A DNA stretch of 64,000 nucleotides from Vairimorpha necatrix (taxonomy: Eukaryota). Below the pieces are notes generated by a model. It saw nothing but the letters and a program-made list of their open reading frames with translations. It searched no databases and was not told the DNA's origin. The stretch lies in NCBI GenBank assembly GCA_036630325.1, contig CP142734.1, positions 1 to 64,000 on the forward strand, read 5' to 3'. Made by a program: the position numbers and the translations under genes. Shown here piece after piece: positions 1-64,000 of this stretch. Numbering within the stretch: position 1 is the stretch's first letter; each line of letters begins with the position of its first letter.

Positions 1-2572
1 ACCTACCTACCTACCTACCTACCTACCTACCTAACCTACCTACCTACCTACCTAACCTACCTAACCTACCTACCTAACCTAACCTACCTACCTACCTAAC
101 CTACCTAACCTACCTAACCTACCTACCTACCTACCTAACCTAACCTAACCTACCTACCTACCTACCTACCTAACCTACCTAACCTAACCTAACCTACCTA
201 ACCTACCTAACCTACCTACCTAACCTACCTAACCTACCTAACCTAACCTACCTAACCTACCTAACCTACCTAACCTAACCTACCTAACCTAACCTACCTA
301 CCTACCTAACCTACCTAACCTACCTAACCTAACCTAACCTAACCTACCTAACCTAACCTACCTACCTAACCTACCTAACCTACCTAACCTACCTACCTAA
401 CCTACCTAACCTAACCTACCTAACCTAACCTACCTAACCTACCTACCTAACCTACCTACCTAACCTACCTAACCTACCTACCTACCTACCTACCTACCTA
501 ACCTAACCTACCTAACCTAACCTACCTAACCTAACCTAACCTACCTAACCTAACCTACCTACCTACCTACCTAACCTACCTAACCTACCTAACCTACCTA
601 ACCTAACCTAACCTACCTACCACCTACCTACCTAACCTACCTAACCTACCTACCTACCTAACCTACCTACCTAACCTACCTAACCTACCTACCTAACCTA
701 CCTAACCTACCTAACCTAACCTAACCTAACCTAACCTACCTACCTAACCTACCTAACCTACCTAACCTACCTACCTAACCTAACCTACCTAACCTAACCT
801 AACCTAACCTACCTACCTAACCTACCTACCTACCTAACCTACCTACCTAACCTAACCTAACCTAACCTACCTAACCTAACCTACCTAACCTACCTAACCT
901 AACCTAACCTACCTACCTAACCTACCTAACCTACCTACCTAACCTACCTAACCTAACCTAACCTAACCTAACCTAACCTACCTAACCTAACCTACCTAAC
1001 CTACCTAACCTAACCTACCTAACCTACCTAACCTAACCTAACCTACTACCTAACCTATAACCTACCTACCTAACCTACCTACCTACCTAACCTAACCTAC
1101 TACCTAACCTACCTAACCTACCTAACCTACCACCTACCTAACCTACTACCTACCTACCTACCTAACCTAACCTACCTACCTAACCTACCTAACCTAACCT
1201 ACCTAACCTACCTAACCTACCTAACCTACCTAACCTAACCTAACCTACCTAACCTACCTAACCTAACCACCTACCTAACCTACCTAACCTACCTAACCTA
1301 AACCCTAACCTACCTACCTACCTAACCTACCTACCTAACCTACCTAACCTACCTACCTAACCTAACCTAACCTACTAACCTACCTAAACCTACCTAACCT
1401 ACCTACCTAACCTACCTACCTACCTACCTAACCTACCTACCTAACCTACCTAACCTACTAACCTAAACCTACTAACCTACCCTACCTACCTACCTACCTA
1501 ACCTAACCTACCTAACCTACCTAACTACCTACCTAACCTAAACACCTACCTAACCTAACCTAACCTAACCTACCTACCTAACCTACCTAACCTACCTACC
1601 TAACCTACCTACCTAAACCTAACCTCTAACCTACCTAACCTACCTACCTACCATACCTACCTAACCTACTACCTAACCTAACCTAACCTAACCTACCTAA
1701 ACCTAAACCTACCTAACCTACTAACTAACCTACCTAACCTACCTACCTACCTAACCTACCTACCTAACCTAACCTACTACCTAACCTAACCTAACCTACT
1801 AACCTACTACCTACCCTACCTACCCTACCTACCCTACCTAACCACCTAACCTACCTACCCTACCTACCTACCTACCCCACCCTACCCTACCTACCTACCC
1901 TACCTAACCTAACCTAAACCACCACCACCTACCTACCTACCCTACCTAACCACCACCTAACCCTACCTAACCCTACCTAACCTACCCACCTACCCTACCC
2001 TACCTACCACCCTACCTAACCTACCTACCTAACCTAACCTAACCTACCTACCCTACCCTACCTAACCTACCTACCTACCCTACCTAACCTACCTACCCTA
2101 CCTACCTAACCCTACCTAACCCTACCTACCCTACCTAACCTAACCTAACCTACCTAACCTAACCTAACCTAACCTACCTACCTAACCTACCTAACCTAAC
2201 CTAACCTAACCTACCCTACCTAACCTACCTAACCACCTACCTAACCTAACCACCTACCTACCTAACCTACCTACCTACCTACCTAACCTACCTAACCTAA
2301 CCTACCTAACCACCTACCTAACCTAACCACCTACCTACCTAACCTACCTACCTACCTACCTAACCTACCTAACCTAACCTACCTAACCTACCTACCTAAC
2401 CTACCTACCTAACCTACCTACCTAACCTACCTACCCCACCCTACCTACCTAACCACCTACCTAACCTACCTACCTAACCTACCTACCCCACCCTACCTAC
2501 CTAACCACCTACCTACCCTAACCACCACACCCCCCACCCACCTACCTACCTAACCTACCTAACCTACCTAAC
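1..2572 (-). repeat. Telomeric array of mixed TAGG/TTAGG units (CCTA/CCTAA on the + strand)
   Basis: The C-rich strand runs from base 1 as irregular CCTA and CCTAA units. Variant units (CCCTA, CCA, CTA, CCTAAA) accumulate after ~1040. Abrupt junction at ...cctaa|cacgtcagc. Confidence 0.97.
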
Positions 2573-2799
2573 ACGTCAGCTTTTAGCCCTCAAACCTTCC
2601 TGAATCTTTTTTTTAAAAAAAAAATTCAGTTACATCAATATGTAACTAAAATAAATAAAAAATGAAAATTTTTAGATAAATTTTAACTAAATATCTATTA
2701 ATTCAAGTATTTTTTTTTCAGATTAATGATTATATGTTATACATTTATTTAATAGGAAAGTTCAACCCTAACATCCCCCTCCAAACGGGTAGTTCTACG

Positions 2800-5150
2800 T
2801 TACAAGCTTCTAATTTATCATTTTTATAATCTTTTAGGTCATAATGTCGTTTCTTAAGGTATTTTCAGCTATCAGTCCTTACAATATAAAAATCATTCTC
2901 ACACTTTCCCATCATTTTACCAACACTTGTAAAACTTCCTTTCATACATTTCATCTGTTTACCCAAGTTTTTTATCTTGCGATTCTCACAGCCTGATCTA
3001 CTTCAAATTTTATCTCTTTCCTTTGTTTAAAATTACTTGCATACACACCCTTTTTAACGTTTTCAATAAAGACTTCTTTTCCTTGTTCTTTACATGCTTC
3101 CATTGGTGTACATTTTATCGCTGTGTGTAAAATGTTATAATAGGTTCTTAGCTTGTTCTAGTTTTTACTCTGGGTTTCCTTCTTTTTATTTAATCAATGA
3201 TTCCCTTATTGTTCAAATACATCGTTCAATTTTCCATTGCTCTTATGAGCTTCTAAACCTACTTTCCATTGCATAATTCCGTTTTCTTTACACCAAGTTA
3301 CAAACTTCTCACTGAGAAATTTCTTACCGTTATCCGAAATATTCATCTGGGCATCCATCTTCATTTATCAAATATCCTAAAATTTTCGTATTAACATCAC
3401 TTCCTCTATTTTCCATTTTTGCGCCCTATACTTTTCTTCTAAGTAGTCAATCCCTAATAGCAGGTATTTTTTGTTTTCCTCGATAACAATTACGTGTAAA
3501 GCTACTTTTTCTAATTTCTTAAATATAGTTACAAAATTGCAACCTCCAGTCGTTTTTCTGTTATTAATGCACTATATTCCACAATTTTTTAGCGTTGTGG
3601 ATATCTGGTCAAATAGCTGGTCAGTACAATCTTTGTTTTTCCTTATAATAAGGTCTTTTTCACTTCACGATGATTTAATTCCTCATGAACTCTGCGAATT
3701 TCTGTTCTCATTTATTTTTTTGTGTTGTATTTAATAATTTCTATTGTTGAGAACTTCCAATAGTTTTTGCCTTCTCTTTTAACCATGCGCTTTTTTTCTT
3801 TCCATTTAATTTGTTTTTGGTGCGTTTATCTCTTTCGCCTTTTCAATTACTTCGTTATTTTTAAATTGTCTACTAAGAGCATCCACATACATCATCAATT
3901 CTGTTTTTACATATTCAATAGTAAAATCGAACTCTTGTATATATTCTATCCATCTCTTAATTATGTAATTATTAAAAAACGGTTTGTTTCTAATCTCGGC
4001 CATTCCTTTATGATTTGTCATTTATTGAAATTTTCTTCCCCCAAATCTGACTCGAATTTCTTTATTTCAAATAACACTGCCAACATCTCTTTTTCACTAA
4101 TCGTATACTTTTTAGCTGTTGGTGTTAGCATTTTTGATGCCCATTGTATCAGAATCTACCTATCTTCCTTGTCTTCTTGCAGAAGTATAACTCCAATTCC
4201 CTTATCGCATGCACACGTTCTTACTCTAAATATTTTTTTATCTATCTTCTATTTTTAATTTTTTCACATCCTTTAAATCCTCTTTGATATCCATAAAAGC
4301 TCTTTCCATATCTTGGGACCATTTTCATTTACTATCTTTTTTTAGTGCTCTTGTAAGAAGCGCTGACCGATAAGCATAATGATGAATAAAATCTCTTAAC
4401 CGGCCTGCCCGCTCCTCAACTCTTCTAAGATCTTTTATGTTGTTAGGCTTTCTGTATTCTAATGTCTACTCCTATATATTTTTTCGGTTTAATGTCTTCT
4501 CAGTTAATTGTTACTCCAAGTAGTTTTTCTTCTCCTAATTTATATTGTATCTTTCTTGAGTTTACTTTTAATCCACATTCATTAAATTTTCGAATTACTT
4601 GTTTTAAAAAATTTTCTTGTATATTACTATCTCATGCATAAATAATAAAATCCATGTACACCTCAACACTCTTGCCTCTAAACTTATCTAAAACTCCGTT
4701 CATCACTCTTTGCATAATATGGGGAGCATTTTTTAATCCCTTTACCATGCCATTCCATTCGTAAACTCTACCATTTATCTTAAAAGCTGTCTTATGTTTG
4801 TAAGCTCTCTCAATTTCTATATGATAGAATCTTTCCTTTAGGTCTATAACCATAAATACTTTAGAACCTTGCGTTGCTTTAATATGTCTCTAATCAATGG
4901 CAAATCATACGGATCTTTTTATTCCAGTTCATTATAAGCCATCAAATTGCTTCTCAATTGTACTTTACCATTTGGTTTTTCTATGGGCTTTATTAGGCTT
5001 TTCCATTTGCTCTTTGTCTTTCTGATAATACCTCTACTTTCTAATAAATTAATATACTTTTCTGCCTTTTCTCGGAGTTTATAAGGAATATTTTGTTTCT
5101 TTTGCACTACTTTTACTCATTGTTTTGTTTTAAAAGAACATTTTATCCCT
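2800..5150 (-). pseudogene. pol remnant (RT, RNase H, integrase), frameshifted
   Basis: IPYKLRE..LLESRGIIRKTKSKWKS; IDLKERFYHI..KTAF..YEWNGMVKGLKNAP..VYMD (RT); KYTISEKEMLAV and RWIEYIQEFDFTIEY..DALSR (RNase H); YLLLGIDY, SDNGKKF, HKSNGKIER (integrase). Confidence 0.9.
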
Positions 5151-5399
5151 GTTAAGTATTTTCTTTTCCCTCTGTCTTTTCACAATACCTCGAAAATTTT
5201 CCTTCTAATTCTTCATATTTATTAATATTTTTTCTTCTTTTATCTTGGTTTGTATTTTTTACATAAAAACTGTTTCTTGAGTTCTCTCTTTTTACCTCCA
5301 CTGGTAGTCTCAATTTAAAATCATTTCATTTTTAATATTTTCATTTTACTTTTCCACAAATGCCAAAATATTTAACACTTTTATTTTCATTATTCTCTT

Positions 5400-5867
5400 C
5401 CTGTCTTCCTTTACGCTCCATACAACCTCTAGCTATATGTATAATTCTCCCACATATAAACCAATGTTTTTCTTCTCGTCTTTGATATTGAAAGTATCTT
5501 CCTGACACTGCTACAGTCCTAGTCAGTTATCCTTTCATCTTCTTTTTAATTTTTCCTTCATACCCTCTACCATATCTTCTAGTTCTCTACTCCTTATTTT
5601 TTCCTTGTTCTTATTCTCTTCCTCTTCAATAACTAATTTATCAATTTCATCAATAATATTATTCCAATTAATCATAATGATTAAATTTTTATCAATAATA
5701 AAATCCTGAAGCTCAGAATTTACTTGTTTTATCGACTGCTTCGTTGTCTCATCTTTTTCTTTCTGCATTCTGATGATTGCTTCTACTCTCTGAGTTTCTT
5801 TTAGTAATTTTATCTTCTCTTAAACACAGGTCTCACTTGTTACCCTTTCGTCTTTTGTGTTTGCCAT
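5400..5867 (-). pseudogene. gag remnant with decayed CCHC zinc knuckle
   Basis: ATG overlaps the LTR end (MANTKDER...), then a charged helical ORF at 5535-5768 and WFICGRIIHIARGC (decayed Cx2Cx4Hx4C) at ~5420-5462. Confidence 0.7.
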
Positions 5868-8800
5868 GTTATACATTTATTTAATAAAAGGTTCAACTTT
5901 AACATTATAATTAAAACACAAAGTATTTTTGGTGTAATTTTGCGAATAAATTTATGTAATAATATATTGTAAAAGTATGAAATTACTTCTTTAATTTGTA
6001 ATATATTTCATTGTAAAAAAAAGTCATTTTTGTGTTTTAACATATTTCTTACTGGAAATATTCGTATTATACTAAAAAAAAATATTTTAGGGAATTATAC
6101 AAATAACTTAAATCTCGAATGCTGTATTAACGCATATATACAGACACAAAAGCTTATACTCTTTAGGAAAGCTTATGATAATCACTTTGAATAAAAAAAT
6201 TTGATCATTATTGATAGAAAGTAAAAGGACGTAACAATTTGTTAACATTAAGGAAAGATTCCAGTGTTTGTTTGAAAATACAATACTTATAACTAATTAC
6301 ATTTGTATATTTCAGTATAAAATTATGTTATATTAAAATAGATCAATAGAAGTACTTAAGATTTATCAGATTAATATGATTTAATTAATTTTTATAAAAT
6401 AAAATATTTTCGCAAAAATTTGTTCTTTTGAATTTTTTATGAATATTTATATCTACTTGGCTGCTGCATAGGATGAGGCTTCTTCTAATGTACAATTCTA
6501 TTTATCTATGTATTTGAACTGTCCAAAAAGTCTTTTAATATTACAAATGTTATTGTGTTTATTATTTATGTTCTCTTTGGGATTAATTTTTTTATGGTAG
6601 AAAATATAATATTTTAAAAAAAAGAGGGAGTGAAGTTATTGGATAATTGAAAAATACATCCTATAAAAAATATATTTGATATGTGATCATAATGCCCAGG
6701 ATATGTTTTGTTTGTACTTATAAATTTTCTTTTATAACCGTAAGATTTACTTCATGCTTGATCTTCATATAATTTCAATTATGAAGAGAACTAGTTTGAT
6801 ATATTTTATAACCAGTTAAAATTGTTAAATTTTTGCGTAAAAAATTGCGAATAGTTTAAAAGTAACCTATTATTATCTATAAAAATGTTTTACATAATGT
6901 GTTATGTTAAAATGTTATTTTTTATGAATAAAAGTATTCATGTATTATTAAAAAATTTTAATTTTTTTATTAAATCATTAGATTGATTTCATTCTTTAAA
7001 AATCAAAATGTTTATTCCAAAAAAATTCATAAAGATTTTTTTGTTTTCATATTTGGAATTTAATTTATCAATATATTATTATATTTTTTTAATCAATTAA
7101 TATTTAAATTAAATTAAATTTTATAATTATTAGAATTCGTCTACTGCATCTATATTTATAATGTAATCGGGGTAATGCATTAAAATATTTTCTGTCATTT
7201 TTAAAGATAAGATTTGTTTTTTAATTTATATGTTCTTACATTAAATTTTTCTTAAATTTATATAAATATCTATTAATTAGTTGCATTGGGGTTTGTTTAT
7301 ACTTTTTATTAACCCTTCAAGCTCTTATTGATTTATATTTTTTTAATTCTTCGGTTAGTGTAAAATATTTGTTAATAAATTTACCAATTCTGTATTTGTT
7401 TTGTTTTAATTTTATCATAATTATAGTATTAATAATAAATACGTGGAATATATGATGTTTACTAGAAAAATTCAAATGAAGAAATACGAAATTTATTTCC
7501 AGCCTACTTTTGTGTATAAATTTACAATTTGTATAAATGTTGATTATCTTATCATTTGAAATGTATTTAATATGTTTTCTGACCATTATTAGATTTATTT
7601 CTTAATTATTTATCATTATTTTCATTGAAATAATTTTTTGTTTTGATATTTTATAATTTTTTTACAGTCTATAACCAAAAATTTCAAAATACTGTTGTAA
7701 TAAATGATAACAGAATGAAATGTCGTTTGTTGTGTTCCTCTATATATGTTTATATTTTATTTTCGTCGTATGTCTTTATGTTTCTTTGAGACTTTAAATT
7801 TTTATTTATGAATTTTCTTGATATTATTTGGTTTATATAAGCTACATTTTTATAATAATTTTAAAAACTTAAGTTAAGCATAAAAAAATGAGTTTTTAGA
7901 TATAAAGAACTTTTTAATGCTTCCTTGCGATAAATAGTATTTAATGTTTTACCATAAGAATAATTTAAATCATTTTTAAAACTTTATGAAATAATGATTG
8001 TAATTTAATATTTTTAATCTACAATTTTCTAAAACCCTCCGTGATATGGTTTCTTTTGAAATACAAATATATAAAAATTTTTAATAGATTATTTTTAGTA
8101 TTTTTATAAATTTTTCGTTATTGAATCATATGTTTCTCGTGTAGGTTGTATATATCATCATGTTTAATATCTAGGTGTAATATATTGCATTTTAAATTTT
8201 CGATTGATACATTATTTTTAAAAAAAGATAAAGTCGTTATATGTTCTAAAACTATTACTTATACTAATCAGTCGTATGTGTATTATTATGAGCGAAATTT
8301 GAAAATATAAAATTATATTTAATGATCAAAAAATATTATTTTCGTTATAGTGGTTGAGACTTCGCGCTTCAAAAGTCGTAAAAATTTAATTGTATAAAAA
8401 TTTTCTTCTTTTCACTTATCTAGAATTTTTTTTAACGTTTAGTTTGAATATTTTTTATAACTATTCTAGATATTAACATTAATTTTCAAAACGAGTTTTA
8501 GTCCAATACGTTTTTTTTTAAAAAAAGTTATCCTACTACTTTAAATATATTTTTTTTTAATTATTTTTGTAATATTAACCTCAAATATCATTATTGAAAT
8601 TGCATTTCGAAATATATTAGTTTTTTCAAAGATTTTTATTGGCATTATTTTATTTTACTTGTAGGTCAATCTTTGTGTATTAAAAATTTATATTGAAGTA
8701 TAACTTTTCTTGACCTTTTCATACTTAGAATTAATCTAACGCATTTTATTGAACTATACAATATATAATATCAAAATTAAATTTCAATTTTTCTTCAAAA

Positions 8801-11800
8801 ATATTGACTATAACAGTTATATAAAATTTTTGATTCAAAAAATTTAAATATCTGATAATTATAAGACAAAGAACAAAATTTTTTATTTTATAAGAGGAAT
8901 TTTTAAGTTTTTCTTTTAACTAATAATATTTCATTTTTATGCTAAATAATATAAATTTTTTGTTTTTATTTAAATATGTGTAAATGAATTCTTATATATT
9001 CTAAAAATTTAATTTCTTAAGAATACTTGTAAATTTCTCAAACTAACGATATATAAATATTATTTAGGTGTTTTTTCTAAGATTCTTATTTGTTTTCCCG
9101 AAGTATTATCATATTGTTAATATTTAATATATGCAATTCAAACTTTTCGAATTTTTTTATTTTTTTGTAAATAATCTTGAAAACGTCCAGGTGAAATATT
9201 ATATAGTATTATAGTTAAGAAATACTTATTCTAAATTAACGTGTTTTTATAAGTTTTTTAATTTAAATTAAGCAAGTGTTAATCATTTTATATTATGTTA
9301 TTACTCTTTATCTTACTTTAAATTATTTTCTGCTTAAATATATAAATATTGAAAATTATATTCCGTTAGCGTGTAACTATGGCATAAAAGATTTTTTAAT
9401 AAATATAGCATTTCATAATTAATTTTTTTTTTGTATTAAATGTATTGGATTTATATGCATTTCTATTCTACTCCCCTCATTATTTTTGTTTTATTTTTTT
9501 GAGATATGCGACGCCTTTTTCAAAATCTCGAACCCATTTTACGTCAACCTTATATTAAATTGTATGAGCTATTGTTTTTATTTAATTATTCATAATTGAA
9601 AATAAACTTATTATTTCTTATTATATTATAATATGGAAAATATATTTAAGTAGGGGTTCCCTAGGATTTTTAAAATCAATTACATAAATGTCGTTTCTAA
9701 GTAAAATTCTTTTTACTGTTGCTGAACGATTTTACAATGAATAGGTTTTATTTTATATTGTTAATTTAAATAATTTTCATCAATTCTTCTAATTATAATT
9801 AAATAAATGATTTTCTAATGATTATATAATTTTACGATAATTGTTGATTGAATTTTAAATTTTTTTTTCTTTCGTCAAAAAACTCTTTTTATAATATTTC
9901 GATCTTCATACCTAAATTTTTATCTAATTATTATATAAAAATATTATACTTAACGGATTTATAAAGTATTATATATAACAAAAGAGCGATTATCAAATAT
10001 TTAACCGAGAGAATTTTGAATTGATTTGTTCTTATTTATTTGAAATTAATAATAAAATAATATATTTTTATAATTATAATACTAGTATTGATGATTTTAC
10101 TTTTTAGAATTTTTTGGTCATAATTTCAAATTTTGTGTGGTCAATATGATTGTAAACAACAAATTAATATTTGTGACATTTGTTTTTTACCAACTTCGAT
10201 TCCAAAAGTCTACAATGTTTCATAACTGAAACTTCTTTAGAATTCTATAAATCAAAAAATGTAATATACGAGGTTAATCAAAATTCGTTTAAAATTTTTA
10301 TATAATATTTGTTTTCGTTTTTTACCATTAGTAATTATTATACTTAATAACGTGTACATATTTATCAAATATAAATATTATATAGTTGATTTTTCAGTAT
10401 AATTTTCATTTACAAAATCGTCTGATATGTTTCAGATAATTAAAAAACTAATCTATTTGTTTTAATTGTACTTAAATAATACTATATGCAATATTGGGAT
10501 TTATTTTTGTTTATCTTGGCGTAGATTTTAATATAAAAGAAAATTACATTTCAATTAATATCTTGATCGTATATCTTTAGTTTGAATTCTTATGTATTTA
10601 TCTTGCAAAGCAATATGTATGAATCATATGTTTATCTTTATAATCCCTCTACTATCTAGTTATAATAAATTTTTATTATTTGTATCCCTTCTAAAACAGT
10701 GCTATTTTTGATCGTAAGTAATTCCATTCTTTTGTTGTACTTATACCAAATGAAAAAAGGAAAAAACAAATTTAAATTATCTTGTTATTGCCTATGTTGT
10801 AAATTTAGATAGATTGTAGAGTTCGTTTAAATTTTAAAAGATATTTTTTCTTTCAACCAATATGCTCGTTCTTATTTTTTCTTTATTTTCTGTTTTTCAT
10901 AGATAAAACTTTGCTACTTTTAAGTAAGAAGGCTAAAAATATTTCGCTATTAATAACTTTATGATTGTGTACTTGCTTCATAAATATTCTTTGCCCTTCA
11001 TATACAAACTTCTTATTAAAATTCTATTTTTATTGTAATTATTTTTTAGCCACGTAAGTTATAGGTTAATTATTTTGCATGGATAAACATATTGAATTTT
11101 TTGTTTTTTGTTGTATTATTGGTGTGTTGAAACGTGGTTGGTGAATATTTGAATGTAAACTCTGACAAATGTTCTTATGATGTAATCGTTAATACACACT
11201 TTCATGAACCTTTGTGTTTAGTTTATCAAGTTTTCGTTTTTTAACATTTATTTAAATGCTATAATGCATATACATAAATTATTTTAAATAGATTTATAAT
11301 CTTATTTCTTGTATATAAATATGTCCTAATTCTTTCAACAAATATATTGTTAGACTAAATTATATGTCTTAAATGATTGTTATATAGTGTCAGACATTTC
11401 TTGTAATTAAATCACTCAATGATTGTGTTTTAATTTCTTTTTGAAAGAATCTAATTTACTTGTTTTGAAAAATATGTTTTTACCTTGCAAAAAGAAGTAA
11501 ATATTGCGTTTAATTAACGTATTTGTCCAAAGCCGAATTAATATGTTTAACTTTACTTCAATTTTTTATTTTTATGTCGATTCTGCACATAATGCGTTTC
11601 ATAATTATTTTATATACAGCAAATTATATACTTACGTACTCATATGAAAAGACAAATAAATCTAAATTTCTTAAAATATTAATTATACAGATACATACGT
11701 TGGCAACCTCTAAAAAAATGTACTAAATAGTGCAAGAAATAATTTTCAAAATAACAATATTAATATTTTCTTCAGATGTGTGAGGCTGCAGACCTGCACT

Positions 11801-12207
11801 GACGAATCTTGTTTATAATTATACAATGATTATTGGTACTGTCAAACGTCTAAGAGTATTGTAAATAAACATTAGACATGTTTGACATTCACAAACTAAA
11901 AGTAAGACAAGTGCATGTCACATGAAGTACTACTAATTCAGTAGAACTTCGGTTTCATGTTTGTTTGATTACATCTCAAAGAGTTTGACAGTTAATCTGA
12001 TTGACTATTTAAACGGAATTTACCCCTGACCTACAATTCCGATGAGCAGCAAAACAAACAAATAATATAAATCAATATGTAAATTTAGACTCATCACTTC
12101 AACTTCGGATCAGGCTTCATGCCGGATATAAGATGTGTAGATACTCCCTAAAGAAAAAAAAATTATTAATTTGTCATATATTTATTTCTTGTTTTTATGT
12201 TTAATTC

Positions 12208-14180
12208 TTAGGTATTACCCGGGAGTTGGCCATTCCTCAGATAGCATTCTATAATGCTTCTCCCGGGTATTAAAGTTTTATTATAATGCAAGTTGTATTA
12301 TTAAATCTGCCTCCTTGGGCTTTATCTTTCCTCTTCTAAGGATGCATTGATTGATACTGCTTATTTCTAGACTCCTCTGTTCTTATTGACATATTTTGGT
12401 GGGGGTAAAAATAAAAAGAAAATATTTATAGAAAAATAAATTCTAAAAATTCATTTGGAGGGAAAATATAATAATGTGGCAAATAATACCACATACTACC
12501 TCCTGCAAAAAATCAGCAAATTAGAATACGGATTCCTCCGAAATCATCAAATAGTTCTTTTCGCCGTTTCTAAGAAATAGCTGGGTTGGATATTCTAAAC
12601 CTCGAATCAAGGTATGAGTTTAACTTATCACATTTGAGCTTCTCAGATTCGCCCTTTACTCCATATCTACATATGCTAAATTGCATCTGCTGCATTTTAT
12701 TTTTGAGGCAATGTTTTCTGAAAGTTCCAAGATTTTTTTTTTATTCTGATAACTATCATATTTAGATGTTGCCAAATCTTTTACCTGTTGATGGTTATCT
12801 TTAATTTTATCAGGAGGCTTGCTTCTTCCTTTGTTATTTATTTTAATATTTTTGAATATATATCATCTGATGGTATCGTATTCCCTGTCCTTTTCACAAA
12901 GTCAACTATATTAGTTAAGACTTTAGCTAGAAGATTGTCTATTTTTTATTCAAATTCCTTTTAATACAATTATCTATATTATTTATTCTTTCATTTATAC
13001 ATTTCTGTTTATTGATGATTTTATTTTCTTTTTGTTTCTGAATTAATAGGCAGTCGGTTTTTTTATTTTTTTATCCAATTCATCGTTAGGAATTTTTTTT
13101 ATCATTAACGATTTTCCTTCTTTTTTTATTTCTCTATCGTTGGCTTTTGGTTTTTGTAGACGACAATCTCGTGTATCATGTGATCTTGCTCGATGTATAG
13201 AGCACCACTTATCACTTTTAAAGTATCTTCCTGTTTCTTCAGGTCTTTCATAATTCTCTTTCTTAGATATAAATTGAGATAAAGTCTCCCTTCCAGTTTC
13301 ACCTGTAAAATAATCATTTCTTCCAGATCCTGTGAATATTTTAATAGCTCGTCCATTACCTTGTTTTTCATTCCTGATTTTAAAACTTCAATGGCAGTTG
13401 ATCTGCCTAATCCTTTTTCAAAAATCTGTTTCAATCTAACATCAGATTCCTTTTTCGATAGGTTTATAGATAGTCCGTATATTTTAATCATCGACTTTAT
13501 TTTCTCGAAGTAATCTGCTATACTTCTATAATTTACCTGTTTTACAGTTTCCATCTCTGTTAATAATAAAGCTACATCATTTTTTGGATATCTGAATTCT
13601 AGTAGTTCTTTTTTTTGTTTTTTAAAGCTTTTCTTATTTAGCTTATCTTTCACCTTAGAATCTTCAATCAAAGAATGGTAGATGAGTCCCATCTGCTCAT
13701 TTGTCCATTTATTGGCCGTTCCTAGCTCTTCAAACAGCTCGAGATGATTTATGGTGCAGTCACGTTTTACATTTTTCAATTTTTTCTTTAAACACTATTG
13801 TAGTTCCTTCTATGGTTTTATCAAATGTGGTATATGCTTCATCATCATTTTATTTCTCAGTATTATTACTTTTTTCTAATACTAATGAGCTCATTGAGGT
13901 ATTACCCGGGAGTTGGCCGTTCCTCAGATAGCATTCTATAATGCTTCTGACGGGTATTAAAGTTTTATTATAATTAAAGTTGTATTATTAAATCTGCCTC
14001 CTTGGGCTTTATCTTCCCTTTTCTGGGGATGCAGTGATTGATACTGCTGATTTCTAGACTCCTCTGTTCTTCTTGACATATTTTGGTGGGGGTAAAAATA
14101 AAAAGAAAATATTTATATAAAAATAAATTCTAGAAAATTCATTTGGAGGAAAATATAATAATGTGGTAAATAATACCACA
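12208..14180 (-). mobile_element. Internally deleted LTR retrotransposon with 286-bp LTRs
   Basis: Near-identical direct repeats at 12208-12493 and 13895-14180 (TGAGGTATTA...TAATACCACA; the left copy starts TTAGG), TSD AATTC on both sides, gag-like ORF inside, no recognisable pol. Confidence 0.93.
13126..13779 (-). pseudogene. Gag (capsid-like) ORF remnant
   Basis: Retrotransposon gag-like pattern (ANKWTNEQ..; VKQVNYRSIADYFEKIK; IFEKGLG), located between two LTRs. Confidence 0.75.
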
Positions 14181-14359
14181 AATTCATATTTAATATGGAA
14201 AAATATAGTTTATTCCAGAAAATAACATAATAAATACCATTGTTATAATATATATAAATAATCTTTATAAATATATAAAACATAATTATTATTATTATTC
14301 TAATAAAAATGAATTAATACGGGATATGCTAATGGTGTTTTATATTCTAGTATATTCTT

Positions 14360-14495
14360 AATAGGTTCCGCATTAGCATCTCCTGTTTGTAGGCAGCTTC
14401 ACGGCTCTTAGTCCTTTTTAAATCGGAACCTTCACACCTCTTTTGTAGTCTATTGGAATGCTTTAGTTTGTCTTCTGTTAATCATCTTGATGTAC
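14360..14495 (-). mobile_element. Short 3' remnant of a probable RLE non-LTR family
   Basis: ATAGGTTCCGCATTAGCATCTCCTGTTTGTAGG matches 26233-26263 and ~34838-34858, the latter lying at the end of an RLE-type ORF remnant. Confidence 0.5.
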
Positions 14496-14589
14496 GCTAT
14501 TAAATTCTTAGAGTATTTGATAGTTTAACCTATTTTTTATATTATATAACACAACAATATTACTATTAGATTATTTTTTTATTCAAATA

Positions 14590-15560
14590 TAAAATAAAAG
14601 ATTTATTGAGTTAATTTTCAATTATGTTTAGATATTCATAGCACAGCTTTCCCCGGTATCGCTCATGGGATTCAGCTCTTCACAGACTTTGGTTTCTGTG
14701 GAATTATTAATGTTTTCCAACTTCACTTTAGCAGCTTCATTCCCCTTTGCCGACACCACTTCTTTAACAGTCGCCATATTCGCTAGTGCGCTTACAGCTC
14801 TAGCCACTTCTTCTTCTCCTGCATCCTCCTGATCGTATCCTCGTCGTCGTTCCAAAGAGATGGACTCTAGAGTCTTCTTCATCACAATAGACTGGATATA
14901 TGCTTCCAGGTAGGGTTGGATTTCTAGCTCCCTGATGTACTTTCTGTGATATTTGGTCACCACTCCATCCCATGTCATTACATAAGGAACTATTCTTGTC
15001 CGGGATTTATGTATTAGTCCCAGTTCATTTGCAAGAAGGTCATATTTTCTTAGTTTTTCATTCTCAACTATAGTAAGTCGATCCTGGTTGGTTATACCAA
15101 CTTCAACTATTAAAATTTCTTTCTTCTTCTTGTCAAACACAAGAATATCAGGCTTATTATGGGTTACCTTTATATTAGTGGATATTCTCGTATCTACTCT
15201 TATTTCTGCACGATCATTTTCCATGATCTCTTGTACTGAGTGTCCACGTATTTTCTTTGTCTTCTTAAACCCATATTTAATACATAGTAAGAGATGAATG
15301 CATCTAACTACCTCGTTGTGTCTTTTCATATAATCAAAACCCAACATTCGATCACACTTGGTAGCTAAATGATCCACGGTCTTCCTATGAGATCCACAAT
15401 GGGGACATTGTCCCTCTTGTCCACAGAAGATGAGTGGGCACACTAGTGTGTTCTGGCCCCTGTTCTTTCTCTTCTGTGTCTACTTTGTCTATGTTTGCTA
15501 TAGAGGTTTGTTTTGTAATTTTTTCGGTTTCTTCCTCCTGCTCTGTCCTTACCCTCATTT
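14590..15560 (-). mobile_element. Non-LTR retrotransposon remnant with restriction-like endonuclease (R2/R4/NeSL-type), RT absent
   Basis: ORF 14628-15443: CPHC..TVDHLATKC (CCHC), RHNEVV, KPDILV..IVEVGIT..KLRKY (PD-(D/E)xK). The 3' UTR is shared with the copy at 23712. Confidence 0.92.
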
Positions 15561-15967
15561 TTTCAAATATATATATATATATCTTTTTATTATACTCTAT
15601 AAGTTATCTTATTTAAATTTTTAATATATCATTTTTGTTTAATCATAATATATTTAAAATATTTTTTTTAAATATTTTCCTTAAATGAAGATAATTTCAG
15701 ATCCCAAAATATATAAATTAAATATTACAAAAAGATTAGGTTCATTAAATATAATAGACAAGATTAATATGAACCTTACATCGATAAAAAATACTAGAAT
15801 TCTACAAGGCTTGATCTGATGATTTATCCTTCATTTAGTATTTATTGTAATATAATCCGTTGTTTTAATTATCTTAATAAAAAAAAATCAAAATTCATTA
15901 CCGACAACCAAATTACTACTCACCTTCTTTTACATGGCCAACATGTTTTTTCTAAATATATTTTTTT

Positions 15968-17113
15968 GGTACATGACCGTTTGGAACCCGCTTTGGGAAA
16001 ATGAACCCGCATTGAAAAATTAAAGGACCCCCCCCTTTCAAAAAATGGCAAGATTGACAAAAACAAATTTTGTTATAGAAGATGAGCTTTTAAGTGATGA
16101 AATGTTTTTAAACATGGAAATAAATGAAAATTTTATTTTGGAAACATTTTATGATGCTGAGACAGCGTGTATGTTTCTGGCACGCAGTTCATTAATACAA
16201 AACAACTTTTTTTGTACTGTATGCAGCTCTGAAAGGCCAATGAAATTGATTAGAAGAATAAGATTATTAGACAAATATGTTTGGAATTCACGAAACCTTG
16301 TACTACTTCTAAATCTGTCAGAAAAGACTCTATTTTTGAAAATACCAAATTAAGTTTTTATAAAATTATAAGAATGATATATAAGTATATCAAAAGAGTT
16401 TCCTTTCTCGATATAGCAAATGATCTTGAGCTAGACAGAAAAACCGTAAGTACATATGGTATGCTCTGCAGAGATCGCATAATCGAGGAAGTGACCAATA
16501 ATAGCCAGAGGTTAGGAGGTCGTGATGAGTTAGGCATTCCTAAAGTAGTGGAGATCGACGAGAGTCTATTCTTTCGTGCCAAATATAATCGTGGCAATCA
16601 TACCACAGGTCAGTGGTATGTAGGAGGAGTTGAAAGAGGTTCTAGAAAGGCCTTTCTCGTCCCTGTAGCTAGTAGAAATATTGCTACGCTTCTTAAGTTA
16701 ATACAAGATAATGTATTGCCTGGTTATATTGTGATCACTGATCAATGGAGAGCATATGGTGCTGCATTTAGACAAATCACAGGGATGGAGCATAGGACTG
16801 TCAATCACTCTATCAATTTTGTAAATCCTAACGATCCCGAGACACTTACTCAACAAATTGAAGGATTTTGGTCTCTTTCGAAGAGAGATATTCGGTCTAT
16901 ACATGGAATAAACCAGGACGAGCACTATGAGTATCTTTTACAGTTTCTATGGTCTTATCAAATAGCAAAAAACCAAAGAATTAATCGACTTCTTTCATTA
17001 TTCAAAATAAATCGTTAAGTCTCTTTTTTTATAATTTTTTTTATTTTTCCCTTTTTTTGAATTTTTCAATGCGGGTTCATTTTCCCAAAGCGGGTGACAA
17101 ACGGTCATGTACC
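15968..17113 (+). mobile_element. Full-length Merlin (IS1016-like) DNA transposon
   Basis: ~55-bp TIRs GGTACATGACCGTTTG..ACCCGCTTTGGGAAAATGAACCCGCATTGAAAAATT, 8-bp TSD ATTTTTTT, DDE transposase. Confidence 0.96.
16045..17018 (+). CDS. Merlin DDE transposase split by one frameshift near 16285
   Basis: N-terminal CTVC zinc motif (16045-16353) joins a frame with VVEIDES..KYNRG, GGVERGS, ITDQWRAY, VNHSINFV, TQQIEGFWS. A C-run precedes the ATG. Confidence 0.9.
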
Positions 17114-17141
17114 ATTTTTTTATACTAAATCTAGATTTTTA

Positions 17142-17180
<39 letters not shown>

Positions 17181-19479
17181 ATCATTCTTATTTATTTATA
17201 AAAATTTTTATCATATATTCGTTTTTATGATATTTTTATTTATTACACTCATTAAAATTATTCATTATAATAGAATGACAGTCTTTAATTTGGTATTTAT
17301 ATAATGTTCTAATCATTTATAACTTTACATTTGAAATATTTTGTTCTACTGATTCATCTTAATTATAACTGTAAACAGTTTATATGATAATTTGCTATCT
17401 ATTTATTACTAATATATTATCTAAAGTTGAATGTTAACTAATAAAGACTTTCAAAGCTAATTTTAAACTTTGTCTGAATCAGTGTCAATATATACTTTAT
17501 ATGACAGATATGTAATTGCAATCAATTACCGTATGCCCAAACTTTCAAATTTTATTATATGCTAAATTTCTTATCTGATAAATTTCGCTTTTCGATTGTT
17601 TTAAAATTTTCGTAAATGTTAATGATCCTTCATAAAATAATATTTCTAGACATTCTCTTCTTTTCTCATAAAATTACACTCTTCCTAATTTTTATTTTTT
17701 TTCCATGTAAGATAAGAGAGAACCATTACATAGAATTTTGTTAACAATGAATTTGTTCTCATACGTTTAGTGTAGGAAGTTTATTCATAAATACCAATTT
17801 GAATTCTCAAAAAAAACTACAGAAAGTACATATTGTGTAATTTTTTCGTTTCAGAACATATGTTTTTGTCTATCTTTATATTACATCGTCAAGATTCACT
17901 GCTAATGAGAAACAAAGCTTTAATTAAATTCTAAATTGCAAAATAATGTACATAATTAACTTACACAAATGTCACTTATCATTACATAAATCTTTTACTC
18001 GACATTTAACATTACTAAAATTTGATCCTGCTTTCTACGGACTTCTTTGACTACCAGTTATTCGAATTTTGAAAAATGGGGATATATAATCGTATAAAAG
18101 AAAAAAAGATGATCCTAGATAAATTCTTTAGACGTTAATTCGATATTAACAAAATTCATTAAACACTGCATCAGTAATGTTTTTTTTTAAACCTGGCCTC
18201 TTTTTGAAAACACGGTCGATGTATCCATCAATTTTATTTCTAGTTGTAAGTGAAGTTGTTCATTAATAGTAAAGTTCTATTTTTTCATTTTTTAAAGCTC
18301 ATTTTTACATAAAATTTTTTAATGATTTCCAAAATACACTTCGTCGTTTAAGGATCAAAAAAATTTTCAAAAAAAGTAAATCTTAATAGTCATTATGGAA
18401 AAGGCTTGGTTACAATGTTTTTTTCTAGTGACGTTAATCTTAAAGATAAAGGACTGGATATTCATTTTATATCTCATAAGTATTTTCAAAATGTTCTAAA
18501 TATTCAGTGTCTACCACAAAAATATAACATTTAAAAATAGTTATTAAAAGCTACTTTATACAATATTACTTATTATTTTTTATACAATAATCAACTCTAA
18601 TTTATATATAGAACATTAGTTTTCAGTTATTTTATACTCTATATGTAAATTTTTCTTATATTACACTATTGATTATAAAATTGTATTAAAAACGGTTTGT
18701 TATTTTGTTTTAAACTTAATATTTTTTTTATCCACTCTATATATATTGCTGATGCAAGTTTTATATTCATATTTATTAACTTAAAAATTTCTACATACAT
18801 AGTTTTATGTCTAAAATGCAAGTTGTCTTGATTTTTAAAGAGTGTATTAGATTCACATCATTTTAACGCTTGTATTATCTTTTTAATATAGGTACGTTTC
18901 TTGTCATTTAAAAATAATAATTGAAAAATATAAATATTTCAAATTATTATATTTTATATAATTTATTTTTTGAGTAAGAATTTATCTTATTTTTGATTTT
19001 ACACAGATACATTGAATCATGTTGCTTGACAAAATATTCTTAATTTATAACAAGTTGATTATATTAATTCGACATGAATTGTACGTATTAAGCGTATTTC
19101 ATCTTTGTTTTATAAGGTAATTTTCATATTAATTTCTTGTCTAAATTTTATCAACAACTGATATTTTAAAAAAAAAACAATACATCTCTATTAAGGAAAC
19201 AGTACTAAATTACAATCTAAAAATTCATAAAGATTATCAAATGTGTAACCTTATGTTTTGTTATACGATAGAGGATTTGGTTCGGATTTACGGAACAAAC
19301 AAATAATAATGACAGTATTTCTATTTTAATAATGATATATATGATCCTTGTCCTTTATACGAGGAATGAAAGCTATTGATTCATCTAAAATAAATATTGA
19401 ACTGTTTTTTAAAGAAATTGTTTGTTTAATTTTGTAAATATTAATTTCTCGCATATATATATTTTCGTTTTTAATATTA

Positions 19480-20000
19480 TAAATGGCTTGAACATAACAT
19501 CAAAATTTTTATTGTAAGAAATGACATTTCGATAATCTTTCATCTAGGGATTTGTTTTTCTGCCAAATTAAAATTGTGTACGGAATTTGGTTTTAGAAAT
19601 TAGAAATAAGGATGAAACGAGTTAATTTGTTTCATGCATACTTTATTTTTTGTCTAATTATTTTTAAAGTAACTTATAATGTGAATATAATGTCCTTTTA
19701 CTTTTTTTTATAGAACATAAATAAAATATGTGCATTTTTTATAAAAATTTAATTTGCAACCAAATCAATCCCAGAAAGGTTCAGTCAAAATTTATGTCTG
19801 CAATTATTTAATCCATGGTATAATTTCTAATGTGAACAATAAATTTGATTTAGTGTACAGTTTTATAACTATTGTTAGATATGTAATCTTTTTATTTGTT
19901 TTCTTTTCTATTTATATATCGTTCTCTTCTCTATTTGAATTGTCTATGATTTAGATAGTCTAATTATATGAAAACAAAAAGTATATCTATTAGGGGTGTA
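19480..20000 (-). pseudogene. Decayed dispersed repeat or gene relic, paralogous to ~42170-42690
   Basis: Colinear shared blocks TAAATGGCTT, CGATAATCTTTC..CTAG, TTTTATAAAAATTTAATTT, ATGATTTAG, CTATT..GG. Confidence 0.5.
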
Positions 20001-21759
20001 ATTCAAAAATATATCAATTTAATTATTTTTTAGAAATGTTATATTTAAATGATCATTCACCCCATATTTGAAAAATATTTTCATCTCTGGAATATTCAAA
20101 AAATATAGTATCATAAAATATAAATTTTTCATTGTTAAGATTATATAATTTAAAAAAAAATGTTAACGTAATGAAATCTAAACATATCAAATATGAATTT
20201 GCAGATTTCTTTTATTTTATTGTATGTATGGCGTAAAAAAATATTTTTTCTTGTAATTAAAATCAAAAAATAATAATAATCTCGTTATTCCCAATGTATA
20301 TTTCTTTTATTTTTCAACTTTTGTTCATTTTACCCTTTAATAAAAATATTATTTCTCTTATATCATTTATTGTAGGTCAAAATCTCTATAATCAGTCTAC
20401 AGAATATTAATAATAGTACATTTACACTGACATTATATTTTAAAATATATAAGATACGTAAAATTTTTTTTTAATTTGTCTTTTATTTAATTTTTGGGGG
20501 TTTGGGCTATCTGTCTTGCCAAAAAGAACAATAGTTTGAATGTTTACAATACTTAATTTTCATCGATTGGGTTCTTTAATATAATTTGTTTATTCTTTTT
20601 ACATACGGAATATTTTTTTTTTATTAATTTGTCGAAATTATCATAACTCAGAAACTCAAAATTATCTTATGTTATATTATTAAAATACGTTTTTGTTCAT
20701 TATGTCAAGTCTGTACGAATAAAATATATGATGTAATTGATTCTGGGGTATTTCATTCTTTTATACATAGATACATCTGAATGTTGCAATAAATATGCTC
20801 TTATTAATACGATTTTTATTTCTTAGTATATTTATGTATATTTATATTAAGCACTTGCCATGTTTATTATATCTACACATATCTTAGTGTAAATTTATAA
20901 ATTTTGTTGGCATTTTGAATTTCTAGTATTATATAATTTTTATTTTATTTTATATATAGATTTCATGGTTGATTTACGCCCTAAAGAGGGAATATTGTTG
21001 TTTTCTTTAATGTTCTAATTTTTTCTGTGCTTTTCGATCCTTAATAAGTAATCTTTCCTAGTCTTTCCCCAAAAGTGTCTTATTTAAGTAAAATGCTAAT
21101 GAATAATTGGAGATATTTAAAACACAAGAAACATTTGTTATATAAATCTTTATATGTCAACATTACAGATATATACCTGCTCATTTTGCCATCTAAAGTC
21201 AATCATTTCTTTTGTCTATCGATGTGCCAGTCAATAATAGCTAATCCTCAGGGCAGGCCACGTCTCAGTGTGCAAATAATTTATCACACATAGATTATTC
21301 AATTATGTAGTATTAATTGGAATCTGTTCGAAATAAAAATTTCTTAAATCATCTAGTTCGGTTGTTAAGATAAATAGCTCCAAAACAATGTATTTAACAG
21401 TGTTTGTTGAAAAAATGATTAAACTAATTTTTAATGTTTCTCTAGTATGTATACTAACTTTACTTTGTTTGCAAGCTATAGATAGAATTAGAATTTTTTA
21501 ATCGCAAAGAATATTAAGTCTACTTTTGAAGTTTGGTACTTACAATACTGTTTATTCCGAATTTTAATATCAGATTATTTTTGTCTTGTCAATATTATTA
21601 TCTCTTCTTAAATATATATATACATATACAAGTGCATCTCTTCTTAATAATTAGTTGATCGTTTAAAATGTCAAGAATAGTTACTTTTAAACATTCATGA
21701 TATAGCTGAGTTCTTTTGTAATGAATTATTTTGGGGTGATTATTTTCATCAATTAATTA

Positions 21760-22170
21760 TCATGATTTTCTTCTCTTTCTTTTTACATTTGTATATATAT
21801 TGTCAAGTTTGGAAAATCTAAAATTTAAATCTCTTAAATTAGAAATTATTGCATTTTAGACTAATTATTTTTTCATGATTTTCTTTTCAGTCTTATTGTA
21901 TATATATATGTATATAGAATTTTCCTCATTTAAAAAATGAAACTTTCAAAACTCTAAAATTAGAATTATTGCATTTTAGACAAAATTTTTTTATGATTTT
22001 TATCAACTTCTTATTTTTTATAAATGTGTATAAATTCTTTTCATCAATGAAAAAAACAAATCAAAATTATGTCATTTTAGATAATTTTTTTTTTATGATT
22101 TTATTCTTATTCTTGGTGTTTGAATATATATACTTGTCATCTTTGAATAATTAAAAATTTAAAAGTTCAA
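21760..22170. repeat. Degenerate ~110-125-bp tandem repeat, about 3.5 copies
   Basis: Recurring ATTATTGCATTTTAGAC..TTTTTT.ATGATTTT units at ~21846, ~21965 and ~22067. Confidence 0.7.
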
Positions 22171-22889
22171 AAAACATAATTTTGACTTATAGCCTTTATT
22201 TAATTTAAAATTTCGTATTCTCGGCGAGTAGAAGACAAGATGAAATCTTATACATGAACTCAAAAAAAATTAAGTTAACAATCCAATTGATATAGGGTAT
22301 TTCTACTCACTTAACTATTACCGAATACTTGCGCTTCACTATCTCCGACGCAACCATTTTTTTTTAATTAAGAATATTTTTATATACAAGCCTCTAATCG
22401 CATCATTAAATCAATAAATATATTAAAATAAAGGTTTTAAAACCTCTGTATAGATTTATCAGATTAAAATAATGTCTATATAAAAATAAAACATCTAGAA
22501 TTCAGATGGCCCTTTCTCTTACACAGAACACTAAAAGCAAACTTATTAAACTTCTTTGTCTTTAATAAAATAATTGAACAGATCTCCATCTTATACTATA
22601 TCTTGTTTGTATAATAATCAACTTCATAAATTTCTACATCAAGAGGGCCATAATCAGCTTTTAGATCCCTATAGAATATACAGCCATGGTATTTTGAAAC
22701 ACAGAAAAACAAATTATATGTAATAAGAATTTAAAGTGTGAATATATTTCAGAAATTACTAATCAATTCATTTCAAGAATTATTTTCATAATATTTGTTT
22801 AGTCTATCAATTTTGAAATATTATATTTAGAGACGTCTGTATGCCCAACAGCATCTATTTCTACACAGTGAATATAAATTTTAATTTTA

Positions 22890-22959
22890 TTGCCATTGGG
22901 AATCGAACCTTGGACCTTCAATATCCCAAATCAAGGTGCAACCATTCTGCCAAGCACAC
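22890..22959 (-). pseudogene. tRNA-like sequence (pseudogene or SINE head), possibly Pro(TGG)-derived
   Basis: Minus strand has A box TGGCAGAATGG and B box GGTTCGATTCC at tRNA spacing, with TTTGGGA centrally. Stems pair poorly. Confidence 0.5.
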
Positions 22960-23711
22960 GTATTTTAATTTTGGTTATCGTTTAAGAAAACCAATTATAT
23001 TTTTAACTTCCTTTAATTTTAGTTTTCTTTCTATGCACAAAGAAACATTTCATATTAGTCATATTGAAAGATCATTAAATCGAATGAAACAAATAATAGA
23101 ACAATTTACAATATTAGTTCTATGCTTTCTTTTGGAAAATAAATTATATAAGATTTTCTTTGATCCAAATATACATTTCTATATATATATACATGTTATA
23201 CTAAAAAATAGTAAACATTTTACACTGCAAAAACAAGTATATGTCCTATATTATATACAAAATACTTTCATATGTGACCGCACAATTTAAGATTTCTTGG
23301 CTTCTTATTTCAATTTCTCTATTATATCTGGCAATTTTGTTATTCTTATTTTCCATACCCTCTAAAGTAAATTTTTTTAAATAATTTTTTCAACAAGTTA
23401 AAACTGTCATTTGTAAGAATATGATTAATATATATTTGATCTGCTACAACTATATATGAACTACATTCTTTTAATAATTTCGAATACAAAATTATAAAAA
23501 CATATTTATGTGATTTAACTAATATTCTTTATTGAGATTTTGTTTTTCTTAGATACTGTGATGTACATTACTACAACACATGGACAGATGTCAAAAATAT
23601 GTCAACCGTTTTGAAAGGCATGTCAAGTTGGGTCACACAATCAAACGAAAGTTCCATGGTCGTTACTACATTCGTAAGTACGCCAATGTTTGTGTTTAGT
23701 GTTGACAACAT

Positions 23712-24040
23712 ATAAAAGATTTATTGAGTTAATTTATCATTAAAGTTAGATTAGCACAGTTTACTTTGGTATCGCTCACTAGATTCGGCTCTTCATAGAC
23801 TTTGGTTTCTGTGGAATTATTTATGTTTTTCAACTCCAAATTTTTAGCTTCATTCTCCTATACCGACATCACTTGTTCAACATTCTTCATATATGCAATT
23901 GCGCTTAAAGCTCTAGTTACTTCTTTCTCTCCTGCATAATCTTTATCGTATCTTGTTCGTCGTTCCAAAGAGATGGACTCTGGAGTTTTCTTCATCACAT
24001 TAGACTGAATGTATGCTTCCAGAAATGTTTAGATTTCTGC
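23712..24040 (-). mobile_element. 5'-truncated decayed copy of the RLE non-LTR element at 14590
   Basis: Colinear with 14596-14930 (TAAAAGATTTATTGAGTTAATTT; AGACTTTGGTTTCTGTGGAATTATT; CGTCGTTCCAAAGAGATGGACTCT). Confidence 0.9.
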
Positions 24041-24639
24041 AGAATGCAAATAAGATTTTAAAATATTAATATATATTTACACAATAATTATATAGTTTAG
24101 AAATAATGAATTCCTAAACTTTTAAAATTTTACAACTGTAACTATTATTTTGGAAAAAATATTTTAGTTTGACATTACGATTGATTTTTAGTAAAAATTT
24201 AATTAAATTTTGAATTTCTTCAAAAATGCCAGAGAATTTAAAAAATTTAAAGGCCGTATTTTATTTAAAAAATACCATCTGATCATCTTTTTAATTGAGT
24301 TGTTACTCTATAGACAAAGAAAAATTAATAATAAATTTCAAATAAAGATCATTGAATAAAGAGTAATTAACATATTTGTTTAGTTTTTGATTGTATATTT
24401 TTTAATTAATTTATAAAGTAAAATTTGTTTTGTTTTTGCTATTAAATCCTTTAAATTCAAAATCTACGCTCTTTTAAATTTTTGTTTATTTTAAATTTCC
24501 CTCCTAAAATATTAAATAAAATTTTTTTGTTTATGGGCAATGAGAAATCAAAGATTGGATTGGTGCAATAAAGAGATAAGACAAGTTTGGAATGACAATG
24601 AAGTTTTGTGAAATTAATACTACTATAAATAGAGTATTA

Positions 24640-24979
24640 TACAATATCACATCACAAGACAGTCAATTTTTTTTCTGATAGTGTAATAATCTCTATAGTT
24701 TATGCTCATGATCTTCTATCAACAAATGATTTTTATACAAATTATATACTTCAGAAATTTGAGTCCCGTTAGTTATACCAACTTCAATGGACAAGACCTT
24801 ATAGCGCTTGCGCATCCCACGTGTCGCGAGAAGTTGAAAAGTTGGAATACAGATGTATACTCAAATTTCCGAAGTATTAAATTGTATAAAAATCATTAGC
24901 TGATAAATAAGATCATGAGCATAAAGTAAAAAAAAATTACATTAACAGTGAAAAAATACGGGCTGTCACAAGAATTGTA
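24640..24979. mobile_element. Foldback element or MITE (long imperfect palindrome)
   Basis: Paired arms TTTATGCTCATGATCTT/AAGATCATGAGCATAAA, ATGATTTTTATACAA/TTGTATAAAAATCAT, ATACTTC.GAAATTTGAGT/ACTCAAATTTC.GAAGTAT, CCAACTT/AAGTTGG. Confidence 0.8.
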
Positions 24980-26231
24980 ATCGCAGCTTTTTACTATAAT
25001 TATAAAAAAGCTCTTCCGCTACATGTGCTTTACTTAAATTTAGTCATATAATCTATTGATAAACATAAGGTTTCTCCGGTCATATATTTTTAGTCCGTAG
25101 AAAATAATGATTTTAATAATCGCATTTATACCTAATTATTGCCAATCAAACATAAGTATGATTATTACATAATCATTGTGATGAATGTATGCGAAAACTT
25201 CTATAGATATAAGTTTAGCATTATCTGAATAAATAATTCAATTATTAAAAGGGATATTAGAATTAAGATCAAATTATAAATATTAGACTATTTAGAAACA
25301 GTTTTACGTAGAATAAAGGTGCAATTTTAGACATTTCGAGTATTTTAATAATCCTACTTACTAATATTATTCATAGAACATCAGTCTGATGAATTTGATA
25401 CATAACATTGAATTGTGTGATATGTAAAAACAAGAATATTTTGATGATTATTCTAGTATTTAATTAATGATTATAAGAATTTAAAAAGATAATTTATGAA
25501 AACTTTTAAAATGCTTAATATTTTATGTGTCCCTTCCATATACTGATATAAATAAATGATAAAATTCAAAACGATATCATATTAAGTGTTATAACACTAT
25601 ACGATTAACAATGAATATTTTGAATTAAGAAGTATGCATAAATATCCCTAATTCTCAATTTGCTATTAATTTAAAACAGATGTATAAGGATAAAATTTTA
25701 GAAATATCGAAAACAAAATATTAAACAAAAAAGTATTTTATATATACAATAGAAATTGTTATTAATGAGGTTTCTATATAAAATATATACAAAAAATATC
25801 AGTTCAAAATGTTGAATCCTTTTTACTTTTTTTTGATCTACTACTGATTTAACGAGTAAATATTATACGATCAGATGTAAAATATTTTCTCTAATAGAAA
25901 GATACTAACATAACAATCAGATATATTTATATATATTTCGTTTTAATTTCAGGTGGTCTACTCATCTCCTGAACAGGTTTGCCAATATTATCATATATTG
26001 AAAGTAAGTTTTTCAAAAACTATCCTTTATTAAAAGTAATTTTGATCTCGTAAAATCATGAGATATCTTAAGATCAAGATGTTTTAACTAATTTTATATC
26101 CTATATTGGGTCGCGAAATTCTATGTTATGGTACAATAAGATATCGTTGAAATATAGTTATATTTCGACATAAAAATAAATGAATCTAATTAGGATATGC
26201 TTATTGTAACTTATATTTATAGTTTAACAAG

Positions 26232-26360
26232 GATAGGTTCGCGTTAGCGTCTCCTGCTTGTAGGTTGCTTCTTATCTTCATAGTCTTTTCCACATCTGCT
26301 TCGTATCCTCTCCTTCACTAGTCCAGAGACCTGCTTTGTAGCGTGATCATCTGGATGTTA
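26232..26360 (-). mobile_element. Short 3' remnant of a probable RLE non-LTR family
   Basis: Similar to 14360-14495, including the ATCATCT.GATGT motif at the far end. Confidence 0.5.
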
Positions 26361-27699
26361 TTTAGACATAACATATTTTTTATAAATATGACAATTCTTA
26401 TTCAAGCTTATTTTTTTAGAAATTCTCATTAAATTATGCAAAAAATTATATATAATTATATAATATAAGTATCTTGATTTTATTAGATGTTATTTATTTG
26501 AAATATATCAATTTGTTCTTTTTATTTTCCATGCCATCTTTTGGAAATTATTTTAAATACTTTTTGTAGCCAATTAAATCTGTCAATTTGTGAGAATATG
26601 ATTGATCAGTATTTTATTGGCTACGATAATATCTACATTTATGTATAAAAATTATAATTTTTAGATAATTTCAATGTTAAATTCATACATACGTACTTAT
26701 GAGATTTTGCTATTATTCTTAATAGAAATTGTGTTTATTCTCGATACATTTATATAATCGCTCCCTCGTATTAAATAAATAAAATATAAAATCTTCATGA
26801 TATTTAAATTTCGTTTTATATTATGTTAAAGTGTTGTATTTTTATAAAGTATTGTTTCCAATGGGGTATTGGTTGTTTTTTATCCACGATTATATTCTTT
26901 CTAATGTACCTCGATGTATTCCAAATAAAGAATTCATCTATAGATTCAAAAAATCTTTGTTATTGATTTATACACAAATTATATTCTGATTTGTTTAATT
27001 CAAAATCTATTTATTCTATGTGTTGATACCGGCAAAAATTATATAATTGAATGTTTTAATTACATAAAAATACTTATATATTATATGTTACCATATAGAA
27101 AGTTCTATTATTTCAATACAATTAATTTCACTGCACTAATATTTATGTATATTTTTCTTGATTTTTAAGTTTTCTATTTTGTACTTTTATATATATATAT
27201 ATATATGTGCAGATAGATACTTTTTAAAAAAATTTAAATCATGTATGTAATAAAGGTTTTAATTAGAATAAAAAACTTCACAATTTACTTACATATACTA
27301 CATATGTTATTTTTACTAGTTTTTATGAGATGTCAATTTCTCCTTTTTTTGTTCATTATCTCTCTCATGTAAAATATACATAGATACTTTCCATTTGCCA
27401 AAAAAATTAGAAATATTGCTGATACTTAAAGATTTGTATATATATTTAGATGTAATTGTAATTAAAATATAGGTTGTTTCTGGGAGTTTTTAAAATATTT
27501 AATCATTATAATAAAAATTTTTACCAATTAGTATACATTTATTAATTTTATTCTTATGTTAGAATGTTAAATCGTAAAACGCCCACGGTTACATTAGAAA
27601 CTTTTAGAATCATTCTGTTTTAAAATCTTCATAATAAGGACATACTTTGATTTACTTAAAGAAAAGATGAAACAATAAACTAAAAAGTACGCATATATA

Positions 27700-28110
27700 T
27701 ACACACATTCCTTGTTATCACATAAGATCGTACAATTATATGCATTTTCAGCTCTTCTTAATTTTTTCATATTTTTCTATATTTGTCTTCTTATATATAT
27801 ATATATATATATATATACAAGAAAGAGATGGAAAAATGGCAAATTTCTAAATGCTTAAAAAACAAATAAAGACACACAAAAAGTCCTTGTATAACAATAT
27901 GTAAATTTATATGCCTTTTTAGCTGTTCAAATTTTTTTCATATTTTTCAAGATCTGTCTTCTTATATATATATACAGGAAGGAGATGAAAAAATAACAAA
28001 TCTTTTAAATGGCTCAAAAACAAAAAAAGACACACAAAGTTCACTTATATACCAATAATATAGATTTATATGTAGTCTTAGATGTTCTAAATTTTACGAC
28101 ATTGTTATTT
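27700..28110. repeat. Degenerate ~175-bp tandem repeat containing (TA)n
   Basis: Repeated TTATATG....TTAG.TGTTC, TGTCTTCTTATATATA and AAAGACACACAAA blocks. Confidence 0.7.
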
Positions 28111-30902
28111 CCTTCTTATATGTTTATAAAGTTATAGTTACTTATCTATAAAAATTAACTAAAATTATTTTCTCTTAAAAATATCATCAAGAAAACCCAT
28201 AGTTCTTAACTCTTTATACATATACTATACATGTTAATTTTTTTTGTTTAGAAGTAAAGTTAATTTTCTTCTTCTTTCAAGTTCATTATCCTTCTTATAT
28301 ATACATATACATATTTACAATTAGTTTTATAAAAAGAGTATAAGTTCTGTTTTTCTTAGTACCCCAATGATTTGATTATATTAACCAATATTTCGATACA
28401 GTATGTTTCTGTTTGTTGTTAAAATACGTTATGTTAAAGCTTTTTTAATAATTTGGCTTCATAGTGTATATAGTATATTATTGTTTTATAATTACAATTT
28501 AAAAGGTTGAATTCCTATATTTAACTATTAAAAATATGGTTAATTCTTTGGCACAACTTCTTCATACATCGGTCATCTAAAAATTTAAAGGGCCTAACAA
28601 ACCATAATTGATCATCTAAATATACAAAAATATAAATAAATAGAAAATACTTTGCATTGCTTTGTTTTGCGGACTTTAATTATTTCAAAAGTTATAAATT
28701 AGTTTTTTTCTAGATAGTAAATACCTAACCTATCTAAACTACCCTGTCTATCACCTACTAAACTAAATTAGCCGTATTTCTTATAATGCATTCTCGTTTG
28801 AGTTTTAAAAAAAATTCAAAATTAAATTTGTCCTGAAATACGTACTTATATTATAAACAATTTGTTATTTAAAGTATCGTCTATAATTCGATCAATTATA
28901 ATTATTAACATTCTAAAAGTAAGATTTAGTGTTTAATGCATAATAATAATAAAAAAATAATTTTCATCATAAAGCTGTATTCATTAATAATGACATTATA
29001 TCATTCATTGCAATATAATTTTATGTTAGAAGTGTCTATTGTAGCGTTTTAATCTAATTCATTTAGATAAACTATTTGAATTATAACAAAATAATGTATA
29101 TTTTAAGTATATATGCAATAGACCCAAGCTAAATTTTGTACTAAGTCATCTATATAGAACAGAGATTTAAAAAATTACAAAAAGTTCTACATTACTATCC
29201 TTCGATAATAAAACTTTAATAAGAACTAATTCGGTAAGGCGAAGCGCAAATAAAATAGAATCTTTTTGAAGTCCATTGTAAGATTTGTTAGGAACTCCCA
29301 GTATACGATTTTAAAGACAAGCAGATATGACATATGTAAAATATTAAATCTATTAATGTATAAATGTAAAATATCGACATATCAGATTGAATTATTATAT
29401 TTATGAGTTTTATAGTCGTAAAATAATGTATTATTATATTTTTAAATAAATGTATAGTTTTATTTTTCCGGTAAACACAATGATTTTTAGTACATAATTT
29501 TTTTTACTTTCTATAACCTGTATCTATCAAATTAAAAGTCATTTTGATAATTCAAATTCTTAAAAAAAAATTTCATTATAATAGATAGCAAAATTTGAGA
29601 TTTTTAATATTATGATTATTTGTATATGCACAGCAACGAAAAAAGAAGGTAAGATGTATATAAATGTAAATTGTATTATCTCTTTATTTTTTTATAAATT
29701 GTATGGATAACAAAAATAATTTGTAAACTGAATTTTATGGTATTAATATTGCATTTTATTTTAAATTTTGCTGGATACATTAAATTATCTAATAAAAAGT
29801 AGATATCTTAAATATTCTTCTATAGCAATCATTTACTTATCTAAACATTTAACCAACTCTCAAAACATTATCTACAAAGGATCTTTTTTTGTTCTTGAAT
29901 ATCTTCTTAACAAATATTAACAATTTTAATAAAATGTATGTTACACATACTAAAGATAAATTTAATGCACTTCCTTGTTCTCTAGATTACTCTAGATTTA
30001 ATCAGATATTTTTTCTATCTTTAAATGAGTCTTGAATTCATATATCTTTAATATAAGGTTTATGTTCACTATACAATATTCATCAATAATTTAGTCCATT
30101 ACAAATTTTCAATTAACATTAATATATAAATATCTACAATTTTTAAAGAATTGCAGCTTTTATTTTCATATTTGAACTAGTTCTTTTCGTAAAAAATACC
30201 ACTTACATGTATGGCTTAACGCTATTGTATTTGCGATTTTGGATTTTTTTGATTCATTTGGATCTAGTATTTACTGAACCCAAATCAGGGGATCATAAAG
30301 CCGTGAATACAGTTATATAATTGATAGGATTTTGGAAAGCCTAGGATGTGTCAGTCCTCATAGTACAAAAAAATGTTTCGGTCATATAAGAGGGAGATAA
30401 ATGTAGAGATTAGAATTTTAATTGAACTTTAGTATAAGGTTTGTTAAATATGATCGAATTGTTACAAAAATACAATCCATTACATCTAATTAAATTTGTT
30501 AAATCTTTAAACTTACATTTCTAATATTTTTCTTGATATCATAATTAAGAAAATAAATTTCTTTTCTGAGTAACAATTTAATTTTGTTTTGTCTTGTTAT
30601 TAAATTTATAAAAAATGAAATGTTTCTTTTATTATAGATTTTCTTGTTTTATATATAATTTATAGAATTATAATGGGTTTTATATAATATTTTATAAATT
30701 TGAATCAAATAAATTTAATATAATATATAAGAGGGGGTTTGTAATTTACATTTTAGTAGCAGATTCATTTTTTGGATAAAAAATATGCACAAGAAGGCGA
30801 ATAAAGATTAATAGGGAAAAAATTCAAGAAATAGTTGTGTGTTAATGTGATATTTATAAAAAATTATTTAAACAAGAAAAAATAACATAATTTAAGGCTT
30901 AT

Positions 30903-31630
30903 TGTTAAAGAAAATTGTATGTGAAGGGTATAATTTATAAATATATATTTTCAACATCCCGCGCTGAATCTACAACTAAGTATTTTATATATTTTTTTCT
31001 ACTAACTCGCTCACTACTTGGCTCTCATAAAAGAAGTGCATTATTATGTTAACAGACCATATGCTGTGCTTTACTCTTTTGCATCTTAATATCTTTTCTT
31101 GTTTTGGTCTTTACGGTTCTTTCTTTTCCGCGTAAAAAAAATTTCATCGATGGGCATGGGATTATTTTTAACATGTCTTCTTAACATTGGAACCATGATT
31201 TTATCTATCTATTTCATTATTTATTTACAACACAATTTTTTTGTTGTTTTTCTTCTGTTTTTAATTCTCTCTGGATTTCGAATACTGGTGGTTCAGCTAT
31301 CTTCCCACGATAGCTTTAATATTAATGGTGATTACCACTACCCTCAATATCGACAACTTTTATGTCAGATCTTACAAGATCAAAACTGTTTCAAATAACA
31401 ATCCATAGCTACTCTAAGTCTTCACATATGCAAGACATCACCTTCTCTTCTGTTAGACATCCAACACCCCAATCTGTCATATACTGCATTTTTTTTACGT
31501 CTCATGCCTCGGCGGAACTTACAACCTTTTCTTTTGTTTATGTTTGGGTTCGATCATTTTTTTTATTGTCCACCATGTTAAAGATAATTGTAAGTTAAGG
31601 GTTAAATTTATTAAATATATATTCTCAACA
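30903..31630 (-). mobile_element. Small non-autonomous LTR element with 54/55-bp LTRs
   Basis: Diverged direct repeats TGTTAAAGA.AATTGTA.GT.AAGGGT...AAATATATATT.TCAACA at 30903-30956 and 31576-31630. TGG follows the 5' LTR and GCGCGGGA precedes the 3' LTR. No TSD seen. Confidence 0.72.
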
Positions 31631-34600
31631 AAAAAATGATAAAATTTTTAATATTAGCAGTTCAAAAACAATAAGTAATATCTATAAGCGATGTTAGTTA
31701 TCACTAAATTAATAAAAGTTAAATTTGTATGTTTAAATGATTCATTTATCGTATTATTATTGTATAAGTTTATTTTTTAAATTCATTCTGCAGTCATAAT
31801 GTCTTATCTTAAAAAACATTAAAATCATATATTTAAATGACAGATGTTCTGGACGAATTAGATTATCCTCTTGACATCTTTAGCATAATAATTCCGAAAC
31901 AATGGGTTTGAATTAAATATGAATACATTTGAATTTACGAATATGTGCATTAATAAAAAGAAGACTTTAAAAACGCATTTTTATATAAAGCAAACATATA
32001 AAATCAAGAAATGTAATATAAAAATAAACATTATTTGTTCTATATTATTATTAGATATGTATAATATATTTTTCTATTAATTTTCAATTTCCATCTCATA
32101 TGATTTTTAGATTTTCCTATAGTATTTGGGGCATTTACTTTATTATTTCTTTATGTTTTTAATTAAACTTTAAATGTGTACAAGAACAGGTATTTCGATT
32201 ATACGCATGTTTTACTTATCATATATATGATGTAAAATTTTTCATCGTTGGTCTTGCTATTTTGGTTAAAAACAATATAAGTAATATTTTTTAACGTCAA
32301 AACAATTGTACTCATTTTGTTTTTACTTAATTAGTTTATTTTTCATAGATAAATCTTTTTATCGTATATATATTGTTTACATAACTCATATATATTTTAA
32401 ACAAAAAAATTCTGTGCACTTTGCAGACTTTTGATCAGAAAAAAGAAAATACATACGGACCAACAAACACGAAAATACAAAAAAAAAAAGGTTTCTCATA
32501 AAGATAAACTTTTTAAAGCCAATTTACAGAAGAAAAAAAATTTCATTACAAAGTTCTAGTAAAATTATTATATACTATTACTATTATGATCGTTCATATT
32601 TGTTTTTTATAAAAAGTCTTTTTTGATAATCTTTATATACTTTTTTTTTTCCGTAAATGAAGATAATATAAACCACAATTTTTAATATTTAAATGTCTTT
32701 CAGTTTATACTTTTCTTTTCATGTTGCTTTAAGATAAATACAAAAGTTTTAAATACTGTGAATTTGAAAAATATTAAACTGTCAATAATGGAGCTCGCAG
32801 TTTTTAAGCTACAACGACTATTTTAAGACAAGTTCTAGTAACAAAAGAAATAATTTAATATATATTTTTTTGTAATTATATTAATTTCTATTTTATTTTT
32901 TTAACAATTCCTTTTGTATATAATATTTCGATTTTTTTAAATTTACTTCTTCCCTTTTTTATTCAAAAAAAATTAATTACTTCAATATAACTTGACGAAT
33001 TCAAATATTTGAATGAAAATTTTGAGATCTTTAAACATCACAAATTACTTATTCGATAACAATATCTTTATCTATTCTTTGTCCATACAAGAACTTTTGA
33101 ATGCTTTATTGTCTATGAGGATTTATTTTCATTGTTAAAAAATTTTAGATTCAAAAAATTCATTTTGTTTAAATATCATATTGTTTTGTTACTAATAAAT
33201 TTTTTCTCTGTTTATAAACTCTTTTTTATTTGTGTTATTAAATTTATTCAATCTTACACCACTCGTAAAGGCAATATAATCTAAATACATTTAATTAGGT
33301 AATACCTAACTTTTAAACATATTGTACCATAATTTGAATATTTAAATCATAATTATACAGCGTAATTTTTAATATCTTTTATTAACTTTAATCAGAAAAT
33401 TTGATTTTTATTCATGTATATTTATATTGATGTATTATATGACTTAATGAAGATATATTTGCCATAAAATAAATTGATTTGCAAGATTTTAAAGAATTTA
33501 TAGCTTCTAGTAATTTGTTTATTTAAATATGAATTTAAGTTAAATAAATTTACCATAGATATTTGAAACAATTTATCTTATGTTTTTTTATGTACTGTAG
33601 TATGTGTATAATTTATACCAGTCGACTCGTATGCATATTCTTTTCGTTTCAGTATCAAATAATATTAAATCTTTTATTCGGTTAATTTTTTAGCGTGATA
33701 TCTATAACGACTATCTGATGTGTTCTAATTCTCTTTATCATTGTTGCTGAATATAAGTTTTGTTTTATAATACTCGATATTATTTTATTGTATAGGCTTC
33801 TTTTAAAATCTAAAATAGTTCAGACTAATGTACTCAAGTTTACATTATGAATAGTCGATTCTAAAAAGTATAAACCAATTCGTATTGTGAATGTGCTCTT
33901 ATATGTTTTAAAGTTTATATTTCAAAAATCACTCTATATTTAGAACTTTATATTTTACTGCATACTAAATTATTCATAAAAAACGGCTACTATCAACATT
34001 ATACTTAGTCTTCTAATTGGTACTTATATAGATGTATTTTTAGTTAATTTACTAAACTTTTAAAATCTATTTTTGATATTTATTTAAAAATGCGACATAT
34101 TTATTATTTATTTTTAAATTTTTATTGTTTTTATTTTCAATGATAAAATTAGTATTTTAATTTATTAATTTTTTAGGTTTTCTGTCTTTTTTATATTGAC
34201 AATACATATTGTAAATATTTGATTATAATTTTACTTTGAAGTGTATAAAATGTTCATTGTTTAGGGTATAAGTCATATGAGCATTGTTATTCTATTACTT
34301 TGTGTTTATATATATATATGAGATAATCATATTTTATCATATGAAATATATAATTGAAATAAAAAAGAATTAGTAGTACATTAAGTTGAGAAAAAAATTA
34401 ATAATAAGTTGTTCAGTAAAACATGTGTTTTAAATCTGAAAATTCATAATAAACACCGTTTGTATGTAAAATATTTCTTGACTTAGAAATTCTAAGTATA
34501 TGTTTTAAAAAAAATTAATATAACGAAATTTTTTTTTATATGAAATGTAGTAATCTATTCATTGTGTTTCTAAAGTTTCAACTTATAAAATTTTATTTAA

Positions 34601-34759
34601 TTTCTGATACATTAATTTCTTAAATAACAAAAGAAAGTAATTGAGAAGATTATTCATATAAATTTTCCTGAATCAAAATACAAAAATAACAACTTATAGG
34701 TTTTTCTAGAAAAGTCCCAACGTATTTCAAATTAATTTGTAAGAAAGTTTTTTTTATAC

Positions 34760-35120
34760 AAAGAAAATATGCATAATAAAATTAATTTGTGTATACTAGT
34801 GTTAATACTTCTAATTAAACAAGAATATGATTTGAGTTGGCGTCTTCTGCTTGTAGGAAGCATCCGCTCTATGGTCCTTTCAACATCAGCTTCGTCTCCT
34901 CGAATTAGTAATTTCAGAGATACACATTCTTTCATCTTCTTTAGCTTGATAGTCTAGATATAAGCTTGTACTGTCTTAGGGATTCTAAGTCACTTGTAAA
35001 AGATTTGTAAAACTTAGTCACTATACCGTCGCAGGTGATTATGTAGGGAATTATTTCTGTTTTAAAACCATACTAAGCACAGTTCGTTTGTAAAAACATC
35101 GTATTTCTATACTTATCGGT
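34760..35120 (-). mobile_element. Decayed RLE non-LTR fragment of a second family
   Basis: Minus strand reads TEIIPYIITCDGIVTKF..QAYI*TIKLKKMKECVS, homologous to IVPYVMTWDGVVTKY..AYIQSIVMKKTLESIS. Confidence 0.8.
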
Positions 35121-36907
35121 TTAAAGGAGATATTAAATATATATATAAATTATATTTTTAAAACAAGAAAATATAATTTAAGTATTTTTATAACCGCGAT
35201 AATAAGAAAAATTATCTGATTTTTCCTTTTCTCGTTTAAAATTTTTTTCATACAGTTAAAAAGCTAATGTTGTTTGTTAATTATGTGTTGTGTCAATATA
35301 TCATGTTTAAGCTAATTTAGATAGATAAAATATATAGTGTAGTGGAAAACTCAAAAATATTCATGCAATATTTATAAAAAAATTTTACCTCAGTACTATT
35401 ATTATAAATGATGCACCAAATTTTCTAATATCAATAGAAATATAAAAATTTATTAAATCATTTGTACAAGCGTGGTAGGTGTAATTTTAAAGTAACTAAA
35501 AAAGCCTTAAGCAAGTCTTAAGACAATACAAAAAAGTTATTCCGATGTAATGACAAGTTAAATATAGCAAAACAAACACGATATATATATATATTGATTC
35601 TATTTATCGTGGCATTTTTTTTAAATTCAATCAAAAACACAATAATATCTTTGTTTTAATGATTTAATTATTATGAAAACGAGTTATGACATGGGCTGTT
35701 TTCGTTAGTGTCGAAATTAGAGTTAACAATACTTATAAAGTTAACGAAAACATAGTATATTAGATTTTACTATATATATGACGTTCTTATAAACACTTTG
35801 ATTTTTATAATATAAACATGTTTTGAAATAAAGTAGCTTTAATATCATTTTTTTGTAATTACGGATTATACGCATTTATAATTCAATCTTTACTTTATAT
35901 GTTCATGATTGTGTTATATTAAATTTACTTGTGCATTACAATGGCTTTTTTGGTAGATTTGTTATGACCTTTATTTAAGTATAATTTTTTCTGTTTTAAT
36001 ACAAATACTAGGTCTTTTCTGTAAAAAATAACCTGCAAATAGTAATAGAGTCATAAAAGATTATGTACAATTTTTTATTTTAAAAATTTTATAAAATATT
36101 TGCTATCTCTGATATTTAAATAATTTAGCCTACACAAATATATAAATAGCCGTTTAAACCTATACTTCTTAATTGTATCTATATAAAGAATCAAATTTTA
36201 CATAAAAACATAATAGTAAAACAAATTTGGAGAAATCCTTGTGCAATATTATTGATATAATTTAAAAAAATCATTGTATTATTAACAAACTATTAAGTTA
36301 ACATAATTTTAAAAATTCGATCTATATATTTTTTCATTCTAAGAGGATCCTGAACGAATTTTTTAAATTACGGCTTTTTTATAATAAACTGTGGCTACAT
36401 AATGTTTGTTTTGTTGTATTAAAGGCAATTTACATTTTCATCAGATACTGTAACAACCAGTCCTTTCAATATGTACAGAGTTACAATTTATACAATTAAA
36501 ATTTTGTTTTCAAATTTGTTTAGAGCGATATAATAGTAAATACAGATTATATTATAAATACTATGTTAATTATAAATCAACTCACGTGACATGTCAATAT
36601 TTTTTTTCACATCTATGTCTAATACATTATATATTGTATTAATATTGCAATAAAACGCATGTATACTAATTCTTAAAGTTTATTTTTTTTAATCTTTACC
36701 CTTAATTCTAGTTAAATATAAGAAGAGAAATACAAGGCTTTGTGAAAATTAAAAAGAAATATGTAAATATATATGTTTAGAGTGTTCGATTTTATATAAC
36801 AGTAAAAATTTGATTATATAAAAACTTTTATTTTCTTACAAATGAAAATTTATTTTGACAGCACAATTGATATTTAGTAAAAATTTAATTAAAATCATTT
36901 GCAGTAG

Positions 36908-37194
36908 TGAGGTATTACCCGGGAGTTAGCCGTTCCTCAGATAGCATTCTATGATGCTTCTCCCGGGTATTAAAGTTTGGTTATAATTAATGTTGTATTT
37001 ATTTAATCTGCCTCCTTGATCATTGTCTTCCCTCTTCTGGGGATGCAGTGATTGATACTGCTGTTCTCTAGACTCCTCTGTTCTTCTCGACATATTTTTT
37101 GTGTGTTAAAAATAAAAAGAAAATATTTTTAAAAAATAAATTCTAGAAAATTCATTTGGAGGGAAAATATAATAATGTGGTAAATAATACCACA
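36908..37194 (-). mobile_element. Solo LTR of the 12208-14180 family
   Basis: TGAGGTATTA...TAATACCACA, 287 bp, TSD AGTAG on both sides. Confidence 0.95.
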
Positions 37195-39706
37195 AGTAGT
37201 ATCTTACTAAAGTCCAAAGTGCTTGAAAAATTTCCATAATTTTAGAATGTTGATATGTAAGAAAATAAAACGTAATTTATATGCTAAAATTCATATAATA
37301 TTTATAGGCATATAAAAATAAATATTTCTTTTTATCTTTAAATGATTTGTATTTTATAAAATATTTTACAGCTGAAATTTTTTCGTTTTAAATATAAAAA
37401 CGATTAGACATAATTATTTATTTTATATTTGTTTGTTTTTATTTTACTTTTCAAGCGTAAATATATTTTTCTAGTTTGAATTTAACATAAATAATTATAT
37501 ATTGTTAGAATAAAATTTAAAAGTAATAGACAAGATGTTTTTTGATACTTTAACTACAAGATTATCAATTTGGTTAATAAATGGTTATTTTATATAAATT
37601 TATACTGATGAAGGAATTTTTATGCATTCCATATCTATAATTATTATAATAGTCTTAAATGTTTTTTACACATTTCAGGATTTATACGCGAATTTCCATT
37701 TGTTTATTTATGGCAATAAATAAGAGCCCTTATAATATCGTGAGATCACACATAGAAATAAGTTAGAAAAATAGATTAATAATAGGAAAGTATATAATAA
37801 GTATTAAAATATTAAATAGGATTTTTACATAAATTTTAAATATATAAAGACCTTTTGTTTGCTTGTATGTGTGTTTAATGATCAAGCAATTAAGTTTTTC
37901 TAATATTTCGAAAGATTTTAACGTAAGACTAAGAATTTTTCGTAATCAATTAGATAAATTTATTAATGACCTATTAATTATAGAAATACTGAACTTACTC
38001 TGGTTAAGAATCTTGTATAGTTGTTTATAAAATATGCACAATTTTACAAATTTGTAATTTTATTAATAAAAAAATATATGGTAGAATATAAGAAAGAAAT
38101 AATATATATTTCGGCATATTTGTATTGACTTTGAGCATTTTTAAGTAAGTGTTATGATATATAATATATGCTTTTGAATTTTGATTACGAAAAAGTCCTG
38201 CTTAAATTAATCAATAGATAAATAATTATACACAACCAATATAAATTAGGGAGTATATTTATAAAAGACTACTCATAATGTAAAATATGTACTGGCATAA
38301 GGGTTGGTATGTATGATTGCTAAATTAAATTTTGATGATTAACAAAAGATATTTAAATTTGTTACAATACTATTTTTTCGAGACATTAGATCATTTATTT
38401 CTCAATATAGTAAAATATACTGTTAAAAGATTGTGCAATATGATATTTAAGCGTTTCATACTTTTGTAAGTATTGACGATCATTAAGATGAATAATTTCC
38501 TCTATAATTCAGATGTGCTTCATTAAATTATTGAATTAGTTTAAAAAAACATTTGTTTTGTTAATACAAATGCAAAAATAATGAACAGATTAAATAATTT
38601 AATAATAGTGAAATTATGAATATAAAAAAGTTCGTAAATTTTTATTTAAAATCGAACAAAGTGTTGTTTGCGATTTTAAATTTGGTAATTTTAATATCTC
38701 CTTCAGCAACTTAAAATATTGTATAATTGAAAAAATTTATCCTATCTATACACAATGAACTCTATGATTATCTACTAATATTTCAAAATATATTAAAAGC
38801 GTATAGATTATCATCGTTAAATCTTTTATTCACTTTGTATTATCTGCTAGGAAGATGGTACTCGAAATAGTATTTAGTGCATTGAATCCTCTTATTATAT
38901 GTAATAGTATTTTCATCTCTGTTATTAAATTTTTTACAAAACACATAATGGTAAGCGCAATCTATTAATTTTTTCTATTTAAGGATCGTTCTTATACATT
39001 AAAACTTCTATCATTTACATTTGCATTTTGCTTTTTAAAATCTTATAATTAAAATTTTTGACTTATAATATCGTTACACATTATATAATATAATTAAATG
39101 ATTCTACAAACAATTTATACGCATGTTAGATATTAGATTTACAACAAACTTAAGTGGTTAACAGCTTTATTGGTCGTATAGATGTTAATAAATCCATAAA
39201 ATTACGAAAGCAATTCATCTTTCCATATTACATAATTCTATAAATTTTTTTATGACTAATTATAATATAATCAGCTATATGTAATACGCTATTAATATTG
39301 ATTAAAATTAAATATTATATATCTGGAAATTACGAATGTACTAGAACCTAGGCTTTTAAAAATATTGTATGTACAAAAATTATTTAATTTGTAAGAAAGA
39401 AATTTTCGATTTCTAATTAATTTGACTTCGAAAAGTTTTGCACTAGAATTCATTAAGTGTTTCTATAATATAAGTGCATCACAACAAAAAAAATTTAATT
39501 AAAAAAAGTAAAGTCATATTTTGTTTAAGATACTTTTTTCTGATTAACTTATTTTATTAGCATTAATTAAAGATTTTATAAGCATCGATTAATAGCTATC
39601 ATTTTTTATTACCATATTAATATATACCATTTTAAAATATATTATATTTTTTTCTTTCCCTATTATTTAATCAAAGCAGTATGATCAATTTGTGTATAAT
39701 ATCATA

Positions 39707-40036
39707 TTACTGATTACCTTCACAAAATGCCCTCAAAATCTCTTCATCTGTTCCCGAGATGGTTTCTAAAATTCTCTTATTGGGCTTAAAACACGCTTTC
39801 CTGCTCAGAATCTGCCCATGTCTGATTGACAAGTTAAATTTTTCGAAGTCGTTAAGGGCTCTCATCTTTATATATGCTTTTGTCAAATCAGAATATGTGG
39901 TAATTAGCAATTTTATTAAAAATTTAATAGGACAAAAAAATTTTAAACTGATTGAATAATCATCCCTAAATGAAATTTTAAAATCACTGAAGAATCTTAT
40001 TTCATTATTATTTTTTAAAAAATATTTAAACTTCAT
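39707..40036 (-). CDS. Hypothetical protein, 109 aa
   Basis: ATG-initiated ORF with plausible composition and no recognised motif. Confidence 0.3.
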   Translation of the reverse strand: MKFKYFLKNNNEIRFFSDFKISFRDDYSISLKFFCPIKFLIKLLITTYSDLTKAYIKMRALNDFEKFNLSIRHGQILSRKACFKPNKRILETISGTDEEILRAFCEGNQ

Positions 40037-43000
40037 TGTTTAAAAATATTTAAATACTATCATCAAATTCTGTTGATTTTATATAGACTTTAGTAAATTA
40101 TCAGTTGTTTATGGTATTGTTTTTTAGAAGATTATTTTTCAATGACGATACAATTTTTGCTCGTCATTATTAACTTTGATTGTTCTATTTATCCATAATA
40201 TTATAGGACATTTAGTGTATTTTTAGTTTGATCACATACTGATAATTTTTTTTAGAAAAAAAAATCATTCAATTAATTTATCATAGGTATTTATATTTAA
40301 AATAAAGTTTTGTAAACTTAGTTATCAATTTATGTTAATATTTAATTTTTTTACTACTATAAAATGACATTACTACAATTAGTATTTTAGTGAGTTCTTT
40401 TAATTGCCATTTAACTTTTGAAATATTTATGTTCTATAATAATATTTGTATTGTAAATTTTTGAATTTCAAATGTAATTCTTTTTTTTTATTACTCCTTG
40501 TATATATAAAATTATAGGTTAACATATAAAAGGCGCTTATGTTTTGATTAAAAATTTGTCACATGCTATGTCAGTGTAGTCTTAAACGACAAATATATCA
40601 TTACCTCATAGATTATTATATGCATATTTTACCAATTTCATATATAATATAATTTATTCATCTAATATATAGTTTTCTTTCAATTGTTAAAATTAGACTG
40701 ATATTAATAAATAATACTCATTTAAATTACATTAAGGATCTATTTTACATAAAAATTACTTATTTTAATCTTTGTATTTTCTTCCAAGGTAAATAAAAAG
40801 AATCACTACTTAGAGTCGAGTAAATATTGACTTCATTACTTTTGCAATTAATTTGGGTAATTTATGAGTAGTATCCATTTCCATTAAATTTAACAGCAAA
40901 AGTACACATTAAATTTATTTTTTTGTACAAATAAATATGTATCATCCATCCTAGTAAATATGAGTAACGATTAATAGTAGATATGAAACTAAGATCAATG
41001 GATATAATGAATTGCCCAAGCCAGGCACATCATGTTACACACACTTAAGTCTTTGTAATATTTACTTAAATTTTTACACACCCTAATACTATCACAATTT
41101 AATCTTAATTTTTACAACTGTGTTGATCACTGGTCTTCTTATTTGACAACAAAGTATAGAATTGTAAGATGGTTCTAAGAAGCTCTTTGATCAAATTATT
41201 TAATCTTTTAACTGCTCCAAATAGATCTGTATTCCAGAGTGTAACAGTCATACCTTTTGATTTTGTATATTATTCATTTTGATAACACGGTCTAGATAAA
41301 TTTAGATTTGATCTAGCCGTATGTTTTGTTGTTCATAGATATTTAATTCTATGTGTTGGAATAATCATATGGGTTATTTTTTAATGATATTTTAAGAAAC
41401 AACATGTCAATTCTAACATTATTGTTAGATTTTATTCATTGCCATCACTTTTAATGTAAACAAACAAAAGTATTTAAGAAGGGCCCCTAAAATAATATGC
41501 CAAATAAATCTGTTACTTCTAAAACCAAAACTTCATCTGCCCCAAGCTCTCTAGGTGGTAACAGTTAGATATTTAACTTGCTCTTGCATGTAATTATTGA
41601 TCATTGTAGATACGTGACGTTTATACTAATTATTGAAAATATTATTTATATTATATCATTAATATGCTTTGAAGTTAATGAACTTTTTTATAAATTTTTC
41701 TTTCTATTGTATATATAGATACAATAGAAAGAAAAATTATGATATTCTAAATTCAAGAGCAATTATGACATCTAAACTCGACAATATTGTACATAGTAGG
41801 CATAATACATTTGGGGTTTATTAGATATATTATATTTATTTTTTAAAAGGGGTTGATCTTTTTTTTCAGGATTGCGGAAACATCTCTTCTTAAGAAAAAT
41901 TACAATTATTAAAACCTAATGATACTAAATGAATTTAAAATACGCAATTTTATGTTTATTTTATGATAACTGTTATTGGTCTGATTTACAAACGAAAAAT
42001 ACTCATGACAAGATTTCTATTTCTTTTATTACAGATTTGATATTGTCCATTACAAGAAAATGTAAACTTCCTATTGTAAAAATCTGCATTATGCTTTTTT
42101 TTCAGTGATACTTTTTTCTTTTATTATGTATTATTAATTTTCTAACTTAAATATATGTCATCTTTAATATTGTAAATGGCTTAACCCCCCCCCGAAATAT
42201 GTTTTTTTTGAGAATTATGTCACGATAATCTTTCCCCTAGAAATTCATTTTCTTCCAAAAAAAGATATTAGAAATATTAGTCTTAAAAATTAAGGAATGG
42301 TACAACAAGTATATTTATTATTTAGCACAATTATAACGTTAAAAGAAATTTCACAACGTATTTATTTTTTATAATATTTTTTTTTTGAAGAAACGAATTT
42401 TCTAAAAATTTGGATTTTTTATAAAAATTTAATTTATAGACAATTAGTACTAGTACGAAATTAAGGCGAAAAATAAGCTGTTTAATTATAAAATAAGGTA
42501 GAGTAAAAATTCAAAAAAATAGTGTTTATTGCATTTTTAGCAGAGTTTATGAGACCTGTTCTTTTTTCTTGTTTTCATTCAAGATTTATCTTTTATATTA
42601 TACATAATGTATCTCTCTTCCATACAAATCATTAATGATTTAGGTAAGATAATTGTGGACCGTATATCTTGATACCTATTGAGGTTTGTGATTCCAATGC
42701 ATATTAATTTAATTGTTATATTAGATATGTTTTACTTTTTTATGATAATTTACTCATCTTATTTGTAATATATGTTATCTGGGAAGTAATCGAAAAATAG
42801 AATTATACAAATTGTGTCAATATCATCATGAAATAACATTTTACATATTATTTATAAGTATTTAAAAATAATAAAGTTATGATTTCGCCAATTTTTACTT
42901 TTTATTGCTTTATTGGCATGTTTAAATACTTTTTTTTATAGTAGATAATTACACCCTCTCATAATCCTTTATACATTTAATGCCTTTTATTCTTCAAATC

Positions 43001-43050
43001 CGCTTACCTTCTATAAATAATATTTGATTATTACTCTTCTATGAATTATA

Positions 43051-45419
43051 TGTCACAGTTCGAAACGAACGCCCATTTTGAGCGGACGCCAGGGGGTTTA
43101 AAATTAAATAATCTCTTTAGTGAGGGGCGAACAAGAAAAAAAACAAATAAATGTTCGTCTTCAATGATTGCCCAAATTTTGTCTCGATTTTTTGAGGGGT
43201 AAATTTTTGCTATTTTTTTATAATAATGTAGGAATAATGAAAAAAGGAGAAAAATAAAATAAACAAAATTTTTAGTACTTATTCGTTACTAGCAACGTTA
43301 GACCTCTAGTACTTATTTCTTCTATTATAATGACATTATTATTTTTTCTGCATAATTTTACTTTATTAAATTGTATTATGTCTGTTTAAAATTAGACTTC
43401 TGCATCTAAATGTTCATAAAGAGAATGTCTTCTGGTATTGATGTTGTTGTAAAATAAGGTATTTTAAATTTTAGCTACCATTTTTGTTCTAGGAAATCAT
43501 TTCTTTACATACTTCAAGGTGTCATTCTATCTGCAGCAGTTTGTGTATGAATTCTAGCTGCATCATAAATAAATTTCATTTAAAAAGGTTTGTGTTATTC
43601 AGAGCATATAATTATTCTATTTCCAGTTTATAAAAAATCTAGAACATCTGATAAACTTTCTTCTGCTCGTTCTTCGTCCCAAATTCTTGTTCGTGATTTT
43701 CGATATAAATCGAATCAAGATATCTTGTAAAACTAGACTCGTCTGTAATGTTCTATATGTGTCTACTAAACATTATAAATAATGTAAGTGTCGCGTGGTG
43801 GAGTGTTGTAAATATTTATATGATCAGGTAACTAAATATCGTACCTTGGTTCGTTGAATCAAATTATTTCTGTCCCAAAAGTAGATCTATTCTATTTCAA
43901 TATTTTTTGATTGCATCGTTTTATCTGTCCTTGTATTCATGGACATCTAGATTTTCTCCCTCATGTGTCTTATTTTATATTTCTGTCGTAAATCGAAGAG
44001 AATTTGATTTACAATTCTCTGCCTTTATCAGTATGAAGTATAAAACAAGAACTAAATGTTCAAAAAATGTTTCGAAGGCATTTCTCCACTGTAATACCTG
44101 TTTTGTCAAGCAGTGACAGCGTCTAACAGTATTTGGTCTAGAATCAATATTCTATTGCCATTTATATCTTTCTTTGAGTTCGTGATACAGCCAAAGATCA
44201 ATCAAGTCTGCAACATATCTTTCCCTTGGGTATTTCTCCTACAATTGGTCTGATAACAAACTGTTTTTAGATTTCCTTTTGATTTACATATATCACAGCT
44301 GTTAAAAACTTTTAGAATATCTTTTTGGGTTGCGTCGTAGACTTTTGTTTGCAATGATGTAAACAATCTGTTCCATCCCACATGCCCGTTTGAGACGTAG
44401 ATCTATTTTAAAGCGTTACTCATTGGTTGTAAGAAAGTTTACGATCTATATAGACATACTTTAAATCTCACTGTAAGCTCCGTGATACCATTAATTACAT
44501 CCATGAAAAGGAACATTTTTTTTACTTTCTTCTAAAAGCATCTCTTTCACGTTTCTTCCCTTTCTTTTGTAACAGAACCAGTCTGTAAAAAGACAGTAAT
44601 TTTTTGTCTTTCATTGTTATTTAATTTTAGATACAAGGCCGAGAGGAACCCGCTTTGAAATTTTCAAGGACCCCCCTTTCAAAAAATTGCAAAATTGACA
44701 AAACAATGTTTGTGAGGCTGATGAACTTTTTAGTGATAAAATAAATAATCATGAAAACCAAACATAAAGTATTTTGGAAACATTTGATGCTGAATCGGCG
44801 TGCGCCTTGCTCGTTTCTGTAACTAGTAGAAATACTGCTATTTCTTTGAGGTACTACAAGATACTGTAAAACCTGTTTCTATTTTGTTTTCTAATCAATA
44901 GTAGGATATGAGGTCACATTAAACAAGCAAAGGGGGGAGAGCAATAGTACAATGAATCACTTTATCAATTCTGTAACCCCTAGCGATTCTACGACTTAAT
45001 ACCAAGTAATTAAGTTGGTTTGGGCTTATTTCTGTAATGAATGTTCGATCTATACATAGAATAATTTAGGATGAACACTGTGAGCACCTTTTACAGTTCC
45101 TCTTGGCTTTCTAAATTTATAAAAAACAATAGATAAATCGTCCTCTTCCATATTTAAAATAAATCGTTAAGTCTTTTTTTTTATATTTTTTCTTATTTTT
45201 TTGAATTTTTCAAAGCGGGTTCCAAACGGTCATGTACCAAATTTTATTTCATGCGCTTAAATTGATGAATTTTTATTACAAAGAAATGCCAACGTTTTTT
45301 TTTGGTTTTTACCCTTCACAAGTAATCATTCTCCCTATCGTACGCTCAGAACGGAATTTTTTTTTCTTAACTTTTATCCAACCCGGGGCTTTTCCCTGAC
45401 GTTCGTACTAACGATGTCA
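43051..45419 (-). mobile_element. Decayed Ginger-like (rve integrase) element with a nested Merlin copy
   Basis: Minus strand at ~43900-44240: PRERYVADLIDL..Y....RYKW, ILHTDKGRE, SRCP*IQGQIKRCNQ. Degenerate inverted ends TGTCACAGTTCGAAACGAACG / CGTTCGTACTAACGATGTCA. No RT seen. Ends uncertain. Confidence 0.65.
44646..45238 (+). mobile_element. Internally deleted, decayed Merlin copy (family of 15968)
   Basis: GAACCCGCTTTGAAA..GGACCCCCCTTTCAAAAA 5' end, decayed transposase pieces, right TIR GCGGGTTCCAAACGGTCATGTACC. Confidence 0.88.
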
Positions 45420-46222
45420 TAAAAAATTCACTACCATTATGCCACGATTTCTGACCTTTCTCTTGCTTTTTGATTATTTTAAAAGAAATAATTACAGGGT
45501 TATTTTCTATACCATTTCAATATATTCTTTTATGTCAAAAAATTATTACTTATGTTTCTTTACACATTAATTTTTACGATTCTCTATGATCATCACAGTA
45601 TTAAACTCATAGTAATCACATTTTATAAAATATAGATTTGGCTATTTTTAAAAATATAAAATTTTGCACAAAAAATCTAAAAATTTTTTAATATACAAAT
45701 ATTAATTTTTCGAATCCCAGGGGAGCTACCCCCAAACAAATATAATTCATTCAAATCATCAATGTTTTTATTGGTTTGTGGTGAGCTACGTTGGTCATAT
45801 AAAGGCGTATTATGTCATCGTGCGTTGTCTCTCTTCCTTGTTTTTGTATCTCAGGGAGAGGGTTTGTTATTATTTCGGTTGTTGTGTCAAATTTTGGATT
45901 CTGGGGAGACTACAAAACTAAATAAATATTAAGCTCTAAGTAAAATGGTCGATATGACTAAAAAGTTGCTATTATAAAGAAAGAAAAAATGATTATTTAA
46001 AGTATCATAACACAATAATATATTTAAACGAATAATCAATAGCTTTTTTGCAAAAGTCATAACTTTTTGTCAAAAAAGAAAGTAGAGTAAATTAATAATG
46101 AAAACGCCCTGCGGTAAAATATTAAAAAACATAAATAACATAAGAAATTCGTATGCAGAGGTATTTTGTTAGTGTTTTGATCTGCATTAATATTTGTAAT
46201 CTAAAAATATAAGTATAGAGCT

Positions 46223-48387
46223 TTAATGTTTTTTCAATTCGTCCATTATTTCATTAAATAATTTTAAGTTATCATTTACAATTCCAAAAACTTCACTTTC
46301 GTTCAACATATTTTTTATATTTTGAAAAAATCCTTTTCTTTTTGATTTTTCAGATTCATCATCAATGAACTCACTTTTCAGCAGGTTCATTATCGATGGA
46401 TATAAAAATTCTTTTCTATACAATCTTATATATTCAGGAGTATATTTCTTTAGGCTTAATATGAATTTATCTATTAATATATTTCTATACTCGTTAATTA
46501 TTTCTATATTTATATTCATGCGTAATAGAACCGATTTACATTCACTAAAAGTATTATTTATTTCAATTCTGCCTTTATTTTCAATTATTTTTTTTTCTGA
46601 TTCATATCGATTCGTTTGTTTGTATCTTTCCATAATTTCTAAATGTAAATTATTCAACTTTTCTTCGATATTAGTTTTTGATATTATTTCTTTTAAAATT
46701 TGTATTTTTTCAAATTTCATTGTGCTTTCAATATTTTTTTCTTTAATTCTTTTTCGTATATTTTCATTTTTTTTTAAAATATAATTTTTATCTAATTTGA
46801 ATTTAGTAATAACGTCATCTTGGCTCATCTTAGTAAACTCTAGCATATATGCATCAGGTATGTCAAAAGTGTATAATCCTGTAAATAATATCGCTATTTG
46901 ACAGATATCTTTCAACACCTCCTGCTGGCTATTCAAAAACAACTCTTTATGTATAGCTGAAATTTGTCTAAAAACTTCAATTAAATCAATATGTTTGATT
47001 CTATCTTTTTCGTTTTTTTCTGCTAAAATATTAATCCCGATGTCTTTTATTATTATAAAAAATTTATCTTCGACTGAATTAGTTTCGTTTAAATATGTTT
47101 CTGCTTCCAATAGCAAACAAAAGGTAACTAAATATAAATAATCGTCAAACAAGTTACTTTTCAAATCTAAAGTTATTTTTTTTGATAGTTCAAATAAATT
47201 AGTTTCAACATATTCTTTATCTTTAATTACTTTTTTATATATATGGACATCAATTGTCTTTTTATACAACAATAAATGACTAAAAGTGATATTTATTGCT
47301 GATCCCGAACTAAGCAATATTCTTTGAATTAAAAAATTCAAATTTTCATTATTAAATAATAATTTGTAAAAAAACCAAATTCCGTCATCAATGCTTTTTC
47401 TGGATAAGGCAGAAAAGATAATTTGGATTTTTCTGTAGCAATCCGTGCTTATGTAAACATTGTCAGATACAAAGCCTCTATAATGCTCTAAAAAGAAATA
47501 ATATCTCTTGTCGTCGATATCAAAAGTTACATACATTGTTCCAATCTTTATTTCAAAACAGTATCCATGTTTATTCAAATTAATATTATTTATTGTACAG
47601 TTCAATTCTTTTTTATGATATCTTAGATAATTATAGATGATATCGTGATGGTATAAATTGTAGATATCAAGAAGTTTTTTTGCAAATAATATCTATAAAA
47701 TTTTTGAATGTCAATTTCTGCTAAAACTAAGTGATAAAAATCATCAACACAAAATTCCATTACATGACAAATGTTTTCAATGTCAATTCTCAATACAATA
47801 TTGTAACTCTCTGTAAAAGAGTCTGCGTAATGATAAATATAAGGCTGAAGCTTTTTATAATAACTTTTACTGCTTTCATTGTAAATTCGAAAATAATAAT
47901 TCGTATTCTCATTTTCTACACTATATATTTTTTTATAGTGTATCTTAAAAAAAGAGTTATTTGCCATTCTTTCGTTGTTTGCTTTTTTTAGTTTGTACAC
48001 AAACTTCGATATAATGTGATGGTTTTCACGGCGACAAGGAGAGCATAAAAGCACTATTGAATAATGCTTGGGCGCATTTAATATTTTTTCTATTTCTTCT
48101 TCCATTTCAATTATGATATCTTCTGTTGGTTTATTTTTTGTGTCAAGAACAAATTCGCCCAAATTTTGATCGTAAAATGTTTCAACTGTACAAGTTAACT
48201 TCCCAAACCCAGCAGTCGATCTACAAAAGTCCGCCAAGATAGTTATATTGTTTTCTGGATTTAAAGGATTGTATGATATAAAATTACCTTTTTCTATATC
48301 TTTTATAAAACTTTCATATATTTTTTCGTATAGAGGATGGCTAGTTTGTGCCGACAAACACATAAGTAATACTATAGAGATTTTCAT
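46223..48387 (-). CDS. Signal-peptide protein of a subtelomeric family (~720 aa), split by a frameshift in an A7 run
   Basis: MKISIVLLMCLSAQTS hydrophobic leader, CCCATT before the ATG. Adding one A at 47675-47681 fuses ORFs 47623-48387 and 46223-47605. Motifs are colinear with 59429-61660. Confidence 0.85.
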
Positions 48388-48950
48388 AATGGGCTAAAAA
48401 AAATAAATATTTATACAAATATTTTACGTCATAAATTTGATCATACGAAAAAAAAACAAAAAATTAAAAGAGATTGCATATAAACTTAATGATTGAGTTA
48501 TTATTGTCTCCTTTTAGATTTGTTTTTACTTAAATGTGGCATTTGTTGTTATTATAAACAATAAAGCAATCTATCCAAATAACATTTAAGGTAGGACGAT
48601 TTTTACTTCCTCCCCTTACATAAATAACAATTATTATAAAATATTCTTTTTTTGTTAAATTCGAAATCAAAAAAAAAGAAGAAAATAAATAATTTGCAGT
48701 CCAATAATAGTTTAAATAGTTCTAATTTAATCATATTGTATGAAAAACATAATCATATGAACCATTCTATAGTTTTTTTTTTCTCAAAAAATGTTTATAA
48801 TATACGTCTTAATATGTAAAACCAGTTTCTATTCACTTGTATTATTAAAATATTAATCAAAGTTATTGATAATTCCTTATCATTTTGTATTGTTTTATCT
48901 TGGCTTTTTTTTAATATAAATTACTTTTTCTATAAAGTATAAAATAATTG

Positions 48951-49502
48951 GGCTAAGTAAGCATTAGCTACAAAATTTCGATATAGGGTTTTTTAGTTTT
49001 TTGCCCATTTTCCTAAAACGTAGGAAAAAATTCTTTCAAGAAAAGAATTGGAAATATTCTATCAATTAATATTATATGCATTATAACCTAACAAAAGTGC
49101 ACAATATGTAATTTTTTTTTATGATTTTACGTTTTAAAGGGTATGTGCTCGTTCAAACAGAATAAAAATAACGAACTTTGACTAGTTTATCATTATTATA
49201 TTTATTTGTAAAATATGTAGAATTCTTATATTACAAATGATTTATGAATATTCTCTTCTTTAATCGAATTAGCTATTTTACTAAACGTTAAAAAAAAGTT
49301 AAACAAAGATCTCCTATTATCATAAGAAAAAATTAAATCAGAACTTTTAAGAGTATATGATTGTTATAAATATTATTAAAATTTAATTTTGATGTATTAA
49401 TATATTTTTGGTTTTTTTTTTTCTTAAAATCTTCTTTCCTCCGTTTTTAAAAAGGGCAAAACCCCCCTAAATCGAAATTTTTCTGCTAAACTGTTATTAG
49501 CC
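48951..49502. mobile_element. MITE, probably Merlin-derived
   Basis: Degenerate ~45-bp TIRs GGCTAA..TTAGC...AAAATTTCGAT.TAGGG. Flanks AATAATTG/TTTAATTG resemble an 8-bp TSD. Confidence 0.65.
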
Positions 49503-50416
49503 TTTAATTGTATTATTTTTTAGTTTATTAATTTTTTATAGTTTTTGAAAAAAGTTAATTTCATTTTTGTATTCTCGAAAACATTCATATGTTGTATATA
49601 ACATCAAATAGTAAATTATAAAATATAAACATGTACAAGACTATTTTCATTGTAACTTTTTAATATTTCTTGTATAGCTTCGTTTCAATATTCTAATGTA
49701 GTTTTGGTAAATTTTTATTGAAAATATTTAAGGAATTTTTTACAAGATCTATTGAAATGTATAATGAAGAGAAGATTTGATCAAGTATTTAACACAATAA
49801 AAAGCTAAAATGAAGAAATAAATATTTGATAACGGGGTTTTTATTGTTTTGTTTTAAATTTTTATTAAGGGTCTTTCTCCTCCTTATTTTAAGTTTTGAT
49901 TTTTTTAAAAGAGATTATTTCCAAAAATTGATGTTTTCCATCTAGATGGATTTTGCATGGGGAACTCCTATATTTAACAATATGATCAAAGATTTTGTTA
50001 CGTAAAAGATTTACGAAGAAAAGACCACGAAAGAAATTTTTGTATCTAAAAGAATATTAAAATTATTATTTAGATATACCTTTGTTAAAATGATGAATTA
50101 CTATAGAAAAACTAAATTTAAAATCCAAAAAATCTTGATTTTATGTTTATTTTGAATTCGATATATATATATAAATATGAATCAAACAAATTAACATAGC
50201 TTAATCCTATATTAGCGATTACAATTAAAAAAATTAAAATAGAAATTCCATTAAATGGGGCTGTATCTATAGAATTCTTTTTATTAACATTCAGTCAACT
50301 TAAATATGATGTTTGGATAATAATATCAGCCAAATATAAATTATATATCAAAAGTAGTGTTTTTTCACTTATATATAATTTTCGAACATACATTGTATGA
50401 AATGAAAAATAATATT

Positions 50417-51638
50417 TTATTCCTTTCTATATATTTGATCTATTAATTCATGGATTTTTATGCATTCATTTGTCCTCAAAGATACTCTATGTAATTTTCT
50501 TAATAATGAATTTATAATTGTAAGTACTTCTAAATGTTTTGTAATATCCTCATATTTACTATGTTTCAATTCTTCTTCCACGTCTTGAAAAGTTTTTATT
50601 ATTGGTATATAATTAAATAATAACAATACCTCTTTATTATAATTATTTGTTGAAATTATGTTGTATGCTGAGTATATCTTATTACTGCCATATTTTCTCC
50701 TCAAATCAAAAAGTGTCATAAAATCTTAAATATACTTACAACTTGTGTAATTAAATTATAAGTTTCTTTTATATAAACATAAATTTTCTATTTTTTCAAA
50801 AGTTTTGACGAATTCTTTTTTAGTTTGAAGTTTTATATATTGTGAAAAAATATAAATCTTTTTATTGCACTCTTTAAGGATTTCGTTTGATTCTTCGTCT
50901 AAATTTATAAAGTACTTAATTTTTTTCATCCTATTTATTCTGAATTTAAACTCATTCATACTTTTTTGACAATTAGTCAAGAGTTTGGAGGAATTATAAA
51001 AAGGAAGTGTGGTGTTTCCACCAGGGAGATGGCCATAATGTAAATAGCATTCAAGAATGCTTCTCCCTGCACCTAAATTAGTTTTATTTAAATTATGTTT
51101 ATTAACTTGCCCCTGTGGGCTTTCATAGTTCCTCATGTGAGGGGGTAGGGTGTAAGATACCCTCCCGTTATCGTTGTAGACTCTCTGTTCTCTTCTCATC
51201 TAAAAATCGATGGGTCAAAATAAAAGAAAATATTTATAGCAAAATATTTTCTAGAAAATTCACTTGGAGGGAAAATGAAATAAAAATAAGTAATGTGGTA
51301 AATAATACCACAGGAAGTTTCTTGTTTTGATTTACGAAGTTATTTTCTAAAATAGCATTTTCAAGTTTATCCAAGGCCTTCTGCGCATCTAATTCTATTG
51401 AGTCAATTTCAATAAACTTATTAAAATCTTTATCATTGATATACATTTCCATTTCTTGTTTTAAGTTATAGGTTTCAATATCCTCAAATATATTTTTATT
51501 GATTACATTATAAACATCTTCTTCGTAACTCTCAGCTTTCCCAAAATTTTCAGTTATATCTCTTTGACAATTAAGAGTTTCTATACATTTATTAATATTT
51601 AATGAGGAACAAAAAATAATTGTAAAAATTAAAAACAT
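50417..51638 (-). pseudogene. Secreted-type hypothetical gene interrupted by a solo LTR
   Basis: CCCTTA-ATG start (MFLIFTIIFCSS). Removing 51008-51312 plus one TSD restores NKKLP|FYNSSK in frame. A further break lies near 50720-50760, so ORF 50417-50719 may be its C-terminus. Confidence 0.75.
51008..51312 (-). mobile_element. Solo LTR of a diverged subfamily of the 286-bp LTR
   Basis: TGTGGTG...TAATGTGGTAAATAATACCACA, 305 bp, TSD GGAAG. Shares CTAGAAAATTCA.TTGGAGGGAAAAT with the other LTRs. Confidence 0.92.
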
Positions 51639-53044
51639 TAAGGGCAAATGAAATTGGGTGCACAGAAATAAACAAAAAGAAATTATTAAATTAAATGCAT
51701 TCTCATGCATTTAATTTTTTTGTCATAATTAACATAAAAAATCAACATATTATTATTATTACAATTTAAAATAAAATGTTAATAAAACATAATATAAATT
51801 CTAAATATAAAAAGGTGTTAATATATAAAAAAATGCTCATACATGTATAATTCTGATCAGAAAAAAACTTAATAGTCATCTTTTTAATTATTGAGTAAAA
51901 CGTCGTATAAAACTATTACAAAAAAGTAGATTCGTTGTATTTGCAAAAAGTGTTTATTGTCTGGACATGGTATTATTTAACCTCTTTGTGATTTATATTA
52001 TATTCTTTAGCTAATTTATCATCTGCATAAAAAACATAAAAAGGAAGGAAATGCAAAAGAAATAAACTCTTTAAGAGTGTATTTTTTAACTAGTGTAAAT
52101 CAATAACAAAAAAGAAAGAACACGGGCATACAAAAATTATTAAGGACAATTCTATGAGACGAAGATGAGGAAATAGCCCTATTTGCTGAAACGACGTTAA
52201 ATTAAAAAAACAATTGCTATATTAAACAATTTAACACAAATAATACTCATTAACATAGTTTTACATTAGTAGAATTAATGATAAAAATATAGCAATATAT
52301 AGAATCATAAAAACTTGTGTGAAATTATATTATATACTTTAATCCATAAAATATAGATGTTTAGTTATATGTTTCGAGTCTAATTTTTTTGAGTTTTATT
52401 TTTTAAGTTCTAAAAAATGCAATGGAACGCTTTTTATAAGGAAATTTTAAATCTGAGATTCGTCACATTCTAGAATACATGTATTGCTAATTTTTAATCT
52501 AAAAAACAATGGTTATTGCCATCATTTTTTTATTTTAGATACATTCAAAAATTTTATACATCTAAATATTCATATATTAACTGTAAGTATAAGCATTGTA
52601 ATATTTTTAATTTCCTATAGTTCTCTTTAACAATTTTCACAAAAATTTATTTAGTATACCTATAATGATTTTGTAAATGCATAATAATATAGTTGTATTC
52701 TATTTTATAATACAAAATTATACATTTATAATGAAAAAAAGCATCTTCGTAGTTTAGTTGTTGAAAGTTTGATTTTTAATGAATAGATAAAAGTATCATT
52801 CATAAAGAGAACTGAAAAATATTGCTTTAAAAAAATGTGTTGTATTTTTATTCATGCTATAGTATGTATTTACAAAAATATTTAATTCATGTAACTTGTG
52901 TACGCTAATCTCAAAGAATTTATATCAAACTATAAACGTAACTTATACAACGAAAAATGTAGATAAATTTTACATCATCTCAAGTAAACTATTGCTTGGA
53001 TTGAAAAATATCGCTGCTAAACTCTAAGGTGTAATCTCTCGAGT

Positions 53045-54229
53045 TGCGCAACGGTCTGAGCCTGGACTTTCTTTCTCCTAAGGGACCCTTGGAGAGAACT
53101 AAAAAAATAATTCTAATAAAACATTTTATTCCAAGAAAACTTTGATTTTTATATAAAACATTCTCAACTCTTGATATTAAAATATATAGCGCATATTCTC
53201 CAAATAAGTTCTTCAAAAAAAAATCTGTGATTGCATTTTTTGGAATTCTTTTCTGGCTATTGTATCACATTTAAGCTAAACCAGACTCCTTTTATTATAT
53301 TTCTGGTCTCTCTTGCTTTGTGGATAAAACCGCCATCATGGACTACAACGCGATGATCTTCATTGATAGATTTTACTGCTGTGGGATGAGATTAATGCTC
53401 TTCCAATGTGCAAGTCGTTTCGTTTTTTATGTATTTTTAAAAGACTTAGTCATCGTCTGTATAGTACGGTTAGGTATTTTCTCGGTTCTTAATTCAAACG
53501 TTCGCTCTTCTATTGTACCAATAAAACATGTACAATTTTGACTGTGTCATATCTTTCCGACAAAAATATGACAAATTTCCCTTTTACTATAGCAGCTTCA
53601 TCGATCTGTGTCACTTCTTCAACCCCTCCTTTTTTTTGGTATTTTTTTTCTTTCTCAGTGCTTCATATACTTTTTTTTTAGTCCTGAAAACACTGGAAGC
53701 TGACACACGTAATTTTTATTAAGTTTAGTGTAGACTGCTTTTTATTCGATGAATACAAAATATACCAATAATTGTGTTTAGGTATTCAGGGATTCGAAAT
53801 GGAAGTTTTATCAAACACTCCAAATTAGCTAAACATCCACCCTTTCCCCTACACTTAAACCGTTGGCAGCCTATGTACGAATTATTCGGAGGGAATACTC
53901 TTATCCCAGGACAAATCGTACATTCTATGGCAATTTTTAGTAATTTCATCCACTAGCCAACATATTGCCTCATTAAGTCTTGGAGGATTTTTGACCTACT
54001 GTCAATCAGCTCTGGGCATATCATAAAAATAAAATATTTTTGAAAAAATAGTCTAAAAAAAGAAAAAAGTTTATAGCTAAAAAATGTTAATCCGAATGAA
54101 ATTAAAACAATACTGTAATTTCGAATCTTGGGGATATGGTTAGTAAAAATCCATTTCCCCACTTTACGGTCTGTGCCAGGATTCAGTACGTGAAAAAATA
54201 GGGAAAGTCCGGGCATAGACCGTTGCACC
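53045..54229 (-). mobile_element. Decayed Merlin transposon, second family
   Basis: TIRs GGTGCAACGGTCTATGCCCGGACTTTC / TGCGCAACGGTCTGAGCCTGGACTTTC. Minus strand has ECTICPG..FKCRGKGGC and GGVEEVTQIDEAAIVKGK. Confidence 0.8.
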
Positions 54230-57200
54230 AAAAAATAAGAGGAGGTAAATTTTTTCTCGTTTAATCTTTACTTAATAACCATCAAATATTTATACAAATT
54301 TTGATTTTTATTTTTGTTCCTTTTTTAATATCGAAACCAACAAATGCGGAAATAAGTAAATTACATAGTTGAAGGTATGGTTACGTTAGTAAATATTTTA
54401 GTTAAGAATATATGAAATATTGTAAAAAAGAAATTTAAAAAAGTTTGTCATCTAGTGTTCAGTGAGATATTTAACAGTACAATATAAGATTTTTTTTAAT
54501 TTTATACCCTCGTTTTTTGTAAGTTTGAAGTCTTCATCTACTTATTTTATTCTTGTTTTCTCAATATGAAATTAAACTTAGGTTCGATGTTACAAATTAG
54601 ATGTATGAAGTGTGTATAATTTATCTATATAGAAATGTATTTAGTTTATTTTTTTTGGGAAACTCTGTTTCGGAATATGGTCGGAATTGTTTTTTAGAAT
54701 TTACTTAAATCTTTCACAAAGCAATATAATAACGTTCATTCAAATAAAAAAAAGTGTATGAATTGAAATATAAAACATAAGGAAGTCATCTCATTGAAAG
54801 ATATAGAATAAAGCGATATAATGTTGTTATTCGAATTAAATTAGATAACCAATTATTGGGGTTTCAATATTACATCTCTCTGTTTTCATATTCCGACCAA
54901 AAATGGAAACTCAAAAAAAGGAGGTACGTACCATAAAACTTTAAAATTCTCTTTCAAAACGGGGAAGCATATGCTGTTAGATATATAAAAATTTTGATAT
55001 TCGATATGATTTTTTGTGTCATTATTATTCAATTTTGTTTAGTTAAATATAGCTTCATCTATTTTTAAAACTTATAATAGTTTATGTATTCTTATTTATC
55101 TTTCCTTATTAAAAAGTTAATTATTTATTTAGAATATAAATATTGATTATATGTTCGAGGAGTAAGAAAATCTATTTTTTATCTTTTAAACGTGCATAAG
55201 TCTTTATAAAAAAAGATCATTTATTAATTATTTTTTATTCATAGATTGATTTTATATATTTGTATACTTATATTTTCTTTATTTATTTATTTATTACTAA
55301 CATTATAACTTACTTATACACATATTCATTATGATATAATCGTATAGGGCACAATAGATATACATAATAAAGAATAAGGAGAAGAAGTCATGTTCAAGTA
55401 AATGAAAAATTTATATATTTAAATATAGAAAATACAAAAAAACTAATTATTTATAGTGATTGTGTTGTTTTTTTGATTTATAATTCGTTTTTCTTCTGGT
55501 TCCAACGATTAAACTTTCATTAATAGCACTAAAATTCTAAACTCCGTCTAATATGTTAGTGTTGCGTGGAATTGCTCGATTTTCTTTTGTTAATAAAAAA
55601 AATACCAAATTTAGATAGCAAGATTAAATTATACATTTCTGATCTCAATAAAATAAACAAATTCTACTAAGAACAATTTGTTTTAGATATATTTTTTTTT
55701 ATATAAAAAAAATGCAAGAATGAGAAATCGCCTCACAATATTTAACAATCTGAAATCAATCAGATATAAAAATTATTTTTAAAATAAATAATGTGTAGGG
55801 GGTTGTTTAAATGTAAATTTTGAAAATCAATTTTTCTAGTTGCAAAATACATACAGTCGGTGTTATTATAGTGTATAATATAAAAAATTTCAAAACATCA
55901 TATAAAATCATAATATGTTTGTTTTGTGCATTATTATATTGCTTACATGTTTAATTTTACGGTAAATCTATTCGAGGATTTCTAAATTTCAGTTTTTTTT
56001 GTCCGAAAAAATTGAAGGATGTATGTCCTGTCATAGTAGAATATAAATTTTATAACAGCTTACATGATGCTAAAAAAATTCCAAATTTTTATATAAACAA
56101 TATATTATTAGTACAAGATGCATTTTTCTATTGGGGAAAATTATAATTTTTAATTTTATGTTTTTTCCATTCGGTCATAAAATTAGAATATAAATTTTGA
56201 TATAATATTAAATTAGTTATATTAGTTAATTTTTTTGAAAAAATATAATTAGATCAAGTCAATGATGCAATTAACATAAATAAATAGACATCGTGCTTCA
56301 ATGATTCCTTATTGTATTTATATAATACCCGAGAAGATTGTGATTGTATATTCTATAATACAATCAGTTAGAAAGCTACCTAATTTTTTATTGTATACAT
56401 AAATTTATTGATATAATGTAATTTAATTTTTTCTTATTCTTATATAAAACAATAATTAAATTAAATTGGCAAGTATATGGCCACAAGAAATAAAAAAACA
56501 TATTACAAATAATAAAGAATCTGCGAAATATTATGTAATAAAAATCACTAGATGTAAATATTTTATTGTTTTTAGCTGAAAAAATCTTAGATTAATTTCT
56601 ATGTTTATTAGTCATTAAATTTTTAAAAAAGCTTTATAAAAACTAGTAGTTTGTTATTTTTCATTCTTTGCAATTTAACGTTCTTCAACGTATTTTAAGG
56701 GGCTTTATATCAATTTTCACAAAATAAAATCATTACAATAGTTTATATTTAAAAATAAAAAAATTTCGAAAATTTTTATCGTGTATAAATATGTACTCAT
56801 GTAATTAGATAGAATTTAAATATTAGGGTATAATGGACCATCATTATTTCTCTACTGTCTTTCTTATCAACGTTACACAAATGTAAAATACATTTATTTG
56901 ATAGGAAACATTTATAATTTATATTTTTATTGTAGTTTAATAACAAAAAAAAGAATTTTAAGATAATGAATCGTTCATGGATAAAAAGGCATTTAAAAAA
57001 AAGAATACATTTATTAAAGAGATTTTTTATATTAACTTTTAAATTAATTAGAATGGCACAAAGGGATTTTTTGATAAATAACTGGTTCGCAAAACTCTTG
57101 TTTGAGCAATTTAAAACTTATACAAGCATGTATACAGCTTTAAAAACTAAAAACACAAAAAACTTATTTAATAACATAGAAAGACTTTTTAGTCATAAAT

Positions 57201-58435
57201 TTAATATTCTTGGGTATAGAATTTATTTCAAAGATTTTTTATTAGATATTTTTCTTTTATTACATTTATTTATTAAATTTAAAATTTTTACTATAAAAAA
57301 AAAAACAAAACAATAGCAAAGTACGGATATAACAAAATAAGCTTTCCAAAGATTTGCAATCTTATCTAAATTTTTTTAGGAAAGGTTATAATCAAAACGA
57401 AGTACTATATCAGACCAATCTGGTGTTAAAAATTTATTTATAAGTATATTAGGCGGATTTAGACACTTCATTTTGTTTATTGCCCAAAAATGTAAGTAAC
57501 TATTGCATTGATAAATAATTTGTTGAATAGTACAATTCTAAACATGCAATAATACTAAGTATCAAAAATTTTGTCAAAGACAACAAAATCGAATTCAATA
57601 TAAAAATTGTTAATCATGATCGTATAATTTGCGTTTTAAATGGATTAATTTTTAATCTAAGATAAATTAATTGCTTATAGTTTTTTTGCATATATTTATA
57701 CATGAAAAAAAAATTTAATTTATTTATTCATATTTTTGTCAAACATACTTTTTCACAATAAAGTTTAACATTTTTAATTTGATTTCTGTTTAATTTTCAT
57801 CTTTAATTTAATTACTAATCTATGTGGCTTGTTGCAAAGCTATAATTGGACTTATTTTGGTATCATAGAAAACAGGATTAGATTGCATTATTTAAAGAAT
57901 AAGTATGAAAAAGCATTGTAATTATTGTTTTGGAAAAGGCGCTTTATTGTATAAATCAAAATTGTTTTATGTGTCTCAAAAATATTGAAAGCATTACATT
58001 AAAATAATTCGAGTTAGAAAATACCAAGGGTAAGTTTATTAATTGCATTTAGGCATTAAAATTTTGTAAAGAATGTGGAAATAGTTGTAAAAAATTAGAA
58101 TCAATATATTGACTTACGAATACAATTTACAATAATTATATATAAATTTCTGAATAAAGTATACCGAGTAAATAAATTTAGTGAGATAATATATATGGTT
58201 TAATATTATTTTAATTATTTGCTTAATTGATACTATTAGTTTTATTGGGATTTTTTGTTTTCTTATAGAAAACGAAAATATCAGAAGCCATTTTAATCAC
58301 TAAAAATCACAAATAAATAGAATGTATGCTTATTGAATATATTTGGTGCAATCATGTAAGAATATGTGCTAACCTGTAAAACCCCTTTTTGTTATTTATC
58401 AAATTATATACAATTATAATAATAATAAAAATTAC

Positions 58436-58472
<37 letters not shown>

Positions 58473-59428
58473 TTTTATGTTAATAGCGAAAATGTCAAAT
58501 TCAAAACGTATTGAATATTTTAAAAATAAGTTTTAAGAGTTAAAACTACAATAAGATTGTAATTTTTTCATGTAGATATTATATATACGACTTATTGGTT
58601 ATATATTATAATATATTGTAAATTTTTTACATTTAAATAATAAAAAGCACATGTTGTGACGTTTATTTCTTACAGTTTAAATTAATATAACTTATGGAGT
58701 CAGAATAATTAGTTGTTAAAACCTAGTTTTCCAAAATTATACCTTAAAATTTATAATATATGAAAGACTTTTAATAAACATTGCAAAAATCCGTTTGATT
58801 TTGTATTATAATTTTGGTTACGTTTTATGTTTTGCCTCCATCTGATGTTTCCATTCACATAAAAAATTCTACATTATATTCATTTCTTCTGAATGTTTGC
58901 AAGGAGAAACTAAATCGAAGCTTGTGATCAATGCGAGTGAGTAACTATGAACAAAGAATATATGCGTGGGACATTTTTAAAATAGACTTTGTATCTGGAA
59001 TTGTTTTTATAAAATACTATGTTCAAATCGTTCCGAACATGGAAGTCTGTTGTACCTTGTACAATATAATATTAGTCATTTGTAATTTTTTATGTAACAA
59101 TCATTACATTTATTACAACTACCAAATTAAATATTTTAAAAATCTTTTAAAAAAGATGTAATATATTTTTCAAAAGTTTTAAGTAATAATCTAATTATTA
59201 AAACCGTTTTCAGAACATCTGTTTATTTAAAGCGATTGTTGCGCAATCGCTAAGCAATACATAAAATAAGTACATATATAACATCGAAAATATTAAAGAC
59301 AATAAACAGGTTATTTTTTTGTGTATGAAAATGCTGCAATAATTGATTGAGATCTATAAGTGTAAATTTTTGATCATAAAAACTGAAATTAAATCTATTA
59401 ATGAATGAAAAACTAATATTGTATGTTT

Positions 59429-61660
59429 TTATTTTTTATCATAATTTTCCAATATTCTGATCAAATTTCTGTGAAATTTCAACCCTATGTTGTAATCATT
59501 CAGAATTTCAGATAATTCATTTTCACACAACAACATTCGAATTTTTTGAAATTTTTTTTCCGCAAATTCTTTAAAAATTTTTTTGTTACTAATTTCATTG
59601 TCCAAAAGAGATTCAAGAGATATTAAAAAATCATTTTTTATAGTATTTCTTATATTTAAATTAATTAACTTGTTTAAATCTCGAGAGAAAATTTCAATTT
59701 CGTCTTTTTTACATTCGAATAGTAATTCGGCATTAAACCCTGCTAATGCATTAGATAAATCTTCTGTCAAACATTTATTACTTAAGATCTTTTCAATTAC
59801 ATTTATTCCGTTTCGACGTAACCGTTTTTCAAACATTTTTGTTTTATTTTTATCATATAAATAATTAATTTTTTTATTTAAAGCATCATGTTTAATTTTA
59901 CATAGTGCCGTAGATAATCTTTTTTCATAGAAACTATAAACAATATTTTTCAATTCTTTTCTATAACGATATATTGCTTCGTTAAAACGTTGATTTCTCG
60001 TGTTTTCTGATAATTTTTTTCTTATTATTTCATTATTATTTTCAACTGAAATATTATTTAAGCAAAAAAAATCAAGAACTCTGTCTTTTTTTACATTAAA
60101 ATGTACATATTCAAGTATACACAAATTTTGCTCGTATCCTGTATATAATGATGTTATTGAAAAAATGTACTTCCATAAATTGTTCATGTATGTCTGAATA
60201 TCTTTAAGATGAAATTTTACAGCGACGTGAAATATTTCAATTAAATCGATATTTTTAGTAACATTATATTGATTATCACATGGTATAACCCCTGCTTTTT
60301 TCTTGATAAGAGCGGCGATATTGCTCAAAATTAATAATATTGGTTTATCACCAACATCATTTTCATTTATAAAACGTTCAACTTCCAATAATAAACAGAT
60401 TTTTATCAGGAAAGTACTCGCTAAAAAATTACAATTGCATAAATTTGTTATTATTTTTTCTATAAGTAGATTTTTTGATGTTTCATCAAGTTCTTCGTTT
60501 CTTAAAATTTTACTTAGCTCAATTTCTTTAATCAATTCATCAAACAATAATATATGAAGTAAAATCAAATAAATTGCACTTCCTCTTCTATTAAAGATCA
60601 TTTGTAGAAAGAATTCTGCTCGGCCATCTGTTTCTAATAATCTAAAAAGCAATTCCACTTCGTTATGACATTCACCTAAAGTCTTTATATAATAGGTTTT
60701 TCTAAAAAACTCTTGAAATTCCAAAGATGTCGATTTTGTAAAAATGGCTTCATGTTGTAAAGAATATATATATTCCTTGTAATTTTGTGTAAAACGTATC
60801 TCATCTTTACCCATTTTAATTTTGAATATATTGTAATTAAATTCAATTTTATCTAATGTACAAACTGAAAAATAAGATATATTACGCTTAACGATTTTAT
60901 CAACGTATATAAACTTATACAATTCTTTAAGGTTGATACATATTTGGTGGTCAATTTCATTAATATGTTCTCTAGTTATAATTTTATGTGGAATAAATAT
61001 TTCAGAACCAAGTTCTTTGATATTTAATTCAAAGAAATAATGAACCTTGTCTATATTTATACAAATACATATGTAGCGGGAATTGCTCCTTTTAATATAA
61101 GAAATTGGAGATTGTGGAAAACATAATCTACCCTGGACAATGCTAGTCTTAAATTTTAAATTTGTAAATACTTTGTACCAAAGGACATCATTTCCCATGA
61201 TGTATTCATAAAATAGTTCATCCTTGAGTCTTAGTTTTTTTTGTTTGATATTTTCGTTTTTTATATGTTCAATTAAGCTCTTAAAAATAGGACGAACTTG
61301 GAAAAATAACGGATTATAAATCAAAACGTTATAATCAGCCAAATAATTTCTATGTTCCAATAAAATAATGTGTTTAAATTCTTTAACTACAGTTAAAATA
61401 GATTTGTTAGTGCAATTAATCTTTACATTTTTAGTTTCCTGTCTTTTTTGAAACCCTTTGATCTCTACTATAATTTCTACATTAATATTATTTTGTCTGA
61501 TATCAAAATGCAATAATACTCTCAAATATCGTTTATCATAATCAATTGTAGTATAATCCCCGCTTTCTACTTTTTTTATTAGTACCGAATTTATCTGATT
61601 AAAAACATATTGACATGATTTTATAAATAAAATAGTTAAAACAAATTTAACGACATCCAT
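59429..61660 (-). CDS. Intact signal-peptide protein of a subtelomeric family (~743 aa)
   Basis: Long intact ORF. The likely start is the ATG at 61660 preceded by CCCAT, with leader MDVVKFVLTILFIKSCQ. Paralog of 46223-48387. Confidence 0.9.
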   Translation of the reverse strand: MDVVKFVLTILFIKSCQYVFNQINSVLIKKVESGDYTTIDYDKRYLRVLLHFDIRQNNINVEIIVEIKGFQKRQETKNVKINCTNKSILTVVKEFKHIILLEHRNYLADYNVLIYNPLFFQVRPIFKSLIEHIKNENIKQKKLRLKDELFYEYIMGNDVLWYKVFTNLKFKTSIVQGRLCFPQSPISYIKRSNSRYICICINIDKVHYFFELNIKELGSEIFIPHKIITREHINEIDHQICINLKELYKFIYVDKIVKRNISYFSVCTLDKIEFNYNIFKIKMGKDEIRFTQNYKEYIYSLQHEAIFTKSTSLEFQEFFRKTYYIKTLGECHNEVELLFRLLETDGRAEFFLQMIFNRRGSAIYLILLHILLFDELIKEIELSKILRNEELDETSKNLLIEKIITNLCNCNFLASTFLIKICLLLEVERFINENDVGDKPILLILSNIAALIKKKAGVIPCDNQYNVTKNIDLIEIFHVAVKFHLKDIQTYMNNLWKYIFSITSLYTGYEQNLCILEYVHFNVKKDRVLDFFCLNNISVENNNEIIRKKLSENTRNQRFNEAIYRYRKELKNIVYSFYEKRLSTALCKIKHDALNKKINYLYDKNKTKMFEKRLRRNGINVIEKILSNKCLTEDLSNALAGFNAELLFECKKDEIEIFSRDLNKLINLNIRNTIKNDFLISLESLLDNEISNKKIFKEFAEKKFQKIRMLLCENELSEILNDYNIGLKFHRNLIRILENYDKK

Positions 61661-62179
61661 ATGGGTTTGAATTCTCAATTATTTAAAAGTTAATCAAAAT
61701 ACTTAAAAAAATTAGCTGATTTATTATTATACAATATATTTTTTTTTACTTCATATAAAAAACTAGTTTTTTTTGTGATCAAAAATCATTATAATTTGTT
61801 AACGCAAAAAAAATTATGAGCAAGGTAATCTGAAGTAAAAATAGAATTAAAATTTGATGGCAAAATATAAAAGTCATAATTAATGAGATTTAATTTCGAT
61901 GTACGGAATATTGGGAAGGAGCATTATTTTCATTAAATTCCTTTAGTCAATAATGACTTATTTTCTAAAATATTTATCAGAATACATTTATAAACACAAT
62001 TTAAGTAAACTTTTTTAAAAAATCTAAGGACGTTTTTTACTTGTTTGCAGTTTTCGGCCAATAATTAAAATTTTACTAAAAAATTTAAATTCTTTTGACA
62101 GGGTTGACATGTGTCAGATGAGAATGTTTGATATTTTTTGAAAGAAATATTTGGCTAAAAACAGCATTAGTGTAAAAAA

Positions 62180-62687
62180 AATGTGGGTCAAAATTTTTAA
62201 AAAATGGAAGGGAATGCTGAGTAAAAAAATTGAAGATTTTTACGAACGTCTGCTAAACAAGAAATATAAGCAGAAATGTACAATTTGTGGTTGGAATACG
62301 TCTTGAGTATTTAAAAAACAGCTTATTTATATGCAAGTTCCCCAAATGCAGATAGAGATTTTCAATTTTAAATAATTCTTGTTTTCAAATAGTAAGATAA
62401 ATCATCTTCTTTTGTTGAAAATTGTTAATCTGTGGATAATGAGACTTAAAATAGCGCACATTTCTAAACTATGGATTAAAATATTCAAAATGTGACTTAT
62501 ACACTTGAGAAATTGTATAAATTAAGAATTTTTGAGAAGTATTTAAATAAGACTGTAGATATTTATTTTTAAAATTTGTAAACGCCTGATTTTTATGAAC
62601 GACAACAATAAATCTATTGACATGGTGGAGAATGGGACATCAAAGCCCATAAACATGGTTATAACATAAAGAAAACAACTTAAAGAA
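62180..62687 (+). mobile_element. Possible Merlin transposase N-terminal relic
   Basis: KCTICG, then CKFPKCR*RFSILNNSCFQ, resembling the zinc-binding and SVRKDSIFE segment of the Merlin at 16045. Confidence 0.4.
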
Positions 62688-62715
62688 TGTAAGAGATTGG
62701 GAATGATGTCTTTCA

Positions 62716-62788
62716 GCTGCCCTTAGCCCAGTGGTAGAAGGCAATGCTTCCATTGAGCAACGGCTGGGTTCGATTCCCAGGGGCACCA
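62716..62788 (+). tRNA. tRNA-like sequence, isotype uncertain (pseudogene or element-borne)
   Basis: A box TAGCCCAGTGG, perfect T arm CTGGG-TTCGATT-CCCAG, acceptor GCTGCCC/GGGCACC with one mismatch, non-canonical anticodon arm TGCT-TCCATTG-AGCA. Confidence 0.65.
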
Positions 62789-63529
62789 AAATTGTTTCTA
62801 CTTTCTATGTTTCAGTTGGAACAACTCAGATGATGAAAATGTATACGATAATCATTAAGTTTATTCAATAAACCTTGTGTGTGTCCAGCCACAAGGGGAT
62901 TAGCATCTAGTGTAGAAACGCACCTCAAGGCCAAAAACAGTATCACCCTTGTGGTGACGTAATGATACATAAAAGTATCTAATGGGTACGGCCTAGTTGG
63001 AGCCCATGGCTGGTGACTCTAGAGTAGGATTCTAGAGCTAACTAAGAGACTAGACGAAGTAGGGCAATAGAAGGTCTCGTGGACCCTATCCCACAAGATT
63101 CTGTAACACGGTGGCCGAAACTAGTGCGAAACTTGTGATCAACGCAGCCCAATAAAAACGCCGAGCTGGTGATATGGTCGTGTAAGGAGCCGTGTGTGCA
63201 ATACAGATGATTGTAGGGACCTTTGAGTCAGTACGATGATGTCTCTCCTCAGGCTATATATAACCATGCCCGTTAAGTATATCCGCTGTGAGGTCACTCT
63301 GGACGCGATTTGAGGTATAAATTGAAAGTGTTCGCCTGGAGCAAAGTATAATGGATACGGCGGAGCTTGCTGCACTGAGAAGTTGTATAAGAGTTTTAGT
63401 GAGTAAGAATCTCACAGTACCAATTGGATGAGTATCACACCCAATTCCCTCTGGTCCCTATGTATAGTTATTCCTACCTCTTACTTTCAAGAAGAAAAAA
63501 ATGTCGTCTTTATTAGCAAAAACGATTAA

Positions 63530-63963
63530 GTAAAAACCGAGTACATCGTAGGAAGAGCAGAGTACGCATTTATGTAATGGTATAGGGAGTATCTAGAGTC
63601 GCGAATAAAATGCGCTCTAATGTATGAAAAATGGTTTAGAGTCGCCAAAGCAGAATTAGTTAAGAAAAAGATTTCCCTGGGTGAGATATACCACCGATTA
63701 AACCAGGATGAGAACGAAGGCATTATAGCCTATATAGAAAGGGCAAAGAAAAAGCTAGTTTCTACAAGTTGAGCGATTTAGATATTGTAGACATCATCGC
63801 AGAAGGACTGCTTGCAGAGAATAGCGATATAAAAAAATGTCTATGGTCAGTTAATTCAATAGGAGCTCTAAAACTCCAGAGAATTCATGGCATGGAAGAA
63901 GAAAAGAAAAAAGAGAAACAAGTAGACAAGAAGAACAACCTAAATTCTCTTTTAGCAAGATAA
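63530..63963 (+). pseudogene. Retrotransposon gag remnant (element probably continues beyond the window)
   Basis: WYREYL..W...AKAEL..HRLNQDENEGIIAYIERAKK, then DIVDIIAEGL after a frameshift. This is a Retrotrans_gag-like pattern. Confidence 0.7.
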
Positions 63964-64000
63964 ACTGCTTTAAAAATAAACGAAAAATTCCAGTTCTACA

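Follow-up and report, generated by a model that had tools for sequence, protein, structure and literature searches.

A Ty3/gypsy-like element beside a telomere-like array

The 64-kb window, by which we mean the whole stretch of DNA analysed, starts with a telomere-like array, and 162 bp further on lies a Ty3/gypsy-like element of 3170 bp on the minus strand (2735-5904; Table 1). The initial annotation had described TG..CA repeats of 38 and 39 bp as its LTRs, bounded by a perfect TTATA target-site duplication, with a polypurine tract (PPT) and a TGG in canonical positions, and all of these were found, the purine tract abutting the 3' repeat and the TGG abutting the 5' repeat. The two LTRs are identical at 34 of 39 aligned positions, the differences being four transitions and one indel. 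Read in element orientation, the pol frame runs out within the 3' LTR and is followed there by a TAA and an ATG, with AATAAA 9 nt before the LTR end, and pol homology to the protein P0003 extends into this repeat (to 2766, tblastn). The block upstream of the PPT is conserved at the nucleotide level across the short-LTR clade described below.

Table 1. Position of the element, its parts and its surroundings in the window
Feature	Position	Strand	Basis
Telomere-like array, mixed CCTA/CCTAA units	1..2572	.	GC skew -1.0
Target-site duplication TTATA, telomere-side copy	2730..2734	.	sequence
3' LTR, 39 bp, TG..CA	2735..2773	-	LTR alignment
Decayed single gag-pol frame (gag CCHC, RT, RNase H, integrase; no protease)	2766..5867	-	tblastn
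Polypurine tract GGAGGGGGA abutting 3' LTR	2774..2782	-	purine-rich at same position in 8 relatives
Block GAACTACCCGTTT upstream of PPT	2783..2795	-	nucleotide alignment: window, L001, L005, L023, L033
Integrase region, by homology only	2975..4039	-	tblastn to P0005 residues 635-992
RNase H domain, Ty3/gypsy-type	4027..4239	-	Pfam RT_RNaseH E=3.4e-14
Reverse transcriptase (RT) domain	4506..4898	-	Pfam RVT_1 E=2e-21
gag CCHC zinc knuckle remnant FICGRIIHIARGC	5422..5460	-	CCHC also in relatives
PBS-position sequence TGGCAAACAC, abuts 5' LTR, also encodes (M)ANT	5857..5866	-	sequence
Junction ATG (last A of LTR + TG of TGG)	5865..5867	-	sequence
5' LTR, 38 bp, TG..CA	5867..5904	-	LTR alignment
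In-frame ATG within 5' LTR (MYN/MANT), right after in-frame TAA	5874..5876	-	sequence
AATAAA in 5' LTR, part of AATAAAT block	5876..5881	-	LTR alignment
Target-site duplication TTATA, centromere-side copy	5905..5909	.	sequence

The gag-pol sequence is colinear with relatives of 911-1043 aa (tblastn), and the domain order RT, RNase H, integrase in one pol frame (Pfam and colinear tblastn) is that of Ty3/gypsy elements (Metaviridae). There was no match to Pfam rve in the decayed window copy; rve and Integrase_H2C2 are both present in relatives. The window copy contains 104, 71 and 79 stops in its three frames and is a dead pseudogene; alternative genetic codes (tables 6 and 4) were rejected, as they did not restore the frame and all three stop types are present. 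A search of the window with Rfam at the gathering threshold gave no matches.

Short terminal repeats and their occurrence in relatives

LTRs are usually far longer than 38-39 bp, i.e. about 100 bp or more, holding U3, R and U5. The repeats could be chance repeats in AT-rich DNA, or stumps of longer LTRs cut after insertion, and hence not true termini, a reading favoured by the genome G+C content of ~24% and by a search with an LTR 20-mer allowing up to 3 mismatches, which matched only the two LTR sites in the window and gave at least two such loose matches in 8/100 shuffles as well. We nevertheless regard this as highly improbable and already contradicted, since the repeats and the gag-pol homology fit together exactly: all 15 tblastn segments obtained with three queries fall between them (2766-5867), the PPT, the TGG and the perfect 5-bp duplication are in place, with a chance of a 5/5 flank match of ~0.004 as calculated from base composition, and beyond the repeats the sequences of the two sides are unrelated. 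Stumps would moreover need identical truncation of both LTRs. The 21-nt exact match between the repeats falls on one of only four diagonals in the 61.4 kb of non-telomeric window sequence that have an exact direct repeat of at least 20 nt with the copies 1-10 kb apart. Homologous repeats of 38-49 bp with the same boundaries (PPT/TGTT and ACA/TGG) are also seen in three related families, the boundary evidence in each being the 5' and/or the 3' repeat, which upholds the view that the short LTRs are the real termini. Contigs 80-95% alike to the window (80% likeness, X1-X3) gave many pieces, none spanning the element; a joint of 2618 to 5913 in X1 disagrees with the element termini, its two sides being separated by unknown letters, and was rejected as an empty site.

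The closest proteins are Nosema granulosis Pol proteins (65-67% identity over the RT piece), and LTRs were compared in contigs from other sources, including metagenomic ones. L001 has a 3' LTR of 38 bp, located after GGAGGAGGGGA, with its 3' boundary set solely by alignment to the window LTR. One family has a 5' LTR of 47 bp (L002) and a 3' LTR of 46 bp (L023), and another has 5' and 3' LTRs of 49 bp (L004 and L005), with the members of each pair drawn from different contigs. L012 combines an intact 1095-aa frame with identical LTRs (58/58), and P0007 consists of 1017 aa (3054 nt) on a contig of 3141 nt. LTRs of 75 bp (75/75 identical, L020), 176 bp (164/176 identical, L016) and about 286 bp (L018), i.e. 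of normal length, were found only in more distant relatives. The miniaturised-LTR lineage proposed initially is thus borne out by the recurrence of short repeats in L001, L002/L023, L004/L005 and L012, the last being an intact relative in which LTRs of normal length would have spoken against it. A lack of target-site duplications at the termini of other copies, also named initially as speaking against it, is partly observed: the window copy has a duplication, and none was found in the three complete metagenomic relatives L012, L020 and L016 (1/4 complete elements). This absence extends even to the element with 176-bp repeats and may therefore be due to chimeric short-read flanks.

In a phylogenetic tree from a quick search, with 15% of the columns filled in the window row, the window copy groups with L001 and N. 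granulosis (support 100), a clade of nine rows (100) unites these with P0005, L003/L005 and P0006 and has L012 as its sister (100), and the elements with 75-286-bp LTRs are on the other side. Judged from this quick tree, the repeats are shorter the more closely an element is related to the window copy. The plus strand element of L003/L004 was rejected as a source of a 5' LTR, as it is rearranged, with an RNase H fragment fused in frame to a 5'-truncated gag, and thus gives no 5' LTR. None of the 190 stretches in a scan of viral contigs was related to the element, and there was no RNA run among the three sequencing runs sharing the stretch (word shares 0.07-0.17).

Coding overlap, LTR signals and the missing protease

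With regard to translation, the initial annotation placed the start codon of the ORF at the junction of LTR and TGG. The junction ATG is present, but any LTR ending in CA and directly followed by TGG automatically spells ATG, making it a by-product; furthermore the ORF is not intact, and an LTR-internal ATG is located 9 nt upstream. The junction ATG is likewise seen in L002, L004, L012, L016, L018, L019 and L020; the unusual feature is rather a gag frame that is already open within the repeat and stays so across the primer site. In five of the eight 5' ends examined, the LTR itself contains an additional in-frame ATG, which is the likelier start there. This layout is also present in four of five complete database N-termini (P0001, P0005, P0006 and P0007), the fifth (P0002) beginning directly at MANT. 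Such a start is not universal: the internal ATG is out of frame with gag in the L004/L005 family, and L012 and L018 are without one. MANT(K/R) N-termini, as encoded by the window PBS-position sequence, are found in P0001, P0002, P0005 and P0007, and the N. granulosis proteins have a MANTR N-terminus. At the other end, the pol frame of L001, L012 and L016 ends within the 3' LTR.

The AATAAAT block is invariant in seven LTR sequences of five families, 9-29 nt before the terminal CA, and in L005, L016, L020 and L023 the LTR ATG comes immediately after a CCC or GGG. Many relatives have an in-frame LTR ATG after AT-rich and CCC motifs, which resemble microsporidian promoters. In PMC2803860, 5' UTRs of under 7 nt are described for E. 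cuniculi, with AAUAAA as its poly(A) signal, and start codons in both E. cuniculi and N. ceranae are closely preceded by a CCC-like motif and an AAATTT-like signal. The suggested use of very short microsporidian promoters and UTRs would fit these motifs (AT-rich block and CCC before the ATG; AATAAA), with the qualification that an AATAAA only 9 nt from the LTR end would require an unusually short distance from signal to site for cleavage inside the LTR. With regard to priming, the only tRNA gene of the window (tRNA-Met, 62716-62788) matches no further than the TGG that directly follows the 5' LTR, and complementarity between RNA start and PBS, assessed by eye in the window copy and L012, was at most 5-6 nt, which does not point to Tf1-type self-priming.

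The closest clade has no protease between gag and RT. A D[ST]G motif is absent between CCHC and YxDD in P0001, P0002, P0003, P0005 and P0006, in which this span of 226-247 aa leaves no room for a protease, and it is likewise missing in P0007, P0010, P0018, P0025, P0026 and P0067. P0005 had no protease match in Pfam at E-values up to 1, and in the window copy the zinc knuckle and the RT lead-in are about 45 codons apart. Protease sites of the LLDTGA type are present in L012, L016, L018 and L020.

Proposed layout and known systems

We consider it likely that the window, probably from a Nosema-like microsporidian, contains an old, dead Ty3/gypsy-type insertion of a clade with LTRs reduced to 38-58 bp, whose elements of 3.1-3.4 kb are essentially one gag-pol frame overlapping both LTRs. 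The tiny LTR would carry the integrase ends (TGTTA...ACA), the last pol codons and stop, and the first gag codons, with the tRNA primer site being translated (TGG-CAA-AC to M-A-N-T). The AT-rich AATAAAT block and CCC-like motif in the 5' LTR may form a microsporidian-type core promoter, with RNA starting a few bases before the LTR-internal or junction ATG, and the same block in the 3' LTR may be the poly(A) signal. R would be very short (about 10-30 nt), ending at or near the terminal CA, with U5 close to zero, and reverse transcription would follow the ordinary LTR scheme on an unusually short strand-transfer homology.

The LTR may instead be without a promoter and essentially all R, with transcription driven by host promoters in the flanks, by read-through or by a promoter further downstream within the element. 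In the window family the AATAAAT block is only 9 nt away from the LTR end, and a TATA-like element at the usual distances could not place a start inside the LTR from there; 38 bp also gives very little room for U3, R and U5. Transcription overrun is frequent in microsporidia (PMC2803860). We think this reading improbable, as in several lineages CCC/GGG is located directly before the in-frame LTR ATG, like microsporidian start-site signals, and if transcripts began in the flanks, their strong-stop DNA would end in a tail without homology. Somewhat less doubtful, albeit still unlikely, is that the short-LTR, protease-less clade is non-autonomous and relies on protease-bearing relatives within its genome for protease, and perhaps for other functions, in trans, with relaxed constraints leading to the extreme LTR shrinkage. 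The division between proteins missing D[ST]G and elements with LLDTGA-type sites agrees with this, as does the co-occurrence of both types in the same bins. Against it, long intact frames with RT, RNase H and integrase are kept (P0005 1043 aa, P0007 1017 aa, P0010 1090 aa), suggesting that most functions are the elements' own, and an unprocessed polyprotein or a host protease are equally possible. Non-autonomy is compatible with LTRs that are genuinely short.

Extending the reading of a shrunken-LTR clade, we tentatively suggest that this clade is still active and comprises the smallest coding LTR retrotransposons (3.1-3.4 kb), in which an LTR of 38-58 bp could at the same time be the substrate of integrase, the end of pol, the promoter, the poly(A) signal and the start of gag, with R of ~10 nt, U5 near zero, no protease and an unprocessed Gag-Pol. 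Literature searches found neither LTRs below 60 bp nor gypsy elements lacking a protease described for microsporidia, and no mention of LTR lengths or protease loss in the available portions of PMC4202319 and PMC2685015; Repbase or the PMC4202319 supplements may record lengths. A minimum of 100 bp is the routine LTR-finder setting (LTRharvest with minlenltr 100, 180 papers listed), so that, as predicted, size-filtered finders would miss the element. The retrotransposon content of microsporidia is hence probably under- or mis-annotated, which probably also applies to metagenome bins contaminated by microsporidia. The practical lower bound for functional LTR length would be set much lower, the natural series of LTRs (about 286, 176, 75, 58, 49, 47 and 38 bp) may allow dissection of the minimal needs for U3, R and U5, and with the linked protease loss one has to ask how an unprocessed Gag-Pol can function.

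Among known systems, a single gag-pol frame that likewise encodes CCHC, RT, RNase H and integrase is found in Nosematidae Ty3/gypsy elements (N. granulosis 'Pol polyprotein from transposon opus / 17.6'), and Xu et al. reportedly described Nbr Ty3/gypsy elements of Nosema bombycis in 2006. Ty1 of Saccharomyces cerevisiae likewise has its gag start codon inside the 5' LTR and its tRNA primer site inside the gag frame. It differs in its copia-type domain order, in an LTR of about 330 bp in which U3, R and U5 are clearly distinct, and in having a protease and a gag/pol frameshift. MMTV-like retroviruses have LTRs of hundreds of bases; their poly(A) signal is located in U3, their R is very short, and as AAUAAA is upstream of the RNA start, only its 3' copy is transcribed; the likeness is limited to the layout proposed here, including strand transfer on roughly 10-15 nt of homology. 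Finally, the plant SMART element FRetro129, called the smallest LTR retrotransposon in PMC3281118, has 85-bp repeats, and like TRIM elements it shares very short terminal repeats, TG..CA ends and a 5-bp duplication with the window element. SMART/FRetro129 and TRIM are non-coding, non-autonomous elements (292 bp), whereas the repeats of the window element are about half as long and flank a frame for RT, RNase H and integrase.

A decayed Ty3/gypsy copy beside the chromosome end

The window opens with a G-free array of 2572 bp in which CCTA and CCTAA units are intermixed, and which, judging from its sequence, is a telomere-like chromosome end. Its 4-base and 5-base units are mixed irregularly and do not form a pure TTAGG repeat, and its degeneracy rises inward from ~1800, where CCC-containing variants occur. 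The gypsy element begins 162 bp inward of the array and reads on the minus strand. The initial annotation had described a gypsy element with very short LTRs at 2735-5904, and its repeats, TTATA target-site duplication (TSD), polypurine tract (PPT) and TGG primer site were all found in place (Table). In element orientation the 5' LTR ends in ...TAACA with TGGCAAACAC directly after it, and GGAGGGGGA directly precedes the 3' LTR. The LTRs are identical at 34/39 positions, differing by four transitions and one indel, and the flanks beyond them are unrelated to each other.

A Pfam search of the element's translation, with stops read as X, gave RVT_1 (E 2e-21) and gypsy-type RT_RNaseH (E 3.4e-14); the third frame yields no Pfam family, so that the integrase is visible by homology only. 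The three frames contain 104, 71 and 79 stops, with all three stop kinds present, and the copy is a dead, old pseudogene. Alternative codes (ciliate, TGA=W) were tried as a rescue of the reading frame and did not restore it. The best protein matches are the Pol polyproteins of Nosema granulosis (65-67% identity over the RT piece), followed by P0003 (911 aa, partial, from a bin labelled Clostridium) and P0005 (1043 aa, ENA). Together with the TTAGG-type end and the nearby Merlin/IS1595 transposase, these matches point to a Nosema-like microsporidian host. Domain order and termini put the element in Ty3/gypsy, minus the usual protease.

With regard to chance, the G+C content outside the array is ~24%, and the 21-nt exact match between the LTRs lies on one of four diagonals in this part of the window with exact direct repeats of at least 20 nt at 1-10 kb spacing, the remaining three being members of larger repeat families. 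When as many as 3 mismatches were allowed, the two LTR sites were the only matches in the window, which alone is not significant because 8/100 shuffles also yield at least two matches. The strongest argument against chance is the position of the repeats around the homology: in tblastn searches with three full-length relatives, 15/15 segments fell within 2766-5867, colinear and in minus frames, and no second gag-pol copy was found in the window.

The 64 kb contain only five ATG-started ORFs of at least 200 aa, four of them without a Pfam family, and the coding density of 6000-64000, very low for a microsporidian, is consistent with a repeat-rich, gene-poor subtelomere. A Merlin/IS1595-type DNA transposon and a dispersed repeat family are also present, as is a tRNA-Met gene predicted by ARAGORN, which falls below the Rfam gathering score, at which the window gave no matches.

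Features of the window and terminal repeats of related elements (L numbers are contigs)
Source	Feature	Position	Strand	Description
Window	Telomere-like array	1-2572		
Window	TTATA duplication, telomere-side	2730-2734	+ strand order	
Window	3' LTR	2735-2773	minus	39 bp
Window	Block upstream of PPT	2783-2795		
Window	Decayed coding sequence	between the two repeats	minus	3093 bp
Window	5' LTR	5867-5904	minus	38 bp
Window	TTATA duplication, second copy	5905-5909	+ strand order	
Window	Dispersed ~280-bp repeats	12210-12493, 13897-14180, 36911-37194, 51217-51323		92% and 68% to reference copy; terminate in small hairpin-like motif ATGTGGTAAATAATACCACA
Window	Merlin/IS1595-type transposon	15967-17114		
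Window	Its 58-nt terminal inverted repeats	15967-16024, 17057-17114		95% complementary
Window	Its 214-aa ORF	16374-17018		DDE_Tnp_IS1595 domain, E 8.7e-13
Window	Repeat ends akin to it	near 44622-44667 and 45146-45246		
Window	tRNA-Met	62716-62788		acceptor stem C2-C71 mismatch by eye
L001 (P0003 contig)	3' LTR			38 bp; pol frame through GGAGGAGGGGA into TGTT...TAACA block alignable with window LTR; unrelated flank after
L002	5' LTR			47 bp; TGTTATAGCC...ATCACA, then TGGCAACACC
L023 (bin and family of L002)	3' LTR			46 bp; preceded by GAGGGGGGA; unrelated flank beyond
L004	5' LTR		minus	49 bp; TGGCACCCGATG next
L005 (family of L004)	3' LTR			49 bp; preceded by GGGCGGGGA
L012	both LTRs			58 bp, identical; intact, 1095-aa open frame; complete element 3364 bp
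L020	both LTRs			75 bp, identical; intact; more distant from window element
L016	both LTRs			176/172 bp, 164/176 identical; intact; more distant from window element
L018	LTR			~286 bp; intact; more distant from window element

Repeat length, duplications and protease among relatives

The view of the initial annotation that the short LTRs are real termini and a lineage trait was supported by independent relatives with 38-58-bp LTRs and matching boundaries, and by a quick tree in which longer LTRs (75-286 bp) are found only in more distant elements. In this IQ-TREE quick search of 20 rows, of which the window row occupies only 15% of columns, the window element, L001 and N. granulosis cluster together (support 100), this group forms a 9-row clade with P0005, L003/L005 and P0006 (support 100), and L012 is sister to that clade (support 100), with the longer-LTR elements falling on the other side. 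LTRs are thus shorter with closer kinship to the window element, as far as a quick search with a 15% filled row goes. The related protein P0007 (1017 aa, 3054 nt) lies on a contig of 3141 nt.

Copies without TSDs, which the initial annotation had named as evidence against these termini, were indeed encountered: only the window copy among four complete elements has a duplication, which is absent at L012 (AATAC/GTTTG), L020 (GACTT/AGATT) and L016 (CAAAT/GTTAT), all complete metagenomic elements. As L016 lacks a TSD despite its unquestionable 176-bp LTRs, and the contigs concerned were built from short reads and hold multi-copy repeats, we infer that the missing duplications reflect chimeric flanks.

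Two public bins (G001 and G002, including L001 and L002), which carry the labels Clostridium sp. and Turicibacter sp., gave 44 and 15 matches to a eukaryotic gypsy polyprotein; many of these are intact frames of 1100-1300 aa, carried by contigs of 3-4 kb. These bacteria-labelled bins hence contain eukaryotic retroelement contigs, which are probably microsporidian. In L004 (1045-1380) copies are nested and rearranged: an element on the minus strand, whose LTR is 49 bp long, has inserted into the RNase H part of a second copy, and that RNase H fragment continues in frame into the 5'-truncated gag of a third.

LLDTGA-type protease active sites are present 270-300 residues before YxDD in L012, L016, L018 and L020, with weak to good Pfam matches (L020 3.5e-8; L016 7e-4; L012 0.016-0.056). 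No D[ST]G was found between CCHC and YxDD in P0001, P0002, P0003, P0005 and P0006, where these motifs are only 226-247 residues apart; P0005 gave no protease family in Pfam at E up to 1, and the motif is also absent in P0007. Among 10 further relatives from the exhaustive search, P0010, P0018, P0025, P0026 and P0067 are without the motif, P0030, P0035, P0055 and P0062 have one, and P0013 has DTG only at residue 11. In the window copy ~45 codons separate the knuckle remnant from the RT lead-in (within 4900-5420). The clade with the shortest LTRs thus lacks an aspartic protease in the gag-RT interval, too. Long intact polyproteins are retained in this protease-less clade nearest the window element (P0001-P0007, P0010, P0018, P0025, P0026, P0067), and farther relatives with longer LTRs carry the DTG protease.

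Coding overlap and candidate signals within the repeats

The start codon had been described as fused to the LTR end, with the last A of the 5' LTR joined to the TG of TGG. At 8/8 5' ends (window, L002, L004, L012, L016, L018, L019, L020) this junction ATG shares the reading frame of gag, but it is unremarkable by itself because CA followed directly by TGG always gives ATG. Five of the eight have a second ATG, in frame and within the LTR, at -10 (window, MYN preceding MANT), -13, -19, -31 and -49. The unusual feature is an open gag frame that runs through both the end of the LTR and the primer site, which places the primer site within the translated frame and accounts for the conserved N-termini MANT(K/R), MAT, MAP, MAS and MVE. 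Similar N-termini are found in database proteins (MTYMANT, MEINVHMANT, MIRNSHMAS, MINKDMANT, MYYTHDMAS); in L004/L005 the LTR ATG does not share the gag frame, and L012 and L018 have no LTR-internal ATG. At the opposite end, the pol frame crosses the PPT and stops within the 3' LTR in L001, L012 and L016, and 10 nt short of it in L020. P0003 homology reaches 8 nt into the window 3' LTR, where the frame reads ...GMLG... up to TAA, with ATG directly next.

An AATAAAT block is invariant in seven LTR sequences from five families, with 9 nt (window, L001), 25 nt (L012), 26 nt (L002) or 29 nt (L004/L005) between the end of AATAAA and the terminal CA. CCC or GGG lies directly 5' of the LTR ATG in L005, L016, L020 and L023, and 10-22 nt from the candidate start in L001, L012, L018 and L019. 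For E. cuniculi, PMC2803860 gives 5' UTRs of <7 nt by RACE and a CCC-like motif just 5' of start codons with an AAATTT-like signal before it (shared with N. ceranae); the poly(A) signal is AAUAAA, and overrun is frequent. These signals, combined with the LTR motifs, lead us to propose that one AT-rich block could have two roles, as promoter signal in the 5' LTR and as poly(A) signal in the 3' LTR. R would then be only ~10-30 nt, ending near the terminal CA, U5 would be about zero, and the first codons would lie within R. Retroviral strand transfer can operate on ~10-15 nt of homology. Such a putative promoter/UTR mechanism fits the motifs seen in the LTRs.

Upstream of the PPT, the window, L001, L005, L023 and L033 have in common the block GA(G/A)ACTACCCGT(C/T)T, whose nucleotide sequence is conserved across families with proteins only ~40-60% identical. 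The block may act in cis in the priming of the plus strand or in cyclisation of the RNA.

Comparison with known LTR retrotransposons

A gag start within the LTR, combined with a PBS inside the frame, is known from Ty1. The finding should matter to those who study transposons or annotate genomes. A minimum LTR length of 100 bp is routine in LTRharvest runs, the tool and this setting occurring together in 180 papers. In the literature searched, no LTRs <60 bp and no protease-less microsporidian gypsy elements were found, although an earlier description is possible. The shortest LTRs documented there belong to FRetro129, a non-coding element with 85-bp repeats that has been termed the smallest LTR retrotransposon (PMC3281118).

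Follow-up and report, generated by a model that had tools for sequence, protein, structure and literature searches.

A family of microsporidian Ty3/gypsy-type LTR retrotransposons is likely to start the translation of Gag inside its own 5' LTR. This reading was obtained from 64,000 nucleotides of Vairimorpha necatrix DNA (the window), which hold a 2-LTR element, a solo LTR of the same family and a diverged solo LTR of a related family. In all LTR copies, an ATG located approximately 100-114 nt into the LTR starts a frame ending exactly at the LTR terminus, and the peptide encoded at the end of this frame is homologous to the N-termini of microsporidian Gag proteins. The frame is interrupted in three of the four LTR copies and uninterrupted only in the diverged one. 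None of the window copies is intact over the whole way from the LTR ATG into gag; the only one that has gag is the decayed 2-LTR element. The features are collected in Table 1.

Table 1. Positions of the LTR element and related solo LTRs within the window
Feature	Position	Strand	Basis or remark
Decayed, pol-less LTR element	12208-14180	-	direct repeats and 5-bp target duplication
5' LTR, 286 bp, TGTGG..ACCTCA	13895..14180	-	direct repeat with 12208-12493; target duplication flanks
Non-coding first 101 nt of the LTR, U3-like promoter part	14080..14180	-	conserved in the diverged LTR
Putative Gag start codon, ATG at LTR position 102	14077..14079	-	first in-frame ATG past a stop; host-like start context
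Distal LTR coding frame, YNFNYNKTLIPVRSIIECYLRNGQLPGNTS	13895..13984	-	ends at the last base of the LTR; holds the conserved Gag N-terminal motif
Internal part	13894->12494	-	
First internal segment, same frame as the LTR, MSSLVLEKSNNTEK, stop, NDDEAYTTFDKTIEGTTIVFKEKIEK..	13763..13894	-	in-frame TAA at 13852-13850
Gag core, 222 open codons, different frame from the LTR	13129..13794	-	phmmer and tblastn
Zinc-knuckle-like KWCSIHRARSHDTRDC, C-X2-H-X4-H-X4-C, third frame	13163..13210	-	
Remaining internal region	12494..13054	-	tblastn, without match beyond 13055
Candidate polypurine tract GCAGGAGGTAGTA	12494-12506	-	purine-rich, short, adjoins the 3' LTR
3' LTR, 286 bp, ends ..ACCTAA (AA, not CA)	12208..12493	-	direct repeat
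Target-site duplication aattc, 5 bp	14181..14185 (upstream copy); 12203..12207 (downstream copy)		read from the sequence
Solo LTR, same family, 287 bp	36908..37194	-	agtag duplication at 36903-36907 and 37195-37199
Diverged solo LTR, related family, 305 bp	51008..51312	-	ggaag duplication at 51003-51007 and 51313-51317

The ends of the LTRs could be fixed because three independent insertions carry exact 5-bp duplications around TG..CA repeats; the duplications (aattc, agtag, and ggaag) are perfect in 3 of 3 cases. Both LTRs of the 2-LTR element open with TGTGG, and TG..CA ends are present in three of the four LTR copies, the exception being the AA end of the 3' LTR of the 2-LTR element. With its paired direct repeats, TG..CA ends and short target duplication, the segment from 12208 to 14180 is an LTR retrotransposon. 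The 5' LTR was 94.4% identical to the 3' LTR, 91.0% identical to the solo LTR at 36908-37194, and 70% identical to the diverged solo LTR. At the start of the first internal segment, a 12-nt palindrome, AATGAGCTCATT, spans the LTR/internal boundary. This palindrome stands where a primer-binding site was sought, and no TGG-type site was recognised in the first 20 nt past the 5' LTR of this decayed copy. A match to a tRNA 3' end was not found there, and the tRNA-Met-like gene at 62716-62788 shared just a 7-nt match, in its anticodon region, with the sequence after the 5' LTR. Half-tRNA and self-priming sites were also considered and were rejected for want of convincing complementarity. Protease, RT, and integrase were all without a tblastn match in the remaining internal region, and the element lacks pol.

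In the case of the solo LTR at 36908-37194, the ATG at 37093 opens 62 codons that end at the last base of the LTR, with one TAA at codon 56 (36928-36926); in the alignment, both LTRs of the 2-LTR element have CAA at this place. The diverged solo LTR keeps the codon phase: from the ATG at 51199, 64 stop-free codons run to its terminus. The distal frame of the 5' LTR (..GQLPGNTS/MSSLV.., the slash marking the LTR end) passes directly into the internal ATGAGCTCA. The original prediction had described a 62-codon frame in the solo LTR whose stop is CAA elsewhere, a peptide retained in the diverged LTR at 51008, and a distal frame of the 2-LTR element running on toward gag. Translation and alignment agreed with the first of these claims, the intact 64-codon frame yielded the peptide quoted in the second, and the direct entry into the internal segment confirmed the third. 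From the ATG to the end, the frame occupies 185-186 of 286-287 nt (65%) in the family and 192 of 305 nt (63%) in the diverged LTR; the estimate that about two thirds of the LTR appears to be Gag-coding agrees with this share, and homology to Gag N-termini supports it. When the diverged LTR was dinucleotide-shuffled, an ATG frame of at least 64 codons reaching the 3' end in the same phase arose in 11 of 5000 shuffles, and in 35 of 5000 when any of the three phases was accepted. The difference between TAA and CAA prompted a trial of genetic codes 6 and 4, which were rejected; long ORFs were fine under the standard code, and code 6 opened frames everywhere in the AT-rich DNA of the window.

The homology of the LTR peptide was evaluated in several ways. 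The last ~20 codons of the LTR (SIIECYLRNGQLPGNTS) match a conserved N-terminal Gag motif, S-I-[IL]-E-x-[YF]-[LF]-x-x-G-x-L-P, present in Gag-Pol of Nosema, Vairimorpha, Dictyocoela, and Edhazardia. A 74-residue reading across the boundary (13984->13763), in which the in-frame TAA was read as X, was compared by BLASTP with P0001, a Gag-Pol fragment of Nosema granulosis, and gave a single segment (residues 16-75, E 6e-9, 39% identity) within which the LTR/internal boundary falls unbroken. The same query gave 32 candidates among longer proteins, none at E<=0.01, and no protein relative bridging the boundary is close, the best being 38% identical. Using the relatives P0022, P0001, and P0019 as tblastn queries, alignments covering 13948->13766, again across the LTR boundary, were obtained. 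A motif profile was built without window sequence from the 19 of 59 stored relative proteins showing the motif pattern, and the four LTR copies ranked as the top four of 2724 six-frame window pieces, with E-values of 1.7e-5, 3.8e-5, 5.8e-5, and 3.9e-3, followed by 0.021 for the next best piece. Thus, the claim that the LTR frame is Gag-coding was supported by both the BLASTP segment across the boundary and the profile ranking. Spacing points the same way. In phmmer alignments, residue 5 of the gag core query aligned at residue ~70-86 of the relatives, whose N-termini come from computer-predicted proteins, and just 33 codons separate the LTR end from the gag core in the 2-LTR element. Because the relatives have approximately 70-86 residues before the core and only 33 internal codons are available here, the N-terminus must extend into the LTR.

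Substitutions between the two families were then counted. The part of the LTR before the ATG is 83% identical and the part from the ATG to the end 55-59%, with the frame and the motif still kept. Over codon positions 1, 2, and 3, the differences were 26, 18, and 35 (chi-square p roughly 0.06), and over the last 21 LTR codons 7, 2, and 10. Pairwise over 60 codons, pN was 0.37 and pS 0.72, values from a protein-guided codon alignment, which biases dN downward, and with dS saturated. Applied to the window copies, the proposed check of codon-position bias and dN below dS thus gave a pN lower than pS and a position bias that was only marginal.

The sequence upstream of the ATG resembles a promoter. 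The terminal palindrome reads TGTGGTA-N5-TACCACA, and a TATA-like box follows at LTR position 62. Both LTRs of the 2-LTR element also have CCCCC at positions 89-93, 9-13 nt ahead of the ATG; in the diverged LTR, CCC lies 16-18 nt ahead of it, and the motif has been lost from the solo LTR at 36908-37194. Microsporidian genes carry a CCC-like motif before the ATG and have very short 5' UTRs, under 7 nt, according to the accessible part of one account (PMC2803860), and CCC is also found no more than 10 nt from the ATG in two of the window's three long host ORFs. Judged by this context, the LTR ATG appears to fit a microsporidian gene start with a CCC-like motif no more than about 15 nt upstream, a fit that does not extend to the solo LTR and is looser in the diverged LTR, where the motif lies further out.

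The following arrangement is proposed. The first ~100 nt of the LTR would act as a compact U3 promoter with the TATA-like box and the microsporidian CCC motif. Transcripts would begin a few nucleotides ahead of the start codon at LTR position 102, so that the mRNA would have almost no leader. From the start codon to the LTR end, ~185 nt, presumably R and U5, would encode the first ~62 Gag residues, in which the conserved motif comes after a variable basic/polar tail. The frame would cross the LTR terminus and any primer-binding site unbroken and pass through the gag core and the CHHC zinc knuckle, and in intact relatives it would go on into PR-RT-RNaseH-IN as a single polyprotein. The integrase recognition site at the LTR end and the primer-binding region would then fall within coding sequence, as in Ty1, while the 3' LTR and each solo LTR would carry the same codons untranslated.

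The conserved end of the LTR might instead be a cis-acting element (a U5 hairpin, the integrase end, or the primer-binding neighbourhood) in a frame that is not translated. Gag would then start no earlier than the first internal ATG (13894), the ORFs of the relatives having been over-extended by gene predictors. A hairpin overlapping the motif, AGCATT-N4-AATGCT, is invariant in all five compared sequences, and in the diverged LTR the outer stem (CCCGGGAG/CTCCCGGG) has a C-G pair replaced by A-U, a single compensatory change; thus, part of the conservation may be structural. An untranslated LTR would also agree with the marginal codon-position bias and with the ATG directly past the LTR, which is found both in the 2-LTR copy and in L001, a contig from another organism. 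However, the motif takes other residues in most relatives (for example LLELYLK, ILEIYFK, VVEYYLR), which means that conservation acts on the protein sequence, and the position of the internal Met is occupied by L, K, I, or N in other relatives and never by Met. Moreover, in two families the frame remains open upstream of the motif as far as an ATG that has a gene-start context, shuffling seldom yields such a frame, and the internal codons are too few for the stretch that relatives have before the core. We regard an untranslated LTR frame as unlikely.

A start of Gag within the LTR also has to be weighed against a separate uORF or leader peptide that would be driven by the LTR promoter, be ~62 residues long and stay unfused to Gag in active elements. 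Such a peptide would suit the change of frame between the LTR and the gag core, and likewise the TAA found there. Nevertheless, the linker from the LTR to the core (EAYTTFDKTIEGT..KEKIEK) aligns with contiguous relative proteins, its breaks being single-site decay, and the motif, linker, and core lie within one predicted protein in 9 of the 10 aligned relatives, which makes an unfused peptide very improbable. It is scarcely credible that the open frame is a chance product of decayed repeats. The interruptions in three of the four copies and the variable ORF lengths given by AT-rich DNA would be expected by chance, but the rarity of such frames among shuffles, the leading ranks of the four LTRs in the profile search and the BLASTP match across the boundary would not.

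The element at 12208-14180 is a dead, pol-less derivative. A 1-nt deletion, at ~13986 in the 5' LTR and ~12299 in the 3' LTR, is common to both LTRs and splits the distal frame of the 5' LTR from the ATG-proximal frame. Downstream of the in-frame TAA, a frameshift occurs near 13772 and a second between 13303 and 13213. The original prediction had attributed the decay to an indel and a stop; both are present, but the list was too short, as further frameshifts and the loss of pol were found. Because the frameshift is present in both LTRs, this copy was probably defective already at insertion and mobilised by proteins supplied in trans; alternatively, gene conversion between the two LTRs could be the source of the common frameshift.

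To place the family, the gag core was compared with known proteins. By phmmer, 54 relatives were found at E<=1e-3 (best 6e-29), including 18 at E<=1e-10, whereas a Pfam search with the gag ORF gave no family. The 10 best-placed relatives that were looked up came from Nosema granulosis, Vairimorpha necatrix, V. apis, Dictyocoela muelleri, and Edhazardia aedis, together with unnamed records and one record labelled as a Clostridium MAG. The knuckle pattern KWCxxHxxxxHxTxxC (CHHC) is conserved among the gag relatives. In the relative P0022, Pfam domains follow the order PR-RT-RNaseH-IN in one ORF, with RT at 536-692 and integrase at 946-1117; this order was read in the relative, the 2-LTR window copy itself having no pol. 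Ty1/copia (Pseudoviridae) membership was rejected, as RT precedes integrase in P0022. By Gag homology, the family appears to belong to the microsporidian groups of Ty3/gypsy (Metaviridae), elements for which a single polyprotein is typical (PMC4202319, in its accessible part). The closest protein relative of the gag core is just 38% identical (phmmer), and the window family can therefore be regarded as an undescribed family within microsporidian Ty3/gypsy.

Beyond the window, L001, which encodes P0004, was the single short genome contig found with the relevant gag, and it has no 3' LTR. It carries the LTR-start palindrome TGTGGTA..TACCACA 86 nt upstream of the gag ATG, CCCC 10-13 nt before that ATG, and TGG 4 nt past the corresponding TCA. 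A metagenome scan with the gag-core alignment gave 41 pattern matches, of which 0 were confirmed, and one with a Gag-Pol alignment gave 55 loci, none with this gag or the N-terminal motif; only L001 carries them. Viral contigs searched with the gag-core alignment and with P0022 gave no match. By homology alone, the arrangement may extend to other elements.

Protein-coding sequence within retroviral LTRs is known from MMTV sag and HIV/SIV nef, accessory genes that overlap U3. Such ORFs lie in U3 of the 3' LTR and are read from spliced or internal transcripts, whereas in the window element the structural protein Gag would start in the 5' LTR. In Ty1, about a dozen coding codons lie in an LTR of ~334 bp, compared with ~62 codons, or ~65% of the LTR, in the window element. 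The primer site of Ty1 is of the tRNA-iMet TGG type, unlike the window element, in which none was recognised. Ty1 and Ty2 of Saccharomyces cerevisiae (Pseudoviridae, Ty1/copia) belong to another superfamily, the relatives of the window element having PR-RT-RNaseH-IN in one ORF, yet the window element would resemble them in starting Gag in the LTR and in having the primer-binding region inside gag; for Ty1, the accessible part of the source places the primer-binding site within the GAG ORF (PMC4974528). In Tca5 of Candida albicans, a Ty5-like yeast element, the first ATGs that could serve as start codons lie well within the LTR (PMC4139406); it differs in being copia-type and in having a start site that is only a candidate, and a conserved LTR-encoded Gag motif is absent from the accessible part of that account. 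Accordingly, an LTR-internal gag start is atypical, as had been proposed, but has precedents in the accessible parts of the Ty1 and Tca5 accounts. The microsporidian Ty3/gypsy elements (three microsporidia-specific groups, Parisot et al. 2014; Nbr of Nosema bombycis) share the host phylum and, as read in the relative P0022, the single Gag-Pol polyprotein (PMC4202319), and their gag cores are 24-41% identical in two alignments, with a best phmmer match of 38%; the accessible part of that account does not give the ORF start relative to the LTR. No description of an LTR-encoded Gag start in microsporidia was found in the literature searched, which covered accessible parts of sources and lay apart from the first description of a Nosema bombycis LTR element. 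Apparently, what is new is how much of the LTR the frame takes up (~65%), along with the setting in microsporidian Ty3/gypsy, the LTR-internal Gag start itself being already known from Ty1.

If the proposed arrangement is correct, one 286-bp repeat would combine a promoter, R/U5 replication signals, integrase ends, and ~62 capsid codons, a degree of compaction in keeping with the extremely compact genes and almost missing 5' UTRs of microsporidia. LTR sequence would then evolve under joint coding and cis-acting constraint. For annotation, finders or gene callers that mask LTRs would shorten Gag-Pol N-termini, and assemblies broken at LTRs would yield 'partial' polyproteins; P0001 and P0019 are labelled partial at source.

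Through solo LTRs, neighbouring genes would acquire a start codon together with an open frame. Conceivably, R-U5 is wholly coding and the mRNA nearly leaderless throughout the clade, each solo LTR forming a promoter, a start codon and an open N-terminal exon of 62-64 codons that reads into downstream DNA; whether chimeric proteins are made or truncated genes re-started in this way in compact microsporidian genomes is doubtful. The diverged solo LTR lies within an orphan host ORF (51710->50759), for which no homologues were found. Its frame is in phase with 83 downstream host codons, resulting in an LTR-host fusion ORF of 147 codons (51199->50759).

The original prediction placed the 2-LTR element, which is decayed and lacks pol, and the two solo LTRs at coordinates that proved exact, and since perfect target duplications were found at all three insertions, the LTR ends are beyond doubt. 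The 5' and 3' LTRs of the element are 94.4% identical. All four window copies keep the LTR-start palindrome, TGTGGTA-N5/6-TACCACA, unchanged, and L001, a relative's contig, has identical arms; TACC(T/A)CA recurs at the LTR 3' end. No TGG-type primer-binding site was found after the LTR, where the palindrome AATGAGCTCATT lies instead. In L001, a TGG occurs 4 nt past the TCA corresponding to the LTR-end TCA.

Coordinates of the LTR copies and other repeats
Feature	Position	Strand	Details
5' LTR	14180->13895	minus	286 bp, starts TGTGGTATTATT, ends GGTAATACCTCA
Internal part of 2-LTR element	13894->12494	minus	
3' LTR	12493->12208	minus	286 bp, starts TGTGGTATTATT, ends ..CTAA
5-bp duplication aattc	12203-12207 + 14181-14185		flanks 2-LTR element
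Solo LTR, same family	37194->36908	minus	91% identical; duplication agtag
Diverged solo LTR, related family	51312->51008	minus	305 bp, 70% identical; duplication ggaag
LTR-start palindromes	14162-14180, 12475-12493, 37176-37194, 51294-51312; L001 1282-1301		
Merlin/IS1595-like DNA transposon	15967-17114		58-bp inverted ends, 95% alike
DDE ORF of this transposon	16374-17018		214 codons; Pfam DDE_Tnp_IS1595, E 8.7e-13
Second copy of this transposon	44646-45241		73-76% similar
Second direct repeat pair	14594-14925 + 23712-24038		81% identical, 9.1 kb apart

The LTR peptides reported earlier were matched letter for letter on retranslation. In the solo LTR, a 62-codon frame starts from an ATG at LTR position 102 (window 37093) and closes on the last base of the LTR; it contains one TAA, for which the 2-LTR element has CAA in both of its LTRs. 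The corresponding frame of the diverged LTR is 64 codons long and free of stops; it runs from an ATG at position 114 (51199) to the LTR terminus, and its codon phase there is the same; among 5000 dinucleotide shuffles of this LTR, an equally long ATG frame arose 11 times in the same phase and 35 times in any phase. Compared with the other two lineages, the 2-LTR element lacks the same 1 nt in each of its LTRs (~13986 and ~12299). Consequently, either this element was frame-shifted before insertion or its LTRs were homogenised later. The frame occupies ~62 of ~95 LTR codon positions (65%), so the earlier estimate that about two thirds of the LTR is coding stood, and the homology of its motif to Gag N-termini suggests Gag as the product.

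The gag core was searched by phmmer against 1.84 billion representatives, using the longest intact internal piece (13794->13129, 222 codons) as the query. This yielded 54 matches at E<=1e-3, of which 18 had E<=1e-10; the best E was 6e-29. The 10 relatives checked by name came from Nosema granulosis, Vairimorpha necatrix, V. apis, Dictyocoela muelleri, and Edhazardia aedis, and also included unnamed records and one Clostridium MAG protein. Among the relatives named, those of the element's gag appear to be microsporidian only, the Clostridium record probably being a contaminant. One relative, P0022 (1254 aa), carries protease, RT, RNase H, and integrase in Ty3/gypsy order in a single ORF, in agreement with the single polyprotein of microsporidian gypsy groups described in PMC4202319.

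The query aligns from residue ~70-86 of the best-matching proteins onwards, and its start is only 33 codons from the LTR end in the window. The relatives' N-terminal motif, approximately [SN]-[ILV]-[ILV]-E-x-[YF]-[LF]-x-x-G-x-[LV]-P-x(4-5)-L-[NS]-S, is also encoded by the last ~20 LTR codons (SIIECYLRNGQLPGNTS; SILECYLHYGHLPGGNTT in the diverged copy). A profile containing no window sequence was prepared from 19 relatives' segments, picked from 59 proteins with a pattern devised after the motif had been seen. Against 2724 six-frame stop-to-stop window pieces, the four LTR copies ranked 1-4 (E 1.7e-5, 3.8e-5, 5.8e-5, and 3.9e-3), and the next best match was at 0.021. Moreover, the 74-residue reading 13984->13763 (TAA as X) was aligned with the relative P0001 by BLASTP in one segment, 14-73 on 16-75, with 39% identity and an E of 6e-9 for the single comparison; the LTR boundary lies inside it, between query residues 30 and 31. 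Using tblastn, P0022, P0001, and P0019 each gave one segment across 13948/13945->13766. As these segments cross the LTR end, the claim that the distal LTR frame leads on toward gag in the 2-LTR element was borne out by homology. By the same homology, one frame would join the LTR motif, across the LTR end and a linker (..EAYTTFDKTIEGTTIVFKEKIEK..), with the gag core and the zinc knuckle. In this dead copy, that frame is interrupted by a TAA (13852-13850) and by two frameshifts, one at ~13772 and one between 13303 and 13213, and tblastn with relatives found nothing pol-like downstream of gag. In the knuckle, KWCSIHRARSHDTRDC at 13163-13210, H replaces the second C; this CHHC form, C-X2-H-X4/5-H-X4-C (KWCxxHxxxxHxTxxC), is conserved in the family in place of the usual CCHC. 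The relatives' conserved L-[NS]-S sits at or beside the LTR terminus (NTS/MSS in the window), which may represent a constraint on the terminal bases.

The two LTR families showed 83% identity before the ATG and 55-59% from the ATG to the end. Over 60 aligned codons of the solo and diverged LTRs, differences numbered 26/18/35 at codon positions 1/2/3 (pN 0.37, pS 0.72), and over the last 21 codons, where the alignment is unambiguous, 7/2/10. The predicted codon-position bias was thus found in its direction, while its strength was marginal (chi-square roughly p 0.06-0.08). Because of this marginal value, the protein-guided alignment, and the saturated dS, selection is indicated weakly, and the counts point marginally to purifying selection on the LTR-encoded protein. 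The motif codons S-I-x-E-C also form a hairpin, AGCATT-N4-AATGCT, identical in all five sequences (three main copies, the diverged LTR, and L001), and the diverged copy carries a single compensatory change in the outer stem CCCGGGAG/CTCCCGGG; hairpin and outer stem together may be a real U5 structure. A conserved hairpin, rather than coding, could therefore be proposed to account for the motif. However, most relatives keep the motif with different residues (ELY, EIY, EYY), which the hairpin cannot account for. The hairpin may constrain these bases in addition to their coding for Gag.

Both LTRs of the 2-LTR element contain TATA(T/A)AATA ~40 nt before the ATG and ACCCCCACC 7-14 nt before it, the diverged LTR has TATAAATA and CCC, and the C run is lost in the solo LTR. 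CCC also lies <=10 nt from the ATG in 2/3 long host ORFs of the window, and the host ORF starting at 48387 has TATAAATA ~30 nt upstream as well. A CCC-like motif of this kind, along with 5' UTRs shorter than 7 nt, is documented for microsporidian genes (PMC2803860). From this TATA-like and CCC context, transcription would begin just upstream of the LTR ATG, with a U3 of only ~90-100 nt and R and U5 wholly coding. L001, the 2801-bp contig encoding P0004, shares the CCCC motif (10-13 nt ahead of its gag ATG) and the hairpin with the window LTRs; TGTGGTATAACACTACCACA lies 86 nt before that ATG, the window LTR start being TGTGGTATTATTTACCACA, and no 3' LTR was found within its 2801 bp. L001 is filed under a Clostridium MAG, yet encodes a microsporidian-type gag behind an LTR-like region, and is probably eukaryotic contamination of the bin.

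The LTR frames were confirmed as described, and we consider it probable that Gag starts within the LTR. This is a variation on the arrangement already established for Ty1 of Saccharomyces cerevisiae, in which Gag begins in the LTR and the primer-binding site lies within gag (PMC4974528). In Tca5 of Candida albicans, the earliest ATGs that could serve as starts are placed deep in the LTR (PMC4139406). Ty1 and Tca5 are copia-type yeast elements, whereas the relative P0022 has Ty3/gypsy order. In the accessible parts of the literature searched, no account of an LTR-internal Gag start in microsporidian or other Ty3/gypsy elements was found, and an earlier description is conceivable. The coding extent of 65% is much above that of Ty1. 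The arrangement chiefly means extreme compaction; it is also a pitfall for annotation, and solo LTRs of this kind are a source of promoter-plus-start-codon modules.

The diverged solo LTR lies inside an orphan ORF (50759-51710, minus strand), for whose upstream part no homologues were found. When the LTR and one duplication copy were removed in silico, a single frame ran over the empty site (..NQNKK/LPFYNSS..). The 64-codon LTR ORF is in frame with 83 codons downstream, giving a 147-codon fusion ORF (51199->50759).

The window DNA is subtelomeric and microsporidian, its source probably standing near Nosema/Vairimorpha, with ~22% G+C across most of its length. Positions 1-2570 (2.57 kb) form an irregular ACCTA/ACCT array without G on the given strand (TTAGG/TAGG on the other), and its repeats look telomere-like. 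Beside it, at 3851-5089 on the minus strand, broken RT/RNase H pieces of a gypsy-type pol were detected by tblastn to P0022, P0003, P0044, and P0019. Only 8 ORFs of >=150 codons were found under the standard code, and genetic codes 6 and 4 did not improve the real genes. ARAGORN called a tRNA-Met (CAT) with a poorly paired acceptor stem at 62716-62788, where no Rfam tRNA reached the gathering score; either a degenerate tRNA or a repeat derived from a tRNA is possible. The direct repeat at 14594-14925 extends over the end of an ORF of 239 codons (15347->14628), which has no Pfam family and whose sequence (..KPDILVFD..IVEVG..) is reminiscent of nuclease-like regions at the C-terminus of non-LTR retrotransposon proteins.
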